From the NCBI GenBank assembly GCA_963741955.1, contig CAVUKB010000007.1, forward strand, positions 704,001 to 768,000: a stretch of 64,000 nucleotides of DNA. The letters are read 5' to 3'. The position numbers were made by a program, and so were the translations under genes. The number at the start of each line of letters is the position of its first letter. Position 1 is the stretch's first letter. The DNA comes from an uncultured Acidobacteriota bacterium. GTDB lineage: Bacteria; Acidobacteriota; Thermoanaerobaculia; Gp7-AA8. Below are positions 1-64,000 of this stretch, in pieces. The notes under the pieces were generated by a model, which ran no database searches, had not been told where the DNA came from, and saw only the letters and a list, made by a program, of their open reading frames with translations.

Positions 1-2714
1 CCGTGTGCGGTGGTCCGGGATCCGGCCGGATAGGAGAAGTACAGCGTGGCCTGCACCGTCGCTGGCGCGCCCGCGGTCTCGATCAGCGCGAAGTTCGTGC
101 GCAACGAGCCGGGCTTCTGCTTCTGGATCGATTCGATCGACGAATCATCGATGCCGCCGATGCGCTGCACCTGGCCGATCCTGAGGCTTCCCGAAAGGGG
201 GAGCGTCGCGACGCCGGTTCCGTACGATGCAGGGTTTCCCGCTGCGCTGGTGAACGTTCGGCTGGTTACGTGGAAGTCGCCGGAATCGGGAGTGAAGACG
301 AGATAGCCGAGGGAGTCGCCGCTGACGCCGAACACGGTGGTGATCACGTCGTCGTACACCGCGGTCTGCCCGGCTCCCACCGTCACGCGCCTGTCGTACA
401 TCTCGCCGCTCCGGGTGTAATAGCGAAGGGTCCCCGTGGCAATCGCGTTGGAGGCGTTCATCAGCGACAGATCGGTGCGGAAGAAGGTCTGGTTCGCGCC
501 ATGCACCGAGCCGGCGACGGGAATCAGCATCGGAGCGGTGCCGGAGAACCCGAGCTGGCGGTTCCAGTCCACCACGGACCAGAAGTCGCGGCTGGCCGAA
601 TCGTTGGGTGTGGCGTACGCCGAGAACGCGCCGGTGGAGTCGCCGGTGGCGGTCATCGTGGCGCTCACCGCGCCCGCGGGCACTTCGTTGATCACCTGAA
701 CGCTCTGGAAGGGGCCGAGCTGGTCGGTGCGTCCTCCCACCGGACTTCCGTTCGTGTCGAAGAACTCCGTCGCCACCGAAACGTTCCCCCCGCGGGTTTC
801 CTGCAGGAAGAGATTGGTGTGGAAGTTCGCGTCCTGTCGCAGGCCGGCGAGGTCGAGCGACTGGCCGGGCTCGGCGCTCCGATCCGAACGGAGGACCGGG
901 ATCGTCGTTCCGTACGTTCCCTTCGGATCGCTCACATTGAGTATGTTCGCATTCAGGGTGAGAGTGCGTGGATCGCTCACGCGCACCTGAAGACTTCCGA
1001 CGTCGTTCGGGTTTCCGAAGACCGATCTGACCACGTCCGCGAGTGCGACCGGCTGCCGCGGAGCGATTCCGCTGACCTTCGTCACCAGGGCCGACGAAGC
1101 CGTGCTCGCCCGTCCCGTGTAGTAGAGATTCACATCTCCGGTCGTGGAGCTGTCGGAGAGATTGATCACCGAGACGTCGGAGAGAAAGAGCCCCGTGCTT
1201 CCGAGAACGTGCCCGACGCCGGGGAGAAAGAGGGCCACCTCTCCAGTTTTGAGAGGTGGAAGGGAGGTACTCGACACCGACGGCCTGGATGTGTCGACCA
1301 CGGTCACCGTTGCGAGGCCGGACGGAACGGTGCCGGCAAGGCGGAGCGCCGCGTCCGAGAGCTTGCCAGCGCTCGTGCTCCGGAACGCGAGCCCCAGCTC
1401 GCCGCTGAGGGATCCGACGTCGGCGGAGCCGCCCGGCCGCTTCGACCGGTCGATGGTGAAGGAGACGCTCTTCGATGCGCCGGGCGCGATCTCGACCAGC
1501 GCAGCGTCCGGAATGATCCAGGGGACGCTGGAGAGAGCGATTCCGGTCAGCGTCGCCGCTCCGGTGTTTCTGAACGAGACCGATCCGCTCGGGTTGGTTC
1601 CGGTCGCGGCAACCACGTCGACGCGACTCGACTCTCCTGCGGCGGAGGTGGGCCCGGACGGAGCCGGCGTCGCCAGCAGACGCACCGGAACGGACAGCCC
1701 CGACGGGACTCCGGCGCCCGCCGGAGTCGAGGTTCCGTCGTATCGCCCCGCCGCCACCGGGTTCCCGGTGATCGTGACCACCTGACTCGCCCCCGGTGCG
1801 AGCGTGAAGCTCGTCGGGGATTGCGAAAAGAAGCTCCCCTGCTGCGAAACGGTGATGGTGGTCGACCCTCCGCCGTTGTTGGTCAGCACGTAGCTCGTCG
1901 TCGCACCTCCCGACTGGACGTCCTGGACCAGCGCCGCGGGAAGTGAGGAGACGGCAACCGCCGGCGACGTATCGACTTCGACCGTCGTCGTCGCGGTCGT
2001 GCTCCCGCTCCCGATTGCGGTGAGCGTGTACGTTGTCGTCGACGCCGGCGAGACCTGGAGCGACCCGCTGGCGGGGCCGCTCCCGACGCCGTTGTCGATG
2101 TCGACCGAGCTGGCGTTGACCGTCGACCAGAGAAGCGTGGTGCTCTGACCGGTCCGGATGCGGAGCGGCGTTGCCGAGAACTGCAGGATCTCGGGAGCGG
2201 TACTGGAGGAGGTCCGCGTCAACACGAACGATCCCGTTCCGAGACTCGGATCGTTGATCGAGCCGCTCATCGTCGCACCCGTTACGGTGGCCGAGAACGC
2301 TCCGCCGACGAACTGCAACGATGCCTGATCGACGGCGAAGAGATAGCCGGAGATGTTCGGAGCGTTTCCCTGGATCGCGATGCTCCCCTGGAGCGTCGTG
2401 GTTCCGGAGACGGTACACGTCGCGTCGCTGTTCCGGATCACTTTCGCCACTCCCTCGAACTTCGCCGGCCCGGCGTAGTCGTACTGGGGATCGTCGATCG
2501 GAGAGATGTCGAGCGTCACCTTCGCGGACTGCGTGACGCCGTTCAGATTCGAGCACTGCGGCGTCGTGGACGCCATGTCGAGGCTTCCCGTCCAGTGGCC
2601 GACGAGCGGATCGGTTGCTGCCGCGAGGGGGCCTGCTCCTGCCGCGACGCCGAAGAGGAGAAGAAACGAGACGCGGAGCGTTTGCAGCGCGAGCGAGTAC
2701 GGTCGTCGAGACAT
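1..2714 (-). CDS. Large secreted Ig-like/beta-sandwich repeat surface protein (partial, runs off left edge)
   Basis: Not in the ORF track because it has no stop in the window. ATG at 2714 with GGAGG RBS. Manual translation: MSRRPYSLALQTLRVSFLLLFGVAAGAG (signal peptide)...ILQFSATPLRIRTGQSTTLLWSTVNASSVDID (PKD/Ig-like)...LFLPGVGHVLGSTGLFLSDVSVIN...MLIPVAGSVHGANQTFFRTDLSLMN. The + strand ORF 3..1946 is its antisense shadow. Confidence 0.85.
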   Translation of the reverse strand, partial: MSRRPYSLALQTLRVSFLLLFGVAAGAGPLAAATDPLVGHWTGSLDMASTTPQCSNLNGVTQSAKVTLDISPIDDPQYDYAGPAKFEGVAKVIRNSDATCTVSGTTTLQGSIAIQGNAPNISGYLFAVDQASLQFVGGAFSATVTGATMSGSINDPSLGTGSFVLTRTSSSTAPEILQFSATPLRIRTGQSTTLLWSTVNASSVDIDNGVGSGPASGSLQVSPASTTTYTLTAIGSGSTTATTTVEVDTSPAVAVSSLPAALVQDVQSGGATTSYVLTNNGGGSTTITVSQQGSFFSQSPTSFTLAPGASQVVTITGNPVAAGRYDGTSTPAGAGVPSGLSVPVRLLATPAPSGPTSAAGESSRVDVVAATGTNPSGSVSFRNTGAATLTGIALSSVPWIIPDAALVEIAPGASKSVSFTIDRSKRPGGSADVGSLSGELGLAFRSTSAGKLSDAALRLAGTVPSGLATVTVVDTSRPSVSSTSLPPLKTGEVALFLPGVGHVLGSTGLFLSDVSVINLSDSSTTGDVNLYYTGRASTASSALVTKVSGIAPRQPVALADVVRSVFGNPNDVGSLQVRVSDPRTLTLNANILNVSDPKGTYGTTIPVLRSDRSAEPGQSLDLAGLRQDANFHTNLFLQETRGGNVSVATEFFDTNGSPVGGRTDQLGPFQSVQVINEVPAGAVSATMTATGDSTGAFSAYATPNDSASRDFWSVVDWNRQLGFSGTAPMLIPVAGSVHGANQTFFRTDLSLMNASNAIATGTLRYYTRSGEMYDRRVTVGAGQTAVYDDVITTVFGVSGDSLGYLVFTPDSGDFHVTSRTFTSAAGNPASYGTGVATLPLSGSLRIGQVQRIGGIDDSSIESIQKQKPGSLRTNFALIETAGAPATVQATLYFSYPAGSRTTAH

Positions 2715-2924
2715 CGATGTCCTCCAGAGAATGGTGGGTGATCCGCAGATTTTCCCGGTAAATCCATGCTAACGCGTTCACCGGTGCGGCTTCAACGGGA
2801 CCGGCTCACTCGACCGGGCTGCGGGCGAGAGGAGTTTGCGCGGCAGAAATGTTTGAAGCGTGGAAAGCGGAGCAGCGACGGTTTCTATCGCGCAGACTCC
2901 TGGGTGAGGCGGGTCGGGGAAGAT

Positions 2925-2998
2925 TGGCTGGGAGACAGGGAGTCGAACCCCGATTCACTGGTCCAGAGCCAGTTGTCCTACCATTGAACGATCTCCCA
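2925..2998 (-). tRNA. tRNA-Gln(CTG)
   Basis: Reverse complement TGGGAGATCGTTCAATGGTAGGACAACTGGCTCTGGACCAGTGAATCGGGGTTCGACTCCCTGTCTCCCAGCCA: cloverleaf, CTG anticodon, TTCGA T-loop, encoded CCA. Confidence 0.97.
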
Positions 2999-3017
2999 GC
3001 ACTCCGAACGGGGGGGA

Positions 3018-3047
3018 ATGCTACACGGCAGCAAACGGCACGGTCAA
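3018..3047 (-). promoter_or_regulatory. Putative sigma70 promoter of tRNA-Gln
   Basis: TTGACC-18 bp-TAGCAT on the minus strand about 20 bp upstream of the tRNA. Confidence 0.55.
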
Positions 3048-3105
3048 GAGTGGAATTCCCACTTTCAGGGCCTGTTTTCATGCGCGACTCGGAGGATCCG
3101 CCAAC

Positions 3106-3435
3106 GTGCTCCCGGAAGTGTTCGAATGTCCGAAGTGCCAGCGCCAGTTCGTCGTCGAGATGGTCGACGATGCGCCGGAGCACTCCATCTACTGCCCGCA
3201 GTGCAAGCAGTATCTGGGAGAAAAGGACGTCCACTTCATCCTCCGCTCCGAGATCGAAGAGCTCTCCGAGCGTCTCCGCTTCGAGCGCGACCGGCTCGAG
3301 CGGGACGAGGCACTCTACACCATGACCGAGTGCGACCCCGAGCTCCGGATGTTCGGCTCCGAGGTGCACAAGGTCGTGGCGATCCTCCGGCGGGCGATCC
3401 GGGAGCTCGAAGTCCTGAAGAGCGATTTCGAGTAA
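3106..3435 (+). CDS. Small zinc-ribbon/coiled-coil hypothetical protein
   Basis: GGAGG RBS and GTG start; CPKC...CPQC followed by a helical charged C-terminus. Confidence 0.75.
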   Translation: MLPEVFECPKCQRQFVVEMVDDAPEHSIYCPQCKQYLGEKDVHFILRSEIEELSERLRFERDRLERDEALYTMTECDPELRMFGSEVHKVVAILRRAIRELEVLKSDFE

Positions 3436-3444
3436 GGCCCCGAA

Positions 3445-3645
3445 GGATTTCGAATTTCGGATTTGTGACGGCGGACGAATCGCGCTCCGCCTGATCGGGG
3501 GTGGTCACGACGCAGCTCGGTCTGCCGCGCCGGATCGATCCGATTCCCGTTCGAAATCCGAAATTCGAGATCATCCTCGATCCCCGATTCTCGATTCTCG
3601 ACCTCGATCCTCGACCTCGATCCTCGATCCACGATCCACGATCCC
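3445..3645. repeat. Heptamer repeat tract and inverted heptamer pair
   Basis: GGATTTCGAATTTCGGATTT (3445-3464) is inverted to AAATCCGAAATTCGA (3554-3568); then tandem (CCTCGAT/TCTCGAT/CCACGAT)n at about 3573-3643. Confidence 0.8.
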
Positions 3646-3664
3646 CCTGCTATTCTTGGCTCCG

Positions 3665-4855
3665 ATGCCACGCGCCATCGTCTCTCCGTTCGCCGGGCTT
3701 CTCGTCGCGGACTTCTCGCGCGTCCTCGCCGGGCCGCTCTGCACGATGCTCCTCGCCGATGCGGGCGCACGGGTGATCAAGATCGAGGAGCCGCGGGGCG
3801 ACGAGACGCGGCGCTGGGGGCCGCCGTTCGCCGGGGAAGAGAGCGCGTACTTCCTCGCGCTCAACCGAAACAAGGAGTCGATCGCTCTCGACCTGAAGAC
3901 GAGAGAGGGGCGCGAGGTCGCGCGGCGGCTGGTCGCGAAGGCCGACGTCGTGGTGGAGAATTTCCGGTCGCCGCAGAAGAAGGCGTTCGGACTGACGCCG
4001 CGAGCGATACGCCGAATCAATCCGCGCGCGGTGATCTGCTCGATCGTCGGGTTCGAGCAGGACGGGCCGGACGCGGATCTTCCCGGATACGACCTCCTCG
4101 CGCAGGCGGCGGGAGGGCTGATGGCGATCACCGGACCGGCGGCCGGCGAGCCGTCGAAGGTGGGTGTCGCGCTCTCGGATGTGCTGACCGCGCACTACGC
4201 GTACGGCGCGATCGCGTCGTCGCTCTTCGCGCGCGAGCGGACGGGGCGTGGTGCCGCGCTCGAGATCTCGCTCCTCGGCGCGACGGTGGCGTCACTGGTC
4301 AATGTCGCCCAGGGGTATCTGGTCACCGGGAAGGAACCGAAGCGGTGGGGGAACGCGCACCCGTCGATCGTTCCGTATCAGGCGTTCAGGGCGAAGGATC
4401 GTACGTTCGTTCTCGCCGCGGGGACGGACCGGCATTTTGCGGCGCTCGCGGAAAACGTCATCGGACGGCCGGAGCTCGCGACGGACCGGCGGTTCGCGAC
4501 GAATGCGGCGCGGGTGGAGCATCGACGTGCGCTGGTGAAGATTCTCGAAGAGATTTTCGTCACCTCGCCGGCGCGGAGCTGGGTACGCCGCTGCCGGAAG
4601 GAAGGAATTCCGGCCTCGCTGGTGGAAGGATTCGGGGAGATCTTTTCCGGATCCGCGGCGGGGCTGCTGCAGACGGTCGTGCATCCGACCGCTGGAGCGC
4701 TGCGGCTGGTGGGGAATCCGGTGCGGCGCGACGGGAAGCGGACGCCGGTTCGGAGCGCGCCGCCGCTGCTCGGCGGACAGACGAGGAAGATTCTCCGCGA
4801 ACTGGGCTATGCGGCGGGCGAGATTCGAGGGCTGCGCGAGAGCGGCGTGGTGTGA
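3665..4855 (+). CDS. CoA transferase family III (CaiB/BaiF)
   Basis: DFSRVLAGP, LADAGARVIKIE, NRNKESIALDLK, DVVVENF and GNAHPSIVPY motifs. Confidence 0.93.
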   Translation: MPRAIVSPFAGLLVADFSRVLAGPLCTMLLADAGARVIKIEEPRGDETRRWGPPFAGEESAYFLALNRNKESIALDLKTREGREVARRLVAKADVVVENFRSPQKKAFGLTPRAIRRINPRAVICSIVGFEQDGPDADLPGYDLLAQAAGGLMAITGPAAGEPSKVGVALSDVLTAHYAYGAIASSLFARERTGRGAALEISLLGATVASLVNVAQGYLVTGKEPKRWGNAHPSIVPYQAFRAKDRTFVLAAGTDRHFAALAENVIGRPELATDRRFATNAARVEHRRALVKILEEIFVTSPARSWVRRCRKEGIPASLVEGFGEIFSGSAAGLLQTVVHPTAGALRLVGNPVRRDGKRTPVRSAPPLLGGQTRKILRELGYAAGEIRGLRESGVV

Positions 4856-5026
4856 GGTGGTGCGACCGTCCCGGTCGCACTGAGGGGCGGATGTTTATTC
4901 TGTTTCTGGCTGTTATCTCTGAATTTTATTCTCTTTTTGCAGGAACCGCAGAATAATCTGCGCTGGAACGGCGCCTTTTGAGAACTTTATTCTCGTCTTG
5001 CTGGAGCGGTCGTCTCTGGGAACTGT

Positions 5027-5130
5027 CCAGGAGTCTGCTGCGTTGCGCCCGGCTTCGGCTCCTCGACATAGTCACCACGATGCCTTCGTTGCCGAAGCCG
5101 GGCGCGCCTTGCACCGCGCAGACTCCTGGG
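5027..5130. mobile_element. MITE-like element (core shared with 15218 and 19590 copies)
   Basis: Ends CCAGGAGTCTGC...GCAGACTCCTGG are inverted; internal GCGTTGCGCCCGGCTTCGGCTCCTCGACATAGTCACCACGATGCCTTCGTTGCCGAAGCCGGGCGCGCCTTGCA matches the other copies. Confidence 0.7.
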
Positions 5131-5151
5131 CGGCTCGCTGCGCTCGCGGTT

Positions 5152-5225
5152 GCGACCGAGACGGTCGCACCACCCGACGACCGAGACGGTCGCACCACCC
5201 GACGATCGACACAGTCGCACCACCG
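5152..5225. repeat. Tandem palindromic ~25-bp repeat (REP-like)
   Basis: CGACCGAGACGGTCGCACCACCCGA twice plus a degenerate third copy; an inverted related copy GGTGGTGCGACCGTCCCGGTCGCAC lies at about 4857-4880. Confidence 0.7.
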
Positions 5226-5249
5226 GGCGGCCTGCGGTCGCCATGGAGG

Positions 5250-6632
5250 TCAGGCGTAGCCGGCGGGCTCGGGCTCGTAGTCGAAGAACTTCGTCAGTTC
5301 GTTGCGGAAGACGAGCTTGAAGTCACCGATCGGACCGTTCCTCTGCTTGGAGATGATGATCTCGGCGATCCCCTTGTCCTCGGTGTCCTTGTTGTAGACC
5401 TCATCCCGGTAGATGAAGAAGACGAGGTCCGCGTCCTGTTCGATCGAACCGGACTCGCGGAGGTCGGCGAGTTGTGGACGATGGTCGCCGGTGCGTTGTT
5501 CCGGCCGGCGCGAGAGCTGCGAGAGCGACAGGAGCGGAACGTTGAGCTCCTTGGCGATGGCCTTGAGGCCGCGGGAGATCTGGGAGATCTCCTGGTTCCG
5601 CGACTCGACTCTTCCCCCGCCGTGCATCAGCTGGAGGTAGTCGACCATCAACATGTCGAGTCCATGCTCGCGCTGGAGGCGTCGTGCCTTGGCGCGCATC
5701 TCCACGATGTCGAGGCTGGCGGTGTCGTCGATGAAGATCGGGGCGCGTGCGATCCGCGCCGAGGCCTCGGCGAGGTCGCGCCAATTCTTCTCCGAGAGCA
5801 TCCCGGAGCGGATCAGGTGACTGGCCACCCCCGATCCGGAGGAGAGGATACGGAGACCGAGCTGCTCACGCGACATTTCGAGGGAGAAGATCCCGATGTT
5901 GTAGAGCCGTTCCTGCGTCTTGACTTTGTCGGGGATGGCGATCGCCTCTGCGATGTTGAGCATCAGCGAGGTCTTTCCCATCGACGGGCGGGCGGCGAGG
6001 ATCACCAGATCCTGCGGCTGGAATCCGGACGTGAACTCGTTGAAGCGGTCGAACCCCGTCGGGACGCCGGTGATCAGGCCTCCCGCCTGGTGGAGCTTTT
6101 CGATCGACTCCATGTTCCGGTGGGTGATCCGGTTGAGCGGCTCGAAACCGGTCACCAGGTTCTGCTCGGCGATCTCGTGAAGCTTCTTCTCCGCCTCGCT
6201 GAGGACGTCGGTGGGTTCGCCGGAGCTCTCGAACGCGGAGCGGATGACGTGATTCCCCATCAGAATGAGCCGGCGGAGGACCGACTTTTCCTTCACGATC
6301 CCCGCATAGCGCTCGACGTTCCCGATGTCGGGAATCGCGTCGACGAGCGAGCCGATGTACGCGGCGCCGCCGACCTGGTCGAGGTGCTGCCGTTTTCCGA
6401 GCTCTTCCTTCAGAGTGAGGAGGTCGATCGCGCGACTCTGTCCGGCGAGGTTGAGCATCGCCGCGAAGATGGTCCGGTGGGCGTCCTTGTAGAAGTCGTC
6501 CGTCTGGATGGTGGAGAGGACGCGATCGAGTGCCTGGTTGTCGATCAGAATCGAGCCGAGCACCGAGCGCTCCGCCTCCGGATTCTGGGGGAGCGGTTTG
6601 TCGATCGAGAATTCAACAGGGGATGCACTCAT
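5250..6632 (-). CDS. dnaB: Replicative DNA helicase
   Basis: PQNPEAERSVLG N-terminus, AARPSMGKT Walker A, VDYLQL, LSQLSR, LRESGSIEQDAD, KQRNGP. Confidence 0.98.
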   Translation of the reverse strand: MSASPVEFSIDKPLPQNPEAERSVLGSILIDNQALDRVLSTIQTDDFYKDAHRTIFAAMLNLAGQSRAIDLLTLKEELGKRQHLDQVGGAAYIGSLVDAIPDIGNVERYAGIVKEKSVLRRLILMGNHVIRSAFESSGEPTDVLSEAEKKLHEIAEQNLVTGFEPLNRITHRNMESIEKLHQAGGLITGVPTGFDRFNEFTSGFQPQDLVILAARPSMGKTSLMLNIAEAIAIPDKVKTQERLYNIGIFSLEMSREQLGLRILSSGSGVASHLIRSGMLSEKNWRDLAEASARIARAPIFIDDTASLDIVEMRAKARRLQREHGLDMLMVDYLQLMHGGGRVESRNQEISQISRGLKAIAKELNVPLLSLSQLSRRPEQRTGDHRPQLADLRESGSIEQDADLVFFIYRDEVYNKDTEDKGIAEIIISKQRNGPIGDFKLVFRNELTKFFDYEPEPAGYA

Positions 6633-6873
6633 GGTCGTTACGGATGTCGAATCATAGCGGAGTCTCGAGGAGTGGTCGCGCAATCTCTTTCGAATGAGAC
6701 GGCAACGCTCTTGACAGAGAAGAGCGGAGGAGCCGGGCGCTGGTTCGGAATGGTGGGGCGGGAGAGCGCTGTTCCACTCGCCGGCGCATCACGTGACTTC
6801 CGGGAGGTCGGTGCGTCTAAAGGTCGAATCGGCGGCGACTCGTCGCCTCGCCTGAATGATGCCCTCTGGAGGA

Positions 6874-7791
6874 ATGATGAGACGGTCTGGTGTTCTGTTT
6901 TTTGTAATCCTGCTGTCGGTGGGAACGCTCTTCGCCGCCGATGCGAAAACCGAGTCGGCTGAGAAGACGGCCCCGAAGATCGTCGCGGTGATCAACGGGG
7001 AGACTCTGACTGCGGACGAGTTCAATCGTCAGTGGATGCGTCTCACTCCCACCCTGAGGGAAAACTACGAGAGAAACGGCGGGAAGCTCCAGTTTCTCGA
7101 TACCTACATCCGGAAGCGTCTGCTGGTCCAGGAGGCGCTGAAGCACAACTTCGACAAGCGTCCCGACGTGGCGTACGAGATGAAGTCGGCAGCCGAAGGG
7201 GCGCTCTTCGACCAGTACGTCAAGGACGTGGTGGCGGCGAACGTGGTCACCGAGGCGGATGAGAAGGCGTATTACGAGAAGAACAAGGCCGAATTCCAGT
7301 ATCCGGCGATGATCAAGGCCCGCCACATCATCATCACCCCGCAGATGGGCGCGGTGGTGAACACGACCAGGAGCGACGCGAAGTCGAAGGCGGAGGCGGA
7401 GAAAGAGATCAACGAGCTCCGGAAGCAGCTGGACGGAACGGTGGCCAATTTCTCGGATCTCGCATCGAAGTACTCCGAAGATGGCTCGGCTTCATCGGGT
7501 GGAGACCTCGGCTGGATTCCGAGGGGGAAGATGGTTCCCGAATTCGAAAAGGTGGCCTTCTCTCTCGAGAAGGGGCAGATCAGCGAGCCGTTCGAGACGC
7601 AGTTCGGCTACCACATCGTAATGGTCGAGGACAAGAAGCCAGCCGGGGTTCATTCGTTCGACGAAGTGAAGGATCAGATCCGGGAGAAGCTCCTCGCGGA
7701 GCACGCGGACAAGATCATGGCCGCGGTGAGCGAGTTGATGCGCGACCTCCGGAAAGAGAGCTCGATCACGATCTACCGCGAAAACCTGTAG
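6874..7791 (+). CDS. Parvulin-type peptidyl-prolyl isomerase (PrsA/SurA-like foldase)
   Basis: Signal peptide; ARHIII, FSDLASKYSED, GGDLGW, MVPEFEKVAFSL, QFGYHIV. Confidence 0.92.
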   Translation: MMRRSGVLFFVILLSVGTLFAADAKTESAEKTAPKIVAVINGETLTADEFNRQWMRLTPTLRENYERNGGKLQFLDTYIRKRLLVQEALKHNFDKRPDVAYEMKSAAEGALFDQYVKDVVAANVVTEADEKAYYEKNKAEFQYPAMIKARHIIITPQMGAVVNTTRSDAKSKAEAEKEINELRKQLDGTVANFSDLASKYSEDGSASSGGDLGWIPRGKMVPEFEKVAFSLEKGQISEPFETQFGYHIVMVEDKKPAGVHSFDEVKDQIREKLLAEHADKIMAAVSELMRDLRKESSITIYRENL

Positions 7792-8145
7792 CCCGGTTGA
7801 AGGGTATCGATTCGAAAAGGCGCGCTGCGGCGCGCCTTTCTGCGTTTCAGGCGGAGTGCCACGGGCGCGACCTCGCGCATTTCCGCATTGTCCATGGTCG
7901 CGGAGAACCCGCCGCCCGGCCTCCATCGGCAGAAACGTTCGAGGCGTGCGGCGGTGGCTGCTCGCCGGGAATCCGAACGGATCCGGACCGCTGATCGCCT
8001 CTGCAGCAGGAGTGTTTCTGCCTCGCGGGCTCGTGCCGCTCGCCGTTTCGATCGAGGTTACGGATTTCGTCGTTCGGGGGGATCGAAGACGAGTGGTATC
8101 GCATTCGCATTTTTTCCGGGCGGCCCCAACGTATAATCCGGAGAG

Positions 8146-8805
8146 ATGGCTTTCCTGAAAGCGACGGGGCTTTCGAAGAGTTACCGGAACGCGGAAGTTC
8201 CTGTGGAAGTTTTCGACGCGCTCGACCTCGAGCTGGAAGAGGGAGAGATGCTCGCAGTCGTTGGTCCATCGGGAGTGGGCAAGTCGACGCTCCTCCATCT
8301 GCTCGGAGGCCTCGACCGTCCCGATTCGGGAGCTCTCCGAATCGATGGAGAGGAGCTGACGGGGATGACCAACGACGACCTGGCGCGATTCCGGAACCGC
8401 AATATCGGGTTCGTGTTCCAGTTCCATCATCTGCTGCCCGAGTTCACCGCGATCGAGAACGTGGCGATGCCCGGCTGGATTGGAAGAATCGAAAAATCGG
8501 CCGCGTTGCAGAAAGCGTCGAGCCTGCTGGGTGAGCTCGGTCTCTCGGAGCGGGTCCGGCATTTTCCGAATCAGCTTTCGGGAGGCGAGCAGCAGAGAGT
8601 TGCGATCGCCCGTGCGCTTCTTCCGGACCCGGTTCTGTTCCTGGCGGACGAGCCGACCGGAAATCTCGACACGGAAACGAGTGAACGAGTATTCGAGTTG
8701 ATGAGGGAGTGTCATTCAAAACGCCGACTGACATCGATTATCGTGACCCACAATCGGGAGCTGGCATCCCGTTGCGACAGGGTGTTCGAGATGACGCACC
8801 GGTGA
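8146..8805 (+). CDS. lolD: Lipoprotein-releasing ABC transporter ATP-binding protein
   Basis: [47 protein letters not shown]. Confidence 0.9.
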
Positions 8806-8816
8806 CCAGGTAGACC

Positions 8817-11246
8817 ATGTTCGAGAAATACAACGAGAAGGCACGTCGCGCACTTTTCTTCGCCCGTTACGAAGCATCCAAGCTCGGCTCCAGGGTGATC
8901 GAGTCGGAGCACATCCTGCTCGGGGTTCTCCGGGAGGGAGAGGACATCATCAAAGAAGTCCTCTCGCGCTTCAATGTGAAGCCGGAGCAGATCCGGCGGG
9001 AGGTGGAGGGCGACCGTCTTTTCGTCGACCGGATCTCGTCGTCCGCCGAGCTCCCGCTCTCCGAGGAATCGAAGAAGATTCTCGCCTACGCATCCCACGA
9101 AGCGGAGTCGATGCTCCATCAGTACGTGGGTACCGAACATCTGCTGATCGGAATCCTGCGAGTGGAGTCGTGCGCAGCGGCCCGAATTCTCGCGGGGAAA
9201 GGACTGAACGTCTACAGCGTCCGGGAAGAGACGATCTCGATCCTGAAGGAACGCGAAGCGGACAAGCAGAAGAAGGAACTGCCGTTCCTCTCCGAATACG
9301 CGCGGGACCTGACCCAGATGGCGCAGCAGACGCTGTTCGATCCGCTGATCGGCCGGGAAAAGGAAGTCGACCGGATCATCCAGATCCTCTCCCGCCGTAC
9401 CAAGAACAACCCCATTCTTCTCGGCGAGCCGGGAGTCGGAAAGACGGCGATCGTCGAGGGTCTGGCGCAACGGATCGTCGACGGCAACGTTCCGCTCTTC
9501 ATCGCGAACAAGCGGATTCTCTCGCTCGATCTTTCGCTGATCGTGGCCGGGACCAAGTACCGCGGGCAGTTCGAAGAGCGGCTGAAGGGAATCATCAAGG
9601 AACTGCGCGAGAACAGCGAGATCATCATCTTCATCGACGAGATCCACTCCCTGATCGGAGCGGGATCGGCCGAGGGGTCGCTGGATGCTGCGAACATTCT
9701 GAAGCCCGCGCTCTCCCGGGGGGAGATCTCCTGCATCGGTGCGACCACGATTCGTGAGTACCGGCGCTACATCGAGAAGGACCGCTCGCTGCTCCGCCGC
9801 TTCCAGGCCATCAACGTGGCGCCGCCCAGCGAGGACGAAACGTTCCAGATCCTCGAGGGCGTGAAGGAGCGGTACGAGTCGTTCCACAAGGTGAAGTATT
9901 CGGATCAGGCCATCCGCTCCGCGGTGTACCAGTCCAACCGCTACATCACGGACCGTTTCTTCCCCGACAAGGCGATCGACATCCTGGACGAGGCAGGAGC
10001 GAAGGTGAAGCTCCGCCGCGTGGCGGACACGCAGAACCTCCGCCGGCTCGAGTCGGAGACTCGCTCCATCGTGAAGGAGATGAAGAAGGCGATCTCGGAC
10101 AAAGATTTCGAGAAGGCCGTTTTTCTCCGGGAGCGAGAGATCGAGCTGAAGGAAGAGATCGAGCGCCTCAAGCAGGAGCGCGAGACGTCCGCCGACGAGA
10201 CGATGGAAGTCACCCAGCACGACGTCGAAGAGATCATCGCGTCGTGGACCGACATCCCGGTCACCGCTCTCGAGGCGGACGAGGCGGCGAAGCTGATCAA
10301 CATGGAAGAGAGCCTGATGCGGCGGATCGTCGGTCAGGACAAGTCGATTCGGGCGATCTCGCGCGCGATCCGCCGCTCGCGTCTCGGTGTCGCTTCGCCG
10401 AACCGTCCGATGGGATCATTCATCTTCCTCGGCTCCTCCGGCGTCGGAAAGACGGAAGTCGCCCGGCGGCTGGCGGAGTTCCTCTTCGGCTCACAGCGAC
10501 ACCTGATCCGCTTCGACATGTCGGAGTACATGGAGAAGCATGCGGTGTCGAAGCTGATCGGATCGCCTCCCGGTTACGTCGGACATGAAGAGGGAGGCCA
10601 GCTCACCGAACGAGTGCGCCGGAGCCCTTACGCGGTGGTCCTTCTCGATGAGATCGAGAAGGCGCATCCGGACATCACCAATATCCTCCTCCAGATCCTG
10701 GAAGATGGAATCCTCACCGATTCGATCGGCAATCAGGTGGATTTCCGGAACACTCTGATCATCATGACCTCGAATCTCGGCACCCGGCACCTCGCCACCA
10801 AGGCGAGACTCGGGTTCCAGGAGCAGAGTACGGATGCCGAGCAGCGTCAGATCGAGCTGCTGATCCTGCAGGAGCTCAAGCGGGAGTTCTCGCCGGAGTT
10901 CATCAACCGGATCGACGAGGTGATCGTCTTCAACCCGCTCACCCGGACCGAGCTTCGCGAGATCTGCCAACTCCTGATCGACGACGTGAATCAGGCGCTC
11001 GCACCGAAGGGGATGCAGATCTCGGTCGACGAGGCGGTGGTGGACTGGCTGCTCGAGCGCGCCGCCGAGGAGAGCAATTCCGGGGCGAGGCCTCTTCGAC
11101 GTGCCATCCAGCGCTTCATCGAGGACGAGCTGTCGGAATTCATGATCCGGCAGAAGGAGAACGTTCCCGAGCACGTCGAGTTCTCCATTCAGGACGGCGT
11201 GGTCACGCTGGTGTCCCGCGATGACCTGATCCCGAATCCGCAATAA
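8817..11246 (+). CDS. clpC: ATP-dependent Clp protease ATP-binding subunit (ClpC-type)
   Basis: Clp N-domain, two AAA+ modules (GEPGVGKT, GSSGVGKT), UVR-like coiled coil, LGF ClpP-docking loop, GARPLRR. Confidence 0.93.
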   Translation: MFEKYNEKARRALFFARYEASKLGSRVIESEHILLGVLREGEDIIKEVLSRFNVKPEQIRREVEGDRLFVDRISSSAELPLSEESKKILAYASHEAESMLHQYVGTEHLLIGILRVESCAAARILAGKGLNVYSVREETISILKEREADKQKKELPFLSEYARDLTQMAQQTLFDPLIGREKEVDRIIQILSRRTKNNPILLGEPGVGKTAIVEGLAQRIVDGNVPLFIANKRILSLDLSLIVAGTKYRGQFEERLKGIIKELRENSEIIIFIDEIHSLIGAGSAEGSLDAANILKPALSRGEISCIGATTIREYRRYIEKDRSLLRRFQAINVAPPSEDETFQILEGVKERYESFHKVKYSDQAIRSAVYQSNRYITDRFFPDKAIDILDEAGAKVKLRRVADTQNLRRLESETRSIVKEMKKAISDKDFEKAVFLREREIELKEEIERLKQERETSADETMEVTQHDVEEIIASWTDIPVTALEADEAAKLINMEESLMRRIVGQDKSIRAISRAIRRSRLGVASPNRPMGSFIFLGSSGVGKTEVARRLAEFLFGSQRHLIRFDMSEYMEKHAVSKLIGSPPGYVGHEEGGQLTERVRRSPYAVVLLDEIEKAHPDITNILLQILEDGILTDSIGNQVDFRNTLIIMTSNLGTRHLATKARLGFQEQSTDAEQRQIELLILQELKREFSPEFINRIDEVIVFNPLTRTELREICQLLIDDVNQALAPKGMQISVDEAVVDWLLERAAEESNSGARPLRRAIQRFIEDELSEFMIRQKENVPEHVEFSIQDGVVTLVSRDDLIPNPQ

Positions 11247-11467
11247 TGACGGCGAAATCGCTCGTTTCGAAGGCGGTGGATCTCCACCACCTTTTCGTTT
11301 GAATGCGCGATCGCCTCGTTCGTAACCTTCATTGGTGGAATCTTTTCCGTCCGGGAGGGATTGCTCTGCTACAATTCGGCGATTTTTTGCCGGTCCTCTG
11401 GCGCACCGAAACCTCCGGCGCGTCGCATTCGTCACAGGAAAGTCATTCGGTTGGTCGACGAACACTT

Positions 11468-13855
11468 ATGAATCGATTTCTCCGCGTAGGACTCTTCGCG
11501 CTGCTGCTGATCGTCCCTCTTTCCGCCCATGCGCAAGGGTCTTCGAATCAGGACTCTCTCGCCGGTCAGCCGGTCGAGCGCTTCGAAGTCGTCGGAAACT
11601 CGTCGGTGGCTGCGGACACGATCCGTGTGTACCTCGGCGTGGTGCCTGGCGAGCCGTACAACCCAACAGCGATCCAGAAGAACTTCCTGAATCTGTGGCA
11701 GACCGGGCTTTTCGACGACATCCGGATCGAGGCAGAGAAGGGCGAGAAGGGGGTGATCGTCAAGGCGATCGTCAAGGAACGCCCCCGGATCGGCTCCGTA
11801 CTCTACAAGGGGAACAAGAACCTCACCGTCGCCAAGATCCAGGAGGCTCTGGAGAAGGAAAAGATCGATCTGCACGTCGGGAACACCATCGAGCAGACTC
11901 AGGTCCAGCGGGCGGCCGAGGCGATCAAGAAGGCGTACGCGGAGAACGGATACGAGGGAGTCACGGTCGCGCCGACCATGGAGGACACCTCCGTTCCCGC
12001 CGAAAAGAAGATCGTCTTCAACATCAACGAAGGAATCAAGGCGCGGGTCGCTGCGATCGACTTCGTCGGCAACAAGCGCTTCTCGAACCGTCGTCTGCGG
12101 AAAGCGATGAAAGAGGTCAAGAAGCACAACCTCTACACGCAGCTCCGGAAGCGGGACCTCTACATCCCGTCCAAACTCGACGAGGACCTCGAAAAGGTCA
12201 GGAATCTCTACCTCGATTACGGTTATCGCGACATCGAGATCGGTGACCCGAAGATCACCACGGTTCGCCGCGGCAAGCGACCGCGGGTGAAGATCACCAT
12301 CCCGATCTCCGAGGGTCAGGTCCACAAGTTCGACAGCATCTCCGTTTCCGGAAACACGGTCTTCACCACTGACCAGATGATCGGAGGCATTCCGCTCAAG
12401 AAAGGCGACGTGCTGAGCCGGAAGCCGATCCAGGACCGCGTCGACGCGTTCGAGGACGCGTACCGCCGCCGTGGCTACATCTACGCGTACATCAATCCGG
12501 TGTACGAGTCGGTCGGCGAACGGACGGACAAGGTCAAGCTCGAGGTCTACGAAGGCGATCAGTTCCGCCTCGGGCAGCTGGAGTTCGAAGGAAATACCGT
12601 CACCAAGGACAAGGTGCTCCGTCGCGAAGTCCTGTTCAACGAGGGTGACGTGATGGACATGGAGGCATTCAAGGCTTCCATGTACAAGCTCGGTCAGCTC
12701 GGGTACTTCAAGATCACCGACAACCCCGATTTCAAGGTGAACCCCGACTCGAAGACGGTCGATGTCACGGTGAAGGGAGAGGAACAAGGGAAGAACGACA
12801 TCCAGTTCGGCGGCGGATACTCCGAAGCCTACGGGTTCTTCGCCCAGTTCCAGTTCGCGACGCGGAACTTCCTCGGTGAGGGTGAGAGCCTCGGTGCGAG
12901 CTTCCAGCGCGGCGCACGGCAGAACTTCTTCAGCCTTTCGTACTCCGATCCGTGGTTCCTCGACAAACCGAACAGCTTCGCGGTGTCGATCTTCAACCGC
13001 GACACCACACTTCCCCCCGCGTTCGGCTACAACAGCAGCAGCAAGGGTGGCAGCATCGGGTACGGCTTCCGGGTGGGCCGATTCGAGAACATCTCCTTCC
13101 TCTACGGTCTCGAAGACCGGAAGGATCACTACGAGTTCTCCCCGGTTCCCGATTCCGAGGGAACGATTCCTCTCCCCGAGGTGCAGGATCTCGCGTACCG
13201 GAGCTCGACCTTCGCGCCCTCCTATCGCTACGACTCGCGCGACAATCCCTTCGACACCATGCGTGGAGCGAAGTTCTCCCTCTCGGTCGGATTCAGCGGG
13301 GGTCCGCTGGGCGGAACGATCGATCTGACCAAACCGGTGCTGAACTACTCGATCTTCCACCCACTGTCGAGAAAGAGCACGGTCAGCTTCAACGCCGAAG
13401 CCGGAAAGATCTTTTCGCGTGGCAAGGACTGCGCGGAGCTCTTTTCGCAGTTGACCAAGACTCTGAACCAGCTTTGCGTCCCGCAATCGGAGCGCTTCTA
13501 CGTAGGTGGCGAGCAATCGGTCCGCGGGTTCCGGTGGGGAACGATCGGCGGGAAAGAGACGGTGAACGGCCGCGAGGTTCCGGTCGGAGGCGAGTCGTAC
13601 ACGGTCTTCAATTCGGAATACATCTACAAGATCAACGATCCGTTGAGATTCGTCCTCTTCGCCGATGGGGGTGCGGCATACGCTCACGGCCAGCAGATCG
13701 ACTTCGGACAGCTCCGGTACTCGGCGGGAGCCGAGCTGCGGATCTTCCTCCCGGTGTTCCAGTTTCCGCTCCGGTTCATTTACTCGTTCAATCCCGACTC
13801 CCATCCTGGCGATCAGTTCGAAACGTTCCAGTTCTCGGTCGGGAATACGTTCTGA
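11468..13855 (+). CDS. bamA: Outer membrane protein assembly factor BamA
   Basis: Signal peptide, POTRA repeats, FYVGGEQSVRGF motif, C-terminal FQFSVGNTF; followed by skp and lpxD. Confidence 0.95.
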   Translation: MNRFLRVGLFALLLIVPLSAHAQGSSNQDSLAGQPVERFEVVGNSSVAADTIRVYLGVVPGEPYNPTAIQKNFLNLWQTGLFDDIRIEAEKGEKGVIVKAIVKERPRIGSVLYKGNKNLTVAKIQEALEKEKIDLHVGNTIEQTQVQRAAEAIKKAYAENGYEGVTVAPTMEDTSVPAEKKIVFNINEGIKARVAAIDFVGNKRFSNRRLRKAMKEVKKHNLYTQLRKRDLYIPSKLDEDLEKVRNLYLDYGYRDIEIGDPKITTVRRGKRPRVKITIPISEGQVHKFDSISVSGNTVFTTDQMIGGIPLKKGDVLSRKPIQDRVDAFEDAYRRRGYIYAYINPVYESVGERTDKVKLEVYEGDQFRLGQLEFEGNTVTKDKVLRREVLFNEGDVMDMEAFKASMYKLGQLGYFKITDNPDFKVNPDSKTVDVTVKGEEQGKNDIQFGGGYSEAYGFFAQFQFATRNFLGEGESLGASFQRGARQNFFSLSYSDPWFLDKPNSFAVSIFNRDTTLPPAFGYNSSSKGGSIGYGFRVGRFENISFLYGLEDRKDHYEFSPVPDSEGTIPLPEVQDLAYRSSTFAPSYRYDSRDNPFDTMRGAKFSLSVGFSGGPLGGTIDLTKPVLNYSIFHPLSRKSTVSFNAEAGKIFSRGKDCAELFSQLTKTLNQLCVPQSERFYVGGEQSVRGFRWGTIGGKETVNGREVPVGGESYTVFNSEYIYKINDPLRFVLFADGGAAYAHGQQIDFGQLRYSAGAELRIFLPVFQFPLRFIYSFNPDSHPGDQFETFQFSVGNTF

Positions 13856-13944
13856 CACAGCGTCCATTCAACCGTTCGTAAGAATGACCAACAACAGAAA
13901 GAACCCGCGGAACGATCCGGCGGGAGAGTGACAAAGGAGATTCG

Positions 13945-14490
13945 ATGAAGAAGGCGTTGGTTGGATTGATGCTTTCCGTGTTCGCCGTTCCGATGTTTGC
14001 CCAGACGGCGCCTGCACGGCTGGCGGTGATCAATGTTCCGAAGGTGCTTGCCGAGTCGACCGCGGGCAAAGCCGCTTTCGAGAAGCTCAAGACGATGCAG
14101 GACGAGCACGCGGCGAAGCTCAAGAAAATGGACGACGAGCTCAAGACGCTCGACGCTCAGATCAACGAGAAGAAGATGTCGCTCAGCGCGGACAAGCTCG
14201 CCGATCTGAGCAAGGACTTCGATGCGAAGAAGATCGCCGAGCAGCGGTACGCGCAGGACGCCCAACGCGATCTCGAGCAGGCACGCGACGCCGCGCTTCA
14301 GGAGATCGAAAAGCAGCTTCGTCCGGTGATCGACCAGATCGGCAAAGAGATGGGATTCGCGGCGATCTTCAACAAGTTCGAGTCGGGGATCATCTACGCT
14401 TCGGACGCGATCGACATCACCGACACCGTGATCAAGCGGTTCGACGAGTCGACGGCCGCCAAGGGCGGCGCCGCGGCCCCCAAGAAGTAA
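13945..14490 (+). CDS. skp: OmpH/Skp periplasmic chaperone
   Basis: Signal peptide, LAVINVPKVL, long coiled coil, IDITDTVIKRFD; synteny with bamA. Confidence 0.92.
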   Translation: MKKALVGLMLSVFAVPMFAQTAPARLAVINVPKVLAESTAGKAAFEKLKTMQDEHAAKLKKMDDELKTLDAQINEKKMSLSADKLADLSKDFDAKKIAEQRYAQDAQRDLEQARDAALQEIEKQLRPVIDQIGKEMGFAAIFNKFESGIIYASDAIDITDTVIKRFDESTAAKGGAAAPKK

Positions 14491-14514
14491 TCAGCGACAG
14501 TCGCGACTGATTCA

Positions 14515-14552
14515 AGAGCCTCCGCGGATGACGCGGAGGCTCTTTGTCTTTC
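14515..14552 (+). terminator. Intrinsic terminator after skp
   Basis: AGAGCCTCCGCG-gatga-CGCGGAGGCTCT hairpin followed by TTGTCTTTC. Confidence 0.75.
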
Positions 14553-14557
14553 TGTTC

Positions 14558-15213
14558 CGCCGAGGGCGCCGAGGGCGCCGAGGGGCGGACCCCGCTCTGA
14601 GGAGTGCGAATCCCGCCGAGGAGTGCGAATCCCGCCGAGGGGTGCGAATCCCGCCGAGGGGTGCGGATCATCCGATCCGCCGCGCGAATCGTGTTATCCG
14701 CGATGAAGACGGAGGCTTTGGGCTTTCGCGGAGCGTCGGCCTTGCGAAGAGCTTCGCTTCTGCCGCGGAGGGGTGCGGATCATCCGATCCGCCGCGAGGA
14801 TCGTGTTGTACGCGATGAAGACGGAGGCTTTGGGCTTTCGCGGAGCGTCGGCCGTTTTTGCGAGGAGCTTCACTTCTGCCGCGGATTGGCTTGATGCTGC
14901 TGTCGCGCACGCGCCGAAATCCGCGGGGCGGATTGCGAATCCGCACTCCACGAAACGCGAAAGCGGAGCTCCGCGAGGGGGGCGGACCCCGCTCTGGACG
15001 GTGCGAATCCCGCCGAGGGGTGCGGATCCCGCCGAGGGGTGCGGATCATCCGATCCGCCGCGAGGATCGTGTTGTACGCGATGAAGACGGAGGCTTTGGG
15101 CTTTCGCGGAGCGTCGGCCTTGCGAAGAGCTTCGCTTCTGCCGCGGATTGGCTTGATGCTGCTGTCGCGCACGTGCCGCGATTCGCGCGGCGGGGCGGAT
15201 TAGAAATCCGCAC
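14558..15213. repeat. REP/BIME-like mosaic repeat
   Basis: 19-bp unit GAGGRGTGCGAATCCCGCC x3; ~112-bp unit x3 (starting about 14657, 14769, 15035); palindromes GGAGTGCGGATTCGCAATCCGCC (minus, 14927-14949) and a variant at about 15195-15214. Confidence 0.85.
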
Positions 15214-15217
15214 TTAG

Positions 15218-15395
15218 CCCGCATATCTCACACCATCTCTGCTGCGGAGACGGATAGCGGCCTGTCTGCTGCGTTGCACCCCGCTTCGGCTCCTCAACAT
15301 AGTCACCACTATGCCTTCGTCGCCGAAGCGGGGTGCGCCTTGCATCCAGGGCTGCTCTCCGCCTTCTCGCGACGAGATGATGTGAGAAATGCGGG
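15218..15395. mobile_element. 178-bp MITE with 22-bp terminal inverted repeats and TTAG target duplication
   Basis: TTAG|CCCGCATATCTCACACCATCTC...GAGATGATGTGAGAAATGCGGG|TTAG; TIRs match at 20 of 22 positions; no transposase. Confidence 0.85.
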
Positions 15396-15470
15396 TTAGC
15401 CGCTCGAGCCGCCGCCGCGGTATCACCCAGGAGAGCGCATCGGTAGCCGGACTGCTACAATGCGCGGCCG

Positions 15471-16514
15471 ATGGCAGAGGTGCGGATCGGTGACATCGTC
15501 GAGCTCCTCGGCGCCTCGTACGAAGGCGACCGGGAGAAGCTCATTCGCGGAGTTCGCCCCATTTCGGAGGCGGGCCCGGACGAGCTGACGTTCCTCTCGA
15601 ATCCGAAGTACGCGGGTGAGCTCGAGACGTCGAATGCCGCCGCGGTGCTGGTCGACACGAAGCTCCCGGGAACGTCGGACCGCTGGATCCGCGTCCCCGA
15701 TCCTTACTATGCGCTGGCCCTGGTGCTTCAGCGTTGGTTCGCCGGGATTCCGCGACCTTCCGGCATCTCCGCAAACTCGTTCATCGCCGCGTCGGCGAGA
15801 GTGGGCGAAGACGTTCGGATCGGCGACCGGGTGACCGTCGGCGAGAACGTGGTCATTGGTAACGGTGTCACCATCTTCGACGGAACGTTCGTCGGAGCCG
15901 GTACGACGATCGGCGAGGGTACCCTGATCCACCCGAACGTCACGATCTATCACCGGACCCGGATCGGACGGCGGTGCGTGATCCAGGGGGGAGCGGTCAT
16001 CGGTTCGGACGGGTTCGGATTCGCCACGGCCGAGGGGCGCCATCACAAGATTCCGCAGATCGGGATCGTGAGGATCGAAGACGACGTGGAGATCGGCGCG
16101 AACACCACCATCGATCGCGCCGCACTGGGTGAGACGGTGATCGGCGAGGGGACCAAGATCGACAACCTCGTACAGATCGCGCACAACGTGAAGATCGGCC
16201 GGCACTGCTTCATCGTTTCTCAGGTGGGGATTGCGGGATCGACCGAGATCGGAGACTATTCCGTCTTCGCCGGCCAGTCGGGCGCGGCCGGACACCTCGA
16301 GATCGGTTCCCGGGTGCAGGTGGCGGCCCAGGCTGCGGTGATGAAGGGCTTCGACGGCCCGCTCACCATTGCCGGAAGTCCGGCCCGTCCTTTGCGGGAG
16401 CATCTCCGGAGCGAGGCGTTGATACGACGCCTTCCCGAGATCCGCAGGCGCCTCGAGCGGATCGAGAAGAGACTCGGGATCACCAGAGCCGACGAGGACG
16501 GCGAAGAAAGGTAG
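15471..16514 (+). CDS. lpxD: UDP-3-O-(3-hydroxyacyl)glucosamine N-acyltransferase
   Basis: LTFLSNPKY, hexapeptide repeats, [29 protein letters not shown]. Confidence 0.97.
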
Positions 16515-16517
16515 TCG

Positions 16518-16955
16518 ATGCTCAATATCAACGAGATCATGCGGATCCTTCCGCACCGTTATCCACTTCTCCTGATCGACAGGATTCTGGAGATCGACGG
16601 AGACGATCGGATCGTCGGGCTGAAGAACGTCACGGCGAACGAACAATTCTTCCAGGGGCACTTTCCGGGAAACCCGGTGATGCCGGGAGTGCTGATCGTC
16701 GAGGCGATGGCGCAATGCGGAGCGGTTCTGTTCACCCGCGACGTTCCGGACCGGGAGAAGAAGCTCTTCTTCTTCGGTGGCATCGACAAGGCGCGATTCC
16801 GGCGCCCGGTGATTCCGGGGGACCAGGTGGTGATCGAAGTGACGGTCATGCAGCGCCGTGCTAGCTCAGCGCGATTCAAGGGAGTGGCGAAGGTGGAAGG
16901 ACAGGTCGTGGCGGAAGCGGAGCTGATGACGGTGATGGTGGAGAGGCCCGAGTAG
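16518..16955 (+). CDS. fabZ: 3-hydroxyacyl-ACP dehydratase
   Basis: LPHRYPLLLIDR, FQGHFPGNPVMPGVLIVEAMAQ. Confidence 0.98.
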   Translation: MLNINEIMRILPHRYPLLLIDRILEIDGDDRIVGLKNVTANEQFFQGHFPGNPVMPGVLIVEAMAQCGAVLFTRDVPDREKKLFFFGGIDKARFRRPVIPGDQVVIEVTVMQRRASSARFKGVAKVEGQVVAEAELMTVMVERPE

Positions 16956-16957
16956 AG

Positions 16958-17740
16958 ATGGCGACGCGAGTTCATCCCACTGCAATCATCGACGGGAACG
17001 CGGTTCTCGGCGAGGACGTCGAGGTTGGTCCGTGGTGCATCATCGGCGACGGCGTGGTCGTCGGAGCAGGCAGCCGAATCGGTCCCCACACCCGCATCGA
17101 AGGGCCGACCAAGTTCGGTGAGCGGAATCGGATCTTCGGACAGAGCTCGTTCGGCACCGAGCCGCAGGACCTGAAGTTCGGAGGAGAACGGACCGAGCTC
17201 GTGATCGGGAACGACAACACTTTCCGGGAGTTCGTGACCATAAACCGCGGAACCGTGGGTGGAGGAGGAATCACCACCATCGGCTCGAACAACTTCTTCA
17301 TGGTCAGTGCGCACGTCGCGCACGACTGCCACGTCGGTTCATCGACGATCTTCGCCAACGCGGCGACCCTCGCCGGTCACGTGACCGTCGGAGACTTCGC
17401 CACGATCGGCGCGTTCGCTGCGGTCCATCAGTTCTGCCGGGTCGGAGACCACGCGTTCATGGGAGGGTTCACCGTCGCGACGCAGGACGTCCTGCCGTAC
17501 GCGAAGACGGTGGGAAACCGCCCTGCGAAGACGTACGGCATCAACACCATCGGCCTGCGGCGAAAGGATTTTCAGCCGGAGACCATTACCGCCCTCGAGC
17601 GAGCCTACCGGATCCTCGTCCGATCGAAGATGAAGCTCGAACAGGCACTGGAAAAAATCGAGGCCGATCTCGCCCTCTACCCGGAGGTGCGTTACCTGGT
17701 CGATTTCGTACGGGCCTCGGAGCGCGGATTCATCCGCTGA
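16958..17740 (+). CDS. lpxA: Acyl-ACP--UDP-N-acetylglucosamine O-acyltransferase
   Basis: PQDLKF, REFVTINRGT, HVAHDC, LAGHV, VHQFCRVG. Confidence 0.97.
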   Translation: MATRVHPTAIIDGNAVLGEDVEVGPWCIIGDGVVVGAGSRIGPHTRIEGPTKFGERNRIFGQSSFGTEPQDLKFGGERTELVIGNDNTFREFVTINRGTVGGGGITTIGSNNFFMVSAHVAHDCHVGSSTIFANAATLAGHVTVGDFATIGAFAAVHQFCRVGDHAFMGGFTVATQDVLPYAKTVGNRPAKTYGINTIGLRRKDFQPETITALERAYRILVRSKMKLEQALEKIEADLALYPEVRYLVDFVRASERGFIR

Positions 17741-17752
17741 TCGGAACGGGAG

Positions 17753-18724
17753 ATGGACGAGCCTAAGAAGATTCGCATCGGAATCGTCGGTACCGGTTAC
17801 CTCGGGCGGCTTCATGCGCGTGTGCTGACGGAGATGCCGGAAGTGGATGTCGCCGGCTTCGTCGAGCCGGACGACGGCACTGCGGCCGAGGTGGAGAAGA
17901 GTCTCGGGTTGAAGCGGGTCGGATCGGCGTCGGAGCTCGCGGACCTCGCGGAATGCGCGGTGATCGCCACACCGACCACTCATCACGCGGAGGTGGCGAC
18001 GCTGATGATGCGTGCCGGCTGCGACGTGATGATCGAAAAGCCGATTGCGACCACAGTGGAAGAAGCGCAGGGGCTGATCGAGCTCGCCGCGACCGAGAAG
18101 CGCATCGTGCAGGTCGGTCACGTCGAGCGCTACAACCCCGCAATCGTCGCACTCGCCGAAGTCCTCGAGCCTCCGCGCTACATCGAGGCGGACCGGCTGG
18201 GGGTCTTCTCGGCTCGCTCGCTCGACATCGACGTTCTGCTCGACCTGATGATCCACGACCTGAACCTCGTGCTCTCGCTGGGGGGATCGGATGTCGAGGA
18301 GATCCGCGCAGTAGGCGTGCCGGTGCTGACGGACAAGGTGGACATGGCGAACGTCCGCCTGCAGCTCGCGAACGGCGCAGTGGCCAATCTCACCGCGAGC
18401 CGGGTCTCGAGCGAGCGGGTGAGAAAGCTCCGCATCTTCAGCCGCGACTCTTACGCGTCGGTCGACACACGGGAGCAGGAGGTCAAGCTCTTCCGGCTTC
18501 GTTCGGGTGGCGCGTCGAGGGAGATCGAGCCGGTGGAACTGGCGGTCGAACGGAAGGAGCCGCTCCGCGCCGAGCTCGAATCGTTCGTCCACTGCGTCCG
18601 TACGCGGCGGGAGCCGCTGGTCACGGGAGCGGACGGACTGAAGGCTCTCGACCTGGCAGTCCGCGTCCGCGCGGCCATCGAGGAATCGCTCCGGGCGTTC
18701 GACCGGGCGGGAACGACGAGGTGA
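17753..18724 (+). CDS. Gfo/Idh/MocA oxidoreductase, probable GnnA (UDP-GlcNAc 3-dehydrogenase)
   Basis: GTGYLG Rossmann motif, EKP, GHVERYNPA, DLMIHD; lies directly after lpxA, as gnnA does in GlcN3N lipid A producers. Confidence 0.85.
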   Translation: MDEPKKIRIGIVGTGYLGRLHARVLTEMPEVDVAGFVEPDDGTAAEVEKSLGLKRVGSASELADLAECAVIATPTTHHAEVATLMMRAGCDVMIEKPIATTVEEAQGLIELAATEKRIVQVGHVERYNPAIVALAEVLEPPRYIEADRLGVFSARSLDIDVLLDLMIHDLNLVLSLGGSDVEEIRAVGVPVLTDKVDMANVRLQLANGAVANLTASRVSSERVRKLRIFSRDSYASVDTREQEVKLFRLRSGGASREIEPVELAVERKEPLRAELESFVHCVRTRREPLVTGADGLKALDLAVRVRAAIEESLRAFDRAGTTR

Positions 18725-19590
18725 TGATGGATCTGAAGGTCGGTGTCATCGGGGGGTCAGGTCTTTATCAGATGAAGGGACTGGAGGTGATCGAAGAGCG
18801 GAGCATCTCCACTCCGTTCGGAGAGCCTTCGGATCGCTTCGTGCTCGGGACCATCGACGGGACGGGCGTCGCGTTTCTCGCCCGTCACGGACGAGGGCAT
18901 CGCATCCTTCCGGGCGAGATCAATTTCCGCGCGAATCTCTACGCGTTCAAGACGCTCGGAGTGGAGAGCATCCTCTCGGTCTCCGCGGTCGGCTCGATGC
19001 GGGAAGACCTTCATCCGACCGACATCCTCTTTCCCGATCAGTTCATCGACCGGACCCGGCAGCGGCCGGACACGTTCTTCGGCAACGGGATCGCCGCGCA
19101 CGTCGCGTTCGCGGAGCCGACGTGCACCGAAGTGGCGCGCGCGGCGGCGGAAGTTGCGACGCGAACCGGAGCCACGAATCGGATGGGCGGAACGTACATC
19201 TGCATCGAAGGTCCGCAGTTCTCGACCCGGGCGGAGTCGCTTCTCTATCGCTCGTGGGGAGTCGACGTGATCGGGATGACCAATCTCCAGGAAGCGAAGC
19301 TGGCGCGCGAAGCGGAGATCTGCTACGCGACGATGGCGATGGTCACCGACTACGACTGCTGGCACGAGACGGAAGAAGCGGTGAACGTCGAGCAGGTGGT
19401 GGAGTATCTGAACCGGAACGCCGATACGGCGACCGCGATCATCCGTGAGACGGTTCCAAAGCTCGCGGCGCGCGAGCGAACCTGTCCCTGCGCCACCGCT
19501 CTTCGTTTCGGTATTCTCACCCAACCGGCGGCGATTCCGGAATCGGTGAAACGGGACCTGGCGCCGATCATCGGCAAGTACGTGTCATAG
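18724..19590 (+). CDS. mtnP: S-methyl-5'-thioadenosine phosphorylase
   Basis: GVIGGSG, TPFGEPS, LARHGRGH, IEGPQFSTRAES, GMTNLQEAKLAREAE, VTDYDCW. Confidence 0.95.
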   Translation: MMDLKVGVIGGSGLYQMKGLEVIEERSISTPFGEPSDRFVLGTIDGTGVAFLARHGRGHRILPGEINFRANLYAFKTLGVESILSVSAVGSMREDLHPTDILFPDQFIDRTRQRPDTFFGNGIAAHVAFAEPTCTEVARAAAEVATRTGATNRMGGTYICIEGPQFSTRAESLLYRSWGVDVIGMTNLQEAKLAREAEICYATMAMVTDYDCWHETEEAVNVEQVVEYLNRNADTATAIIRETVPKLAARERTCPCATALRFGILTQPAAIPESVKRDLAPIIGKYVS

Positions 19591-19623
19591 GGGCGGGAGC
19601 GCAGGGGCCCGACCTCGAGAGGC

Positions 19624-19727
19624 GTCCTCGACATAGTCCCACTATGCCTTCGTGGCCGAAGCGAGGCGCGCCTTGCATCCAGGCCACTCTCCGCCTCCTC
19701 GCGACGAGATGGTGTGAGACATGCGGG
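19624..19727. mobile_element. Partial copy of the 178-bp MITE (right end intact)
   Basis: CCTCGACATAGTCCCACTATGCCTTCGTGGCCGAAGCG...GCGACGAGATGGTGTGAGACATGCGGG matches 15290-15395. Confidence 0.8.
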
Positions 19728-19788
19728 CTGGCGGCGTCTGTCACAAACTGATAAGTTCCGCCCAGCATTTCTCGTGGAGGGGAAGACC

Positions 19789-20715
19789 GTGTCCATTCTC
19801 GTCGTCGGCAGTGTGGCATTCGATAGCATCGAAACTCCGTTCGGGCGCGCACAGCGCGCGATCGGCGGAAGCGCAACGTACTTTTCCGTCGCTGCATCTT
19901 TCTTCTCGGAAGTCCAGCTGGTCGGAGTGGTCGGTGACGATTTCACCGACCGCGACATGGAAGTCTTCGAGGGGCGGACGATCGACACCAGTGGCCTGGC
20001 TCGCGTGTCGGGGGCGAAGACCTTCTTCTGGAGCGGTGAGTACGGGTTCGATCTGAATACGGCGAAAACCCGCGAGACGCAGCTCAACGTCTTCGCCGAT
20101 TTCCGGCCCGTCCTTCCGGCCGCATTCCGGGAGCCTCAAGTCGTGTTTCTGGCGAACATCGATCCGGATCTTCAGCTCGAGGTTCTCGACCAGGTCGAGG
20201 GAATGCCGCTGGTCGCTCTCGATACCATGAACTTCTGGATCGCCTCGAAACGGGCGTCACTCGAAAAGGTGCTCGAGCGCGTGCATCTGGTGGTGATCAA
20301 CGAAGGAGAGGCGCGCCAGTTCACGAGCGAGCCGAACCTGGTGCGTGCCGCCCGGAAGATCCTGGAGCGCGGACCGGAGCGGGTGGTGATCAAGCGAGGG
20401 GAGTACGGAGTGCTGATGATCTCTCGCGACCACGTTTTCGCGGCGCCGGCATATCCGTTGGAGAACGTCTTCGACCCGACCGGAGCGGGAGATACGTTCG
20501 CCGGAGGCTTTCTCGGATATCTCGCCTCCACCGGCGAGTTCGACGATCGCGAAGTACGACGGGCGCTCGTGTTCGGGAGCGTGCTGGCGTCGTACAACGT
20601 CGAGTCGTTCTCGCTCGACCGGCTTCGCGAGATCTCCATCGGCGACATCGAGCGCCGTTATCGCGAGTTCAGGTCCCTGACTCACTTCGAAGACATCGTT
20701 GCGGCGCGCGCCTGA
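19789..20715 (+). CDS. PfkB-family sugar/nucleoside kinase
   Basis: GSVAFD, GGSATY, DPTGAGDTFAGG; GTG start after GGAGG. Confidence 0.92.
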   Translation: MSILVVGSVAFDSIETPFGRAQRAIGGSATYFSVAASFFSEVQLVGVVGDDFTDRDMEVFEGRTIDTSGLARVSGAKTFFWSGEYGFDLNTAKTRETQLNVFADFRPVLPAAFREPQVVFLANIDPDLQLEVLDQVEGMPLVALDTMNFWIASKRASLEKVLERVHLVVINEGEARQFTSEPNLVRAARKILERGPERVVIKRGEYGVLMISRDHVFAAPAYPLENVFDPTGAGDTFAGGFLGYLASTGEFDDREVRRALVFGSVLASYNVESFSLDRLREISIGDIERRYREFRSLTHFEDIVAARA

Positions 20716-22397
20716 TACACTGCGCGTCCGCCGACGATCGTCTCCTCGACCTTCGTAGAGAAGAGCGTCGACGGATCGCGCTGGAAGAGATCTCCGTCGA
20801 CGATGGTGAAGTCGGCGAGTTTCCCCGGCTCGATCGTTCCGCGACTCTTCTCCTGGAATGACGCGAACGCCGCTCCCTGAGTGAACGCGTCGATCGCCTC
20901 GCGCAGCGTGAGACGCTCCTCCGGATGCCATCCGCCCGCGGGCCAACCCTTCTGGTCCTGACGGGTGACCGCGGCGTGGATGCCGAAGAAGGGATTGACC
21001 GCTTCGACCGGGAAGTCCGACCCGAATGCGAGTGGAATTCCGTGATCGAGCACCTTGCGCCATGCGTAGGCGCCCTTGATCCGTTCCTTTCCAATCCGGG
21101 TCTCGGCCCACTCCATGTCGGACGTGGCGTGAGTCGGCTGCATCGACGCGATGATGCCGCGAGCCGCGACCCGCGGGAGATCCTCGAGTGCGATCACCTG
21201 AAGATGCTCGATCCTGAAGCGGTCGGCCGGAGTGACGCCGGCTTCTTCGTACGCCTCGATGGTGCGGCGGTTGCCGCGATCGCCGATGGCGTGCGTGTTC
21301 ACCTGGAATCCCGCGGCCCGGGCGCGTCGCGCGACGTCGAGGATGTGCTCGGGAGTGGTGGTGAGGAGTCCGGTATTGTCCGGATCGTCGTCGTACGGCG
21401 CGAGGAGCGCGGCGCCGCGGCTGCCGAGCGCTCCGTCCGCATACATCTTCACGGAGCGGACCGTCAGACGTCCGCCGTAATCGATCAGCGGCCCCTTCGC
21501 GAACCAGCGGTCTTCCAGCCATTCGCCGCCGGGAAGCTCCTGATCCGAGACCATGGCGTAGACGCGGATCGGCATCCGCCCTTCGTCGATCAGCTCGCGA
21601 TAAAGGTCGATGGTCTCCTGATCGACGCCCGCGTCGTGAACTTCGACCAAACCGTTGCGGGCGATGTCGTGAAGAGCATTTTCCAGACGGCTCTTCCGGG
21701 TGGCGCGGCTGGGAGGAGGGATGATCCGATCGACGAGCGCCATCGCGTTGTCGACGAAGACTCCGGTGGGGTGACCGTTCGCGTCCCGGATGATCTTTCC
21801 ACCTTCGGGATCCTTCGTTTCGGCGGTGATCCCGGCGGCGAGGAGCGCAGCGGTGTTCGCCACGCCGGCGTGACCATCGACGCGGCGGAGCCAGACCGGA
21901 TGAGTGGTGGTCGCGGCGTCGAGTTGCGATGCGGTCGGGAAACGCTTCTCGGCCCAGTCGTTCTGATCCCATCCGCGTCCGAGGATCCATTCGGTCTTCG
22001 GTGTGGAAGGGGCCCGTTCGGAGACGCGCTGCACGACTTGATCGAACGACTCCGTTCCGACCAGGTCGACGTTCGCGAGCGCCTCTCCCAGACCCATGAC
22101 GTGGACGTGCGCGTCGGTGAGGCCCGGGAGAACGGTCATGTCGCGGGCATCGATCACCCGGGCGGCGGGCCACTTCGCCGCCGCTTCCTCCGGAGAGACG
22201 ACGGCTTCGATCCGGTCGCCCCGGACGATCACGCTTCGATCGTGGAGCACGTCGTGCCCGGTGTAGATGGTGCCGCCGTCGATCCTCAGAAGGTCGGGCG
22301 CGGCCGGAGAGCCGGCGGACGGAAGAGACTGGTTCATCGTGCCTCCGGCGCAGGCGACGAAAATGAGGGTAAGAGCGGCGAAAAATGGGCTGCGCAT
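20682..22397 (-). CDS. Metal-dependent amidohydrolase (YtcJ-like, Amidohydro_3)
   Basis: PGLTDAHVH, HAIGD, RIEH, MQPTH, FGSDFPV, GKLADF; lipoprotein-like N-terminus. Confidence 0.92.
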   Translation of the reverse strand: MRSPFFAALTLIFVACAGGTMNQSLPSAGSPAAPDLLRIDGGTIYTGHDVLHDRSVIVRGDRIEAVVSPEEAAAKWPAARVIDARDMTVLPGLTDAHVHVMGLGEALANVDLVGTESFDQVVQRVSERAPSTPKTEWILGRGWDQNDWAEKRFPTASQLDAATTTHPVWLRRVDGHAGVANTAALLAAGITAETKDPEGGKIIRDANGHPTGVFVDNAMALVDRIIPPPSRATRKSRLENALHDIARNGLVEVHDAGVDQETIDLYRELIDEGRMPIRVYAMVSDQELPGGEWLEDRWFAKGPLIDYGGRLTVRSVKMYADGALGSRGAALLAPYDDDPDNTGLLTTTPEHILDVARRARAAGFQVNTHAIGDRGNRRTIEAYEEAGVTPADRFRIEHLQVIALEDLPRVAARGIIASMQPTHATSDMEWAETRIGKERIKGAYAWRKVLDHGIPLAFGSDFPVEAVNPFFGIHAAVTRQDQKGWPAGGWHPEERLTLREAIDAFTQGAAFASFQEKSRGTIEPGKLADFTIVDGDLFQRDPSTLFSTKVEETIVGGRAVYQARAATMSSK

Positions 22398-22518
22398 CGG
22401 TTCTCCATCGAGTTTTTCGTCCTTCGGAGTCGTGACGGCTGTCACGCTGGCCAGGAATGAAGTAACATTATCTTATTCCGGAATCGAAGAGTTGCGAATG
22501 TGGTTCGAGAGTACACAG

Positions 22519-23181
22519 ATGAAACGCATCGTGATCATGTCCCTCGCCCTCGGAATGGCGCTGCCTCTGGCGGCGTCGGACCGGAAGTTCGCGGCGAGCA
22601 CGCTTTCCGGCGTCCGGATCCAGCAGAGCGGGCGGATCGTGATCACGAACGAGCGCAATTCGATCGTGGCGTACCAGTTCGACGGGGATATCCGGCACGC
22701 CCTGGTACGGCTGCGATCGACATCCGGGACTCTCCACTACCGTCCCTTCGGGAGCGTGATCTACGAGTCGGATGCATCCGTGCCGGGGAGTGTCCCTCCG
22801 CAGGTCGCGAAGCTGATCGCCGAAGCGTCCCGCGAGCATGGAATCGACCCGCGTCTGGTGACCGCTCTCGCGCGTCAGGAGTCGGGGTTCGATCCCTCCG
22901 CGGTCTCGCGGGTGGGAGCGCGCGGGGTGATGCAGCTGATGCCACAGACCGCGCAGTACCTCGGCGTGAAGGACGTGAACGACGTCCGGCAGAACATTTT
23001 CGGAGGAGTCCGGTATCTTCGCCAGCTGCTGGACGTCTTCAAGGGCGACCTCGATCTGACGCTCGCCGCGTACAACGCGGGGCCTGGCGCGGTCGAGCAC
23101 TACGGCGGCGTCCCTCCGTATGGCGAGACGGTCGCCTACGTCGCGTCGGTGCGGCGGATGTACGAAGCGTTCATCCGGTAG
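22519..23181 (+). CDS. Lytic transglycosylase (SLT domain)
   Basis: Signal peptide; ARQESGF, GARGVMQLMP, LAAYNAGPG, PPYGET. Confidence 0.92.
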   Translation: MKRIVIMSLALGMALPLAASDRKFAASTLSGVRIQQSGRIVITNERNSIVAYQFDGDIRHALVRLRSTSGTLHYRPFGSVIYESDASVPGSVPPQVAKLIAEASREHGIDPRLVTALARQESGFDPSAVSRVGARGVMQLMPQTAQYLGVKDVNDVRQNIFGGVRYLRQLLDVFKGDLDLTLAAYNAGPGAVEHYGGVPPYGETVAYVASVRRMYEAFIR

Positions 23182-23259
23182 CGGACGAGGAAGGCTCGCG
23201 CCGGTTCATGGCGGCATTCAGGCCGGTTCCCGGCAGGTTACGACAGGATCGACGTGGAA

Positions 23260-23567
23260 ATGGCCGATTTAGCGATCGATGTTCCTCGCGAGCGGCTGGC
23301 GGAACTCGCCGAACGGTGGAGAATCACGGAGCTATCGCGGTGTTCGGCTCTGTCACGCGTGCGGATTTTCGGCCGGACAGCGACATCGACATCCTGGTCA
23401 CGTTTGCGACGGACGCGCGATGGAGCTTATGGGATTTCATCGATCTGAAGACTGAGCTGCAGTCACTGCTCGGCCATTCCGTCGATCTCATCGAAAAGCG
23501 AGCGCTGAAGAATCCCTATCGTCGGCGCGGCATCCTCGAATCCGCCAGAGTGATCTATGCGGCCTGA
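23260..23567 (+). pseudogene. MNT (minimal nucleotidyltransferase) antitoxin, frameshifted
   Basis: MADLAIDVPRERLAELAERWRITEL in one frame continues as AVFGSVTRADFRPDSDIDILV (GSx10DxD) in another; break at about 23336; span 308 bp is not a multiple of 3. Confidence 0.85.
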
Positions 23568-23906
23568 TAACGCGGATCTCGGCTACGTCTGGGACATGCT
23601 CCAGGCCGCGCACGAGGTGGTCGAGTTCATCCACGACGTTGACTACGAGAATTACGTGGGGAATCTCATGCTGGTGCCGTTGAGCGTTCGGTCCAGATTA
23701 TCGGCGAGGCCGCGAACCGCGTAAGTTCCGAATTCCGCCGAGGAAATCCGGAGATCCCGTGGCAGAAAATCGCCGACCAGCGGCACGTTCTGGTTCACGA
23801 CTATGGAGAAATCGACCAGTCCCGGATCTGGAATCTCGTTCGCAGCCGGATTCCGGCCCTCATCCCGTCGCTTCAGGCGATCGTCGACCGCAATCCTCCG
23901 CGATAG
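23557..23906 (+). pseudogene. HEPN (DUF86/HepT-like) RNase toxin, frameshifted
   Basis: MRPDNADLGYVWDMLQAAHEVVEF...NLML then, after a shift at about 23674, AVERSVQIIGEAANRVS...IPWQKIADQRHVLVHDY (Rx4HxY); overlaps the MNT stop. Confidence 0.85.
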
Positions 23907-23931
23907 CCGCGGCTCCTGATCTCCCTCACGT

Positions 23932-25125
23932 TCACACGTCGCTCGTCATGATGAAGACCGGCTGACGGTAGAAGTCGTAGACCGGACGGAGACGTTCGGT
24001 GTTGTAGTAGCGGAGCACGTCGACGACCTTCTTGCGGCCAGTGACCACGTCGATCGGCACGTTGTCGTAGACGCCGTTCCGCAGGCTCACCAGACGTCCG
24101 TTCACCTTCCGCAGGACCAGGTCGAGGGCGAGGTTGCCGAACGCCATCGGGACGATGGAATCGAGCGCGTCGGGATCACCGGAGCGGACCAGATATCCGA
24201 GCCGCTGGTTCACGACGTTGATCCTTCGCCCGTTGTTGAACTTCGGCGAGACTTCCTTGAGCTGCGTCGCGACCTTGTCGCCGATCCCGCCGAGCTTCTT
24301 GTGACCGTACTGGTCGACCTCTTCCCCCTCGAACGACATCTCTTCGTGCTCCAGCATCCTCGCGCCTTCAGAGACGAGGACGACGCTGTAGTGGCTCGGA
24401 TGACGATTCCGGTCGTAGATCAGGAGATCGGTCAGGAGCTCGACGTCGAACGGCGACTCGGGGATCACGCAGCGATCCGCGGCGCCGGCCATGGTGGGGA
24501 GAAGCGCGGTGTAACCGGCGTAGCGCCCGAAGACTTCGATGACGAGGAACCGCTCGTGAGAGCCGGCGGTGGTACGCAGCTTGTGCGCGAGCTCGATGGT
24601 TCGGGTGACGCAGGTGCTGAATCCGATGCAGTAATCGGTACCCGGGACGTCGTTGTCCATCGTCTTGGGGATCGCGACGACGTTCACTCCCTCACGGTGC
24701 AGGCGCTGTGCGTAGCTGAGGGTGTCGTCGCCGCCGATCGGGATCAGGTAGTCGATTCCGAGGTACTCGATGTTCTTGAGGATGTCCGGGGTGACGTCGT
24801 TGATCTCGGAGGTGTAGCGATCCCGAAGGTGATGCGGTACGACCGGCTCAGGGAGATGGCTCGGGCGCGTTCTCGACGTGTGAAGAAACGTGCCGCCGGT
24901 TCGTCCGGCGCGGTTGACGATGTCCTCGCTCAGCACCTGGACGTTGTCGCCGTTGTCGGCGTCCTTCTCCGGGATCAGATCGACCAGCCCGGCCCAGCCA
25001 CGCCGGATGCCGAGGACCCGGTATCCCTCGCGGATCGCGCGGATGGTGATGGCGCGGATCGCAGGATTGAGACCGGGGACGTCACCTCCCCCGGTGAGAA
25101 TCGCAATGGTGCCTTTGGATGCCAT
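23932..25125 (-). CDS. 6-phosphofructokinase, probably PPi-dependent
   Basis: TGGGDVPGLN, GGTFLHTSR, GGDDT and PKTMDND (Asp/Lys signature associated with PPi-PFKs), EVFGRYAG, LGYLVRSG. Confidence 0.92.
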   Translation of the reverse strand: MASKGTIAILTGGGDVPGLNPAIRAITIRAIREGYRVLGIRRGWAGLVDLIPEKDADNGDNVQVLSEDIVNRAGRTGGTFLHTSRTRPSHLPEPVVPHHLRDRYTSEINDVTPDILKNIEYLGIDYLIPIGGDDTLSYAQRLHREGVNVVAIPKTMDNDVPGTDYCIGFSTCVTRTIELAHKLRTTAGSHERFLVIEVFGRYAGYTALLPTMAGAADRCVIPESPFDVELLTDLLIYDRNRHPSHYSVVLVSEGARMLEHEEMSFEGEEVDQYGHKKLGGIGDKVATQLKEVSPKFNNGRRINVVNQRLGYLVRSGDPDALDSIVPMAFGNLALDLVLRKVNGRLVSLRNGVYDNVPIDVVTGRKKVVDVLRYYNTERLRPVYDFYRQPVFIMTSDV

Positions 25126-25451
25126 GAGCTCCTCCTGGATGGCCCCGATGTTCCGGGGCAGCCGCCGTCTCCCGGCGGTCCGACAGCGGGTCACGATAGC
25201 ACTTTCGCGCGGATCCGCGTACCCGTTCGGTCAAAGCCCTCCGATAGGATTTCCGGCGACCGGGGGCGCTGATGCCCGGGACATCAAATCGCGAGCCAAC
25301 CGCTCGCGGCCTATTCGACGGGTCTCGCACGAATTCCGGCCTGCGGGAAAAGCGGCGTGTCGTCCCGGTTGCGAGCTGAACCTCAGTCACCAAGTGGTTA
25401 CGAATCGCATCGTGCCGGGTACCGATTTCCGCCGCCCCAGGCACTCCTGAA

Positions 25452-25937
25452 GTGGAAGGGTCAAACATGCACGGACTTCGATCTGCGTGCGCGCGGGCAA
25501 ACTGGGCACACCACTCGTGTCCCGCCTCCACCTGCAGAAAGCACTCCGGCGAGTGTAACGTCGTTGGTGGAGTTATCACCGATCCAGGTTCGAATTTCGG
25601 CCTCTGCGTCAGCATTGATGCACCGGCGCACTATCTGCGTGTCGCTCACATGAATTCCGACGGTGGTGCATATCCTCAATGGAGCGGATATCGAACTGAC
25701 GTGACGCAGAGATCGGGTACGTCCTTCGCTGTTCCATTCGTCGCCGGGATGGTTGCCAGACTCCTGGAGAAGTACCCGGGGCTGCCCGCAGCCCCGGAAC
25801 TCAACCCGAGCAACCCGAGCTTGAATGTGTGGACCTACTTGAAGAACCGGGCTCTTGCGAGGAACCCACAACCAGCCGACATCGACCCATCATCCAACAT
25901 AAACCACCTGCTCGTATACATGTCGGATCTCGACTAG
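25452..25937 (+). pseudogene. Truncated S8 (subtilisin-like) protease C-terminal remnant
   Basis: GSNFGLCVSIDAPA...SGTSFAVPFVAGMVARLL (catalytic Ser motif)...VWTYLKN...HLLVY; no signal peptide, catalytic Asp or His motif. Confidence 0.75.
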
Positions 25938-25945
25938 GAGGAGCT

Positions 25946-26764
25946 GTGAAACGACTCGTCATGCTGATACTTGCGGCGACGCTCGGATCGTCCGTCGTGT
26001 ACGCCCAGGAACTGAGCTATCAGAAGATACTATTACCGCTGAGGCCGCGCGGTGTGGTGAACGGAGCTTATGGGTCGCAGTGGCGGACCTCACTGATCGT
26101 ATTGAATCGGTCCGGGGAGCCCGTGATGATCGTTCCGCCTCTGAGTGGATGTCAGATCCTTTGTCCCCCTGAGGGAGAGGGTCCACCGACGCTGCCCGGA
26201 GTCAGCTTCAACCCCTATATATTCACGCTTCCGGATACGCTCTCGGGGGAAGGCTTTTTCGTCTATGTCGATCGTGCTCACGCGGCCGACGTGGCGTTTC
26301 AGCTCAACACAAGGGACCTGTCCCGAGAGGCCGAAACCCGAGGAACTGAAGTTCCCGTCGTGCGTGAAGGGGAGTTCTTCACCGGTACGAGGTCCCTTCT
26401 CGGCATTCCGGTCGATGCGCGGTTCCGGGTATCTCTGCGGATTTACGACGGCGATAATTCCGACGCCGATGCAAGCGCCACCGTTCGATTCTTTGAAGAA
26501 TACGGAGCTCAGGTCGATTCCGGGGAGCCGGATCGGTTGCTACTCGAGGAGACGATCCCGTTTCAATATCCGACGTCCGCGGAGAGCCGACGCGCGCAGC
26601 CTGGGTACATCTACCTCCCGGACTTGGCAATGATACCGGAATTGGCAGGGATATCCACGATCCGGATCGACGTCGAGTCGGCGCAGTCGGGACGTCATCT
26701 GTGGACATTCGCGAGTGTGACGAATAATCAGACGCAACACGTCACACTGATCACGCCTCAGTAG
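25946..26764 (+). CDS. Secreted protease-partner protein ('TNNxTQHVT' family), copy C
   Basis: GGAGG RBS and GTG start; signal peptide; ILLPLRPRGVVNGAYGSQWRT, RDLSRE...GTEVPVVRE, ends WTFASVTNNQTQHVTLITPQ; homologous to 48075..48896. Confidence 0.85.
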   Translation: MKRLVMLILAATLGSSVVYAQELSYQKILLPLRPRGVVNGAYGSQWRTSLIVLNRSGEPVMIVPPLSGCQILCPPEGEGPPTLPGVSFNPYIFTLPDTLSGEGFFVYVDRAHAADVAFQLNTRDLSREAETRGTEVPVVREGEFFTGTRSLLGIPVDARFRVSLRIYDGDNSDADASATVRFFEEYGAQVDSGEPDRLLLEETIPFQYPTSAESRRAQPGYIYLPDLAMIPELAGISTIRIDVESAQSGRHLWTFASVTNNQTQHVTLITPQ

Positions 26765-27090
26765 TATCGGAGCGGACCTATGGAATGAATGCAGGGCACC
26801 AGTGCCGAGATACGTCCCGGCATCGGCGCTCTGCGTCATTAGTGGTTCTGGCCACGTGATCCTCCAACACGGCTCCTCGACCGGGAGAGGCTGTGCGATG
26901 CGACGCCACTTCCTGAACATCGCTGCGATCTCTCGAGCCAGAGAGAATTCATGTTCGAGGTGCGCTCTCGTGCGGCACGATTCTCCCTCCAATGGAAAAG
27001 CAGACCGGGATACTTGGAAAGACGTCGAGAGTCAGGCTGAGACCGCGGTCGAAACGGCAAATCGTTCCAATCGCGCAAATCGATCCTCGT

Positions 27091-27945
27091 CTACTCTCCC
27101 CACTTGAGCTTCCTGCGCAGGACGTCGAAGTAGTTCTTGTTCGGCGATTGGACGAGAAGCACCGGTTCCTCCGAGCGGCGGATCCGCACCCGGCTCCGGT
27201 CGTTGATCGGGAGACCTTCCTGCCCGTCGAGGGTGAGGTAGATCTCCGGCTGGTCGGTCAGGAGGCCGATCTCGATCTCCAGCGAATCGGGAAGGACGAG
27301 AGGTCGATTGGTGAGTGTGTGTGGACAGATCGGAGTGATCAGGACCGCGCGCATGGTCGGATAGACGATCGGCCCTCCGGCGGAGAGGTTGTATGCCGTG
27401 GAGCCGGTGGGGGTGGAGACGATCAGGCCGTCCGCCCGGAACGTGGAGACGAACTGCCCGGCCACCTCGACCCGCATCTCGATGATTCGGGCGAGGGCGC
27501 TCTTGTTGATCACCGCGTCGTTGAGAACCCGGAAATGAAGGTCACGCGGACCGTGTCCACTGAGCGCGATGTCGAACGTCACCCGGGGCTCGGCTTCGAA
27601 GTTCCCTTCCAGGACGTCTTGCAGAAGAGTGGGGAACTCCTCCACCCGGATCTCGGTGAGAAAGCCGAGGGTTCCCATGTTCACGCCGATGATCGGGACG
27701 TCGCGCGGCGCGTAGCGGGCGACGGAGAGAAGCGTCCCGTCTCCTCCGAACGTGACGAGAATCTGACTCGCTGCGCCGAGCTCGGATTTCGGATGACATT
27801 CGGCGCTGCCGAGGCCGAGAGCTTCGGCGGTCATCGGATCGAAGCAGATCGAGTGTCCCTGCGCGCGGAGATCGTCGGCGGTCTTCGCCGCGTAGAGGAG
27901 GGCCTTCTGCGAGTTGATCTTCGCGGAGATACCGATGGTGGTCAT
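27091..27945 (-). CDS. nadK: NAD kinase
   Basis: FGGDGTLL, GTLGFL, VLND, DGLIVSTPTGSTAYNLSAGGP. Confidence 0.97.
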   Translation of the reverse strand: MTTIGISAKINSQKALLYAAKTADDLRAQGHSICFDPMTAEALGLGSAECHPKSELGAASQILVTFGGDGTLLSVARYAPRDVPIIGVNMGTLGFLTEIRVEEFPTLLQDVLEGNFEAEPRVTFDIALSGHGPRDLHFRVLNDAVINKSALARIIEMRVEVAGQFVSTFRADGLIVSTPTGSTAYNLSAGGPIVYPTMRAVLITPICPHTLTNRPLVLPDSLEIEIGLLTDQPEIYLTLDGQEGLPINDRSRVRIRRSEEPVLLVQSPNKNYFDVLRRKLKWGE

Positions 27946-28577
27946 GCGCCGCTCTCCCGGATACCGTCCCAGCGCAGTTCCCGCTTCTCGATCTCGATTC
28001 CGAAGAGGTCGAGGACCCGGAGCGCGAAGTGGTCGAGGAAATTCTCCCAGCTCTCACCGGCGTAGAAGGCGGGGATCGGAGGCATCACGATCGCTCCCGC
28101 GCGGGTGACCGCGACGATGTTCTCCGCGTGGATGAGGGAGAAGGGAGTCTCCCGCAGAGCGAGAACCAGGGGGCGCCGCTCCTTCAGGGTCAGGTCTGCA
28201 GCGCGCTGGATCAGCCCGCGCGAGGTGCCGTGGGCGATGGAAGCGAGCGTACCGGACGAACAGGGGACCACCGCCATTCCATCGACCGGGTAGGATCCGG
28301 AAGCGATGGTCGCGCCGATGTCGGAGATGGGGTGGTGGATGACCTTCGCGGCCGCGTCACTTCCGAGACCGCTCCGCTCGACGATCGCAGCCGGACTGCC
28401 GGCGGGGGGGTCGAGCTCGGAGGCCGCGACGCGGAGGGCGTTCGGGCTGACCACCAGGTGAATGCGCTCGACCTCTTCGGCATTCGCGGCCGCTCGCACG
28501 AGATGCACCGCGAGCGAGATGCCGGAGGCGCCGGAGATCCCGATGACGATCCGTTTCTTTCGCCCTTCTGACTTCAT
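27942..28577 (-). CDS. ubiX: Flavin prenyltransferase
   Basis: GISGASG, IASGS, PCSSGTL, RAADLTLKERR, RETP, PPIPAFY. Confidence 0.95.
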   Translation of the reverse strand: MKSEGRKKRIVIGISGASGISLAVHLVRAAANAEEVERIHLVVSPNALRVAASELDPPAGSPAAIVERSGLGSDAAAKVIHHPISDIGATIASGSYPVDGMAVVPCSSGTLASIAHGTSRGLIQRAADLTLKERRPLVLALRETPFSLIHAENIVAVTRAGAIVMPPIPAFYAGESWENFLDHFALRVLDLFGIEIEKRELRWDGIRESGA

Positions 28578-28616
28578 GGCTCCAGCGGAGGGACTATATC
28601 ACCGGCGCGAACGCCC

Positions 28617-29663
28617 TCAGATCGGCTCGCTTCCGATGGCGACCCGCACGTCGTCGGGTTGCACGGTGATGCGCTCGCCGGCGCGCTCGGGTCCCTGGAA
28701 GAGGATCGGATGAAGGACCCGTTCGATGATCGCGCGGAGTCCGCGGGCGCCGAGCTTCTGTCGCAGCGCCATCCGGGCGATCTCGTAAAGAGCTTCCGGT
28801 GAGAACTCGAGCTGGATCTGATCGAGGGCGCAGAGCCGCTGGTACTCGGGGATCAGCGCCTCCCGCGGCTCGGTGAGAATGGTCACCAGGTCGTCCGCGG
28901 TGAGGGCATCCAGCTCGACCCGGACAGGGATCCGGCCGAGGAGCTCGGGGAGGAAGCCGTATCGGATGAGCTGCTCGGTGGTGAGCGCCTGACGTTTCCG
29001 CTCTTCTTCGCTGAAGAAGCCGACCGAGTGTCCTTCGTCCGACTCGTCGAAATCGGAGAACGCGCCGGCACAGACGAAGAGGACGTTCGAGATGTCGATC
29101 TCGACGTAGTCGTATTTGTTCCAGTGCGCGGTGACGTTGAGTGGAACGAAGAGCTTGTCTCCTTCCAGAATCTTCAGGAGCGCCTGCTGGACCCCTTCGC
29201 CTCCGATGTCGCGCGTTCCCGCGCCGGTGCGTGCGCCTCCCGAGCGGCGGGCGATCTTGTCGATCTCGTCGATGAAGACGATGCCGTTCTCCGCGGCATC
29301 GACGTTCTGGTTGGTGGAGTAGAGAAGGCGGCCGATCGCCACTTCGACGTCCTCGCCGTAGTAGCCCGCTTCGGTGAATGCGGTCGCGTCGTTGTAGGCG
29401 AAGGGGACATCGAGCACTCTGGCCAGGGTCCGGGCGAGGTAGCTCTTCCCGGAGCCGGTCGGGCCGATCAGGAGGACGTTCGACTTCCGGATGGAGGGAT
29501 CGTTCCCGAACTTGAGGTACTCGATGCGTTTGAGGTGATTGTACGCGGCGATGGCCAGGACTTCCTTGGCCCGCCGCTGCCCGACCACGAACTGGTCGAG
29601 CTGCTCGAAGATCCGCCGCGGCGTGATGTGAAGAAAGCGATAGATATCGCGTTTTTCCTTCAT
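28617..29663 (-). CDS. clpX: ClpX-like AAA+ unfoldase lacking the N-terminal zinc-binding domain
   Basis: KSNVLLIGPTGSGKS, TEAGYYGEDVE, FIDEIDKI, RDIGGEGVQQALLK, VGF loop, GARGLR; no C4 zinc domain. Confidence 0.85.
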   Translation of the reverse strand: MKEKRDIYRFLHITPRRIFEQLDQFVVGQRRAKEVLAIAAYNHLKRIEYLKFGNDPSIRKSNVLLIGPTGSGKSYLARTLARVLDVPFAYNDATAFTEAGYYGEDVEVAIGRLLYSTNQNVDAAENGIVFIDEIDKIARRSGGARTGAGTRDIGGEGVQQALLKILEGDKLFVPLNVTAHWNKYDYVEIDISNVLFVCAGAFSDFDESDEGHSVGFFSEEERKRQALTTEQLIRYGFLPELLGRIPVRVELDALTADDLVTILTEPREALIPEYQRLCALDQIQLEFSPEALYEIARMALRQKLGARGLRAIIERVLHPILFQGPERAGERITVQPDDVRVAIGSEPI

Positions 29664-30041
29664 TCAGCGGCTCTCCGTCGAGTATAGCACGCGCCGCGCA
29701 GCGACCCCGGTGGACGCCCGATCCGCGAGCGCGACGTCACCCGCGGGTCGGCTGAATGCCGCCCCGGCGCAAGTTTTCTTTCACCTTCCCCCTCCCCGCA
29801 ACGTTTCTTGACGCTCGCCATCCGTCGCCCTCGAGGCCGAACTCCAGTCCGTGGAGAGAGTTGCGTCCTCGCCGCCAGGTCGGCCGCTCGCTTGAAGTCT
29901 GCTGTCTGCCGAAAGGAGGTGATGCAGGGGGAAAGCCAAAAGGAAAACGAAGACCAGACAGTCAAGCGGGAAATATCAGCCAATTGGAAACGAACAAGAC
30001 AACAACCAGAAACTCAACGATGTGAAAGAAAGATAGGAGGA

Positions 30042-30419
30042 ATGGCTTTGCGTAAGTCCCACAGTTTCATTGCACTGATCTCCATGCTCCTGATGCTCGG
30101 CGTGAGCACCGCCTTCGCGGCGGATCAGGCACCAGCGCCAGCCAAGGCAGGTGTGGTCAACATCAACACGGCCGATGCCGGCCAGCTCTCTCTTCTTCCG
30201 CGTATCGGGCCGAAGGCCGCACAGCGGATCGTCGACTACCGGAAGGCCAACGGTCCTTTCAAGACGACGACGGACCTGATGCAGGTCAAAGGGATCGGGG
30301 ACAAGACGTTCCAGCTCCTGAGTCCCTACCTCACCACCGATGGCGACACCACGCTGACCGCCAAACAGCACGGGCCGCGGAAGGCGAAATCCTCACCCTC
30401 CACCAAGGCGCAGCAGTAA
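30042..30419 (+). CDS. comEA: ComEA-family helix-hairpin-helix DNA receptor
   Basis: Signal peptide; VNINTA...LPRIGPKAAQRIVDYR..NGPF...L.QVKGIG. Confidence 0.93.
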   Translation: MALRKSHSFIALISMLLMLGVSTAFAADQAPAPAKAGVVNINTADAGQLSLLPRIGPKAAQRIVDYRKANGPFKTTTDLMQVKGIGDKTFQLLSPYLTTDGDTTLTAKQHGPRKAKSSPSTKAQQ

Positions 30420-30536
30420 CGCGCTCCCTTCCCCCGGGGCCGTCCACGGACGGCCCCCCTCCACCTCTTTCCGCAGTCCGGATCGCAGCAGCATCGAAGC
30501 GCCGCCGTCCGGAGTGTCGAACGAGGAGGAAAACAG

Positions 30537-31124
30537 ATGCGAAAACCGAGGGGATTCACGCTGATGGAGCTTCTCACCGTGGTGGCGATCATCGGAATCA
30601 TCGTCGCGGTCGCGGTGCCGGCTTTCGACTCGATGAGGCGGCGGAGCGGCGCCCGTGCCGCGGCCGCGGACATCCGCGCGGTGATTCGCAACGCGCGGAG
30701 CCACGCCATCGCCACCGGAAGGAACACGGCGATCCGGTTCATCGACGCAGGGCCGACCTGGTACTACGCGATCTTCGAAGACTGCAATGGCAACGGAGTC
30801 CGGAACAAAGAGATCGATCGAGGGATCGACCGGTTGATCGCTCCTCCCACGCGGCTGCTTCAGACCACGGATCTGGTGAGAGTCGCGTTTCCCGACTGGC
30901 CCATCCGCGATCCGGACACCCACCGGCTCATTTCGAAGGAGAGCTCTCCGGTCCGGTTCAATCGCTCGCACCTCTGCTCGTTCTCTCTGAACGGCGGCGG
31001 GACGGCAGGGTCGCTCTTCCTGACCGACGGACGCGAAGCCGCTTGGATCGTGCGGGTTTACGGCGCCACCGGAAAAGTCCGTCTGCTTCGATATGACCGG
31101 GCTTCAGGGAGGTGGGTGGAATGA
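30537..31124 (+). CDS. Type IV pilin-like protein (FimT/GspH-type)
   Basis: Class III signal RGFTLMELLTVVAIIG; ARSHAI; C-terminal GATGKVRLLRY. Confidence 0.88.
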   Translation: MRKPRGFTLMELLTVVAIIGIIVAVAVPAFDSMRRRSGARAAAADIRAVIRNARSHAIATGRNTAIRFIDAGPTWYYAIFEDCNGNGVRNKEIDRGIDRLIAPPTRLLQTTDLVRVAFPDWPIRDPDTHRLISKESSPVRFNRSHLCSFSLNGGGTAGSLFLTDGREAAWIVRVYGATGKVRLLRYDRASGRWVE

Positions 31125-31126
31125 GA

Positions 31127-32866
31127 TCAGCGGAGCTCGGGAGCCGGTCTGCGGATCACCAGCTGCTTTGCCTCGTACGTCTGGATCAGCGACAGGCTCC
31201 TCCGGAGGAACGCGTCGTCGAACGCCGCAGTGGCGACGATCCCGTCCATGTCGCGGCCGATCGGAAGGCCCGCTGCGAAAAGGGTGGTCGGAACGACGTC
31301 GACCACCTGGGACGACGGCGGATTCTCCTCGCTTCGGATTCCCGCACCCTCCAGTCTGATGAATCCATCGAAGCTTCCGGGATCCTCGGTGACCAGCAAA
31401 GCCCGGACGAACGAGATCGGGTCCGCCGGAAAGGGAGGAGGATTGAATGCGGAGGGAGAGACGACCACGAAGAGTGCGTCGGGATTCTCTTCGCGGATCT
31501 TTGCGAGCTCGCCGTCGATCAGGTTGACGTAGGCACGCATCGCCCGCCCCGCTGCGGACGAACTGGCCGGGAGAGCGTTGTGGGCGATTCCGATCGTCTG
31601 CGCTGCTTCGGTCAATCCCTCGAGTGCGAGGATGGTGACCGGATCGCGCCGCTGCTCGAGAAGCTTCCTCGTGATGCGCGCGGCAGTCAGATCCTGAGCG
31701 ACCAGGGAAAGGACCTTCTCCTTCCGGACGTGGCCCACTCCATCGAAGCGGGAGGAGGTCGCGGCATCGAGCGACTGCGGCGTCACCCGAAGAGAGCGGG
31801 CTTCTGCCGTCACCGCCGGCGGGCTCCCCTCGTTCGGATCCTGACCATCGATCAGGCGGGTCCCGACTGCTCTGGAGGCACGGATGGGAAGGCTCGCCGC
31901 GGTCGAGGGCCAGTTCACCACAGTCGAGGGAAGTCTCAGGCGCTCGTACATCTGCCAGAGGGGAAGCGAGTCTCCGGAGGGGAGAGAAGCCGAGATCCTC
32001 TCCACCGGGGGAATCAGGCCCCAGGCGCGGAAGCCGACGCCGCTCGGAAGTATCAGATAGCGCTGGTCGGATCCGTTGAGAAGTGTTTCGTACGAGAAGC
32101 GCCCCGTCACGCCGTGCCGGTACGGGAGCTTTCCGGTGATCAGCGAAGCCCAGATCGCCTTCGAACTGGAAGTGCGGAAGGGCTCGATGCGTCCGAAGTA
32201 GACGTCGCCGCGATCCTGCGAAAGAAACGGAACCGTTCCTTCGCCGGCCATGGTCAGGATCCAGTCGTACGGAAGATCCTCGATCGCGACGAAGATCACC
32301 GGTCGCACGTCGCTGACCGAGATGTCCGCGACGACGACCTCCCGCTCGTCGGGTTGGTAGCGGTCGCGTCGCTGATAGAGGAAGAAGGCGGAGATCGCGA
32401 TGAGCGTGCATCCGAGTGCGAAGAGGACATTCGACGTGCGGCGGCTCGCGTTGCGCTCGAAGAGCCAGATCAGGAAGAGGAGGAACGCGGTCACTCCGAG
32501 GATCGTGGTGGCCTTGGAGAGAATGCGGACCGCTCCGGGGGGAAGGTAGATCCGCAAAAGAAAGAGGTGACCCCAGTAGACCAGCGCGGAGATGAAAGCC
32601 GCCGCGACGATGAATCCGAATCCGTGCGGCTTGAACTCCGCGTTCCGGCCGAACAGCCGCACCCGAAGGATGCGGAAGCCGATCAGAATTCCGCCGAACA
32701 GGAGTCCACAGACCACACCGTAAACCAGCGTCACGGTGACCAGCCGCGCGGGTGTGATGTCGATCTGCGGGTTGAGGTAATACAGCAGATGCGCCATGTA
32801 GAGGCCGAAGATGGCGCCTGCGAGGAGTCGCTTCAGGTTACCGGGACGGATCTTCATCCGCTGCAT
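31127..32866 (-). CDS. Membrane protein with C-terminal alkaline phosphatase/phosphodiesterase-superfamily domain
   Basis: About 5 N-terminal TM helices; WASLITGKLPYRHGV, VDVVPTTLFAAGLP...MDG. Confidence 0.75.
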   Translation of the reverse strand: MQRMKIRPGNLKRLLAGAIFGLYMAHLLYYLNPQIDITPARLVTVTLVYGVVCGLLFGGILIGFRILRVRLFGRNAEFKPHGFGFIVAAAFISALVYWGHLFLLRIYLPPGAVRILSKATTILGVTAFLLFLIWLFERNASRRTSNVLFALGCTLIAISAFFLYQRRDRYQPDEREVVVADISVSDVRPVIFVAIEDLPYDWILTMAGEGTVPFLSQDRGDVYFGRIEPFRTSSSKAIWASLITGKLPYRHGVTGRFSYETLLNGSDQRYLILPSGVGFRAWGLIPPVERISASLPSGDSLPLWQMYERLRLPSTVVNWPSTAASLPIRASRAVGTRLIDGQDPNEGSPPAVTAEARSLRVTPQSLDAATSSRFDGVGHVRKEKVLSLVAQDLTAARITRKLLEQRRDPVTILALEGLTEAAQTIGIAHNALPASSSAAGRAMRAYVNLIDGELAKIREENPDALFVVVSPSAFNPPPFPADPISFVRALLVTEDPGSFDGFIRLEGAGIRSEENPPSSQVVDVVPTTLFAAGLPIGRDMDGIVATAAFDDAFLRRSLSLIQTYEAKQLVIRRPAPELR

Positions 32867-32907
32867 AGTCTACCCGCTGTCCCTTCTGCGGGACGGGGGA
32901 ACGAGGG

Positions 32908-35900
32908 GTGGCGATGATCACGGCCGAAAAGGTCCGCTCCTGTCGGGGAACGCGCGAAGTCGCGGCTCTCTTCCGCGAGCTCGGTTATCCGATCCGGCTC
33001 CAGCCGCTCGATCCCGCTGCGTGGAGGGCGCTCTGGGTCACTCCGCCTGCCGGTCTGCGGGTGAGTCACGCCTGCGGATTCCCGGGATTCGATCTCTACT
33101 TCGTGGAGGGGTCGGGTGAGGACGCTCCGCGATTCGCAGCCGAGATGGTCGGTCGTTTCGCACATCGAAACCGCATTCACAAGACGGTCATCGTCTACAT
33201 CGATGATCGCAGCGACCGCTTTTCGCTTTTCGGTCAGAACTCCCGCGGTCGACTTCGGAGGATCGATTTCCATCCCGACGAATCTCCCTCCGCCATTGCG
33301 GACCGGTTGAACCTCCTGGCCGTCCCGCCGGCCGACGCTGCCTCCGAGCTGCCCCGGATCTTCGATCGGATGATGGACCGGGAAGAGGTCACGGCCCGCT
33401 TCTTCGCCGCGTTCCGGCGCATGGTGGAGAGGCTGACCAGAGCGCTCCGGCTCCGGTGCCCGGGTGAGACGAACGAAGCCGTGGCGGACGAAGCGCTACT
33501 GATTCTTTCGCGGATTCTCTTTCTCTACTTCGTTCAGCAGAAAGGATGGCTGGACGAACGCGGGAGCTTTCTGGTCGACGCTCTGCATTCGGCGATGGCG
33601 GCCGGCACGGAGTTCTACTCCACGGTCCTGGTCCCGCTCTTCTTCGAATGTCTGAACACCCCGCTCGAGGATCGCTCGAGCCGCGCATGCGGGCTCGGAC
33701 GCATCCCGTATCTCAACGGCGGACTCTTCGAACCGTCGCCGTTCGAGCTGCGCAACCGTTCCCTCTCGATTCCGGACGAACTGTTCGTCGATGCCATCGA
33801 AGGGGTGTTCGAGCGGTTCAGCTTCACCATCGAGGAAACCGCTCCCGGAGACGGGAGAATCGATCCGGAGATGCTCGGGCGGGTCTTCGAATCGCTGATG
33901 GAAGGGGCGGAGCGGCTGACCAGCGGGAGCTATTACACTCCGCGTCCGATCGTCGACGCACTGGTGGAGCGCTCGATCGTGGAGTGGCTCTCCGAGGGTG
34001 ACGAGAGCCTGGGTGAAGTTCTGAAGTCGATGCTCGCGGGCGACGTCTGTATGGTCGGCTACGAGCTCGCAGTCGGAGCGCTTGCACGGTTGCGACGGAT
34101 TACGTTGCTCGATCCGGCTTGCGGGTCCGGCGCGTTTCTCCTCTCTGCGCTCTCGGTGATCGAGCGGCTCGTGCGCGCTCTCTCCGCGACCGTAGAGCAA
34201 CCCGTGCCGCCGGAGCTGCGGCGGTCGATCGTGGAGCAGTCGCTCTTCGGAGTCGATCTGAAGAGCCAGGCGGTCCGGCTGTGCGAGCTGCGGCTCTGGC
34301 TCGCGATCGTCGCCGGAACCGATTCCCCGATCGAGAAGGTTCGCCCTCTTCCGAATCTCGACCGGAACATCCGGCAGGGGAACTCACTCCTGAGCCCTCT
34401 CGACTTTCTCGGTGACGCGCGTCGGGAGATCTACCGCGAGTGGTCGTACGCGCTCCGTGCCCAGCGCGAGCTCCTTCTCCGCTACCGTCATGCGCTTCCG
34501 GAGCAGAAGCCGGATCTCGCGAGAATGCTGCGCAGCTGGGATCTCGACCTGGCGAAGGCCCTTCTGCGGAAAGCGGTGGAACGTGATGAAGAGGAGCTCG
34601 CGGCACTCTCCGCTCCTGGACCCGACCTCTTCGGAAATGAGCGGAAGGAGAACAGCTGCGAGAAGAACGCGCTGCTCGCCCGTCTGGACGAGAACCGGCG
34701 CGGGCTGGAGCGCGTCGAGCGGGGAGACCTCTGGTTCTTCTCCTTCGAGCTCCACTTCGCTCCGATCATGGCTGCCGGCGGATTCGACGTGGTGGCGGGC
34801 AATCCTCCCTGGGTGAGGAACAGCCGGATTCCACGCAACGAGAAGCGCTTCTACTCGGAACGATATCGATTCTTCCGACCCTCTCCCGGTCAGCGCGGCT
34901 TCGACCAGACGGATCTGGCGGTGGCATTCGTCGAACGCTCTCTCTCGCTCGCCGCACGCGACGGCGTCGTCTCGCTGCTCGTCCCCTCGAAGGTCCTCGG
35001 CGCCGGCTACGCCGCCGGGATGCGCGCCGTGCTCGCGCGCGATCATTCCATCGTCGCGATCGACGACTGGAGCGCCGATGCGCAGAAGCACTTCGGCGCC
35101 GACACGTTCCCGCTCGGGATCACCGTGCGTACCGCTCCGGGTCCTCATCAGGTCGAGCTCACGTCCGGAGGAGTGCGGGAGCGCATCGACCAGAGCGATC
35201 TCACCATCGAAGGAGGAGAGAGCGCGTGGGTGCTTCTCCCTTCAGCGGTCCGGAAGCTCGCAGTCCGGATCGGCTCCGCTCACTCTCCGATGCGCGAGGT
35301 GCTCCTCCGGAGCCCGGTGATGGGTATCAAGACCGGCGCGAACCGTACGTTCTTTCTGGAGGGGATCGAGATCACTGCGGAAGGACTTCTCCATCGGCCA
35401 TCGAACGTGGTGATCCCTCGCTCGGGGATCGTCCGCTGCGTTCGGGGGCGTGACGTGCGGCGGTGGAAAGCGATGCATTCGACGTGGATGCTCTGGCCTC
35501 CTGCCGAGGGTTGGCCCGACCCCCTCCCGGAATGGATCTCGCGGCTGGGCGAATGGCTCGAGGCCGATCCCCGCTCCCTTCGTCTCGCGTTCGTCCGCCC
35601 GGAGCACATCGGAATCAAGGTCGCATGGCGCGACGTGTCGAGAGGGATGAACGCCGCGGTGCTGCCGGACGTCTCGTCGATCGGAGAGTCGGAGTTTCTC
35701 GTCGTGCCGAACCAGACTCTCTATTCGATCGACGCTTCGAATCTCGAAGAGGCGTACTTCATATCCGCGATTCTGAACTCGAGCGTGTTCGGTGCGCTTG
35801 CAGTGTCGCGAGCCGAGCGCGCGAAGGATTTCCACTTCCGCTATTTCGGCTCGATGATCGGGACGATTCCGATTCCCCGCGTTCCGTCGGGCGACGCGAA

Positions 35901-36057
35901 CTTCTCGGCGCTGGTCCGTCTTGCCCGTCAGGCCCATCGCGGAACGGATGTCGATGCGGACGTCGATGCTCTCGTGGCCCGTCTCTACGGGATCGAGGAG
36001 AGGGAACAGCGGACGCTCGAGCGGTACCTGCAGGAGCGGCTGCGGACGGGCGCGTGA
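32908..36057 (+). CDS. Large N6-adenine DNA methyltransferase (Eco57I/type IIG/PglX-like) with C-terminal target recognition region
   Basis: PYLNGGLF, IDPEMLGRVFE, GSYYTP, motif I LDPACGSGAF, motif IV GNPPW, TaqI-C-like tail (AWRD...NQTLY...AILNS). Confidence 0.9.
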   Translation: MAMITAEKVRSCRGTREVAALFRELGYPIRLQPLDPAAWRALWVTPPAGLRVSHACGFPGFDLYFVEGSGEDAPRFAAEMVGRFAHRNRIHKTVIVYIDDRSDRFSLFGQNSRGRLRRIDFHPDESPSAIADRLNLLAVPPADAASELPRIFDRMMDREEVTARFFAAFRRMVERLTRALRLRCPGETNEAVADEALLILSRILFLYFVQQKGWLDERGSFLVDALHSAMAAGTEFYSTVLVPLFFECLNTPLEDRSSRACGLGRIPYLNGGLFEPSPFELRNRSLSIPDELFVDAIEGVFERFSFTIEETAPGDGRIDPEMLGRVFESLMEGAERLTSGSYYTPRPIVDALVERSIVEWLSEGDESLGEVLKSMLAGDVCMVGYELAVGALARLRRITLLDPACGSGAFLLSALSVIERLVRALSATVEQPVPPELRRSIVEQSLFGVDLKSQAVRLCELRLWLAIVAGTDSPIEKVRPLPNLDRNIRQGNSLLSPLDFLGDARREIYREWSYALRAQRELLLRYRHALPEQKPDLARMLRSWDLDLAKALLRKAVERDEEELAALSAPGPDLFGNERKENSCEKNALLARLDENRRGLERVERGDLWFFSFELHFAPIMAAGGFDVVAGNPPWVRNSRIPRNEKRFYSERYRFFRPSPGQRGFDQTDLAVAFVERSLSLAARDGVVSLLVPSKVLGAGYAAGMRAVLARDHSIVAIDDWSADAQKHFGADTFPLGITVRTAPGPHQVELTSGGVRERIDQSDLTIEGGESAWVLLPSAVRKLAVRIGSAHSPMREVLLRSPVMGIKTGANRTFFLEGIEITAEGLLHRPSNVVIPRSGIVRCVRGRDVRRWKAMHSTWMLWPPAEGWPDPLPEWISRLGEWLEADPRSLRLAFVRPEHIGIKVAWRDVSRGMNAAVLPDVSSIGESEFLVVPNQTLYSIDASNLEEAYFISAILNSSVFGALAVSRAERAKDFHFRYFGSMIGTIPIPRVPSGDANFSALVRLARQAHRGTDVDADVDALVARLYGIEEREQRTLERYLQERLRTGA

Positions 36058-38105
36058 AGAACGGCGTGAAGAATGGCGAGGAGCTCGCGTCCGTTCTGGA
36101 GCGGTTTCGAGCCGTGAACCCGCCGGGCGATCCGCGGCTCGCGCCTCACCAGCAGTCGGGTGCAGCGCGGGTGCTCGCCCTCCTCCGGTCGTTCGGCGGA
36201 GCGATCCTCGCCGACCTCACCGGGACCGGGAAATCATGGACCGCCGCTGCGGTTGCGAAGCGACTCGCGGAGCGCGGCTTTGCGATCGAGCTGCTCGTCC
36301 CGGCCGCATTGATCCCGCAGTGGAAGGACGTCCTTTCACGTTTCGAGCTTCCGGAGGCGGCGCTCCTCTCGCACGAATCGATCCATCGCCGGGACGCGAG
36401 GATTCCGATTCCCGGCGAGGAGAGGTTTCTGGTCGTGGACGAAGCGCACCGTTTTCGAAATCCGGCGACGCAGCGATACGACGCACTGCAGCGCCGCTCC
36501 ATCGGATGCCGGCTGCTGCTGATGACGGCGACCCCACTCTGCAACCGGCTCGGCGACCTTCACGCGCTGGTGCGTCTGCTGGTTTCCGATTCTCTTCTCG
36601 CCGCGATCGGGATTCCGTCCATCGATGAAGCATTCGCGTCCGCGGATCGAGCTGCGGTCCGGACGATCTTCGAGCTGCTGGCCGTCCGCCGCGGAAGAGA
36701 GTCGCTGGAGGGGGCGGTCGCGCTGCCGGGACTGGCGCGCGAGACCGTCCGAATCCCGATCGCTGCGGATGCTGCGCGGCTCCTGCGCATGGTCGACGGT
36801 CTCGAGCTCCCGATGCTGCGAAACGAGACGGATCGCATCCTGGTGCGGCGTTTCCTCCGTCGACGCTTCGATTCGAGTCCGGCCGCGTTCCGCGATTCGG
36901 TACGCCGGCAGGCGCGGTTCTACCGCCGCGTTCTGGAGATGACGCTCCGCGGTGCGGGAGGCAACCGGCGCCGCTTTCGCGACGTCTTCGGATCCGGCGC
37001 GGCGGAGCTCTTCCAGGATCTTCTCTTTCCGGAGCTCTGGTTCGGGGAGGCGGGAGAGCAGGATCTCGACGTCGACGCGCTGCGGAGAGATCTCCGGATT
37101 CTCGATCGTCTTTCGACTCTCGAGGATGAAACGAAGATCACGCGGCTGCAGGAGATCCTCCTCACTTCCGGTCCCGATCCGGTGCTCGTCTACACCGGCT
37201 CCGTCGCGACGGCCGCCGAGCTCTTCGAGCGGCTCCGGGGAGGGCGGCGGAGCGGAATCGTGACGTCGCATCGCTCCGCGCTCGGAGCACTCCGGGTGCG
37301 CGATCCTGCTGCAGTCTTCACCGCGCTCCAGCGCGGCGAGCTCGATCTCCTGATTCTCACCGATCTCGGCGCTGAGGGATTGAACCTGCAGCGTGCCGCC
37401 CTGGTGGTTCACTATGACCTCCCCTGGAATCCGATGCGACTCGAGCAGCGGAACGGCCGGATCTGCAGGATCGGTCAGAGCCGGCCGCGGGTTCGCGCGG
37501 TGTACTTCATCCCGGACGACTTTCGCAGCTCGCCCGAGTTCGGTGCGATTGCGCGGAAGGAACGCCTGCGGAGCGTGATGGGGAGGAAGGGGGATGTGGC
37601 ATTGCGGGAGCCTGCCGAGCCGCCGCTCCGTGGATCGTTCGCCGCGGACTCGAACCGCCGGGTCGCTCTCGTTGCTTGTGATCTGGGGGACGGCGTACGT
37701 GCGGTCGGGCTCTTCCGCGATGGGATGATCGACTTTTCCGTCCCGGCAGTCGCTGCATCGCTGGACGATCTGCGGATGAAGCGCGAACCGTTCTCTCCGC
37801 TCGCTGCCGAAGCAGATTGTCTCGAGATCGGAGTCCGCACACACCTCGCTCTTCCTCCGTGGCTGCCGCCCGGCGCACCGCAGCAGATGCTCGCGAGACG
37901 GTGCAGAGGAGCGCGCGGAGGACGGCCGCTGTTGCCGCTTCTGGCCATGCGTCACCGGGCCGGAGTCGAGGCGCTGATCCGGGAAATGGCCTCCGAGATC
38001 ATCGACCGGGACCGCCTGACGTGGTTGAGAGAGATCATGGTGTGGGAGCAGTCGATCTCCCCACCGCGAGCGGATCTGAGGATCTTGGTGGTGATCTGGC
38101 TCTGA
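36054..38105 (+). CDS. SNF2-family (SF2) helicase/translocase
   Basis: GTG start overlaps the MTase stop (GTGA); ILADLTGTGKS, VVDEAH, MTATP, AEGLNLQ, DLPWNPMRLEQRNGRICRIGQ. Confidence 0.9.
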   Translation: MKNGVKNGEELASVLERFRAVNPPGDPRLAPHQQSGAARVLALLRSFGGAILADLTGTGKSWTAAAVAKRLAERGFAIELLVPAALIPQWKDVLSRFELPEAALLSHESIHRRDARIPIPGEERFLVVDEAHRFRNPATQRYDALQRRSIGCRLLLMTATPLCNRLGDLHALVRLLVSDSLLAAIGIPSIDEAFASADRAAVRTIFELLAVRRGRESLEGAVALPGLARETVRIPIAADAARLLRMVDGLELPMLRNETDRILVRRFLRRRFDSSPAAFRDSVRRQARFYRRVLEMTLRGAGGNRRRFRDVFGSGAAELFQDLLFPELWFGEAGEQDLDVDALRRDLRILDRLSTLEDETKITRLQEILLTSGPDPVLVYTGSVATAAELFERLRGGRRSGIVTSHRSALGALRVRDPAAVFTALQRGELDLLILTDLGAEGLNLQRAALVVHYDLPWNPMRLEQRNGRICRIGQSRPRVRAVYFIPDDFRSSPEFGAIARKERLRSVMGRKGDVALREPAEPPLRGSFAADSNRRVALVACDLGDGVRAVGLFRDGMIDFSVPAVAASLDDLRMKREPFSPLAAEADCLEIGVRTHLALPPWLPPGAPQQMLARRCRGARGGRPLLPLLAMRHRAGVEALIREMASEIIDRDRLTWLREIMVWEQSISPPRADLRILVVIWL

Positions 38106-38200
38106 GCCGGCAGGATCCGAAGGAAGCATTCGCCCGGTCCAACGGTTCCCTGATCGTGGAAGCCTCTGCCGGAGGCTCTATAATCGGCCCACGGAAGACC

Positions 38201-39610
38201 ATGAAAGAAAAACTCCTCATCGTCGATGACGAGGCATCGCTCCGCGATTTCCTGACGATCGTGTTCGAGCAGGAAGGGTGGCTCGTCGACTCGGCGGAAA
38301 ATCTCGCCACGGCCCGCCGCGCGATGCAGTCGTTCGATCCCGAAGTCGTCCTTTGCGACATGATCATGCCGGACGGCTCGGGGATGGAGCTGCTGCACGA
38401 GATCCGCTCGCAGCGTCCCGAAGTGGCGGTGATCATGATCACCGCCCACACCTCCACCCGCTCCGCGGTGGAAGCGCTCAAGGCGGGGGCGCTCGACTAC
38501 ATCGCGAAGCCGTTCGACGTGGAAGAGCTGAAGATCGTCGTCCACAAGGCGGTGGAGCGTCGGGAGCTGGAAGCGGAGAACGTTCACCTCCGGACTCAGC
38601 TCGAAGGGCGGTTCACTTTCGAGGGGATCATCGGGCGCAGCCGCCGGATGCAGGAGATCTTCACGGTCGTCGAGCGGATCGCGCCGACCGGATCGACCGT
38701 GCTGATCACCGGAGATTCCGGAACCGGGAAGGAGATGATCGCGCGAGCGATTCACCAGAAGTCGGGCCGTTCGGGCCGGTTCGTCTCCATCAACTGCGGC
38801 GCGATGCCGGAAAATCTTCTCGAATCGGAGCTGTTCGGTCACGAGAAGGGCGCTTTCACCGGTGCGATCCGGGACAAGAAGGGGCTCTTCCAGGAGGCGG
38901 AACGGGGAACGATCTTCCTCGACGAGATCGGCGAGATGAGCCCTCCGATGCAGATCAAGCTCCTGCGCGTTCTTCAGGACCGGGTGATCCGCCGGGTCGG
39001 CGGAAACGAAGAGTTTCCGGCCGATGTCCGTGTGATCGCGGCGACCAACAGCGATCTTTTCGAATCGATTCAGAAGGGCTCGTTCCGGGAGGATCTCTTC
39101 TACCGGATCAACGTCATTCCAATCGCGCTCCCATCACTGCGGCAGCGTCGCGAAGACATCGCCATCCTCGCCGACCACTTCATCGCGTCGTACTCGCGCA
39201 GCATGGGCGTTCCGGTCAAGCGGATCTCCGCGGAAGCGATGCGGATCCTCGAGCATTATTCGTGGCCGGGGAACGTGCGCGAGCTGCAGAACGTGATCGA
39301 GAGGGCGGTGGCTCTCGAGTCGTCGGAGATGATCACCACGCGCTCGCTCCCCGAGAACATCGTCAACGACATCAGCCCGACCGCGGCGATGCACGAGCTG
39401 CCGCAGGAAGGTCTCTGTCTGGAGAAGTATCTCGAAGAGATCGGCAAGCACCTGATGCTTCGCGCGCTGGAGCGGACCGGCGGGGTGCAGACGAAGGCGG
39501 CGGAGCTCCTTCGGATGTCGTTCCGGTCGTTCCGTTACTACGCGAAAAAATACGGCCTGGTCACCGGCGGGAACAAGGTGGACACGGCTTTCGGCGGTGG
39601 AAATGAGTAA
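38201..39610 (+). CDS. Sigma-54-dependent response regulator (PilR/NtrC family)
   Basis: Receiver (LIVDDE, LCDMIMPD), GDSGTGKE, GAFTGA, WPGNVREL, HTH AAELLRMSFRSFRY (PilR-like). Confidence 0.93.
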   Translation: MKEKLLIVDDEASLRDFLTIVFEQEGWLVDSAENLATARRAMQSFDPEVVLCDMIMPDGSGMELLHEIRSQRPEVAVIMITAHTSTRSAVEALKAGALDYIAKPFDVEELKIVVHKAVERRELEAENVHLRTQLEGRFTFEGIIGRSRRMQEIFTVVERIAPTGSTVLITGDSGTGKEMIARAIHQKSGRSGRFVSINCGAMPENLLESELFGHEKGAFTGAIRDKKGLFQEAERGTIFLDEIGEMSPPMQIKLLRVLQDRVIRRVGGNEEFPADVRVIAATNSDLFESIQKGSFREDLFYRINVIPIALPSLRQRREDIAILADHFIASYSRSMGVPVKRISAEAMRILEHYSWPGNVRELQNVIERAVALESSEMITTRSLPENIVNDISPTAAMHELPQEGLCLEKYLEEIGKHLMLRALERTGGVQTKAAELLRMSFRSFRYYAKKYGLVTGGNKVDTAFGGGNE

Positions 39611-40136
39611 GTTCGTCGTTCTTGGTGCGATCCTGATCATGGCGGGATGCCAGCAGTTTCCCGGCGGAAAGGCGGAAGCTCCTCCCGCGACGGATGCCGC
39701 GGCTCCGGCGGCCACCACCGCCGCGGGTTCGGGCGGCGGTATCTCGACGCGCCCCGCCGCGATCCTCCCCGACGGATTCCGGGTCTGGATGGAGATTGCC
39801 GCGGACGACCAGTCGCGAGCGGAGGGACTGATGTACCGCGAGAGCGTTCCTGCGGGTTCGGGGATGTTGTTCATGTTTCCGCAGGAGGGGCTCTATCCCT
39901 TCTGGATGAAGAACACCTACGTACCTCTGGACATGATCTGGATGGATTCGTCGGGGCGCGTGGTCGACGTGAAGTCGAACGTCCCACCCTGTCCGGGCGA
40001 TCCCTGTCCCTCGTTCACCCCCGCCGGAACGGCATCTTACGTTCTCGAGCTCGGTGCGGGGGAAGCGTCGAAACACGGCGTGAAGAAGGGCTCCGCGATC
40101 CGGCTGGAGAACGTGGAGCAATACCGGGCGACCTGA
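39603..40136 (+). CDS. DUF192-family lipoprotein
   Basis: Lipobox MAGC; EIA...GLMYR...GMLF...FWMKNT..PLDMIW...YVLEL. Confidence 0.9.
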   Translation: MSKFVVLGAILIMAGCQQFPGGKAEAPPATDAAAPAATTAAGSGGGISTRPAAILPDGFRVWMEIAADDQSRAEGLMYRESVPAGSGMLFMFPQEGLYPFWMKNTYVPLDMIWMDSSGRVVDVKSNVPPCPGDPCPSFTPAGTASYVLELGAGEASKHGVKKGSAIRLENVEQYRAT

Positions 40137-40214
40137 TCGCGTTCCCTAACGTGATACGGCGGATGCTCTCCTGGTGGTGAAAAGGTCCGGGACGGGCCAC
40201 GCCGAGGATTCTGA

Positions 40215-41120
40215 ATGGCCAGCCGACGCGAAAATCTCCACTCGATCTACGTTCTCCTCTTTGCGGTGATCGCGTTCTACATCCTGCAGCGTCAGGACGT
40301 GCAACGGTATGCGGAGTTGTTCGCATTCGTCCCGCAGGCGGTGATGCAGGGGGAAGTGTGGCGTCTGGTCACGTTTCAGTTCCTGCAGGGTGGGCTGATC
40401 TTCTTCTTTTTCGAGCTGCTGATCCTCTGGTACATCGGTGTCGTGATCGAGGACGCGTTCGGGACGTTTCACTTCCTGATGCTCTTCGTCGTCTCCTCGC
40501 TCGGCTCTGCCGCAGCGGGATTCGCCCTCGGCGTGCCGCTGCTCGGCGTCCCGGTCTTCACCTACACCACGCTGTTCGTCTTCGCGCACATGCATCCGGA
40601 GCAGGTCTTCTACATCTTCGGGATTCTTCCGATGAAGGTGAAGTGGCTGGCCTGGATCGCGATGGCACTCCTCGGATGGGGCCTGATCCGTTTCTCTCCG
40701 ACCAGTGTCTCCGCCGTCGCGGGCGCGGCGATCGGATTCGGCTGGTACCTGCTGGTCGACCGCAGCGCGATGCGGAGTCTCGTTCCGCGCCGCCAATACC
40801 AGGGCAATACGCCTCTCCCTCCGACCAGGGGCGACGAAGCCATGGCCCGGCGGAATCTCGATCGCTTCGGTCGCATCAGACATGCGATCGAAACGGGGAC
40901 CCGTGAGGAGCGGGAACGGCTGTCACATGAGATCGAGAAGGAGATCGTTCCGGGCGTGAACATCTGTCCTCCCGCGGATTACAAGCCGGAGAACGCGGAT
41001 CAGTACTGCATTCACTGTGAAGGGTTCGCGGAGTGCTCGGTCCGTTATCTGAAGCTCAACGAGCCTGAGGAGCAGCAGCGGGAAGGAGAGTCGGACGAGG
41101 AGAGTGCGGCCTCCGTCTGA
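40215..41120 (+). CDS. Rhomboid-like membrane protein with a Cys-rich C-terminal domain
   Basis: QGEVWRLVTF (WR motif), about 6 TM helices; no GxSG visible; tail C-x13-CxxC-x5-C. Confidence 0.8.
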   Translation: MASRRENLHSIYVLLFAVIAFYILQRQDVQRYAELFAFVPQAVMQGEVWRLVTFQFLQGGLIFFFFELLILWYIGVVIEDAFGTFHFLMLFVVSSLGSAAAGFALGVPLLGVPVFTYTTLFVFAHMHPEQVFYIFGILPMKVKWLAWIAMALLGWGLIRFSPTSVSAVAGAAIGFGWYLLVDRSAMRSLVPRRQYQGNTPLPPTRGDEAMARRNLDRFGRIRHAIETGTREERERLSHEIEKEIVPGVNICPPADYKPENADQYCIHCEGFAECSVRYLKLNEPEEQQREGESDEESAASV

Positions 41121-41159
41121 GGGGCCGGTACGCGCCAGCGCGGAAGCGGCGGCATGCGA

Positions 41160-41810
41160 TCACGACTCGGTCGATCCGGGACCGCCGCCGTTCTGACCAC
41201 CGCCGTTGCTCCCGCCGCTGCGCCGTCTGCGGAATCTCCTGCGCCGGCGTTTCTGCTGCTCCGAACCTTCCGTCCGCGCGCCATCCTGTTTCGATTCCGG
41301 AGCGGGGGAAGATGGCGGCGCGCCTTCGGCACCCGGACGCGGCGACGGCCGGGGCCGCGGCTTCTGCTGCTGTTGGGGTTGCCGCTGCTGATTCTGCGGC
41401 TGCTGCGGATTCTGCGGTCCGCTGCGCTTGCGGCGTCTCTGCCGCGCCCGGCGGCTTCGGCCGGTTCCCGGCGCCGGCGCCTGTCCCTCGGGTGTTTCCG
41501 CGGGCTGCGGCGTTCCCTGCGGCTGCGGGCGTCCCGCACCGCGCCCGCGCTGCGGCTGGACCCCGGGCTTGCCTCCGCGTCTCCGCTGATCGCGGCCCTT
41601 CGGCCTCGCTCGTCCCTTCTCGCCCGTCTCGGGGAGGGAGATGCCGCGGGCCGCGAGGCGACGCTTCAGCCGGCCGAGCGACGCGTTCTCCCGCCTTTCC
41701 CGCGTCTCGTCGTATCCGCAGAACGGACATCGCTTCCAACCCTCGGGATACGAGCGGTCGCAGGCTTTGCAGGGGATGCTTTTCGGCAGTGGCATCGGCT
41801 CGGTGCTCAT
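41160..41810 (-). CDS. Zinc-ribbon protein with a basic, disordered tail
   Basis: CKAC...CPFC at the N-terminus; Arg/Gln/Pro-rich low-complexity remainder (QKRRRRRFRRRR); downstream of the M1 peptidase. Confidence 0.65.
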   Translation of the reverse strand: MSTEPMPLPKSIPCKACDRSYPEGWKRCPFCGYDETRERRENASLGRLKRRLAARGISLPETGEKGRARPKGRDQRRRGGKPGVQPQRGRGAGRPQPQGTPQPAETPEGQAPAPGTGRSRRARQRRRKRSGPQNPQQPQNQQRQPQQQQKPRPRPSPRPGAEGAPPSSPAPESKQDGARTEGSEQQKRRRRRFRRRRSGGSNGGGQNGGGPGSTES

Positions 41811-41874
41811 CTCGAAGCTCGAAATTCGAACTTCGAGAACACGAACGCATTCTACACGAGCGGCATTGCAGGCT

Positions 41875-43653
41875 TCACTCCGCGGGATATTTCTCCATCA
41901 CTCCCTCGATCACGCGGCGCGAGAGCGAGTGGTACGACGTCTTTGCGGCGTCGAAGATCTCGTGCGCGAGCTTGCGCGTGCGCGCGTGCCGCCCCAGCGC
42001 GAGGAAGAGCGGCCGGAGATACTTCATCCGCCCGACCCGCGTCAGGACTTCCCGGAGCCGGTCGAACACCGGCTCGTAATCCGATCCGGCCGCGATGGTC
42101 AACCATTCCGCGAGAATCTCGTAGTTGCCGCGAGAGGTGAGATCGAAATGCTGGTCGAGCCAGTCGAGCGATTCGCGATCCATCTGCCGCGGGAGGTGCT
42201 GCAGATAGACCAGCAGCTCCCGGGTATCCCAGTTCTCGATGTCGGCGTCGGAAGGCCTCTCACCCCCGGCCCATCCTTCGGCGAGTTTCGTCAGCCGCTC
42301 CAGGGTCGCTGAGCGGAACACCGGGGCGTTGTCGGGCATCCCGGTCCCGTACAGCCACTCCGTCGCCTTCGCCTTCTCGGCGAGCCCGGGCATCTTCTCC
42401 TCCAGAAATCCGATGAATTCCTCGGAGGTGATGGAGGTGAAACGGAAGTGCTCCATGTAGGCGCGCATGAAGCGGTCGAACTTCTCTCGTCCCGCCTCCC
42501 GCTCGAGGACGACTGCAAACCTGGCCCCCTTCTCGTAGGGGATGGAGGAGAACGCATCGTCGGGATCGATTCCTTCGAGGTCGGTGCGGAGCCTGGTGAG
42601 TGGAGAGTCGGCGCCGAAACGCTCGACGGAAGTGTCGAGCGCGTTCTGTCCGATGGCCCAGCCGAGAATGGCGACTTCCTCGCCGTGCAGCGCTTCGAGG
42701 ATCCGGCGCTCGGCCCAGGTGGTGAATCCCTCGTTGAGCCAGAAGTGGTCCATGGTGGCGTTGGTGACGAGATTCCCGGTCCACGAGTGCGCGAGCTCGT
42801 GCGCCACGACGTCCACCAGCGAGCGGTCGCCTGCGATGACGGTCGGAGTTAGGAACGTGATCCGCGGGTTCTCCATACCGCCGTAGGGGAAGGAGGGCGG
42901 AAGGATCAGCATGTCGTAGCGGTCCCATTCGTACGGTCCGAAGAGGGCCTCCGCGGTGGTGATCATCGTCTCGGTCTTCCCGAACTCCCACGCCGCGTCC
43001 TCGACGCTCTCGGGCTCTGCCCAGACGCGCACCCTGGAGCTGACGTCGCGGGAGGCGAGATTGCCGGCCGCGATGGCGAGCAGATACGGCGGGATCGGCT
43101 GCGGCATGGAGAAGAGGAATGTGTGCCGATCGCCCTCCCTCTTCTCGCCCGCGGGGCCGGCGGACATGACCGCGGAGAGCTGCGCCGGGACGTTCACTTC
43201 CGCTTCGTACGTCACGCGCGCGCGGGGCGAATCCTGCAGGGGGATGATCGAGCGCGCGTGAATCGCCTGGCACTGGCTGAAGAGGAAGGGGTGCTGCTTT
43301 CCTTCCGTCTGTGCGGGCGTGAGCCACTGGAGCGCGATCGCGTCGGGCGAGGTGCAGTAGGAGATTCGCGCCTCCTTCGTTGCGGCCGGGAGGTCGAGGC
43401 GAAGGCGCTGCCCGAGAATGGGCTCTTCGTCGGCGAGCATGTGGGGCACGACCGTGCCGTCGGGAAGCGTGACCGAACGGATGGTCAGGCCCTTCGAGTC
43501 GAGATCGAGCGGACCCGCGCATGGCTCGGCAAAGACGAGGGTCACGTCTCCGGATATTTCCTTTCGGTCGAAGTCGAGGTTCCAGCGGAGCCGGAGATGC
43601 CTCACGCGCGGCTGTTCGTCGTCGAAGTACGAGTGGGGATCGATACGGGTCAT
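41875..43653 (-). CDS. M1 aminopeptidase (leukotriene A4 hydrolase-like)
   Basis: FSQCQAIHARS, FPYGGMEN, HELAH-x18-E (WLNEG), PYEKG, GRMKYLRP. Confidence 0.96.
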   Translation of the reverse strand: MTRIDPHSYFDDEQPRVRHLRLRWNLDFDRKEISGDVTLVFAEPCAGPLDLDSKGLTIRSVTLPDGTVVPHMLADEEPILGQRLRLDLPAATKEARISYCTSPDAIALQWLTPAQTEGKQHPFLFSQCQAIHARSIIPLQDSPRARVTYEAEVNVPAQLSAVMSAGPAGEKREGDRHTFLFSMPQPIPPYLLAIAAGNLASRDVSSRVRVWAEPESVEDAAWEFGKTETMITTAEALFGPYEWDRYDMLILPPSFPYGGMENPRITFLTPTVIAGDRSLVDVVAHELAHSWTGNLVTNATMDHFWLNEGFTTWAERRILEALHGEEVAILGWAIGQNALDTSVERFGADSPLTRLRTDLEGIDPDDAFSSIPYEKGARFAVVLEREAGREKFDRFMRAYMEHFRFTSITSEEFIGFLEEKMPGLAEKAKATEWLYGTGMPDNAPVFRSATLERLTKLAEGWAGGERPSDADIENWDTRELLVYLQHLPRQMDRESLDWLDQHFDLTSRGNYEILAEWLTIAAGSDYEPVFDRLREVLTRVGRMKYLRPLFLALGRHARTRKLAHEIFDAAKTSYHSLSRRVIEGVMEKYPAE

Positions 43654-43947
43654 GGCGGTACCTCCCGGAATTTACGGAGGGATCATATCGCGGGAGGAGA
43701 GATGTGCGACCGTCCGGACCGGAAAGTGGGTCGCGCGTTTCGCGCGAGGCCCTCCGGCGTGGCGCGGGAGGGCGACGGTGGCATCGAGGAGTAAATGTGA
43801 CGCTGGCGAGAGGCGAGGTTCGCGGGAGAGCGGGAGACGCGAACGAGGGATCTGCCGAGAGGAATGATCCGCTTTCCGTTGGAGCCATCGCTCCCCGGCA
43901 CGATGCCGGGAGCCTCGCGCCGGAGACGCGACCCACATGCTCCGCCG

Positions 43948-44901
43948 TTACGGTGCGGCGATGATGATCGCTGCGATCCCGGCGGATTCGAGCCGCTCCC
44001 TCACGTCGATCGCCTTCGCGCGCGAGTCGAATGGCCCGAGGCGTACGCGGAAGAACGAGCCGCTCTCTTCGATGAACGCGGAGGGGAGGATCCGGTCGAT
44101 CTTCTCCTTCAACTCCTGCGCGTTCGCCGCGACCTGGAACGCACCGACCTGCAGCACGTAATGGACGTCCGGCACGTTCGTCTCCGCCGTCGCCGGCCGC
44201 GGCGCCGGTTCCGAAGCCGCCTCGGGAGGTTCGCCGACGAACGTCTTTCCGTCCGGGCCGACCTTCCTCACCACTGGACGTCCGCCATGCTCTTCGATGA
44301 CGGTGACGTCGACCGGAGCGTCGGCCGTATCAGGCTGCGTACTCTTCGGAGCGTTCGCAGCTTTCGTCGCCCTCTTCGTCTCCTCCGGAAGAGGGAACGG
44401 AACGTCGGGCGGGGTCGGATCGACGACCTTCTTCGACGCGGAGCTCGATGCAGGAGTGGTCTCCGCCTTCGGCGACAGCTCGACCAGCAGCGGTTTCGGA
44501 GGTTCACGATCGCCCGCACCGAGCCGGACGACCTCGGCGTTCACCGTTCCGATTCCCGCTTCGACGAGGCCGATCGCCTTTGCCGCGGCGTACGACAGAT
44601 CGAGCACCCGTCCCTCGATGAAGGGGCCGCGGTCGTTGATACGAACCAGAACGCTCTCGCCGTTCGCGGGATTCGTCACGCGAAGGACGGTTCCGAAGGG
44701 GAGCGAGCGATGCGCCGCGGTGAGGAGCATCGGATCGAAGATCTCGCCGTTGGACGTGGTGCGGCCGGCGAATTCCTGGCCGTACCAGCTCGCGGTTCCG
44801 GTGAACCGTGCGGGATAGGTGGAGCGAGGAGCGGTGGAGACGCAGGCCTCCAGAACGAGAACCAACATCGCGAGCAGCAGGAGTCTCGCGCGCAGAGTCA
44901 T
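43948..44901 (-). CDS. rlpA: Septal ring lytic transglycosylase RlpA with SPOR domain
   Basis: Lipobox LEAC; ASWYG, TAAHRSLPFG, RINDRGPF, DLSYAAA; C-terminal LQVGAF...RVRLGPF. Confidence 0.93.
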   Translation of the reverse strand: MTLRARLLLLAMLVLVLEACVSTAPRSTYPARFTGTASWYGQEFAGRTTSNGEIFDPMLLTAAHRSLPFGTVLRVTNPANGESVLVRINDRGPFIEGRVLDLSYAAAKAIGLVEAGIGTVNAEVVRLGAGDREPPKPLLVELSPKAETTPASSSASKKVVDPTPPDVPFPLPEETKRATKAANAPKSTQPDTADAPVDVTVIEEHGGRPVVRKVGPDGKTFVGEPPEAASEPAPRPATAETNVPDVHYVLQVGAFQVAANAQELKEKIDRILPSAFIEESGSFFRVRLGPFDSRAKAIDVRERLESAGIAAIIIAAP

Positions 44902-46334
44902 ACTCGGACCTCTCCCACCTCCTCCGACAGCAGTTCGCGGTCACTCGCGAGCACGGGGTCGATCTTCTCTTCCAGGAACCGCTCGACCTGCCGCGGGGCG
45001 AGGCCGATGAACTCTTCGGGGCCGGCGATGCGGTCGATCTCTTCACGGCTGATGCCGAAGATCGGGTCGGCGGCGATCCGGTCGAACAGGTCATTGCGAC
45101 TCGCGCCGCTCTTGAGTGCGTCCGCCGCCGCGACCGAATGGACGCGCACGCGCTCGTGCAGCACCTGGCGGTCGCCTCCGCGGCGCACTCCTTCCATCAT
45201 CAGATTCTCCGTCGCCATGAATGGAAGCTCGCGCGCGACGTTCGCCGCGATGACTTCCTCGTGCACCACGATCCCGCTGACGATGTTGTCGTAGATCATC
45301 AGGATCGCGTCGGCGCCGAGGAATGCTTCGGTGATCGCGATGCGGCGGTTGGAGGAGTCGTCGAGAGTCCGCTCGAGCCACTGTGTCGCGGCAGTGTGCG
45401 CCGGGTTCTGGGAGTTGATGATGAGGTGGCGCGAGAGGCCGTCGATCCGTTCCGCGCGCATCGGATTGCGTTTGTACGCCATCGCCGACGAGCCGATCTG
45501 GTGCTCCTCGAACGGTTCCTCGATCTCGTGCATGTGCTGGAGGAGGCGCATGTCGTACGCGAACTTCGAGGCCGACTGCGCGATTCCTGCGAGCGCATTG
45601 ACCACCTGCGAGTCGACCTTGCGGGAGTACGTCTGTCCGGAGACGGGGTAGATGCGGTCGAAGCCGATCCGTTTCGCGACGAGACGGTCGAGCTCTTCGA
45701 CCTTCGCGCCGTCGCCGTCGAAAAGTTTGAGGAACGACGCCTGCGTGCCGGTCGCCCCTTTGACGCCGAGGAGCGCGAGACGCTCCTGCTGGAAGACGAG
45801 CTCCTCGTAGTCGAGGAGGAGGTCCTGCAGCCAGAGGGAGGCGCGCTTGCCGACCGTGGTCAGCTGAGCGGACTGGAAATGAGTGAAGGCGAGGGTCGGG
45901 GTGTTGCGCCAGCGCCAGGCGTAGTCGCGGAGCTTCGCCATCAGGTTCACCAGGCGGCGCCGGACGATCTTCATCGCCTCGTGCATCTGGAGGATCTCGC
46001 TATTGTCGGTGACGAAGGCGGAGGTGGCGCCGAGATGGATGATCCCCTTCGCGGTCGGGGCCTGGAGTCCGTAGGCGTGGACGTGAGCCATCACGTCGTG
46101 GCGCACTTCGCGCTCGCGCCGCTCGGCGTCTTCGTAGTTGATGTCGTCGGCGTGCGCCTTCAGCTCCGCGATCTGCGCGTCGGTGATCGGCAGCCCGAGC
46201 TCTTTCTCGGCCTCGGCGAGGGCGATCCAGAGCCGTCTCCACGTGCGGAACTTGAAGTCCGGCGAGAAGATGCGGGACATCTCGCGCGAAGCGTAGCGCT
46301 CGGTGAGAGGATTGCTGGCGGTGTCGCGTGGCAC
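44898..46334 (-). CDS. purB: Adenylosuccinate lyase
   Basis: PLTERYAS, RHDVMAH, IHLGATS, THFQSAQLTTVGKR, GSSAMAYKRNP. Confidence 0.97.
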   Translation of the reverse strand: MPRDTASNPLTERYASREMSRIFSPDFKFRTWRRLWIALAEAEKELGLPITDAQIAELKAHADDINYEDAERREREVRHDVMAHVHAYGLQAPTAKGIIHLGATSAFVTDNSEILQMHEAMKIVRRRLVNLMAKLRDYAWRWRNTPTLAFTHFQSAQLTTVGKRASLWLQDLLLDYEELVFQQERLALLGVKGATGTQASFLKLFDGDGAKVEELDRLVAKRIGFDRIYPVSGQTYSRKVDSQVVNALAGIAQSASKFAYDMRLLQHMHEIEEPFEEHQIGSSAMAYKRNPMRAERIDGLSRHLIINSQNPAHTAATQWLERTLDDSSNRRIAITEAFLGADAILMIYDNIVSGIVVHEEVIAANVARELPFMATENLMMEGVRRGGDRQVLHERVRVHSVAAADALKSGASRNDLFDRIAADPIFGISREEIDRIAGPEEFIGLAPRQVERFLEEKIDPVLASDRELLSEEVGEVRV

Positions 46335-46402
46335 GGAGGGATTATACCGTGTGGCGCGAGCGTCTCGCTCGGGCAGGACCCTCCGTCGGACCCGTCGGAC
46401 GG

Positions 46403-46777
46403 CTACCGATTGTCGCGGGACTCACTCGGGGCCGGCTTTTCTGGTTTGGCGTTCTCCGGCAGGACGTACACCGTCTCTCCCGGTTTCGACATGTCGAGGT
46501 GCTCGCGGGCGATCCGCTCGACGGCGAAGGTCGATTTCCGGAGACTCTCGATCTCCTTCTTCAGGCGGTCGTTTTCTCCTTTCAGGCGGTCGATCTCGAC
46601 CTGGAGGTCGTGGACCCGCTTGCGCGACTGCTGGAGCTCGGAGATCCCGCGCTGGCTGAACGCGAACGAGACGAGGAAGACGATGGTCAGCACCGCGCCG
46701 AGGAGGACGACGACCTTCAGGGTGGTGCGGGTCGTCTTCCGGCTGTCGTGCAGCGACACGGTGGGAGGGATGGGCAC
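46403..46777 (-). CDS. ftsB: Septum formation initiator (FtsB/DivIC)
   Basis: One TM helix, coiled coil, VERIAREHLDMSKPGE; GTG at 46777 lies just downstream of TTGACA-17-GACACT. Confidence 0.85.
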   Translation of the reverse strand: MPIPPTVSLHDSRKTTRTTLKVVVLLGAVLTIVFLVSFAFSQRGISELQQSRKRVHDLQVEIDRLKGENDRLKKEIESLRKSTFAVERIAREHLDMSKPGETVYVLPENAKPEKPAPSESRDNR

Positions 46778-46976
46778 GAGGGTAGTGTCGAATTCGCGGC
46801 CCCGGGTGTCAATGGGGGCGCCGGCTTCCAGCCGGAAAGTGGGTCGCACGTCTCGTGCGAAGCTCGCCGGCGTGTCGCCGGCGAGCGATGTGTGCGGACG
46901 TCATCACCCGCGGCGCTGGCGTTATCCGCGTTTGCGCCCCCTCCGCCTGAGTCCCGACCCTGCCGGCCTGCGACGA

Positions 46977-47134
46977 GCAGGGCGGCGCGGGACGCCGCCC
47001 TGCTCGAGAAGAAATGGGAATGACCCTACTTCGGCGTCACCAGCGTCACGTGTTGCGTCTCGTTGTTCGTGATACTGACGAATGCCCAGATTCTTCGTCC
47101 GGGATCGAGCGGCTTCACCTCGATGGCGATGTGT
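46977..47134. repeat. 158-bp direct repeat, copy 1 (copy 2 at 48026-48183)
   Basis: Identical by eye to 48026-48183 (offset 1049 bp); covers the hairpin GCAGGGCGGCG-cggga-CGCCGCCCTGC and the 3' end of the partner gene. Confidence 0.9.
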
Positions 47135-47848
47135 CGAAATTCAGAACCGCCGGGAAGGAATCCGAAATCGAGGTCACCTGAGCGAACCGGGGTGGGCAGG
47201 CAGATCGACTTGTCTCGGGAAGGTATTCGAGGTTCATTGGGAACTCCAGAAACGGATCGGCGTCGCCAGTGTCTCCCTGTTGTTCCGGGAGGCGGAATAG
47301 TCGGACGAGCACCCGCGATGTGCCTGGGTTCTCGAGATCGTAAACACGCAACGCCGCGCGGAAGGGCTCTCGTGTGGGAACGCCAAGAAGGTACACCGGA
47401 GTGCTCTCCGCGATCTCGCTCCGTCGGACAACGGGAATTTCCGTGCCGCAGGTGAGTGCCTGACGGGAACGGTCGGCGATTCTCAATTGCAGGTGCATCG
47501 CCGCCGCTCGTGCTTGCCGACCGACACTAGGATGCCCGGGTTCGGGCCGACGCTCCAGTCCGAATCGGATGGCCGCCACTGGTACACGCTCGCGGGAGGG
47601 AACTGCGGTGGCATCTGACATCCTTCGAGAACGCAGAATGGCTCGCCGGTGAACAATGGGACTTCTCGACCACTGGTGTTCCAGGCCCAGAGCACCGTAG
47701 TCCATAGGGAGCCGTACGCACCCTCCACCGGGTATCGCAACCCAATGGGTAGCAGAAGCCTGTCGTAGTCGTCAGGACTCTGGTACTGAGCGTGACCCAA
47801 CGCACACGTGAGAAACATCAGAACAGAGATCAGGACCTTAGCTTTCAT
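47026..47848 (-). pseudogene. Secreted protease-partner protein, copy B, frameshifted
   Basis: MKAKVLISVLMFLTCALGHAQ...YDRLLLPIGLRYPVEGAYGSLW; frame breaks near 47505 and 47137; 3' end identical to copy A (WAFVSITNNETQHVTLVTPK). Confidence 0.85.
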
Positions 47849-47868
47849 TTTAAGCTCCAGCAGCTCGG

Positions 47869-48024
47869 TCAAGGACAAGATCCAGCCAGATAAAGGCGGC
47901 GATTCGTGGTATACGGTGGAGGTCGAAAGGGACTCTGGTTCGTCGTCGCATTATTCCGGAGGTACTCCCAAGCTTGATCCGGGACAACGCGGCTGTAATT
48001 GTTTGAGTCACCATAGTGGAAGTG
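47869..48024 (-). pseudogene. Orphan 51-aa C-terminus of a variant S8 protease
   Basis: Manual translation HFHYGDSNNYSRVVPDQAWEYLRNNATTNQSPFRPPPYTTNRRLYLAGSCP*; 39 of 51 residues identical to the end of 48919..50355; no start codon. Confidence 0.9.
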
Positions 48025-48074
48025 GGCAGGGCGGCGCGGGACGCCGCCCTGCTCGAGAAGAAATGGGAATGACC

Positions 48075-48896
48075 CTACTTCGGCGTCACCAGCGTCACGT
48101 GTTGCGTCTCGTTGTTCGTGATACTGACGAATGCCCAGATTCTTCGTCCGGGATCGAGCGGCTTCACCTCGATGGCGATGTGTTCGTAATTCAGAACCGC
48201 CGGGAAGGAATCCGAAATCGATGTCACCTGAGCGAACCCGGGGTGAACGGGGAACGGTGAGGCCTCTCCCGGGACATAGTGGAGATCGAGCGGAAATTCA
48301 AGGAACGGCGTGGCATCACCGGTGTCACCCTGTTCCTCGGGAACTCGAAAGATTCGAACGAGGACTCGCGATGACCCCGGATCCTCCAGGTCGTAGACTC
48401 GCAACGTGGCCCGGAAAGGATCACGAGTTGGAATTCCAAGGAGGTGAACCGGAGCGCTTTCAGGAATCCCGCTTCTCCGGACCACAGGAAGCTCCGTTCC
48501 GAAGTTGAGTTCCTGTCTTGAGAGATCGGTGATTCTCAGCTGAAGCTGGACCGAGTCCTCCTTCTCCTTCCAGACCGAGACGAAGACTCCCGGATTCGAA
48601 GCATCTCCGTAATACGTCAACCCCCACTGGTACAGCTCACCGGCCGGCAGAACCGGCGGCCCGGAGCACCCTTCAACTCCGCAGGTCCCGTTTCCTTGAA
48701 CGAACGGGACGTTCTCTTGGCCGGAGTTCCACACCCAGAGCGGCGTGGCCCAAACGGAGCCGTAGGCCCCGCTCACGGGGTAGCGCAACATAACCGGAAG
48801 CAAGAGCCGGTCATAATTGTTCGGATCCTCGCTCTGAGCGAGCCCCAATGCGCTCGCGAGTAGAATCAGAAGTGAGACGATTATCCGTCGTTTCAT
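48075..48896 (-). CDS. Secreted protease-partner protein ('TNNxTQHVT' family), copy A
   Basis: ATG 22 bp after the protease stop; signal peptide; YDRLLLPVMLRYPVSGAYGSVW, CGVEGC, DLSRQ...GTELPVVR, ends WAFVSITNNETQHVTLVTPK. Confidence 0.88.
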   Translation of the reverse strand: MKRRIIVSLLILLASALGLAQSEDPNNYDRLLLPVMLRYPVSGAYGSVWATPLWVWNSGQENVPFVQGNGTCGVEGCSGPPVLPAGELYQWGLTYYGDASNPGVFVSVWKEKEDSVQLQLRITDLSRQELNFGTELPVVRRSGIPESAPVHLLGIPTRDPFRATLRVYDLEDPGSSRVLVRIFRVPEEQGDTGDATPFLEFPLDLHYVPGEASPFPVHPGFAQVTSISDSFPAVLNYEHIAIEVKPLDPGRRIWAFVSITNNETQHVTLVTPK

Positions 48897-48918
48897 AGCA
48901 ATCTCCAAAGAGTTCCGT

Positions 48919-50355
48919 TCAGGGACAGGCCCCGGGAAGGTACAACCGCCGATTGGTCGTGTACGGGGGCGGTGAAAAGGGACTCTGGTTGGTTGTTGCA
49001 TTGTTTCGAATGTAGTCCCAAGTCTGGTCAGGGACCGTCCGCGCAAAATTGTTCGGATCCAGGTAATGGAACAAGCCGAGATACGCGGCTACCGCACTCG
49101 AAACGATGGGTGCGGAAAACGACGTACCGCTGGTGTAGCTCTGCCGTTCGACCGATGGGTCGCACCCTGCCTTCGGGCGCGATCCGTCAGCATTCGTCCA
49201 GACGCATTTCGGATCGAATCCCGCTGAGCGGATCGCCTCAGCTGGTGCGAAGAGATCGACGTACGGCCCCCAGTTCGAACCATGTTCTGGGCCGACGCCA
49301 GGGGTCACTTCCCACCGGAAGTCGGATGTTCCCGGAATGCCCAGACCACCGACGGTGATGACATTTCCCCCGCCGCTGCGGGCCAGTCGTGACGGTGAGT
49401 AGTTTTGTGCATAGTCATTCTGATTGTTCGCAGACACGATCACTGTAATGCCATTGTTCACGAGGGCATCGATTTTCTCTTCAACGAATGTGGGATCGGG
49501 ATCACCGTTGGACCAGAAGTAGAAGCTCATATTGGCAAGACTCGGCCGGTACGAAGAATCAGGATTGCATGCGGGCGGATTCAGCCCTCCACCACAGCTT
49601 GTAAGAATCCAGTCGAGTCCGGTCGCGACCTTGTCCGACTCTACCACCCCGTAACAATCAGCCACTCTGACGGAACGGATCGCCGCATCGGGAGCGACGC
49701 CAAAGGTATTACCAGCAATGAGTGAAGCGACGGCCGTGCCATGGCCTGCAGTGTACACGGTGTCCCCATAGAAGGCGCTCATGTGCGCACATGGCCAAAC
49801 GGCCTCGAGATTGCTACAGGCGCCCATGCAGTTGTCGAGTATATCGACTCCCCCGTCAACCTTTCCGGCGAGTTCGGAGTGAATTCCAAGGACTCCAGTA
49901 TCGACGACGTAAGCAAGGGCACCCGCGCCACGCCCGCAATAGAGGAATAGATTGTCAAGCGGCAGTGTCTGCTGATCGACCCGGTCGAGATGCCAGATCT
50001 TGCCGTCCGGACCCGACGCACCCACATTTCGGACACTCGAAGTCTCGCCGTCGACTCCTTCGGCGATTTCTTCGACGTATCGAACCGCTGCGTCTGAGCT
50101 TATTCGCTCAGCAGTCTTTTCGTCGCAAGTCAGCACGAAACCGGTCGGCTCGATTCGAAACACGTGCTCCACGATCCCATGGTACTTCTTCGCAAGGTCG
50201 CTGGCGAGGATTTCCGGCGACGACGTTCCGGCAGGAAACGCCACGATATAGCGGCCCGGCACGTTTTTCGGGTTCTTACGGATCTTCCCATCCCCGGCGA
50301 AAAGCGGCACCGCCAGAGCGACGCAGATGAACAACAAGAGCAGGCGCTTGGTCAT
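48919..50355 (-). CDS. Secreted S8A serine protease with I9 propeptide
   Basis: Signal peptide; VPGRYIVAF propeptide; triad motifs AYVVDTG, GHGTAVAS, SGTSFSAP; oxyanion VSANN; Cys-rich insertions. Confidence 0.93.
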   Translation of the reverse strand: MTKRLLLLFICVALAVPLFAGDGKIRKNPKNVPGRYIVAFPAGTSSPEILASDLAKKYHGIVEHVFRIEPTGFVLTCDEKTAERISSDAAVRYVEEIAEGVDGETSSVRNVGASGPDGKIWHLDRVDQQTLPLDNLFLYCGRGAGALAYVVDTGVLGIHSELAGKVDGGVDILDNCMGACSNLEAVWPCAHMSAFYGDTVYTAGHGTAVASLIAGNTFGVAPDAAIRSVRVADCYGVVESDKVATGLDWILTSCGGGLNPPACNPDSSYRPSLANMSFYFWSNGDPDPTFVEEKIDALVNNGITVIVSANNQNDYAQNYSPSRLARSGGGNVITVGGLGIPGTSDFRWEVTPGVGPEHGSNWGPYVDLFAPAEAIRSAGFDPKCVWTNADGSRPKAGCDPSVERQSYTSGTSFSAPIVSSAVAAYLGLFHYLDPNNFARTVPDQTWDYIRNNATTNQSPFSPPPYTTNRRLYLPGACP

Positions 50356-50791
50356 AGGACCTCCTTGCGCGGCAACCTAAGCCTTCGAGACAGCTCGAGC
50401 AACGGGCATTTTGAAACGCCCCGAGGGTATGAACCGCCGCAACGGTAAATCTGCATCTGAATTTGCGCCTTGAGCGTCGTGGAGTCTGCTGAAAGTGAGA
50501 TCTGCAGAAACGGTCGAGTGAGTTGACGGATGCGTAACCGAAGTGTGACGCGACGGTTCCGACGCCCAGTGACGTGCAGGCGAGCAGTTGCATGAGGAAA
50601 TCCGCTCGTGCGCTTGCAATCATCTGCCTGAGCTCCGGCAAGCCGCACTTCGCCGCTCGGCGCGCGAGACTGACGGGGTGAGTTCCGAGTTGCTGAGCGA
50701 GCTCCGACACCCGAGGTGGAGTGGCCGCTTCGAGGCAGCCAAGAACATATCGATCGATTTCACGACGGAGAGTCGAGCAGGGAATGCGCAT
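50276..50791 (-). CDS. Stand-alone AraC-type HTH regulator (3' end possibly extended or degenerate)
   Basis: RVSELAQQLGTHPVSLAR...LLACTSLGVGTVASHFGYASVNSLDRFCRSHFQQTP; AGGAGG RBS; ORF tail overlaps the protease start. Confidence 0.7.
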   Translation of the reverse strand: MRIPCSTLRREIDRYVLGCLEAATPPRVSELAQQLGTHPVSLARRAAKCGLPELRQMIASARADFLMQLLACTSLGVGTVASHFGYASVNSLDRFCRSHFQQTPRRSRRKFRCRFTVAAVHTLGAFQNARCSSCLEGLGCRARRSYDQAPALVVHLRRSGGAAFRRGWEDP

Positions 50792-50882
50792 GAGTCCTCC
50801 TGTTCAGGAGTTCCTCCAGACGGCCGGATCGGTACCCGCGATTCAAGCTCGTCACTCGAGGCTGTGACGGTCGTGCTTTGGA

Positions 50883-52277
50883 TCACGTCCGCGGTTTGCT
50901 CTTGGGGTCCGGCTCCACTTCGCGCAGCGACTCCGCGATGTCATGGGGGACGTTTCGATGGACGTCTTCGATGCGGCGAAGGGTGATTCCCCCCTCGAAC
51001 TGCCACTCGTGCTTCGGGCGGTAGACGCCGATGTCGTGGATGCGCGCGCCGACGACGAACTGGAGCACGCCGCGGCGGTAGTCGAACGCGCGGCCGCTCT
51101 TCGTGTGGATCGCCGCGTCGATGCGGTACGAGCCGGCGACGAGATCGAGCGACGGGATGACGAAGCGCACTTGGCCGTCGCCGTCGATGCGCTCGGGGGT
51201 CAGACCTTCCAGTTCGGTGTTCGTCCCGTAGACGCAGGTTCCGTCGGCGTGGTAGATCCCGACGCCGAACACGAAGTCCTCCTGCGGCTCGCGGACTCGA
51301 ACGTCCATTTCGAGGGTGACCGGCGAGCCGGGACCGAGCGCGACGAGCTGCTGGCCGTCCGGACCGGTGAGTGTGACGTTCTGCAGGAGCACTTCACCCG
51401 AGCCCCAGCGCTCTTCTTCCGCTTCCTCTCCCGTCTTCGCCTTCTCTGCGGGCTGCGGCTCCGGCGCTTCCTTCTCCTCGGGGGTGACGCCGGTGCGCAT
51501 GCTGATGCCGCTCTTTCCCCTCTTGTGGCCCTCCGTGACCTGCTGGAGGTACTGATCGACCACCCGCACCGGATCGCCCAGTCCGGCCACTTCGCCGCGC
51601 TCGAGCCACACCGCGCGGTCGCAGATCGTCCGCACGAGATCGAGCTGGTGTGTCACGAACAGCATCGTCACGCCGCGGTACTTCATCTCCTGGATCTTCG
51701 CGATGCACTGCTGCGAGAACTCCTCGTCTCCGACCGAGAGGACCTCGTCGATCAGGAGAATGTCCGGATCGACGTGCACTGCCACGGCGAAGCCGAGCCG
51801 CACGTACATTCCCGACGAATACGTTTTCACCGGCTGCTCGAGGAAGTCGCCGATCCCGGAGAACTCCACGATCCGGTCGTAGCGTTTCGCGATCTCCTTC
51901 TTCGAGAGCCCGAGCATCATCGCGTTGATGAAGATGTTCTCCCGACCGCTGATCTCCGGATGGAATCCCGCACCGAGCTCGATCAGAGCCGAGATCCGCC
52001 CATCGACGACGACCTCGCCGCGAGTCGGCTTGAGGATCCCCGAGACGAGCTTGAGGAGCGTCGATTTTCCCGACCCGTTGCGCCCAACGACGCCGAATGC
52101 CTCGCCGCGATTGACCGCGAAGCTCACGTTCCGCAACGCGACGACCGACTTCTCCGGCGGCGGGATCAGCTCGCGCTTGAGGAGCGCGCTCTTGAGCGTC
52201 TGGAGCTGCGACTTCACGCCGTAGAGGCGGTAGCTCTTCGACAGATCTCGGGCGACGATCGGGTATTCGCTGCTCAA
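50883..52277 (-). CDS. wzt: Polysaccharide ABC exporter ATP-binding subunit with Wzt C-terminal domain
   Basis: GRNGSGKSTLL, YSSGMYVRLGF, IDEVLSVGD, C-terminal carbohydrate-binding domain; TTG start overlaps the wzm stop. Confidence 0.92.
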   Translation of the reverse strand: MSSEYPIVARDLSKSYRLYGVKSQLQTLKSALLKRELIPPPEKSVVALRNVSFAVNRGEAFGVVGRNGSGKSTLLKLVSGILKPTRGEVVVDGRISALIELGAGFHPEISGRENIFINAMMLGLSKKEIAKRYDRIVEFSGIGDFLEQPVKTYSSGMYVRLGFAVAVHVDPDILLIDEVLSVGDEEFSQQCIAKIQEMKYRGVTMLFVTHQLDLVRTICDRAVWLERGEVAGLGDPVRVVDQYLQQVTEGHKRGKSGISMRTGVTPEEKEAPEPQPAEKAKTGEEAEEERWGSGEVLLQNVTLTGPDGQQLVALGPGSPVTLEMDVRVREPQEDFVFGVGIYHADGTCVYGTNTELEGLTPERIDGDGQVRFVIPSLDLVAGSYRIDAAIHTKSGRAFDYRRGVLQFVVGARIHDIGVYRPKHEWQFEGGITLRRIEDVHRNVPHDIAESLREVEPDPKSKPRT

Positions 52278-53131
52278 ATCGCCTCCGCCAGCGTATCGCG
52301 CAGCCGGTCGAACACGACGAAGCCGAGGGCGAGGAACGCGAACGCCCAGATCACCATCAGGCTCATGTCGAGCCCGTTCGGCCATCGCGCGAAGAAAAAG
52401 ACGTCCTGGTAGCCGATGGCGAACGAGGTCATCGGATTGACGCGCAGGAGCGAGCGGAGGGTGGGAGAACCGATGTCGCCGAGGTAGTAGATGATCGGCG
52501 TGAGAAAGAAGGCGAGCTGCATCAGGTTCGCGACCAGATCGCGCAGATCGCGGAAGAGCACCGACGCCGACGCGACGACGAGCGAGATCCCGGCGACCAG
52601 CATCGTCTGGAGGAGCATCAGCACCGGCACCAGAAGCAGTGGCCAGCCGAACGTGATTTTCCCGAGGAACCCCGCGACTCCGAGCGCCACGAAGAGAATC
52701 GGAAGCGCCAGGAGAAAGTGAACCAGGTGCGACAGCACCACCACCAGCGGCAGCGCCTCGGCGGGAAACATCACCTTCTTGATCAGCCCCGCGTTTCCGG
52801 CGACCGCAGTCGTCGACTCGAGGATTGCTCCGGCGAAGAACGTCCAGGGAAGGATCCCGGTGAAGAGAAAGACCGAATACGGATCGACCCCGCCCGGCCT
52901 GGTGAAGAAATGTCCGAAGATCAGCGTGTAGACGCCGAGAAGGAGGAGCGGATTGGCGAGGGACCAGAAAAAGCCGAGGACCGAACCGCGGTAGCGGGCC
53001 TTCAGATCGCGCGAGGTGAGGGCGGCGATGAGCTGCCGGTGACGCCAGATGGTCTCCAGCTCTTCGACCAGGACGTTCGAGCGGGGAGAAGCGAGTGCCG
53101 GACCGGGAGCCGCCACTGGACGGTTCCTCAC
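52274..53131 (-). CDS. wzm: Polysaccharide ABC exporter permease
   Basis: RDLKARYRGSVLGFFWS, LPWTFF, FRDL, FFLTPIIY, NPM. Confidence 0.92.
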   Translation of the reverse strand: MRNRPVAAPGPALASPRSNVLVEELETIWRHRQLIAALTSRDLKARYRGSVLGFFWSLANPLLLLGVYTLIFGHFFTRPGGVDPYSVFLFTGILPWTFFAGAILESTTAVAGNAGLIKKVMFPAEALPLVVVLSHLVHFLLALPILFVALGVAGFLGKITFGWPLLLVPVLMLLQTMLVAGISLVVASASVLFRDLRDLVANLMQLAFFLTPIIYYLGDIGSPTLRSLLRVNPMTSFAIGYQDVFFFARWPNGLDMSLMVIWAFAFLALGFVVFDRLRDTLAEAI

Positions 53132-53736
53132 TCCGCTTCCGTGACGATCAGCATCAGGGTGGTGCTGCCGATCCGGAATTCGGCGTGGCTCTGCAGCTCG
53201 ACCGCTTTCTCGAGCTTCTCACCGTCGAAGTAGGTGCCGTTGGTCGAGTCGAGATCGCGGAGGACGACGATCCCTTCGTGGACTTCGATCGCGGCGTGGA
53301 TCCGCGATGTCTCCGGATCATTGACCTCGAGGTCTGCGCCGGCGCGGCCGATCACGATGCGGGGTTTCTCGATCCGGTAGACTTTCCCCGAATCTTCGCC
53401 GTCGAGAATGGCGACCGACAGGCGGTGCGTCTCGGGGAGCTTCAGTGCACCTAGCGTGGGTGCAGGAGCGGAGGCGGTCTCTTCCTGCTCCGGCTCGTCC
53501 TCCAGCACGGGACGACGGCGGGAAGTCACCGTACTGTCGAGAGGATCAGCCGCAGGAGTGCTCGTAGCGGCCGCGGAGACGGGGGCCGCCGGGGTCCCCG
53601 CCGGCTGCATCGCCGGATTGAACACCGCGAAGACTTCCTTGCAGCGGGCGCAGCGGATTTTCTTCGAAGCTTTTCCTTCGAAGCGCGCTTCGTCGTACTG
53701 GTACTTCGCGCGGCAGTTGGAGCACTCGATGATCAA
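53128..53736 (-). CDS. Zinc-ribbon (MJ0042-like) + FHA domain protein
   Basis: CSNC...CARC; FHA motifs IGR, SRIHA, DLDSTNGT. Confidence 0.9.
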   Translation of the reverse strand: MIIECSNCRAKYQYDEARFEGKASKKIRCARCKEVFAVFNPAMQPAGTPAAPVSAAATSTPAADPLDSTVTSRRRPVLEDEPEQEETASAPAPTLGALKLPETHRLSVAILDGEDSGKVYRIEKPRIVIGRAGADLEVNDPETSRIHAAIEVHEGIVVLRDLDSTNGTYFDGEKLEKAVELQSHAEFRIGSTTLMLIVTEAE

Positions 53737-53874
53737 AGGGCGATCCTCAGTGGTGGGTCCCGAGCGTCTGGAGAGTCTGTACTGTCTGAGGACGATAACA
53801 GACCGGAAAAATGAGTGTCAATGAAAGGGAATTCGAGCGGCCCGGGACCGGATTGGGAGTGGCGAAGAATATGA

Positions 53875-54840
53875 ATGCAGGGGAGAAGACGAATTCAGAA
53901 TGAGGAGAGGGGATCGGGGAGGCCGGAAGAGTCGGCGTTGTTCCGTGCTTCAGGCCGAATTCCGGATCCGGATTCCGAGCTCGAACCCCCGCGACAGGAG
54001 CCGAAGACGAACAGCGTAAACCAGCTTCCATCCCTCCAGAGACTGGAGAGCCGCCTTCGACGGCATGACGGAGGGCTCCTCGTCGCGTTCTCCGGCGGGG
54101 TCGACTCGGCGGTCCTTCTCGCCGTCGCCGCCCGGGTGCTGGGTGGGCGAGCGGTGGCGGTCACGGCCGACTCGCCATCGATGCCGCGCGAAGAGCTCCA
54201 CGCGGCGATACGCCTCGCCACCGGAATCGGTGCGAGGCACCGGATCGTCGGCACCGGAGAGATCGAGCGGGACGAATACGTCCGGAACGACCGCCTTCGC
54301 TGCTACTGGTGCAAGCACACTCTTTTCGAGCGTTGCGAAGAGATCGCGCGGGAAGAAGGAATCCGCGACATCGCGTACGGATACACGCTCGACGACGTCG
54401 GCGACTTCCGTCCCGGGCAGCGCGCCGCGAGCGAGCTCGGCGTGCACGCGCCCCTCCACGACGCGGGACTGGGAAAACGCGAGATCCGCGAAATTGCCCG
54501 GGAGCTCGGGCTCGAGGTGTGGGACAAGCCGGCCGCGCCATGCCTCTCGTCCAGGATCCCATACGGATCGGCAGTGACGGTGGAAAAGCTCGGGAAGATC
54601 GAGTCGACCGAGGCGCTTCTGCACCAGCTCGGGTTTCGGGTCTGCCGTGCACGCTATGATGGCGCGACGATGCGCATCGAGGTGGAACGAGACGAGATCG
54701 AACGGCTGGGGAGGCCGGAATTCCTCGAGCGCGTGCGGATGCACACGGAGGAAATCGGCGTCTCACGGATCGAGATCGATCCCGACGGGTTCCGCTCCGG
54801 AAAGCTGAACGTGACGCTTCCCGACGAGGTGCAGACGTGA
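53875..54840 (+). CDS. larE: ATP-dependent sulfur transferase LarE (start uncertain)
   Basis: PP-loop AFSGGVDS, RCYWCK, DFRPG, PCLSSRIPYG, GFRSGKLN. Confidence 0.92.
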   Translation: MQGRRRIQNEERGSGRPEESALFRASGRIPDPDSELEPPRQEPKTNSVNQLPSLQRLESRLRRHDGGLLVAFSGGVDSAVLLAVAARVLGGRAVAVTADSPSMPREELHAAIRLATGIGARHRIVGTGEIERDEYVRNDRLRCYWCKHTLFERCEEIAREEGIRDIAYGYTLDDVGDFRPGQRAASELGVHAPLHDAGLGKREIREIARELGLEVWDKPAAPCLSSRIPYGSAVTVEKLGKIESTEALLHQLGFRVCRARYDGATMRIEVERDEIERLGRPEFLERVRMHTEEIGVSRIEIDPDGFRSGKLNVTLPDEVQT

Positions 54841-55649
54841 CCCTCCGCGAGTTGCTTGAAGGAGTCGCCGCCGGTTCGATCGCACCGGACGAGGCGGAGT
54901 CGTTCCTCGACGGGTACGGCTTCGTGGAGATCGGCTGGCAGAAACTCGACCTTCACCGCACCCGCCGGAGCTCGATCCCGGAGGTGGTCCTCGGGATCTC
55001 CAAGAGCCTCGAACAGTTGCGTGAGATCGTCTCCTGGTTCGACGGTCGCGACCTTCCCCTCCTCATCACCCGCGTCGATGCGGGGAAGGCGCTCCCTCTC
55101 TGCGATGAGTTTTCCGGGATCGCGTTCGATCCTCTCTCCGGCCTCGTCCGCCGTGGGAGGGCGGCTTCTGCGACGCCGGGCCGCGTCGCAGTCGTCTCTG
55201 CCGGATCTTCCGATGCTCCGGTGGCGGAGGAAGCGGCCGGGACGCTGGAGTTCTTCGGCGTCGACGTGGCACGCCACTTCGACTGCGGCGTGGCGGGTCT
55301 CCACCGGCTCTTCGCCGGTGGGAGAGTGATCGCGGGGAGTGACGTCCTGATCGTCGTCGCCGGGATGGAGGGGGCGCTTCCGTCGGTCGTGGCGGGGATG
55401 TTTCGCCAGCCGGTGATCGCGGTCCCGACCAGCGTCGGGTACGGAGCGAGTTTTCAGGGACTCGCCGCGCTTCTGACCATGCTCAACTCATGTGCACCCG
55501 GAATCACCGTGGTCAACATCGACAACGGATTCGGAGCGGCGGCGGCTGCGCGATCGATGCTCGAGATGGCACGACGCCGCAGCGGCGAGGCCCCGCTCCA
55601 CGAGAACGTCTCCTCTTCCCCTTCCCGTGACGACAAGGAGGTACCGTGA
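54837..55649 (+). CDS. larB: Nickel-pincer cofactor biosynthesis carboxylase/hydrolase LarB
   Basis: PEVV, AGSSDAPVAEEA, DCGVAGLHR, AGMEGALPS, PTSVGYG, NSCAPG...NIDNGFGAA. Confidence 0.95.
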   Translation: MTLRELLEGVAAGSIAPDEAESFLDGYGFVEIGWQKLDLHRTRRSSIPEVVLGISKSLEQLREIVSWFDGRDLPLLITRVDAGKALPLCDEFSGIAFDPLSGLVRRGRAASATPGRVAVVSAGSSDAPVAEEAAGTLEFFGVDVARHFDCGVAGLHRLFAGGRVIAGSDVLIVVAGMEGALPSVVAGMFRQPVIAVPTSVGYGASFQGLAALLTMLNSCAPGITVVNIDNGFGAAAAARSMLEMARRRSGEAPLHENVSSSPSRDDKEVP

Positions 55650-57355
55650 AGAAGTCTGCTGTGGTTCTCGCAACGATGATTCTCATCCTGGCCGTGGCCG
55701 GATGCGCCACGTACACTCCGCCGTACGTCGAGCTCCCGGGCAATGCGAACGCGCAGCTCCCGACCGTCGCGCAGGACGTGCCGCAGCGTGTGGCGCAGAT
55801 GCCGCGCACGGTGATCGACTACGACCATTCACTCCTCGACGCGAACGAGCAGGCGGTGGTCGGAAAGCTGATCGACGCCGCGAAAGTGATCGACGAGATC
55901 TACTGGCTGCAGGTCTCGGAGAAGAACCGCCAGTGGTACGAGGACCTCGCATCCGCGGCGAAGGTCTCGCCGCTGCACGCCGCCGCGCTCGACTACTTCG
56001 GCATCATGAAGGGACCGTGGGACAGGCTGAAAGCGGACGAGCCGTTCCTCCTCGAGGCCGGACCGAAGCCGCCCGGAGCGGCGTTCTATCCGCCCGACAT
56101 GACGAAGGAAGAATTCGAGAACTGGATCAAGGCCCATCCTTCCGACGAAGCAGCATTCCGCGGGCTCTTCACCGTCATCCGGCGGAAGGGAGATGGTCTG
56201 GTCGCGATTCCCTACTCCGTCTACTACCACGATCTTCTGACCGACGCCGCGAACAAGCTGCGCGAAGCGGCATCGATGACCCGGAACGCCACTCTCGCAG
56301 ACTTCCTGAACAAGCGCGCCGACGCGTTCCTCACCGACGACTACTTCGCGAGCGACGTCGCGTGGATGGACCTCGACTCGCCCATCGAAGTGGTGATCGG
56401 ACCCTACGAGGTGTACGAAGACGGCATCTTCAACTACAAGGCGTCGTTCGAGTCGTTCATCACCGCGGTCGATCCGCAGGAGAGCGCAAAGCTCACGGTG
56501 TACGCGAAGCACCTTCCCGGAATGGAGATGAACCTCCCCGAGCCGGAGCAGTACAAGAACCCCAACCGCGGGACCGATTCACCGATCCGCGTGGTCCAGG
56601 AGATCTACACTGCCGGTGACGCCCGCTCCGGCGTGATGACTTCCGCATTCAACCTTCCCAACGACGAGAAGGTGCGCGAGGCGAAGGGATCGAAGAAGGT
56701 CCTCCTCAAGAATGTGATGGAGGCGAAGTACGAGAAGAGCGGAAAGCCGATCGCGCTCCTCGTCCTCGATCCTTCGCAGACCGACCTCATCTCGTTCGAC
56801 GCGTACTTCAACCACACTCTCTTCCACGAGCTCTCGCATGGACTCGGGCCGGGAATCATCACCGGACCGGATGGGAAGAAGGTGGAAGCGCGTCTCCTCC
56901 TCAAGGAGCTCTACTCCACCATCGAAGAGTGCAAGGCCGACGTCCTCGGCGTGTGGAACATCCTCTACGCCATGGACCAGGGGCTGATCACCAGCTTCAC
57001 TCCGGACCAGCTCTACGCGACGAACGCAGGACTGATGTTCCGCAGCCTCCGCTTCGGTCTCGCCGAGGCGCACGGCCGCGGGACCGCGGTGCAGTGGAAC
57101 TGGTATCGCGAGAAGGGGGCGATCGAGCCTGCCGGAAACGGCCGCTTCCGCGTCGATACATCGAAGATGAAGGAGGCGGTGCAGTCGCTCGCGACGGAGC
57201 TCCTCACCATCGAAGCGACCGGCGACTACGCGCGGGCGAAGAGCCTCCTCGACAAGTACGGCGTCTCGACGCCGGAGATGGAAGCGACCATCGCGAGGCT
57301 GAAGGGCATTCCGGTCGACATCGCTCCGGTGTTCCCGGCGGCGGGAGAAAAGTAG
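55646..57355 (+). CDS. Dipeptidyl-peptidase III (M49) family lipoprotein
   Basis: Lipobox VAGC; IGPYEVYED, AFNLPNDE, HELSH and EECKAD zinc ligands, EAHG. Confidence 0.88.
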   Translation: MKKSAVVLATMILILAVAGCATYTPPYVELPGNANAQLPTVAQDVPQRVAQMPRTVIDYDHSLLDANEQAVVGKLIDAAKVIDEIYWLQVSEKNRQWYEDLASAAKVSPLHAAALDYFGIMKGPWDRLKADEPFLLEAGPKPPGAAFYPPDMTKEEFENWIKAHPSDEAAFRGLFTVIRRKGDGLVAIPYSVYYHDLLTDAANKLREAASMTRNATLADFLNKRADAFLTDDYFASDVAWMDLDSPIEVVIGPYEVYEDGIFNYKASFESFITAVDPQESAKLTVYAKHLPGMEMNLPEPEQYKNPNRGTDSPIRVVQEIYTAGDARSGVMTSAFNLPNDEKVREAKGSKKVLLKNVMEAKYEKSGKPIALLVLDPSQTDLISFDAYFNHTLFHELSHGLGPGIITGPDGKKVEARLLLKELYSTIEECKADVLGVWNILYAMDQGLITSFTPDQLYATNAGLMFRSLRFGLAEAHGRGTAVQWNWYREKGAIEPAGNGRFRVDTSKMKEAVQSLATELLTIEATGDYARAKSLLDKYGVSTPEMEATIARLKGIPVDIAPVFPAAGEK

Positions 57356-57360
57356 GGAGG

Positions 57361-57437
57361 TATCGAGGCATCGAGGATCGAGGATCGAGGATCTGAGATC
57401 TGAGATCTGAGATGGAGCGTCGAGGAATCTCGAGGGG
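57361..57437. repeat. Heptamer tandem repeat tract
   Basis: (ATCGAGG)x4 then (ATCTGAG)x3; reverse complement of the 3573-3643 tract type. Confidence 0.8.
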
Positions 57438-57738
57438 CGGCGCGGCTTCTGCCGCGCCGGGCGCAGGCGCAGAGCCTGCGCCTTTCTTTTTCTCGCGACC
57501 GATCGGGCGCGGGGGAGGAGAAACGCGGCGGACGGGACAACGTGCAGAGGTTCATGCTCCGCGATTCAGGAAAATTCGAGGGGTGGGGGTAGGGAAACGC
57601 CTCGCTCCGTCACTCCTCAGATGAGTGGCTCCTCGGAATGCGACACTTCGGGTACGACCAGTCGGCGTGATCGGTTGCTCCCCATACTGTTCTTCCTCCA
57701 AGCAGGCCGGGGACGCCACTCGTTTTCGTCTCGCCGGA

Positions 57739-58134
57739 CTATCGGGGCGACGCCACGACTGCGATCCCGCTGATCTCGATCAGGACTCCGTGCAGCGAGG
57801 CGCCGAGAGTCGTGCGCGTCGGATACGGCGGACGGAGGATCTCGCGGTAGACGGTGTCGAACCGGTCCCAGTCGCCGATATCCGAGAGGTAGACAGTGAC
57901 CGCGACGAGATCGCCGAGGGATCCACCTCCAGCCTCGAGCGTCCGCTGGATGTTTCGCAACACGCCACGGGTCTGGCTTTCGAGATCATCGCCGAGGAGC
58001 GCCCCCGAGTCGGGGTCACGGGGAACGTGACCGGAGAGGAAGAGAAGAGATCCGGCTCGGATTGCACGCGAATACGCGCCGGCGGGGCCAGGATCATCGT
58101 TGCCGAGTGTGACCGGCTGCCATCGTTCAGTCAT
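57739..58134 (-). CDS. RidA/YjgF-family enamine deaminase
   Basis: GAYSRA, LSG, L.AGG...LV..TVYL, PTRT, IEI. Confidence 0.9.
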   Translation of the reverse strand: MTERWQPVTLGNDDPGPAGAYSRAIRAGSLLFLSGHVPRDPDSGALLGDDLESQTRGVLRNIQRTLEAGGGSLGDLVAVTVYLSDIGDWDRFDTVYREILRPPYPTRTTLGASLHGVLIEISGIAVVASPR

Positions 58135-59047
58135 TGTGGTCCTCTCCGATCTCGAGCCATCCTTCGCCCATCACCACCGAGCTCCCGCCGACCCGGATCC
58201 CGGTGACCTCTCCGCCGGCGAGATCCGCCGCGAGGTCGAGACGGCTGGGGCGCCCCATCTCGATGCCCTGCTCGATCTTCCACTGCAACGTTCCGTTCTC
58301 ACGACCGTCGAGAAGTGCGAGATATCCCGCGAAGACCGTTGCTGCTGCGCCGGTTGCGGGATCTTCCGCGATTCCCATCGACGGAGCGTACATCCGGACG
58401 CGGTAGTCGACGTCGCCGCCCATTTGCGTGACGAGGTAGAGATCTTCCGCCCAGCTTCCCTCGAGCCGGCGTTGCCAGGCGGCGGAGTCGACCCGGCTCT
58501 TCGCGAGCGCGGCGGGAGAGTTCAGAGCCACCACCAGAAACGGGACACCGCAGGAAACTGCGGCCGCGGGGATCGACGGGTCGATCTCGTCCGGCTGGAT
58601 CGAGAGAATCCGCGCGAGATCGTCGTTCGATGGAACGTCGCGACGGATCTCCGGCATCCGCGCCGCGCTCAGCTCCGTGTAGACGGGCCTGCCGGCGTCG
58701 TCGAATCGGATCTTCACTGGAACCGGTCCGACACCCTCTTCGAACACGATCCGGAGCTCGTCTCCGCCGGACGTCACGTCACCGATCGCGGCGAGAAGGA
58801 ACGCCGTGCCGACCGTCGGATGTCCGGCGAAAGGGAGCTCCGCGGCGGGGGTGAAGATTCGCAGCCGCCTGGTGTGCTTCGGTGAATCCGGAGGGAGAAC
58901 GAAGACCGTCTCCGAGAGGTTCAGCTCCTTCGCGATCTTCGGCATCGCGTCGATGGGGATCGACGCGGCATCCGGGAAGACTGCGAGAGGGTTGCCTCCG
59001 AAGCGGCGGTCGGTGAAAACGTCGAGGGTGTAGTAGTGCGCACGCAT
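58127..59047 (-). CDS. PhzF-family isomerase
   Basis: DVFT...[44 protein letters not shown]. Confidence 0.95.
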
Positions 59048-59174
59048 GACAGGGAGAGCGTATCGCACAATGACCGCCTCCCGTGATGGGGGGAAAAGGC
59101 GGCCGGGTCACGTCTGAAGCTGCCTTTCGAGGCGTTTCGCGACTCGACCGCCGGTCCACCTCAGGGGACCAGGA

Positions 59175-59546
59175 TCAGACTTCCTCGCGCTTCGCACTCG
59201 CGAGTGCGCTCATGGTCGCGAAGATCGTCACGAGCACACCGGCAATGATGCTGTTTGCAAGGAGCATCGGATCGTCGAAGTAGCCGAGGACGAATGGCGC
59301 GAGGATCAGCCAGATTCCCGCCGCGATCGTCACCCATCCGAGCCAGGCGTCGCGAAACAGTCCGAACGCCGGGATGGCTGAGAAGATGGTGATCACGATT
59401 CCGACGATCGCGTTGTTGCTCGTCGCGCCGAGATGCCACTTCTGGTAGCCGAGAATGTAGGGACTGGAGAAAAGCCAGATTCCGATCAGAAGCTCGATTC
59501 CGCTGCCGATCGCGATCCGATTGCTGCGAGAGAGTGCCTGCGCCAT
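59175..59546 (-). CDS. SPW-repeat membrane protein
   Basis: GIWLFSSPYILGY and GIWLILAPFVLGY repeats; AGAGGAGG RBS. Confidence 0.85.
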   Translation of the reverse strand: MAQALSRSNRIAIGSGIELLIGIWLFSSPYILGYQKWHLGATSNNAIVGIVITIFSAIPAFGLFRDAWLGWVTIAAGIWLILAPFVLGYFDDPMLLANSIIAGVLVTIFATMSALASAKREEV

Positions 59547-59697
59547 GTTGCCTCCTCTTTCTCCTGCTGAAAGATGCAAGATGTGTGCAGCGGGCGCGGC
59601 ATTGGCGTGCCTGAGCCCGATTCGGCGGCGAGATCCTGTCGGGGATGCCGGCGTTCCTCGTGCGTGGTGCGAGCGTCTCGCTCGCATGGCGCCAGTT

Positions 59698-59990
59698 CGC
59701 ATTTCTCACACCATCTCTGCCGCGCAGACTCCTAGGAGCAATGGCCCGAACTTAAGGGGCACTGCCGGTGTTCGCAGAGCAGATGCGCGGAGTTACTGCG
59801 CATCTGCCGCAGGTGTCGTCTCGTTGCGTTCTGAAGGCGATCTGCGCGGCCACGGCGGGAGCCGTGGCGCCCCTCGGAGAGGGGATCCTTCGCTGCCCAG
59901 CGTGCTCGCGCCGACTCCCGGCTGACACGCGGATTTTGCTTAAGAAGTTCGGGCCCTCGGGCCAGGAGTGCGGATTTGCAATCCGCCGCG
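59698..59990. repeat. Composite of MITE ends, an inverted-repeat element and a REP
   Basis: GCATTTCTCACACCATCTC (MITE TIR) fused to GCGCAGACTCCTAG; GGCCCGAACTT (59743)...AAGTTCGGGCC (59955) inverted; GGAGTGCGGATTTGCAATCCGCC at 59965. Confidence 0.7.
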
Positions 59991-60171
59991 CAGATCATGG
60001 CGAGAAAGCGGATCGGCGCATCACCAGCGACGTGTCAGAAGCGGCAGGAACGTTCGTCAGTGCGAAGAACGGGATCCCAGGGCCGGATCCCTCCGCGCGT
60101 GATCAGGAGCGCAGGCCGTGAAAGCCTGCGCTCCTCGGTTTGATTGCTGCGTTTGTCGTATCTGACACCGG

Positions 60172-62421
60172 CTACTTCATCATCTCCGTCGCCTTCCGGA
60201 TCTCGGCCGTGAACGCATCCAGCGTCTCGGCGACCGTATCGATTCCGGCGGCGGCCTTCTTCCACTCTCGCTGCTCGATCGATTCGCGAATCGCGGGAAG
60301 AGTCTTCACGCCGTATCCGGTGTAGAACCCCGGAGCGTAGATCTGGTGGCGGAACCAGGGACGTCCCTCCAGTCCCTCCGGCCGGGTCAGGGTACGTTCG
60401 CTCGTGTAGAGCACCTGATCGAGCTTCTCGAGAAGGGCGGCCGGTGGGACATTCGCCTGCGCATCGAACTTCGCCGCTCTCTTCTGGTACGCGTCCGCGG
60501 CGTCGCGAAGCCGCACCACGGCATTCTGCAGCGGTGCGAAGTTCAGATACGGCACCGGATCCTTCGGTGCCGGGGCGACGTACGTTTTGGTCGGATCGGA
60601 GACCGCGGCGAGCGTCCCATCCTCGATCAGCTTGTTCTGCTCGATCGTCTCTTCCCGCATCCTGTCGGCGAGCTTCGACACTTCGTTCGCATAGCGCTGC
60701 ACGGTATCGGCGAAGTTCGAGAACCCGAAAGGAACGACGTCGGCGTTGGCGAGACGGAGCACTGCGCGCCCACCCGTCTTCGCGAGCGTGAGGCCGTACT
60801 CGAACGTCGGATCACCGAACCTCTTGTAGTGCTCGTATGAATCGTAGATCGAGTGGTAGTCGCCTCCGTCACTCTCGCCGCCGTATCCGATGTTCAGAGC
60901 GGCAATGCCGAGGTGCTGAAGAAACGGGGTGTAATCGGATCCCGAGCCGAGGGCGGAGATGGCGAGATCGGGCTGGCTGTGGAGGAGCTTCTTGTCCGCT
61001 TCGGAGGCTCCGACCAGGCGCCTGTCGCGAGCGCGCTCGAAGACGCTGATCTGTTTCTCCGGGTCGGTCACGTCGCGGGCGACGTCGTTGATGAAGTGCT
61101 CGAGTGTGTGTGAGCCGCCGACGTAGAGGAACCCGCGGTCATTCGAGTCCGAATTGATGTAGGCGACCGCGTGCTTCGCGAGCTCGGACGCATGCGTCTC
61201 GACCCATTCGGTCGACCCGATCAGGCCGGGCTCTTCGGCGTCCCACGCCGCGTAGATGATGGTGCGTTTCGGCTTCCATCCATTCTTCGCGAGTGCGCCG
61301 ATCGCTTTCGCCTCTTCGAGCATTGCCACCTGACCGCTGAGGGGATCGGCCGCACCGAACACCCATCCGTCGTGATGGTTCCCGCGGACCACCCATTCGT
61401 CCGGCCGCTCGGCGCCGCGCATCTTCGCGATGACGTCGTGGATGGTGACGGTGTTCCAGTTGGACGCGACTTTCAGGTGGACTTTCGCCGGGCCGGGGCC
61501 GACGTGGTACGTGATCGGGAGAGCGCCCCGCCACGATTCCGGCGCGACCGGTCCGTCCATCTGCCGGAGGATTCCGAGTGCGTCGGAGTAGGAGATGGGG
61601 AGGACGGGGATCTTCGTGAGCACGGGAGTGTCTTTCAGAGCGAGACGCTTCGCGTCCGGCGTCGCGCCGACTCCCGGGGTGAGCGGGTCACCCGGATAGA
61701 GCGGCATGTCTTCGACCGAGCCGCGCTGGACGCCGTTCTCGTTGCGCCACGACCCTTTCGGGTAGACGTCGCCTTCGAAGTAGCCGTCGTCCCGCGGGTC
61801 GGAGTAGATGATGCAGCCGAGTGCCCCGTGCTCCGCGGCGACTTTCGGTTTGATCCCGCGCCACGAGCCGCCGTAGCGGGCGACGACGATCTTTCCCTTC
61901 ACGTCGATTCCCATCTCGGCGAGCTTCTCGTAGTCCGCGGGGATGCCGTAGTTGACGTAGACGACGTCGGCGGTGACGTCGCCGTCCGCGGAGTACGCGT
62001 TGTACGGAGGGAGCATGTCCTCGCGCACGAGGGAGCTCGCGTCGTCACGGACCGGAGGCTCGTCGAGCTTCGCCGTGAAGCGTTCCGGAGAGACGACTTC
62101 GACCAGACGCTCCTTCGGTGTCGGAAAGAGCACCTGGAACTCCTCGATCGCCGTGTCGTAGCCCCACGAACGGAAGAGCGATGCGATGAAGTCGGCGTCC
62201 TCTTTCCCGTACGGCGATCCGGCGTGGTGCGGTTTCGCCGAGAGCCGTTTCATCCAGGCGTCGAGATCCTTCGCGTCGAGCGAGGAGTCGAACTTCGATT
62301 CGAGCTGCCGCTGGGCCGCCGCGTGGTTGCCGAGAAAGCCGGGCATCGGTTCGGAATCGGCGGCGAACAGCGGGAGGACGAGGGCGAGGGTGGAAAGCGC
62401 TGCAAGGGTGCGAAGTTTCAT
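60172..62421 (-). CDS. M28 peptidase (glutamate carboxypeptidase II-like; PA and TFR dimer domains)
   Basis: Signal peptide; YVNYG, GVQRGS, GNHHDGW..GAADP.SG, WDAEE.GLIGS.EW, GSGSD, YHS, RHQIYAPG. Confidence 0.95.
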   Translation of the reverse strand: MKLRTLAALSTLALVLPLFAADSEPMPGFLGNHAAAQRQLESKFDSSLDAKDLDAWMKRLSAKPHHAGSPYGKEDADFIASLFRSWGYDTAIEEFQVLFPTPKERLVEVVSPERFTAKLDEPPVRDDASSLVREDMLPPYNAYSADGDVTADVVYVNYGIPADYEKLAEMGIDVKGKIVVARYGGSWRGIKPKVAAEHGALGCIIYSDPRDDGYFEGDVYPKGSWRNENGVQRGSVEDMPLYPGDPLTPGVGATPDAKRLALKDTPVLTKIPVLPISYSDALGILRQMDGPVAPESWRGALPITYHVGPGPAKVHLKVASNWNTVTIHDVIAKMRGAERPDEWVVRGNHHDGWVFGAADPLSGQVAMLEEAKAIGALAKNGWKPKRTIIYAAWDAEEPGLIGSTEWVETHASELAKHAVAYINSDSNDRGFLYVGGSHTLEHFINDVARDVTDPEKQISVFERARDRRLVGASEADKKLLHSQPDLAISALGSGSDYTPFLQHLGIAALNIGYGGESDGGDYHSIYDSYEHYKRFGDPTFEYGLTLAKTGGRAVLRLANADVVPFGFSNFADTVQRYANEVSKLADRMREETIEQNKLIEDGTLAAVSDPTKTYVAPAPKDPVPYLNFAPLQNAVVRLRDAADAYQKRAAKFDAQANVPPAALLEKLDQVLYTSERTLTRPEGLEGRPWFRHQIYAPGFYTGYGVKTLPAIRESIEQREWKKAAAGIDTVAETLDAFTAEIRKATEMMK

Positions 62422-62597
62422 GCTTCCTCCTTGGACCGGAGAATTGTAGTCGATCGCAGAATCAGGCGTTCTGCGCAGGCGCGAAGGAGAGCGGGATCGT
62501 GGAGCGTCGGTGATCCGGTCATCGAGAGGAGCGCACCCGACGTCATGCGAATCGCGCGAATCCCCGTATACTTTCTCCTTCACGAAAGGAGGGGGCG

Positions 62598-63068
62598 ATG
62601 ATTCGCGGAACGATCGCCGTGATTGCTGGCTATGTGTCGATGGCTCTTTTCATCATGATCACGTTCAGTCTCACCTGGATGGTGGTGGGCTACCAGTTCG
62701 CGTTCAAGGCGGGAACGACCGACGTCACTCCGGGATGGATCGCGATCACTCTTCCGCTCGATCTGCTCGCGGCGGTTCTCGGCGGATGGATCGCGGTGAA
62801 GATCGCACGAGGCGAAGTCGCGCCGCGGGTCCTCGCGGGGATCGTTCTGGTTCTCGGCCTCACTCTGGCGTTCATCTCGCTCCGGCTCGTACATCCTGTC
62901 CCGCCGAAGCCGATCCCGCAGATCTCGACATTCGAGGCGGCGAGCTACGCGGTGGAGCCCGACTGGTATCAGTTCGCCGTTCCGTTCATCGGTGCGATCG
63001 GCGTCCTGATCGGGAGCCGGCTCGGAAGGCGGCGTTCGAAGGTCGAAGCACAACCTGCAGGGGCGTGA
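62598..63068 (+). CDS. Hypothetical membrane protein (4 TM)
   Basis: AAAGGAGG RBS; four hydrophobic segments. Confidence 0.75.
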   Translation: MIRGTIAVIAGYVSMALFIMITFSLTWMVVGYQFAFKAGTTDVTPGWIAITLPLDLLAAVLGGWIAVKIARGEVAPRVLAGIVLVLGLTLAFISLRLVHPVPPKPIPQISTFEAASYAVEPDWYQFAVPFIGAIGVLIGSRLGRRRSKVEAQPAGA

Positions 63069-63418
63069 GGCGGAATCGCTCCGCGGCTCGCGGGAATCGT
63101 ATCCACGAGGCGTTTCTCGTGGAAGGGCGCCACTCGTTGACCGCTGCTCGACGTTCAGGGGATCGCCTCGCGGCGCAGCGAGGTGCCGCCCCCTCATGGG
63201 GGCTCCGCACCTGAATTCCGGAACCCTGAACCTCCGCCTGACGGCGGAGGCTAAACAAAGTGACGCCCTTCGGGCTCGCGTGAATCGCTGTTCCCGAAAG
63301 AGTTCGAAATGCGGGCTTGGAGATCGGCAGTTTTGCTGCGACCGCAGACGACGCGGAGAACCGCGGATCGCATCCACGACGCATTTCGCGTGACTCGACA
63401 GGCTCGAGCGGAGCTACA

Positions 63419-64000
63419 TCAGTGCCCCGCGTACCAGTCGTATCCGCGTTCGGCCCAGAAATCAGGCGGGCGGATGTCGGTGTAGCGGATGGTCGCGATG
63501 CGCTTGATGTTCTTGATCCCGTACTTGACCGGAATGGCGAGACGGAGCGGCGCGCCGTGTTCCCAGGAGAGCGGCTGCCGATTGATCTCGTAGACCAGGA
63601 GAGTCTGAGGATGCAGAGCGCTCGCCATGTCGAGGCCGACGTAATAACCGCGTCCGGGAGTCTCCATCGCGACGTACCGGGCCAGATCGTTCCGGTTCTG
63701 CAGGTCGGGCCGCCGCCCGCTGCGTGATGCCGGAGGAAACTTCGCCATCACTTCCGAGAGCCTCGCTCCGGTCCAGTGCACGACCATGCTCCATCCCTCG
63801 ATGCATTTGAACTCGGTGACCATTTCGTGGCGCGGGAATCTTCGGATCTCGTCCAGGGTCAGGTCTGCGGTATCACCGCGCGGCATCCCCTCGATGCGCA
63901 GCCTCCAGTTCGAATGGTCCGCGTTTCGATCCAGCCCGAGGTGCCCGTTGATCCGCGGTCGTGCCGCGGCCCGTTCGAGCGGAAGCTCGGGAGCGAGCCG
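63419..64000 (-). CDS. Molybdopterin-dependent oxidoreductase (sulfite oxidase/MsrP-like), partial; 5' end beyond the window
   Basis: WRLRIEG, CIEGWS (Mo-ligand Cys), HPQTLL, HGAPLRL..P.KYG.K.IK, WAERGYDW. Confidence 0.88.
   Translation of the reverse strand, partial: RLAPELPLERAAARPRINGHLGLDRNADHSNWRLRIEGMPRGDTADLTLDEIRRFPRHEMVTEFKCIEGWSMVVHWTGARLSEVMAKFPPASRSGRRPDLQNRNDLARYVAMETPGRGYYVGLDMASALHPQTLLVYEINRQPLSWEHGAPLRLAIPVKYGIKNIKRIATIRYTDIRPPDFWAERGYDWYAGH

Follow-up and report, generated by a model that had tools for sequence, protein, structure and literature searches.

Organisation of the locus

The stretch of DNA analysed here (64,000 nt, hereafter the window) comes from the genome of a soil acidobacterium. 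Between wzt and ftsB it carries a block of genes that an earlier note had described, in order of transcription, as an AraC-type regulator, a complete S8 protease, a partner gene (A), a hairpin, a start-less protease end, a second partner gene (B) and the same hairpin, and all of these elements were found in place (Table 1). The frameshift reported for partner B was also found, except that there are two 1-nt frameshifts rather than one, both of which rest on one assembly. The block interrupts the wzt/ftsB context, as the earlier note had described, and wzt abuts ftsB directly in two of the 29 relatives' loci examined (L069 and L078), the remaining loci being too short or otherwise arranged. It was likewise confirmed to be less GC-rich than its neighbours (0.55-0.60 over positions 47000-50750, against 0.63-0.69 in the flanks); because the paralogues of the S8 and partner families elsewhere in the genome are all equally GC-poor, the low GC content is a trait of these families.

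Table 1. Features of the locus and of the related gene pair elsewhere in the window (positions are those of the window)
Feature	Position	Strand	Evidence or remark
Short AraC-type HTH regulator, 171 aa	50276..50791	-	Pfam HTH_18 (PF12833), E 3.2e-9
Intact secreted S8A protease, 478 aa	48919..50355	-	Pfam Peptidase_S8 (PF00082), E 3.2e-18
Partner A, exported, 273 aa	48075..48896	-	Signal peptide; no Pfam/NCBIfam match
Hairpin (palindromic repeat copy 3' of partner A)	48026..48055	.	Repeat comparison
Start-less S8 3' remnant, 51 codons and stop	47869..48024	-	Codons 48024..47872; 39/51 residues identical
Partner B pseudogene	47026..47848	-	Two 1-nt frameshifts, near 47503 and 47134
Second palindromic repeat copy	46974..47006	.	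Full 14-bp stem
Recent homogenisation tract, 158 nt	46977..47134	.	Identical to 48026-48183
3' remnant of another S8 gene, open stop to stop	25380..25937	+	Pfam S8, E 7.8e-6
Partner C, intact paralogue, 37% identical to A	25946..26764	+	

Compared with each other, the A and B regions form a head-to-tail repeat with a unit of about 1050 bp (spacing 1048-1050 nt), in which identity is very unevenly distributed: the last 158 nt are 100% identical and the adjoining 59 nt 95%, against 59-70% in the remainder. The identical tract holds the last 35 partner codons, the stop codon, the spacer and the palindromic repeat, and its boundary coincides exactly with the second frameshift of partner B.

The hairpin itself is a genome-wide repeat with no special tie to these genes: its 27-nt core is present in 162 copies at no more than 2 mismatches, mostly in arrays, and no T-run was present on its 3' side. 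The copy behind partner A has the longer 14-bp stem without its outer 3 nt, and the copy behind partner B, together with positions 46835-46890, makes up a single unit of the kind that forms repeat arrays in other parts of the genome. Repeated extragenic palindromes (REP/BIME elements) are short, GC-rich sequences with many intergenic copies that are often clustered. The palindrome resembles them in all of these respects, but differs in that it lies mostly inside composite tandem units of 167-270 nt, in 23 arrays.

The protease, its regulator and the partner family

The AraC-type gene scored 37.4 bits against PF12833 (cut-off 33.6) and encodes the C-terminal double helix-turn-helix, but the protein consists of the HTH alone, without an N-terminal sensor domain. 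The last 80 nt of the gene overlap the start of the S8 gene. The two S8 modules on C6 also have comparable short HTH_18 genes upstream, and a short AraC-type regulator precedes the module at three loci.

The product of the S8 gene is a protease of family S8A that belongs to the proteinase K/aqualysin type; it bears a signal peptide and a putative I9-like propeptide. It scored 66.5 bits against PF00082 (cut-off 21.8), its catalytic residues D152, H205 and S412 stand in the Asp-His-Ser order of subtilases (H205 and S412 being invariant and D152 nearly invariant in the alignment), and the closest solved structures are proteinase-K-type enzymes; the AF2 model has a pLDDT of 86. The propeptide itself stayed under the PF05922 cut-off (16.1 against 21.2 bits); its paralogues pass it, and residues 31-102 of the model form the beta-alpha-beta unit expected of an I9 propeptide. 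The triad, the signal peptide and the length beyond the catalytic serine (about 55-65 residues), and putatively the propeptide, are shared with the known enzymes of this type, whereas the low identity (at most 38% to any protein found), several additional loops and the regular linkage to a partner gene set it apart.

The partners belong to a large family of exported proteins that is so far without a name. No match to partner A was found in Pfam or NCBIfam. Its signal peptide ends in LGLAQS, without a lipobox cysteine, and the AF2 model (pLDDT 92) consists of two beta-sandwich halves. The C-terminal half (residues 142-273) could be superimposed on the TM1070/ASRT-type beta-sandwiches 1nc7 (TM1070; Z 10.7, rmsd 2.8, 104 aligned residues) and 2ii7 (Z 7.6, rmsd 3.5, 97 residues), but there is no sequence similarity to these proteins, the N-terminal half is without a match, and the fold alone is held in common, which does not demonstrate a common function. 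The family comprises 2262 cluster representatives at E<=1e-3 and was found in 34 of the 35 genomes sampled from a single acidobacterial family, with up to 17 scored matches per genome and frequent tandem genes. In the alignment the domain spans about 245 residues and has a conserved C-terminal stretch, WAFxSVTNNETQHVTxITPQ. It ends no more than 10 residues from the C-terminus in 70 of 72 instances (proteins of at least 300 aa), and doubles as the extreme C-terminal module of larger surface-type TIG/DUF11/CARDB proteins.

The earlier note had proposed modelling cognate pairs, and this gave weak support for binding of the partner to its protease. The median score was 0.46 (runs 0.74, 0.26 and 0.46) against 0.00 for the best of three controls, in runs that used alignments built for this analysis and had at least 60% contact agreement and a partner pLDDT of at least 84. 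In calibration, 58 of the 80 solved complexes and 2 of the 110 mismatched pairs attained this mark; with scores of no more than 0.60, it was attained by just 7 of the 80 solved complexes and by both of the passing mismatches. The likeliest role of the partner would be that of a non-covalent binding subunit of the protease, acting either as an anchoring or targeting module or as an inhibitor. If the partner does bind or inhibit its protease, it would stand for a novel way of controlling proteases at the cell surface in soil bacteria.

Recurrence of the protease-partner pair

The S8 and partner genes proved to be linked in a genuine, conserved module. Of the 14 partner genes in this genome, 11 stand behind an S8 gene or its remnant (intact in 4 cases, broken in 3 and cut down to a 3' stump in 4), and no S8 was detected upstream of the other three. 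Two of the broken genes are split or truncated, and the third is a fragment behind a DDE transposase, 1.6 kb upstream. Among relatives, a partner follows 8 of 15 short-type S8 genes. Partner genes of relatives are mostly unlinked to S8: S8-like sequence was found up to 1.4 kb upstream of 8 of 31 partner genes (29 loci) and was absent from this interval in the other 23. The eight upstream sequences comprise three of full length, one frameshifted, one N-terminal piece and three that are 5'-truncated or degraded (L033, L034 and L044). Most partner genes outlive their S8 gene, as orphan immunity genes do. The genomes compared include none of the same genus (the closest purB is 79% identical), so that the ancestral state of the locus was not seen.

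Orphan units made up of an S8 end and a partner also recur. Apart from the one at partner B, this genome has stumps at C4:337457-337513, between two tandem partners, and at C7:36108-36251, where the stump continues in the same frame into an ORF of the beta-lactamase family, to whose first ~150 residues it is fused, and the remnant directly upstream of partner C, which covers positions 190-261 of the 288 in the Pfam S8 profile. In two relatives (L033 and L034) partner genes are likewise preceded by stumps. There are also tandem partner pairs with no visible S8 stump between their members, as at L101. The earlier note had asked whether protease and partner trees are congruent; S8 ends and partners were found to co-vary: the pairs A/B (66% identity), C4b P1/P2 (87%) and C6b/C7_35k (62%) stand above all other pairs (26-56%), which indicates that whole modules were duplicated.

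Origin of the orphan protease end and partner B

The orphan end corresponds to residues 428-478 of the intact protease; it begins 16 residues past the catalytic Ser412 and contains none of the residues D152, H205 and S412. In the model this region packs against the rest of the catalytic domain as its integral terminal part, with block pLDDT values of 75-93 and a helix spanning residues 442-452. Over its 51 codons the orphan is 0.667 identical to the intact gene at the nucleotide level, with pS 0.89, pN 0.16 and no indel, indicating that its divergence took place in a functional S8 gene and that it was cut off recently. A like signature was found for the end at C7:36108-36251 when compared with the C6 S8 end (43 codons, pS 0.75, pN 0.18). 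Partner B is 66% identical to partner A in amino acid sequence over 270 codons (pS 0.55, pN 0.21); synonymous sites are saturated across codons 1-218 (pS of the segments 0.47-0.78, pN 0.17-0.35), and apart from the two frameshifts it has no in-frame stop. B therefore worked for almost all of its divergence and, by the same signature of saturated synonymous and conserved replacement sites, both it and the second S8 were functional genes until recently.

These signatures bear on another account of the layout, a tandem duplication in place of the 1050-bp unit (S8 end, partner and repeat) with slow divergence thereafter. The equal size and head-to-tail order of the units would follow from it, and the family often has its partner genes in tandem. 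However, a start-less end generated in this manner would drift neutrally, yet replacement sites are conserved and no indel is present, and B has only its two frameshifts and no stop in spite of saturated synonymous sites, which makes this account highly unlikely. We regard it as extremely unlikely that the tandem is an assembly artefact, produced by merging two strains or paralogues at their common 158-nt repeat. A perfect repeat and a palindrome of 162 copies are places where assemblers err, but the junction between the repeat and S8 codon 428 would not arise from misjoining there. Furthermore, B differs from A by about 30%, far above strain variation, comparable stumps are seen at three further loci and in different genomes, and the contig spans 1.3 Mb.

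Partner B and the stump are probably the remains of another copy of the module that diverged long ago and was shaped by loss of the protease, frameshifts and homogenisation. The module, lineage-specific and multi-copy, consists of a secreted S8 of the proteinase K type followed by an exported partner of two beta-sandwiches. A second copy would have lain directly downstream of copy A, from which it had diverged anciently, and recent events would have cut its S8 gene to the last 51 codons, introduced two frameshifts into its partner gene and, by gene conversion, made the last 158 nt, including the REP-like palindrome, identical to copy A. Like decay at other loci and in relatives, with the S8 lost or broken and the partner kept, suggests that the orphan layout is a by-product of duplication and protease-gene loss and not a store of exchangeable toxin ends. 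The anatomy, its recurrence, the selection signatures and the nature of the repeat are observed; we infer the order of these events, and a mechanism of deletion, not insertion. Either of the two, deletion of the full second S8 or insertion of a foreign unit of S8 end and partner A, would result in the same structure.

The earlier note had read the locus as a polymorphic toxin/immunity-like cassette. In CDI, Rhs and MafB loci, the full gene and its partner are followed by a start-less 3' fragment and a diverged partner, according to the portion of PMC4436062 drawn on here. By analogy, the 3' part of an S8 gene would have recombined, with partner A and the repeat, into a resident S8 gene with partner B, supplying the protease with a new end and a new cognate partner and pushing the old end and B downstream, and the partner would be a cognate inhibitor, immunity or docking protein. 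The layout fits the orphan-module scheme in that portion of PMC4436062: a start-less end and a diverged partner lie downstream of a full gene, here and likewise at C4:337457-337513, and there are several units per genome. Purifying selection acted on the orphan end until recently, as it would have on a displaced resident end; ends and partners co-vary; and partner genes remain where S8 has been lost and occur as tandem arrays. The predicted binding lends weak support, with the calibration caveats given above. Two stumps (of 51 and 43-47 codons) begin no more than one alignment column apart, just past the helix after the catalytic serine, which fits a preferred crossover site, although with six very unequal stumps it can also be chance. 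However, the piece supposedly exchanged is the tail of a catalytic domain, 51 residues long and without a catalytic residue, and not a separate domain. There is no trafficking region, and neither a demarcation motif nor a conserved exchange point was found at the stumps, whose tenfold spread in length (~22, 43-47, 51, ~66, at least 120 and ~250 codons) argues against a fixed exchange point; the two ends are also only 0.667 identical. The partner is a large exported protein of 273 aa, unlike typical small immunity proteins, is mostly unlinked to S8 genes in relatives (23 of 31), and its domain serves as a C-terminal module in TIG/DUF11/CARDB proteins. Cassette displacement thus appears unlikely, and the toxin/immunity reading was not supported. 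The orphan, which is the tail of the catalytic domain, is no exchangeable toxic domain, and most likely does not form a cassette of toxin end and antidote.

The earlier note knew of no described S8 system with this layout. In the part of PMC9890683 considered here, the KLIKK peptidases of Tannerella forsythia, which include the S8A enzyme mirolase with PotC, are secreted peptidases with co-transcribed specific inhibitors, the potempins, which are outer-membrane lipoproteins of 98-132 residues encoded upstream of the peptidase. An S8A enzyme paired with a specific inhibitor had therefore been described, but its layout and inhibitor type, as given there, differ from those seen here. Both systems have a secreted peptidase adjoining a gene for an exported protein, with several pairs per genome, and the specific binding reported for potempins has its counterpart here in a predicted one. 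The partner, though adjacent, is not a small lipoprotein inhibitor of the potempin type, being 273 aa long, encoded downstream, without a lipobox cysteine and of a different fold class.

What the locus brings to light is a large, exported, nameless protein family with a regular genetic link to one type of secreted subtilase. It also illustrates that duplication and gene loss can mimic toxin/immunity orphan cassettes through start-less gene ends and their neighbours, and that codon-level selection signatures are a simple way to separate decayed duplicates from orphan cassettes. A rather unlikely reading is that of cognate pairs, in which each exported partner would bind its own protease, as a surface-displayed inhibitor or docking subunit, with fast diversifying turnover, and the outliving partner genes and tandem arrays would act like orphan immunity genes, protecting the cell envelope against neighbours' proteases. 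If true, the Thermoanaerobaculia would possess a counterpart of toxin/immunity arsenals that is based on proteases.

Two tandem units and their counterparts in the genome

The block consists of two head-to-tail units that repeat every ~1050 nt, and every element that the earlier note had listed on the minus strand was found in place and in the same order of transcription (see table). That note had also called partner B, the second gene of the unnamed exported family, frameshifted; this stands, with the correction that two 1-nt frame changes are needed, near 47503 and 47134, and apart from these the comparison with partner A revealed no stop. The units are 100% identical over their last 158 nt (46977-47134 = 48026-48183), 95% over the adjoining 59 nt and 59-70% over the remainder; at the codon level the last 35 codons of A and B are identical and the preceding 19 aligned codons are 95% identical in nucleotides. 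The perfect tract stops exactly at the second frameshift and is best read as recent gene conversion.

Elements of the S8-partner block and related loci (C, contigs of the window's own genome, G000; L, extracted loci; positions without a contig or locus prefix are those of the window)
Feature	Position	Strand	Remarks
AraC-type gene	50791..50276	minus	171 aa; HTH_18, E 3.2e-9
S8 gene	50355..48919	minus	478 aa; Peptidase_S8, E 3.2e-18
Partner A	48896..48075	minus	273 aa; signal peptide; no Pfam or NCBIfam match
Palindrome, first copy	48055..48026		3' of partner A
Start-less S8 end (orphan)	48024..47872	minus	51 codons; 39/51 residues identical to intact S8 end
Partner B	47848..47026	minus	
Palindrome, second copy	47006..46974		3' of partner B
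S8 3' stump before partner C	25380-25937		Pfam S8 E 7.8e-6, profile positions 190-261
Second S8 3' remnant plus intact partner C	25380-26764		adjoins phosphofructokinase gene on opposite strand
S8 3' stump on C4	C4:337457-337513		between two intact tandem partners
S8 3' stump on C7	C7:36108-36251		43-47 codons
Beta-lactamase-family/S8 stump ORF	L024:5816-6583 (G000:C7:36090-36857)	minus	partner directly after
Two-module locus L022	G000:C6:337992-357991		
Palindrome array L119	G000:C7:1043470-1045823		
Palindrome array L120	C5:513975-515884		

A search of the genome with partner A gave 19 matches, representing 14 partner-type genes and three weak pieces, and the upstream neighbours were assigned by Pfam scans of 141 neighbouring ORFs and by tblastn with S8 ends. 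Four of the 14 genes lie behind an intact S8 gene (A, C4a, C4b P1 and C6b), three behind a broken one (truncated at C5a, split in two at C5b, a fragment at C6a) and four behind a 3' stump only (B, partner C in the window and the genes following the C4 and C7 stumps); for the remaining three (C7_216k, C1 and C6_268k) no trace of S8 was found, and the C6_268k partner is a C-terminal domain within a longer ORF. The S8-partner linkage that the earlier note had proposed to score is real, with 11/14 partners in this genome behind an intact, broken or stump S8, and the architecture is both real and recurrent. The C6a fragment lies 1.6 kb upstream of its partner, behind a DDE transposase. C8 adds a weak, fifteenth partner-like ORF, which comes after an S8 gene broken into two parts. 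The C4 stump shows 84% identity over 19 residues to the S8 end just upstream, and the C7 stump is 79% identical to the C6b S8 end. Short HTH_18 genes precede both C6 modules, so that the three-gene form occurs at three loci.

Locus L022 contains two S8-partner modules separated by about 10 kb, with an IstB-type gene between them; each follows a near-identical 143-aa HTH_18 gene, and in one of them the S8 gene is interrupted beside a DDE transposase. On C7 the S8 stump is fused in frame to the start of a beta-lactamase-family ORF (its first ~150 residues, with signal peptide and SxxK motif). In the block itself, the AraC-type ORF extends 80 nt into the S8 gene (50276-50355); over the last ~60 residues it looks like read-through into non-coding sequence, so that the gene may in fact end earlier or may be damaged.

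Codon comparisons bear on the age of these remnants. The orphan and the intact S8 end align over 51 codons without an indel, with pS (the proportion of synonymous differences) 0.89 and pN (that of replacement differences) 0.16, and for the C7 stump and the C6b S8 end the values over 43 codons are 0.75 and 0.18. Replacement sites have thus been kept at saturated silent sites, unlike in non-coding DNA, which argues that both stumps were recently still part of working S8 genes. Likewise, partners A and B over codons 1-218 (216 aligned) gave pS 0.47-0.78 and pN 0.17-0.35 by segment, indicating that B was a working gene until recently. Among the partners, identity is 66% for A/B, 87% for C4b P1/P2 and 62% for C6b/C7_35k, with all other pairs at 26-56%; this mirrors the similarity of the S8 ends, indicating that whole modules were duplicated. 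The simplest account is that the S8-partner module would have been duplicated and that the protease gene would then have been lost, recently and repeatedly, with the partner retained.

Distribution in relatives

A full scan of 1.84 billion representatives returned 2262 partner proteins at E<=1e-3 (1585 at E<=1e-10), and the source names, where given, point to Thermoanaerobaculia; the family is large and unnamed. Of 150 other genomes of the class that were searched, 35 belong to the same family as the window, and 34 of these had matches at E<=1e-5 (at most 17 scored per genome, with tandem runs of two to four); outside that family matches were few and weak.

In the best partner loci from 29 relatives, one per relative and with 31 partner genes in all, S8-like sequence was found within 1.4 kb upstream of 8 genes and was absent from that interval in the other 23. 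The S8 gene was full-length in three cases (L030, L040, L041), frameshifted in one (L035) and 5'-truncated or degraded in three: L033 keeps the last ~66 residues from the catalytic-serine motif onward, L034 begins near residue 230 and L044 is degraded. In the eighth (L038) an N-terminal S8 piece lies amid partner genes. A blastx search of the 400 nt upstream of 38 relatives' partner genes against 153 S8 C-terminal pieces, which detects only ends whose parent S8 is in the set, matched 13/38 stretches, all known before, and gave no new hidden stumps; the tandem partners of L101 have no visible S8 stump in between. Seen from the S8 side (best S8 locus of each of the 29 relatives, grouped by S8 profile coverage of the match), a partner lies directly downstream of 8/15 short-type genes, 0/11 long-type genes, which carry an extra C-terminal domain, and 0/3 partial matches. 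One unpublished genome, G131, contributes a locus to each sample of relatives (L052, L104, and L086 in the ftsB-context sample); removing it shifts each count by one and alters no conclusion. In relatives, a single in-frame stop (TGA, TAG or TAA) interrupts many of the S8 matches of this type, so broken S8 genes seem common beyond this genome.

The protease, its orphan end and the partner

The S8 protein is a proteinase K/aqualysin-type enzyme; among 55 relatives H205 and S412 never vary and D152 hardly does. The orphan corresponds to residues 428-478 and begins 16 residues past the catalytic serine; AF2 modelled these residues well, as the packed end of the catalytic domain (model pLDDT 86, block pLDDT 75-93, helix at 442-452). 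Because it lies after the catalytic serine, as the packed end of that domain, the orphan is without activity and is not a domain. The C-terminal ends of the four intact S8 paralogues are unlike each other, and scanning for promoters and terminators gave no useful indication of a partner promoter within the S8 end.

The partner was modelled as two beta-sandwich halves (pLDDT 92, pTM 0.88). Foldseek found no match in the PDB at E<=0.001, and a profile search of PDB sequences gave nothing at E<=5. With an exhaustive aligner the C-terminal half (142-273) resembled TM1070 (1nc7; Z 10.7, with 104 residues aligned at rmsd 2.8) and, at Z 7.6, the Anabaena sensory rhodopsin transducer (2ii7). Many carbohydrate-binding and protease-appended beta-sandwiches ranked lower at Z 5-7, scores that are common according to the tool. 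In proteins of at least 300 aa the domain is at the extreme C-terminus in 70/72 instances, after TIG, DUF11 or CARDB repeats, and neighbours in a structure-based atlas suggest, as leads only, further fusions to enzymes; no S8-partner fusion was seen among 119 S8 or 259 partner homologues, a sample bounded by length windows. These features mark the partner as an exported module of a binding type, whose role may be anchoring, targeting or inhibition of the protease, or being its substrate.

For mature S8 (118-478) with partner A (23-273), complex prediction with custom alignments gave a median score of 0.46 (runs 0.74, 0.26 and 0.46) against 0.00 for the best of three controls; contacts agreed between runs to at least 60% and partner pLDDT was at least 84. 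In calibration the mark was reached by 58/80 solved complexes and 2/110 mismatches, and at scores of 0.60 or less by only 7 of those 80 and both mismatches that passed. The models lend weak support to a predicted binding of partner A to mature S8.

The earlier note had likened the locus to a polymorphic-toxin system. This reading fails on the points that PMC4436062 gives as defining: there is no separate toxic end and no fixed exchange point, and the partner is a large protein that, in relatives, mostly occurs away from S8 genes. Gene pairs of a protease and its cognate inhibitor, including an S8A enzyme, are already described in PMC9890683, and the inhibitors presented there differ in kind from the partner. 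PADLOC gave no match for the partner or AraC-type gene and only generic subtilase matches for S8. Literature searches found no paper linking Thermoanaerobaculia with subtilisin, and, among the papers listed, nothing relevant on acidobacterial subtilases, gene clusters or secreted proteases and no S8-based polymorphic-toxin system.

Repeats, sequencing reads and chromosomal setting

The 27-nt core of the hairpin occurs in 162 genomic copies at <=2 mismatches, as 23 clusters (L119, L120 and 21 more), each with 3-12 copies at intervals of 167-270 nt, and 18 singletons; the window copies lie at 46977 and 48026. It is GC-rich and mostly sits within non-coding composite tandem units with other short sub-repeats, and 46835-46890 is part of the same composite unit. 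Given its many copies, the hairpin, which is followed by no T-run, is a REP-like repeat and not a terminator proper to the partner or S8 genes. Rfam gave no credible family for the arrays, the single match being far below the gathering score. The junction to the S8 stump falls 3 nt inside the outer stem of the copy A palindrome.

One soil-metagenome run alone contained part of the stretch (word share 0.05). Across 46300-51000 its contigs gave difference-free matches at 46300-46909, 48189-49647 and 49625-50307; none covers or spans 47085-47869, in partner B, and this gap bears neither for nor against the tandem. The pile-up of contigs at the repeat reflects how often it recurs in the genome. 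In this run, X1, one 706-nt contig links an AraC-like stretch (50298-50836; 7 differences in 539 nt) through 67 other letters to a copy of the 46837-46909 repeat element, and probably derives from a related strain or paralogous locus.

That the block is GC-poorer than its neighbours was borne out (0.55-0.60 inside, 0.63-0.69 outside), and both gene families are GC-poor at every genomic location (0.57-0.64 versus 0.62-0.66 in the flanks). The block had also been said to interrupt a wzt/ftsB context. In relatives rlpA-purB-ftsB is conserved, and wzt adjoins ftsB in L069 (window orientation, gap ~150 nt) and L078, the 27 other loci being uninformative. This gene order fits a reading in which the 4-kb block was inserted between wzt and its neighbour. 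For this locus, cassette insertion is a less likely alternative to the duplication and repeated S8 loss that most simply account for the modules.

An ftsB match was present in 20/29 relatives' loci (L060-L088). In the window (46403-46849) and in L069 the ftsB-like gene is co-oriented with purB, and in the other 19 it lies on the opposite strand, which suggests a small inversion in one lineage.
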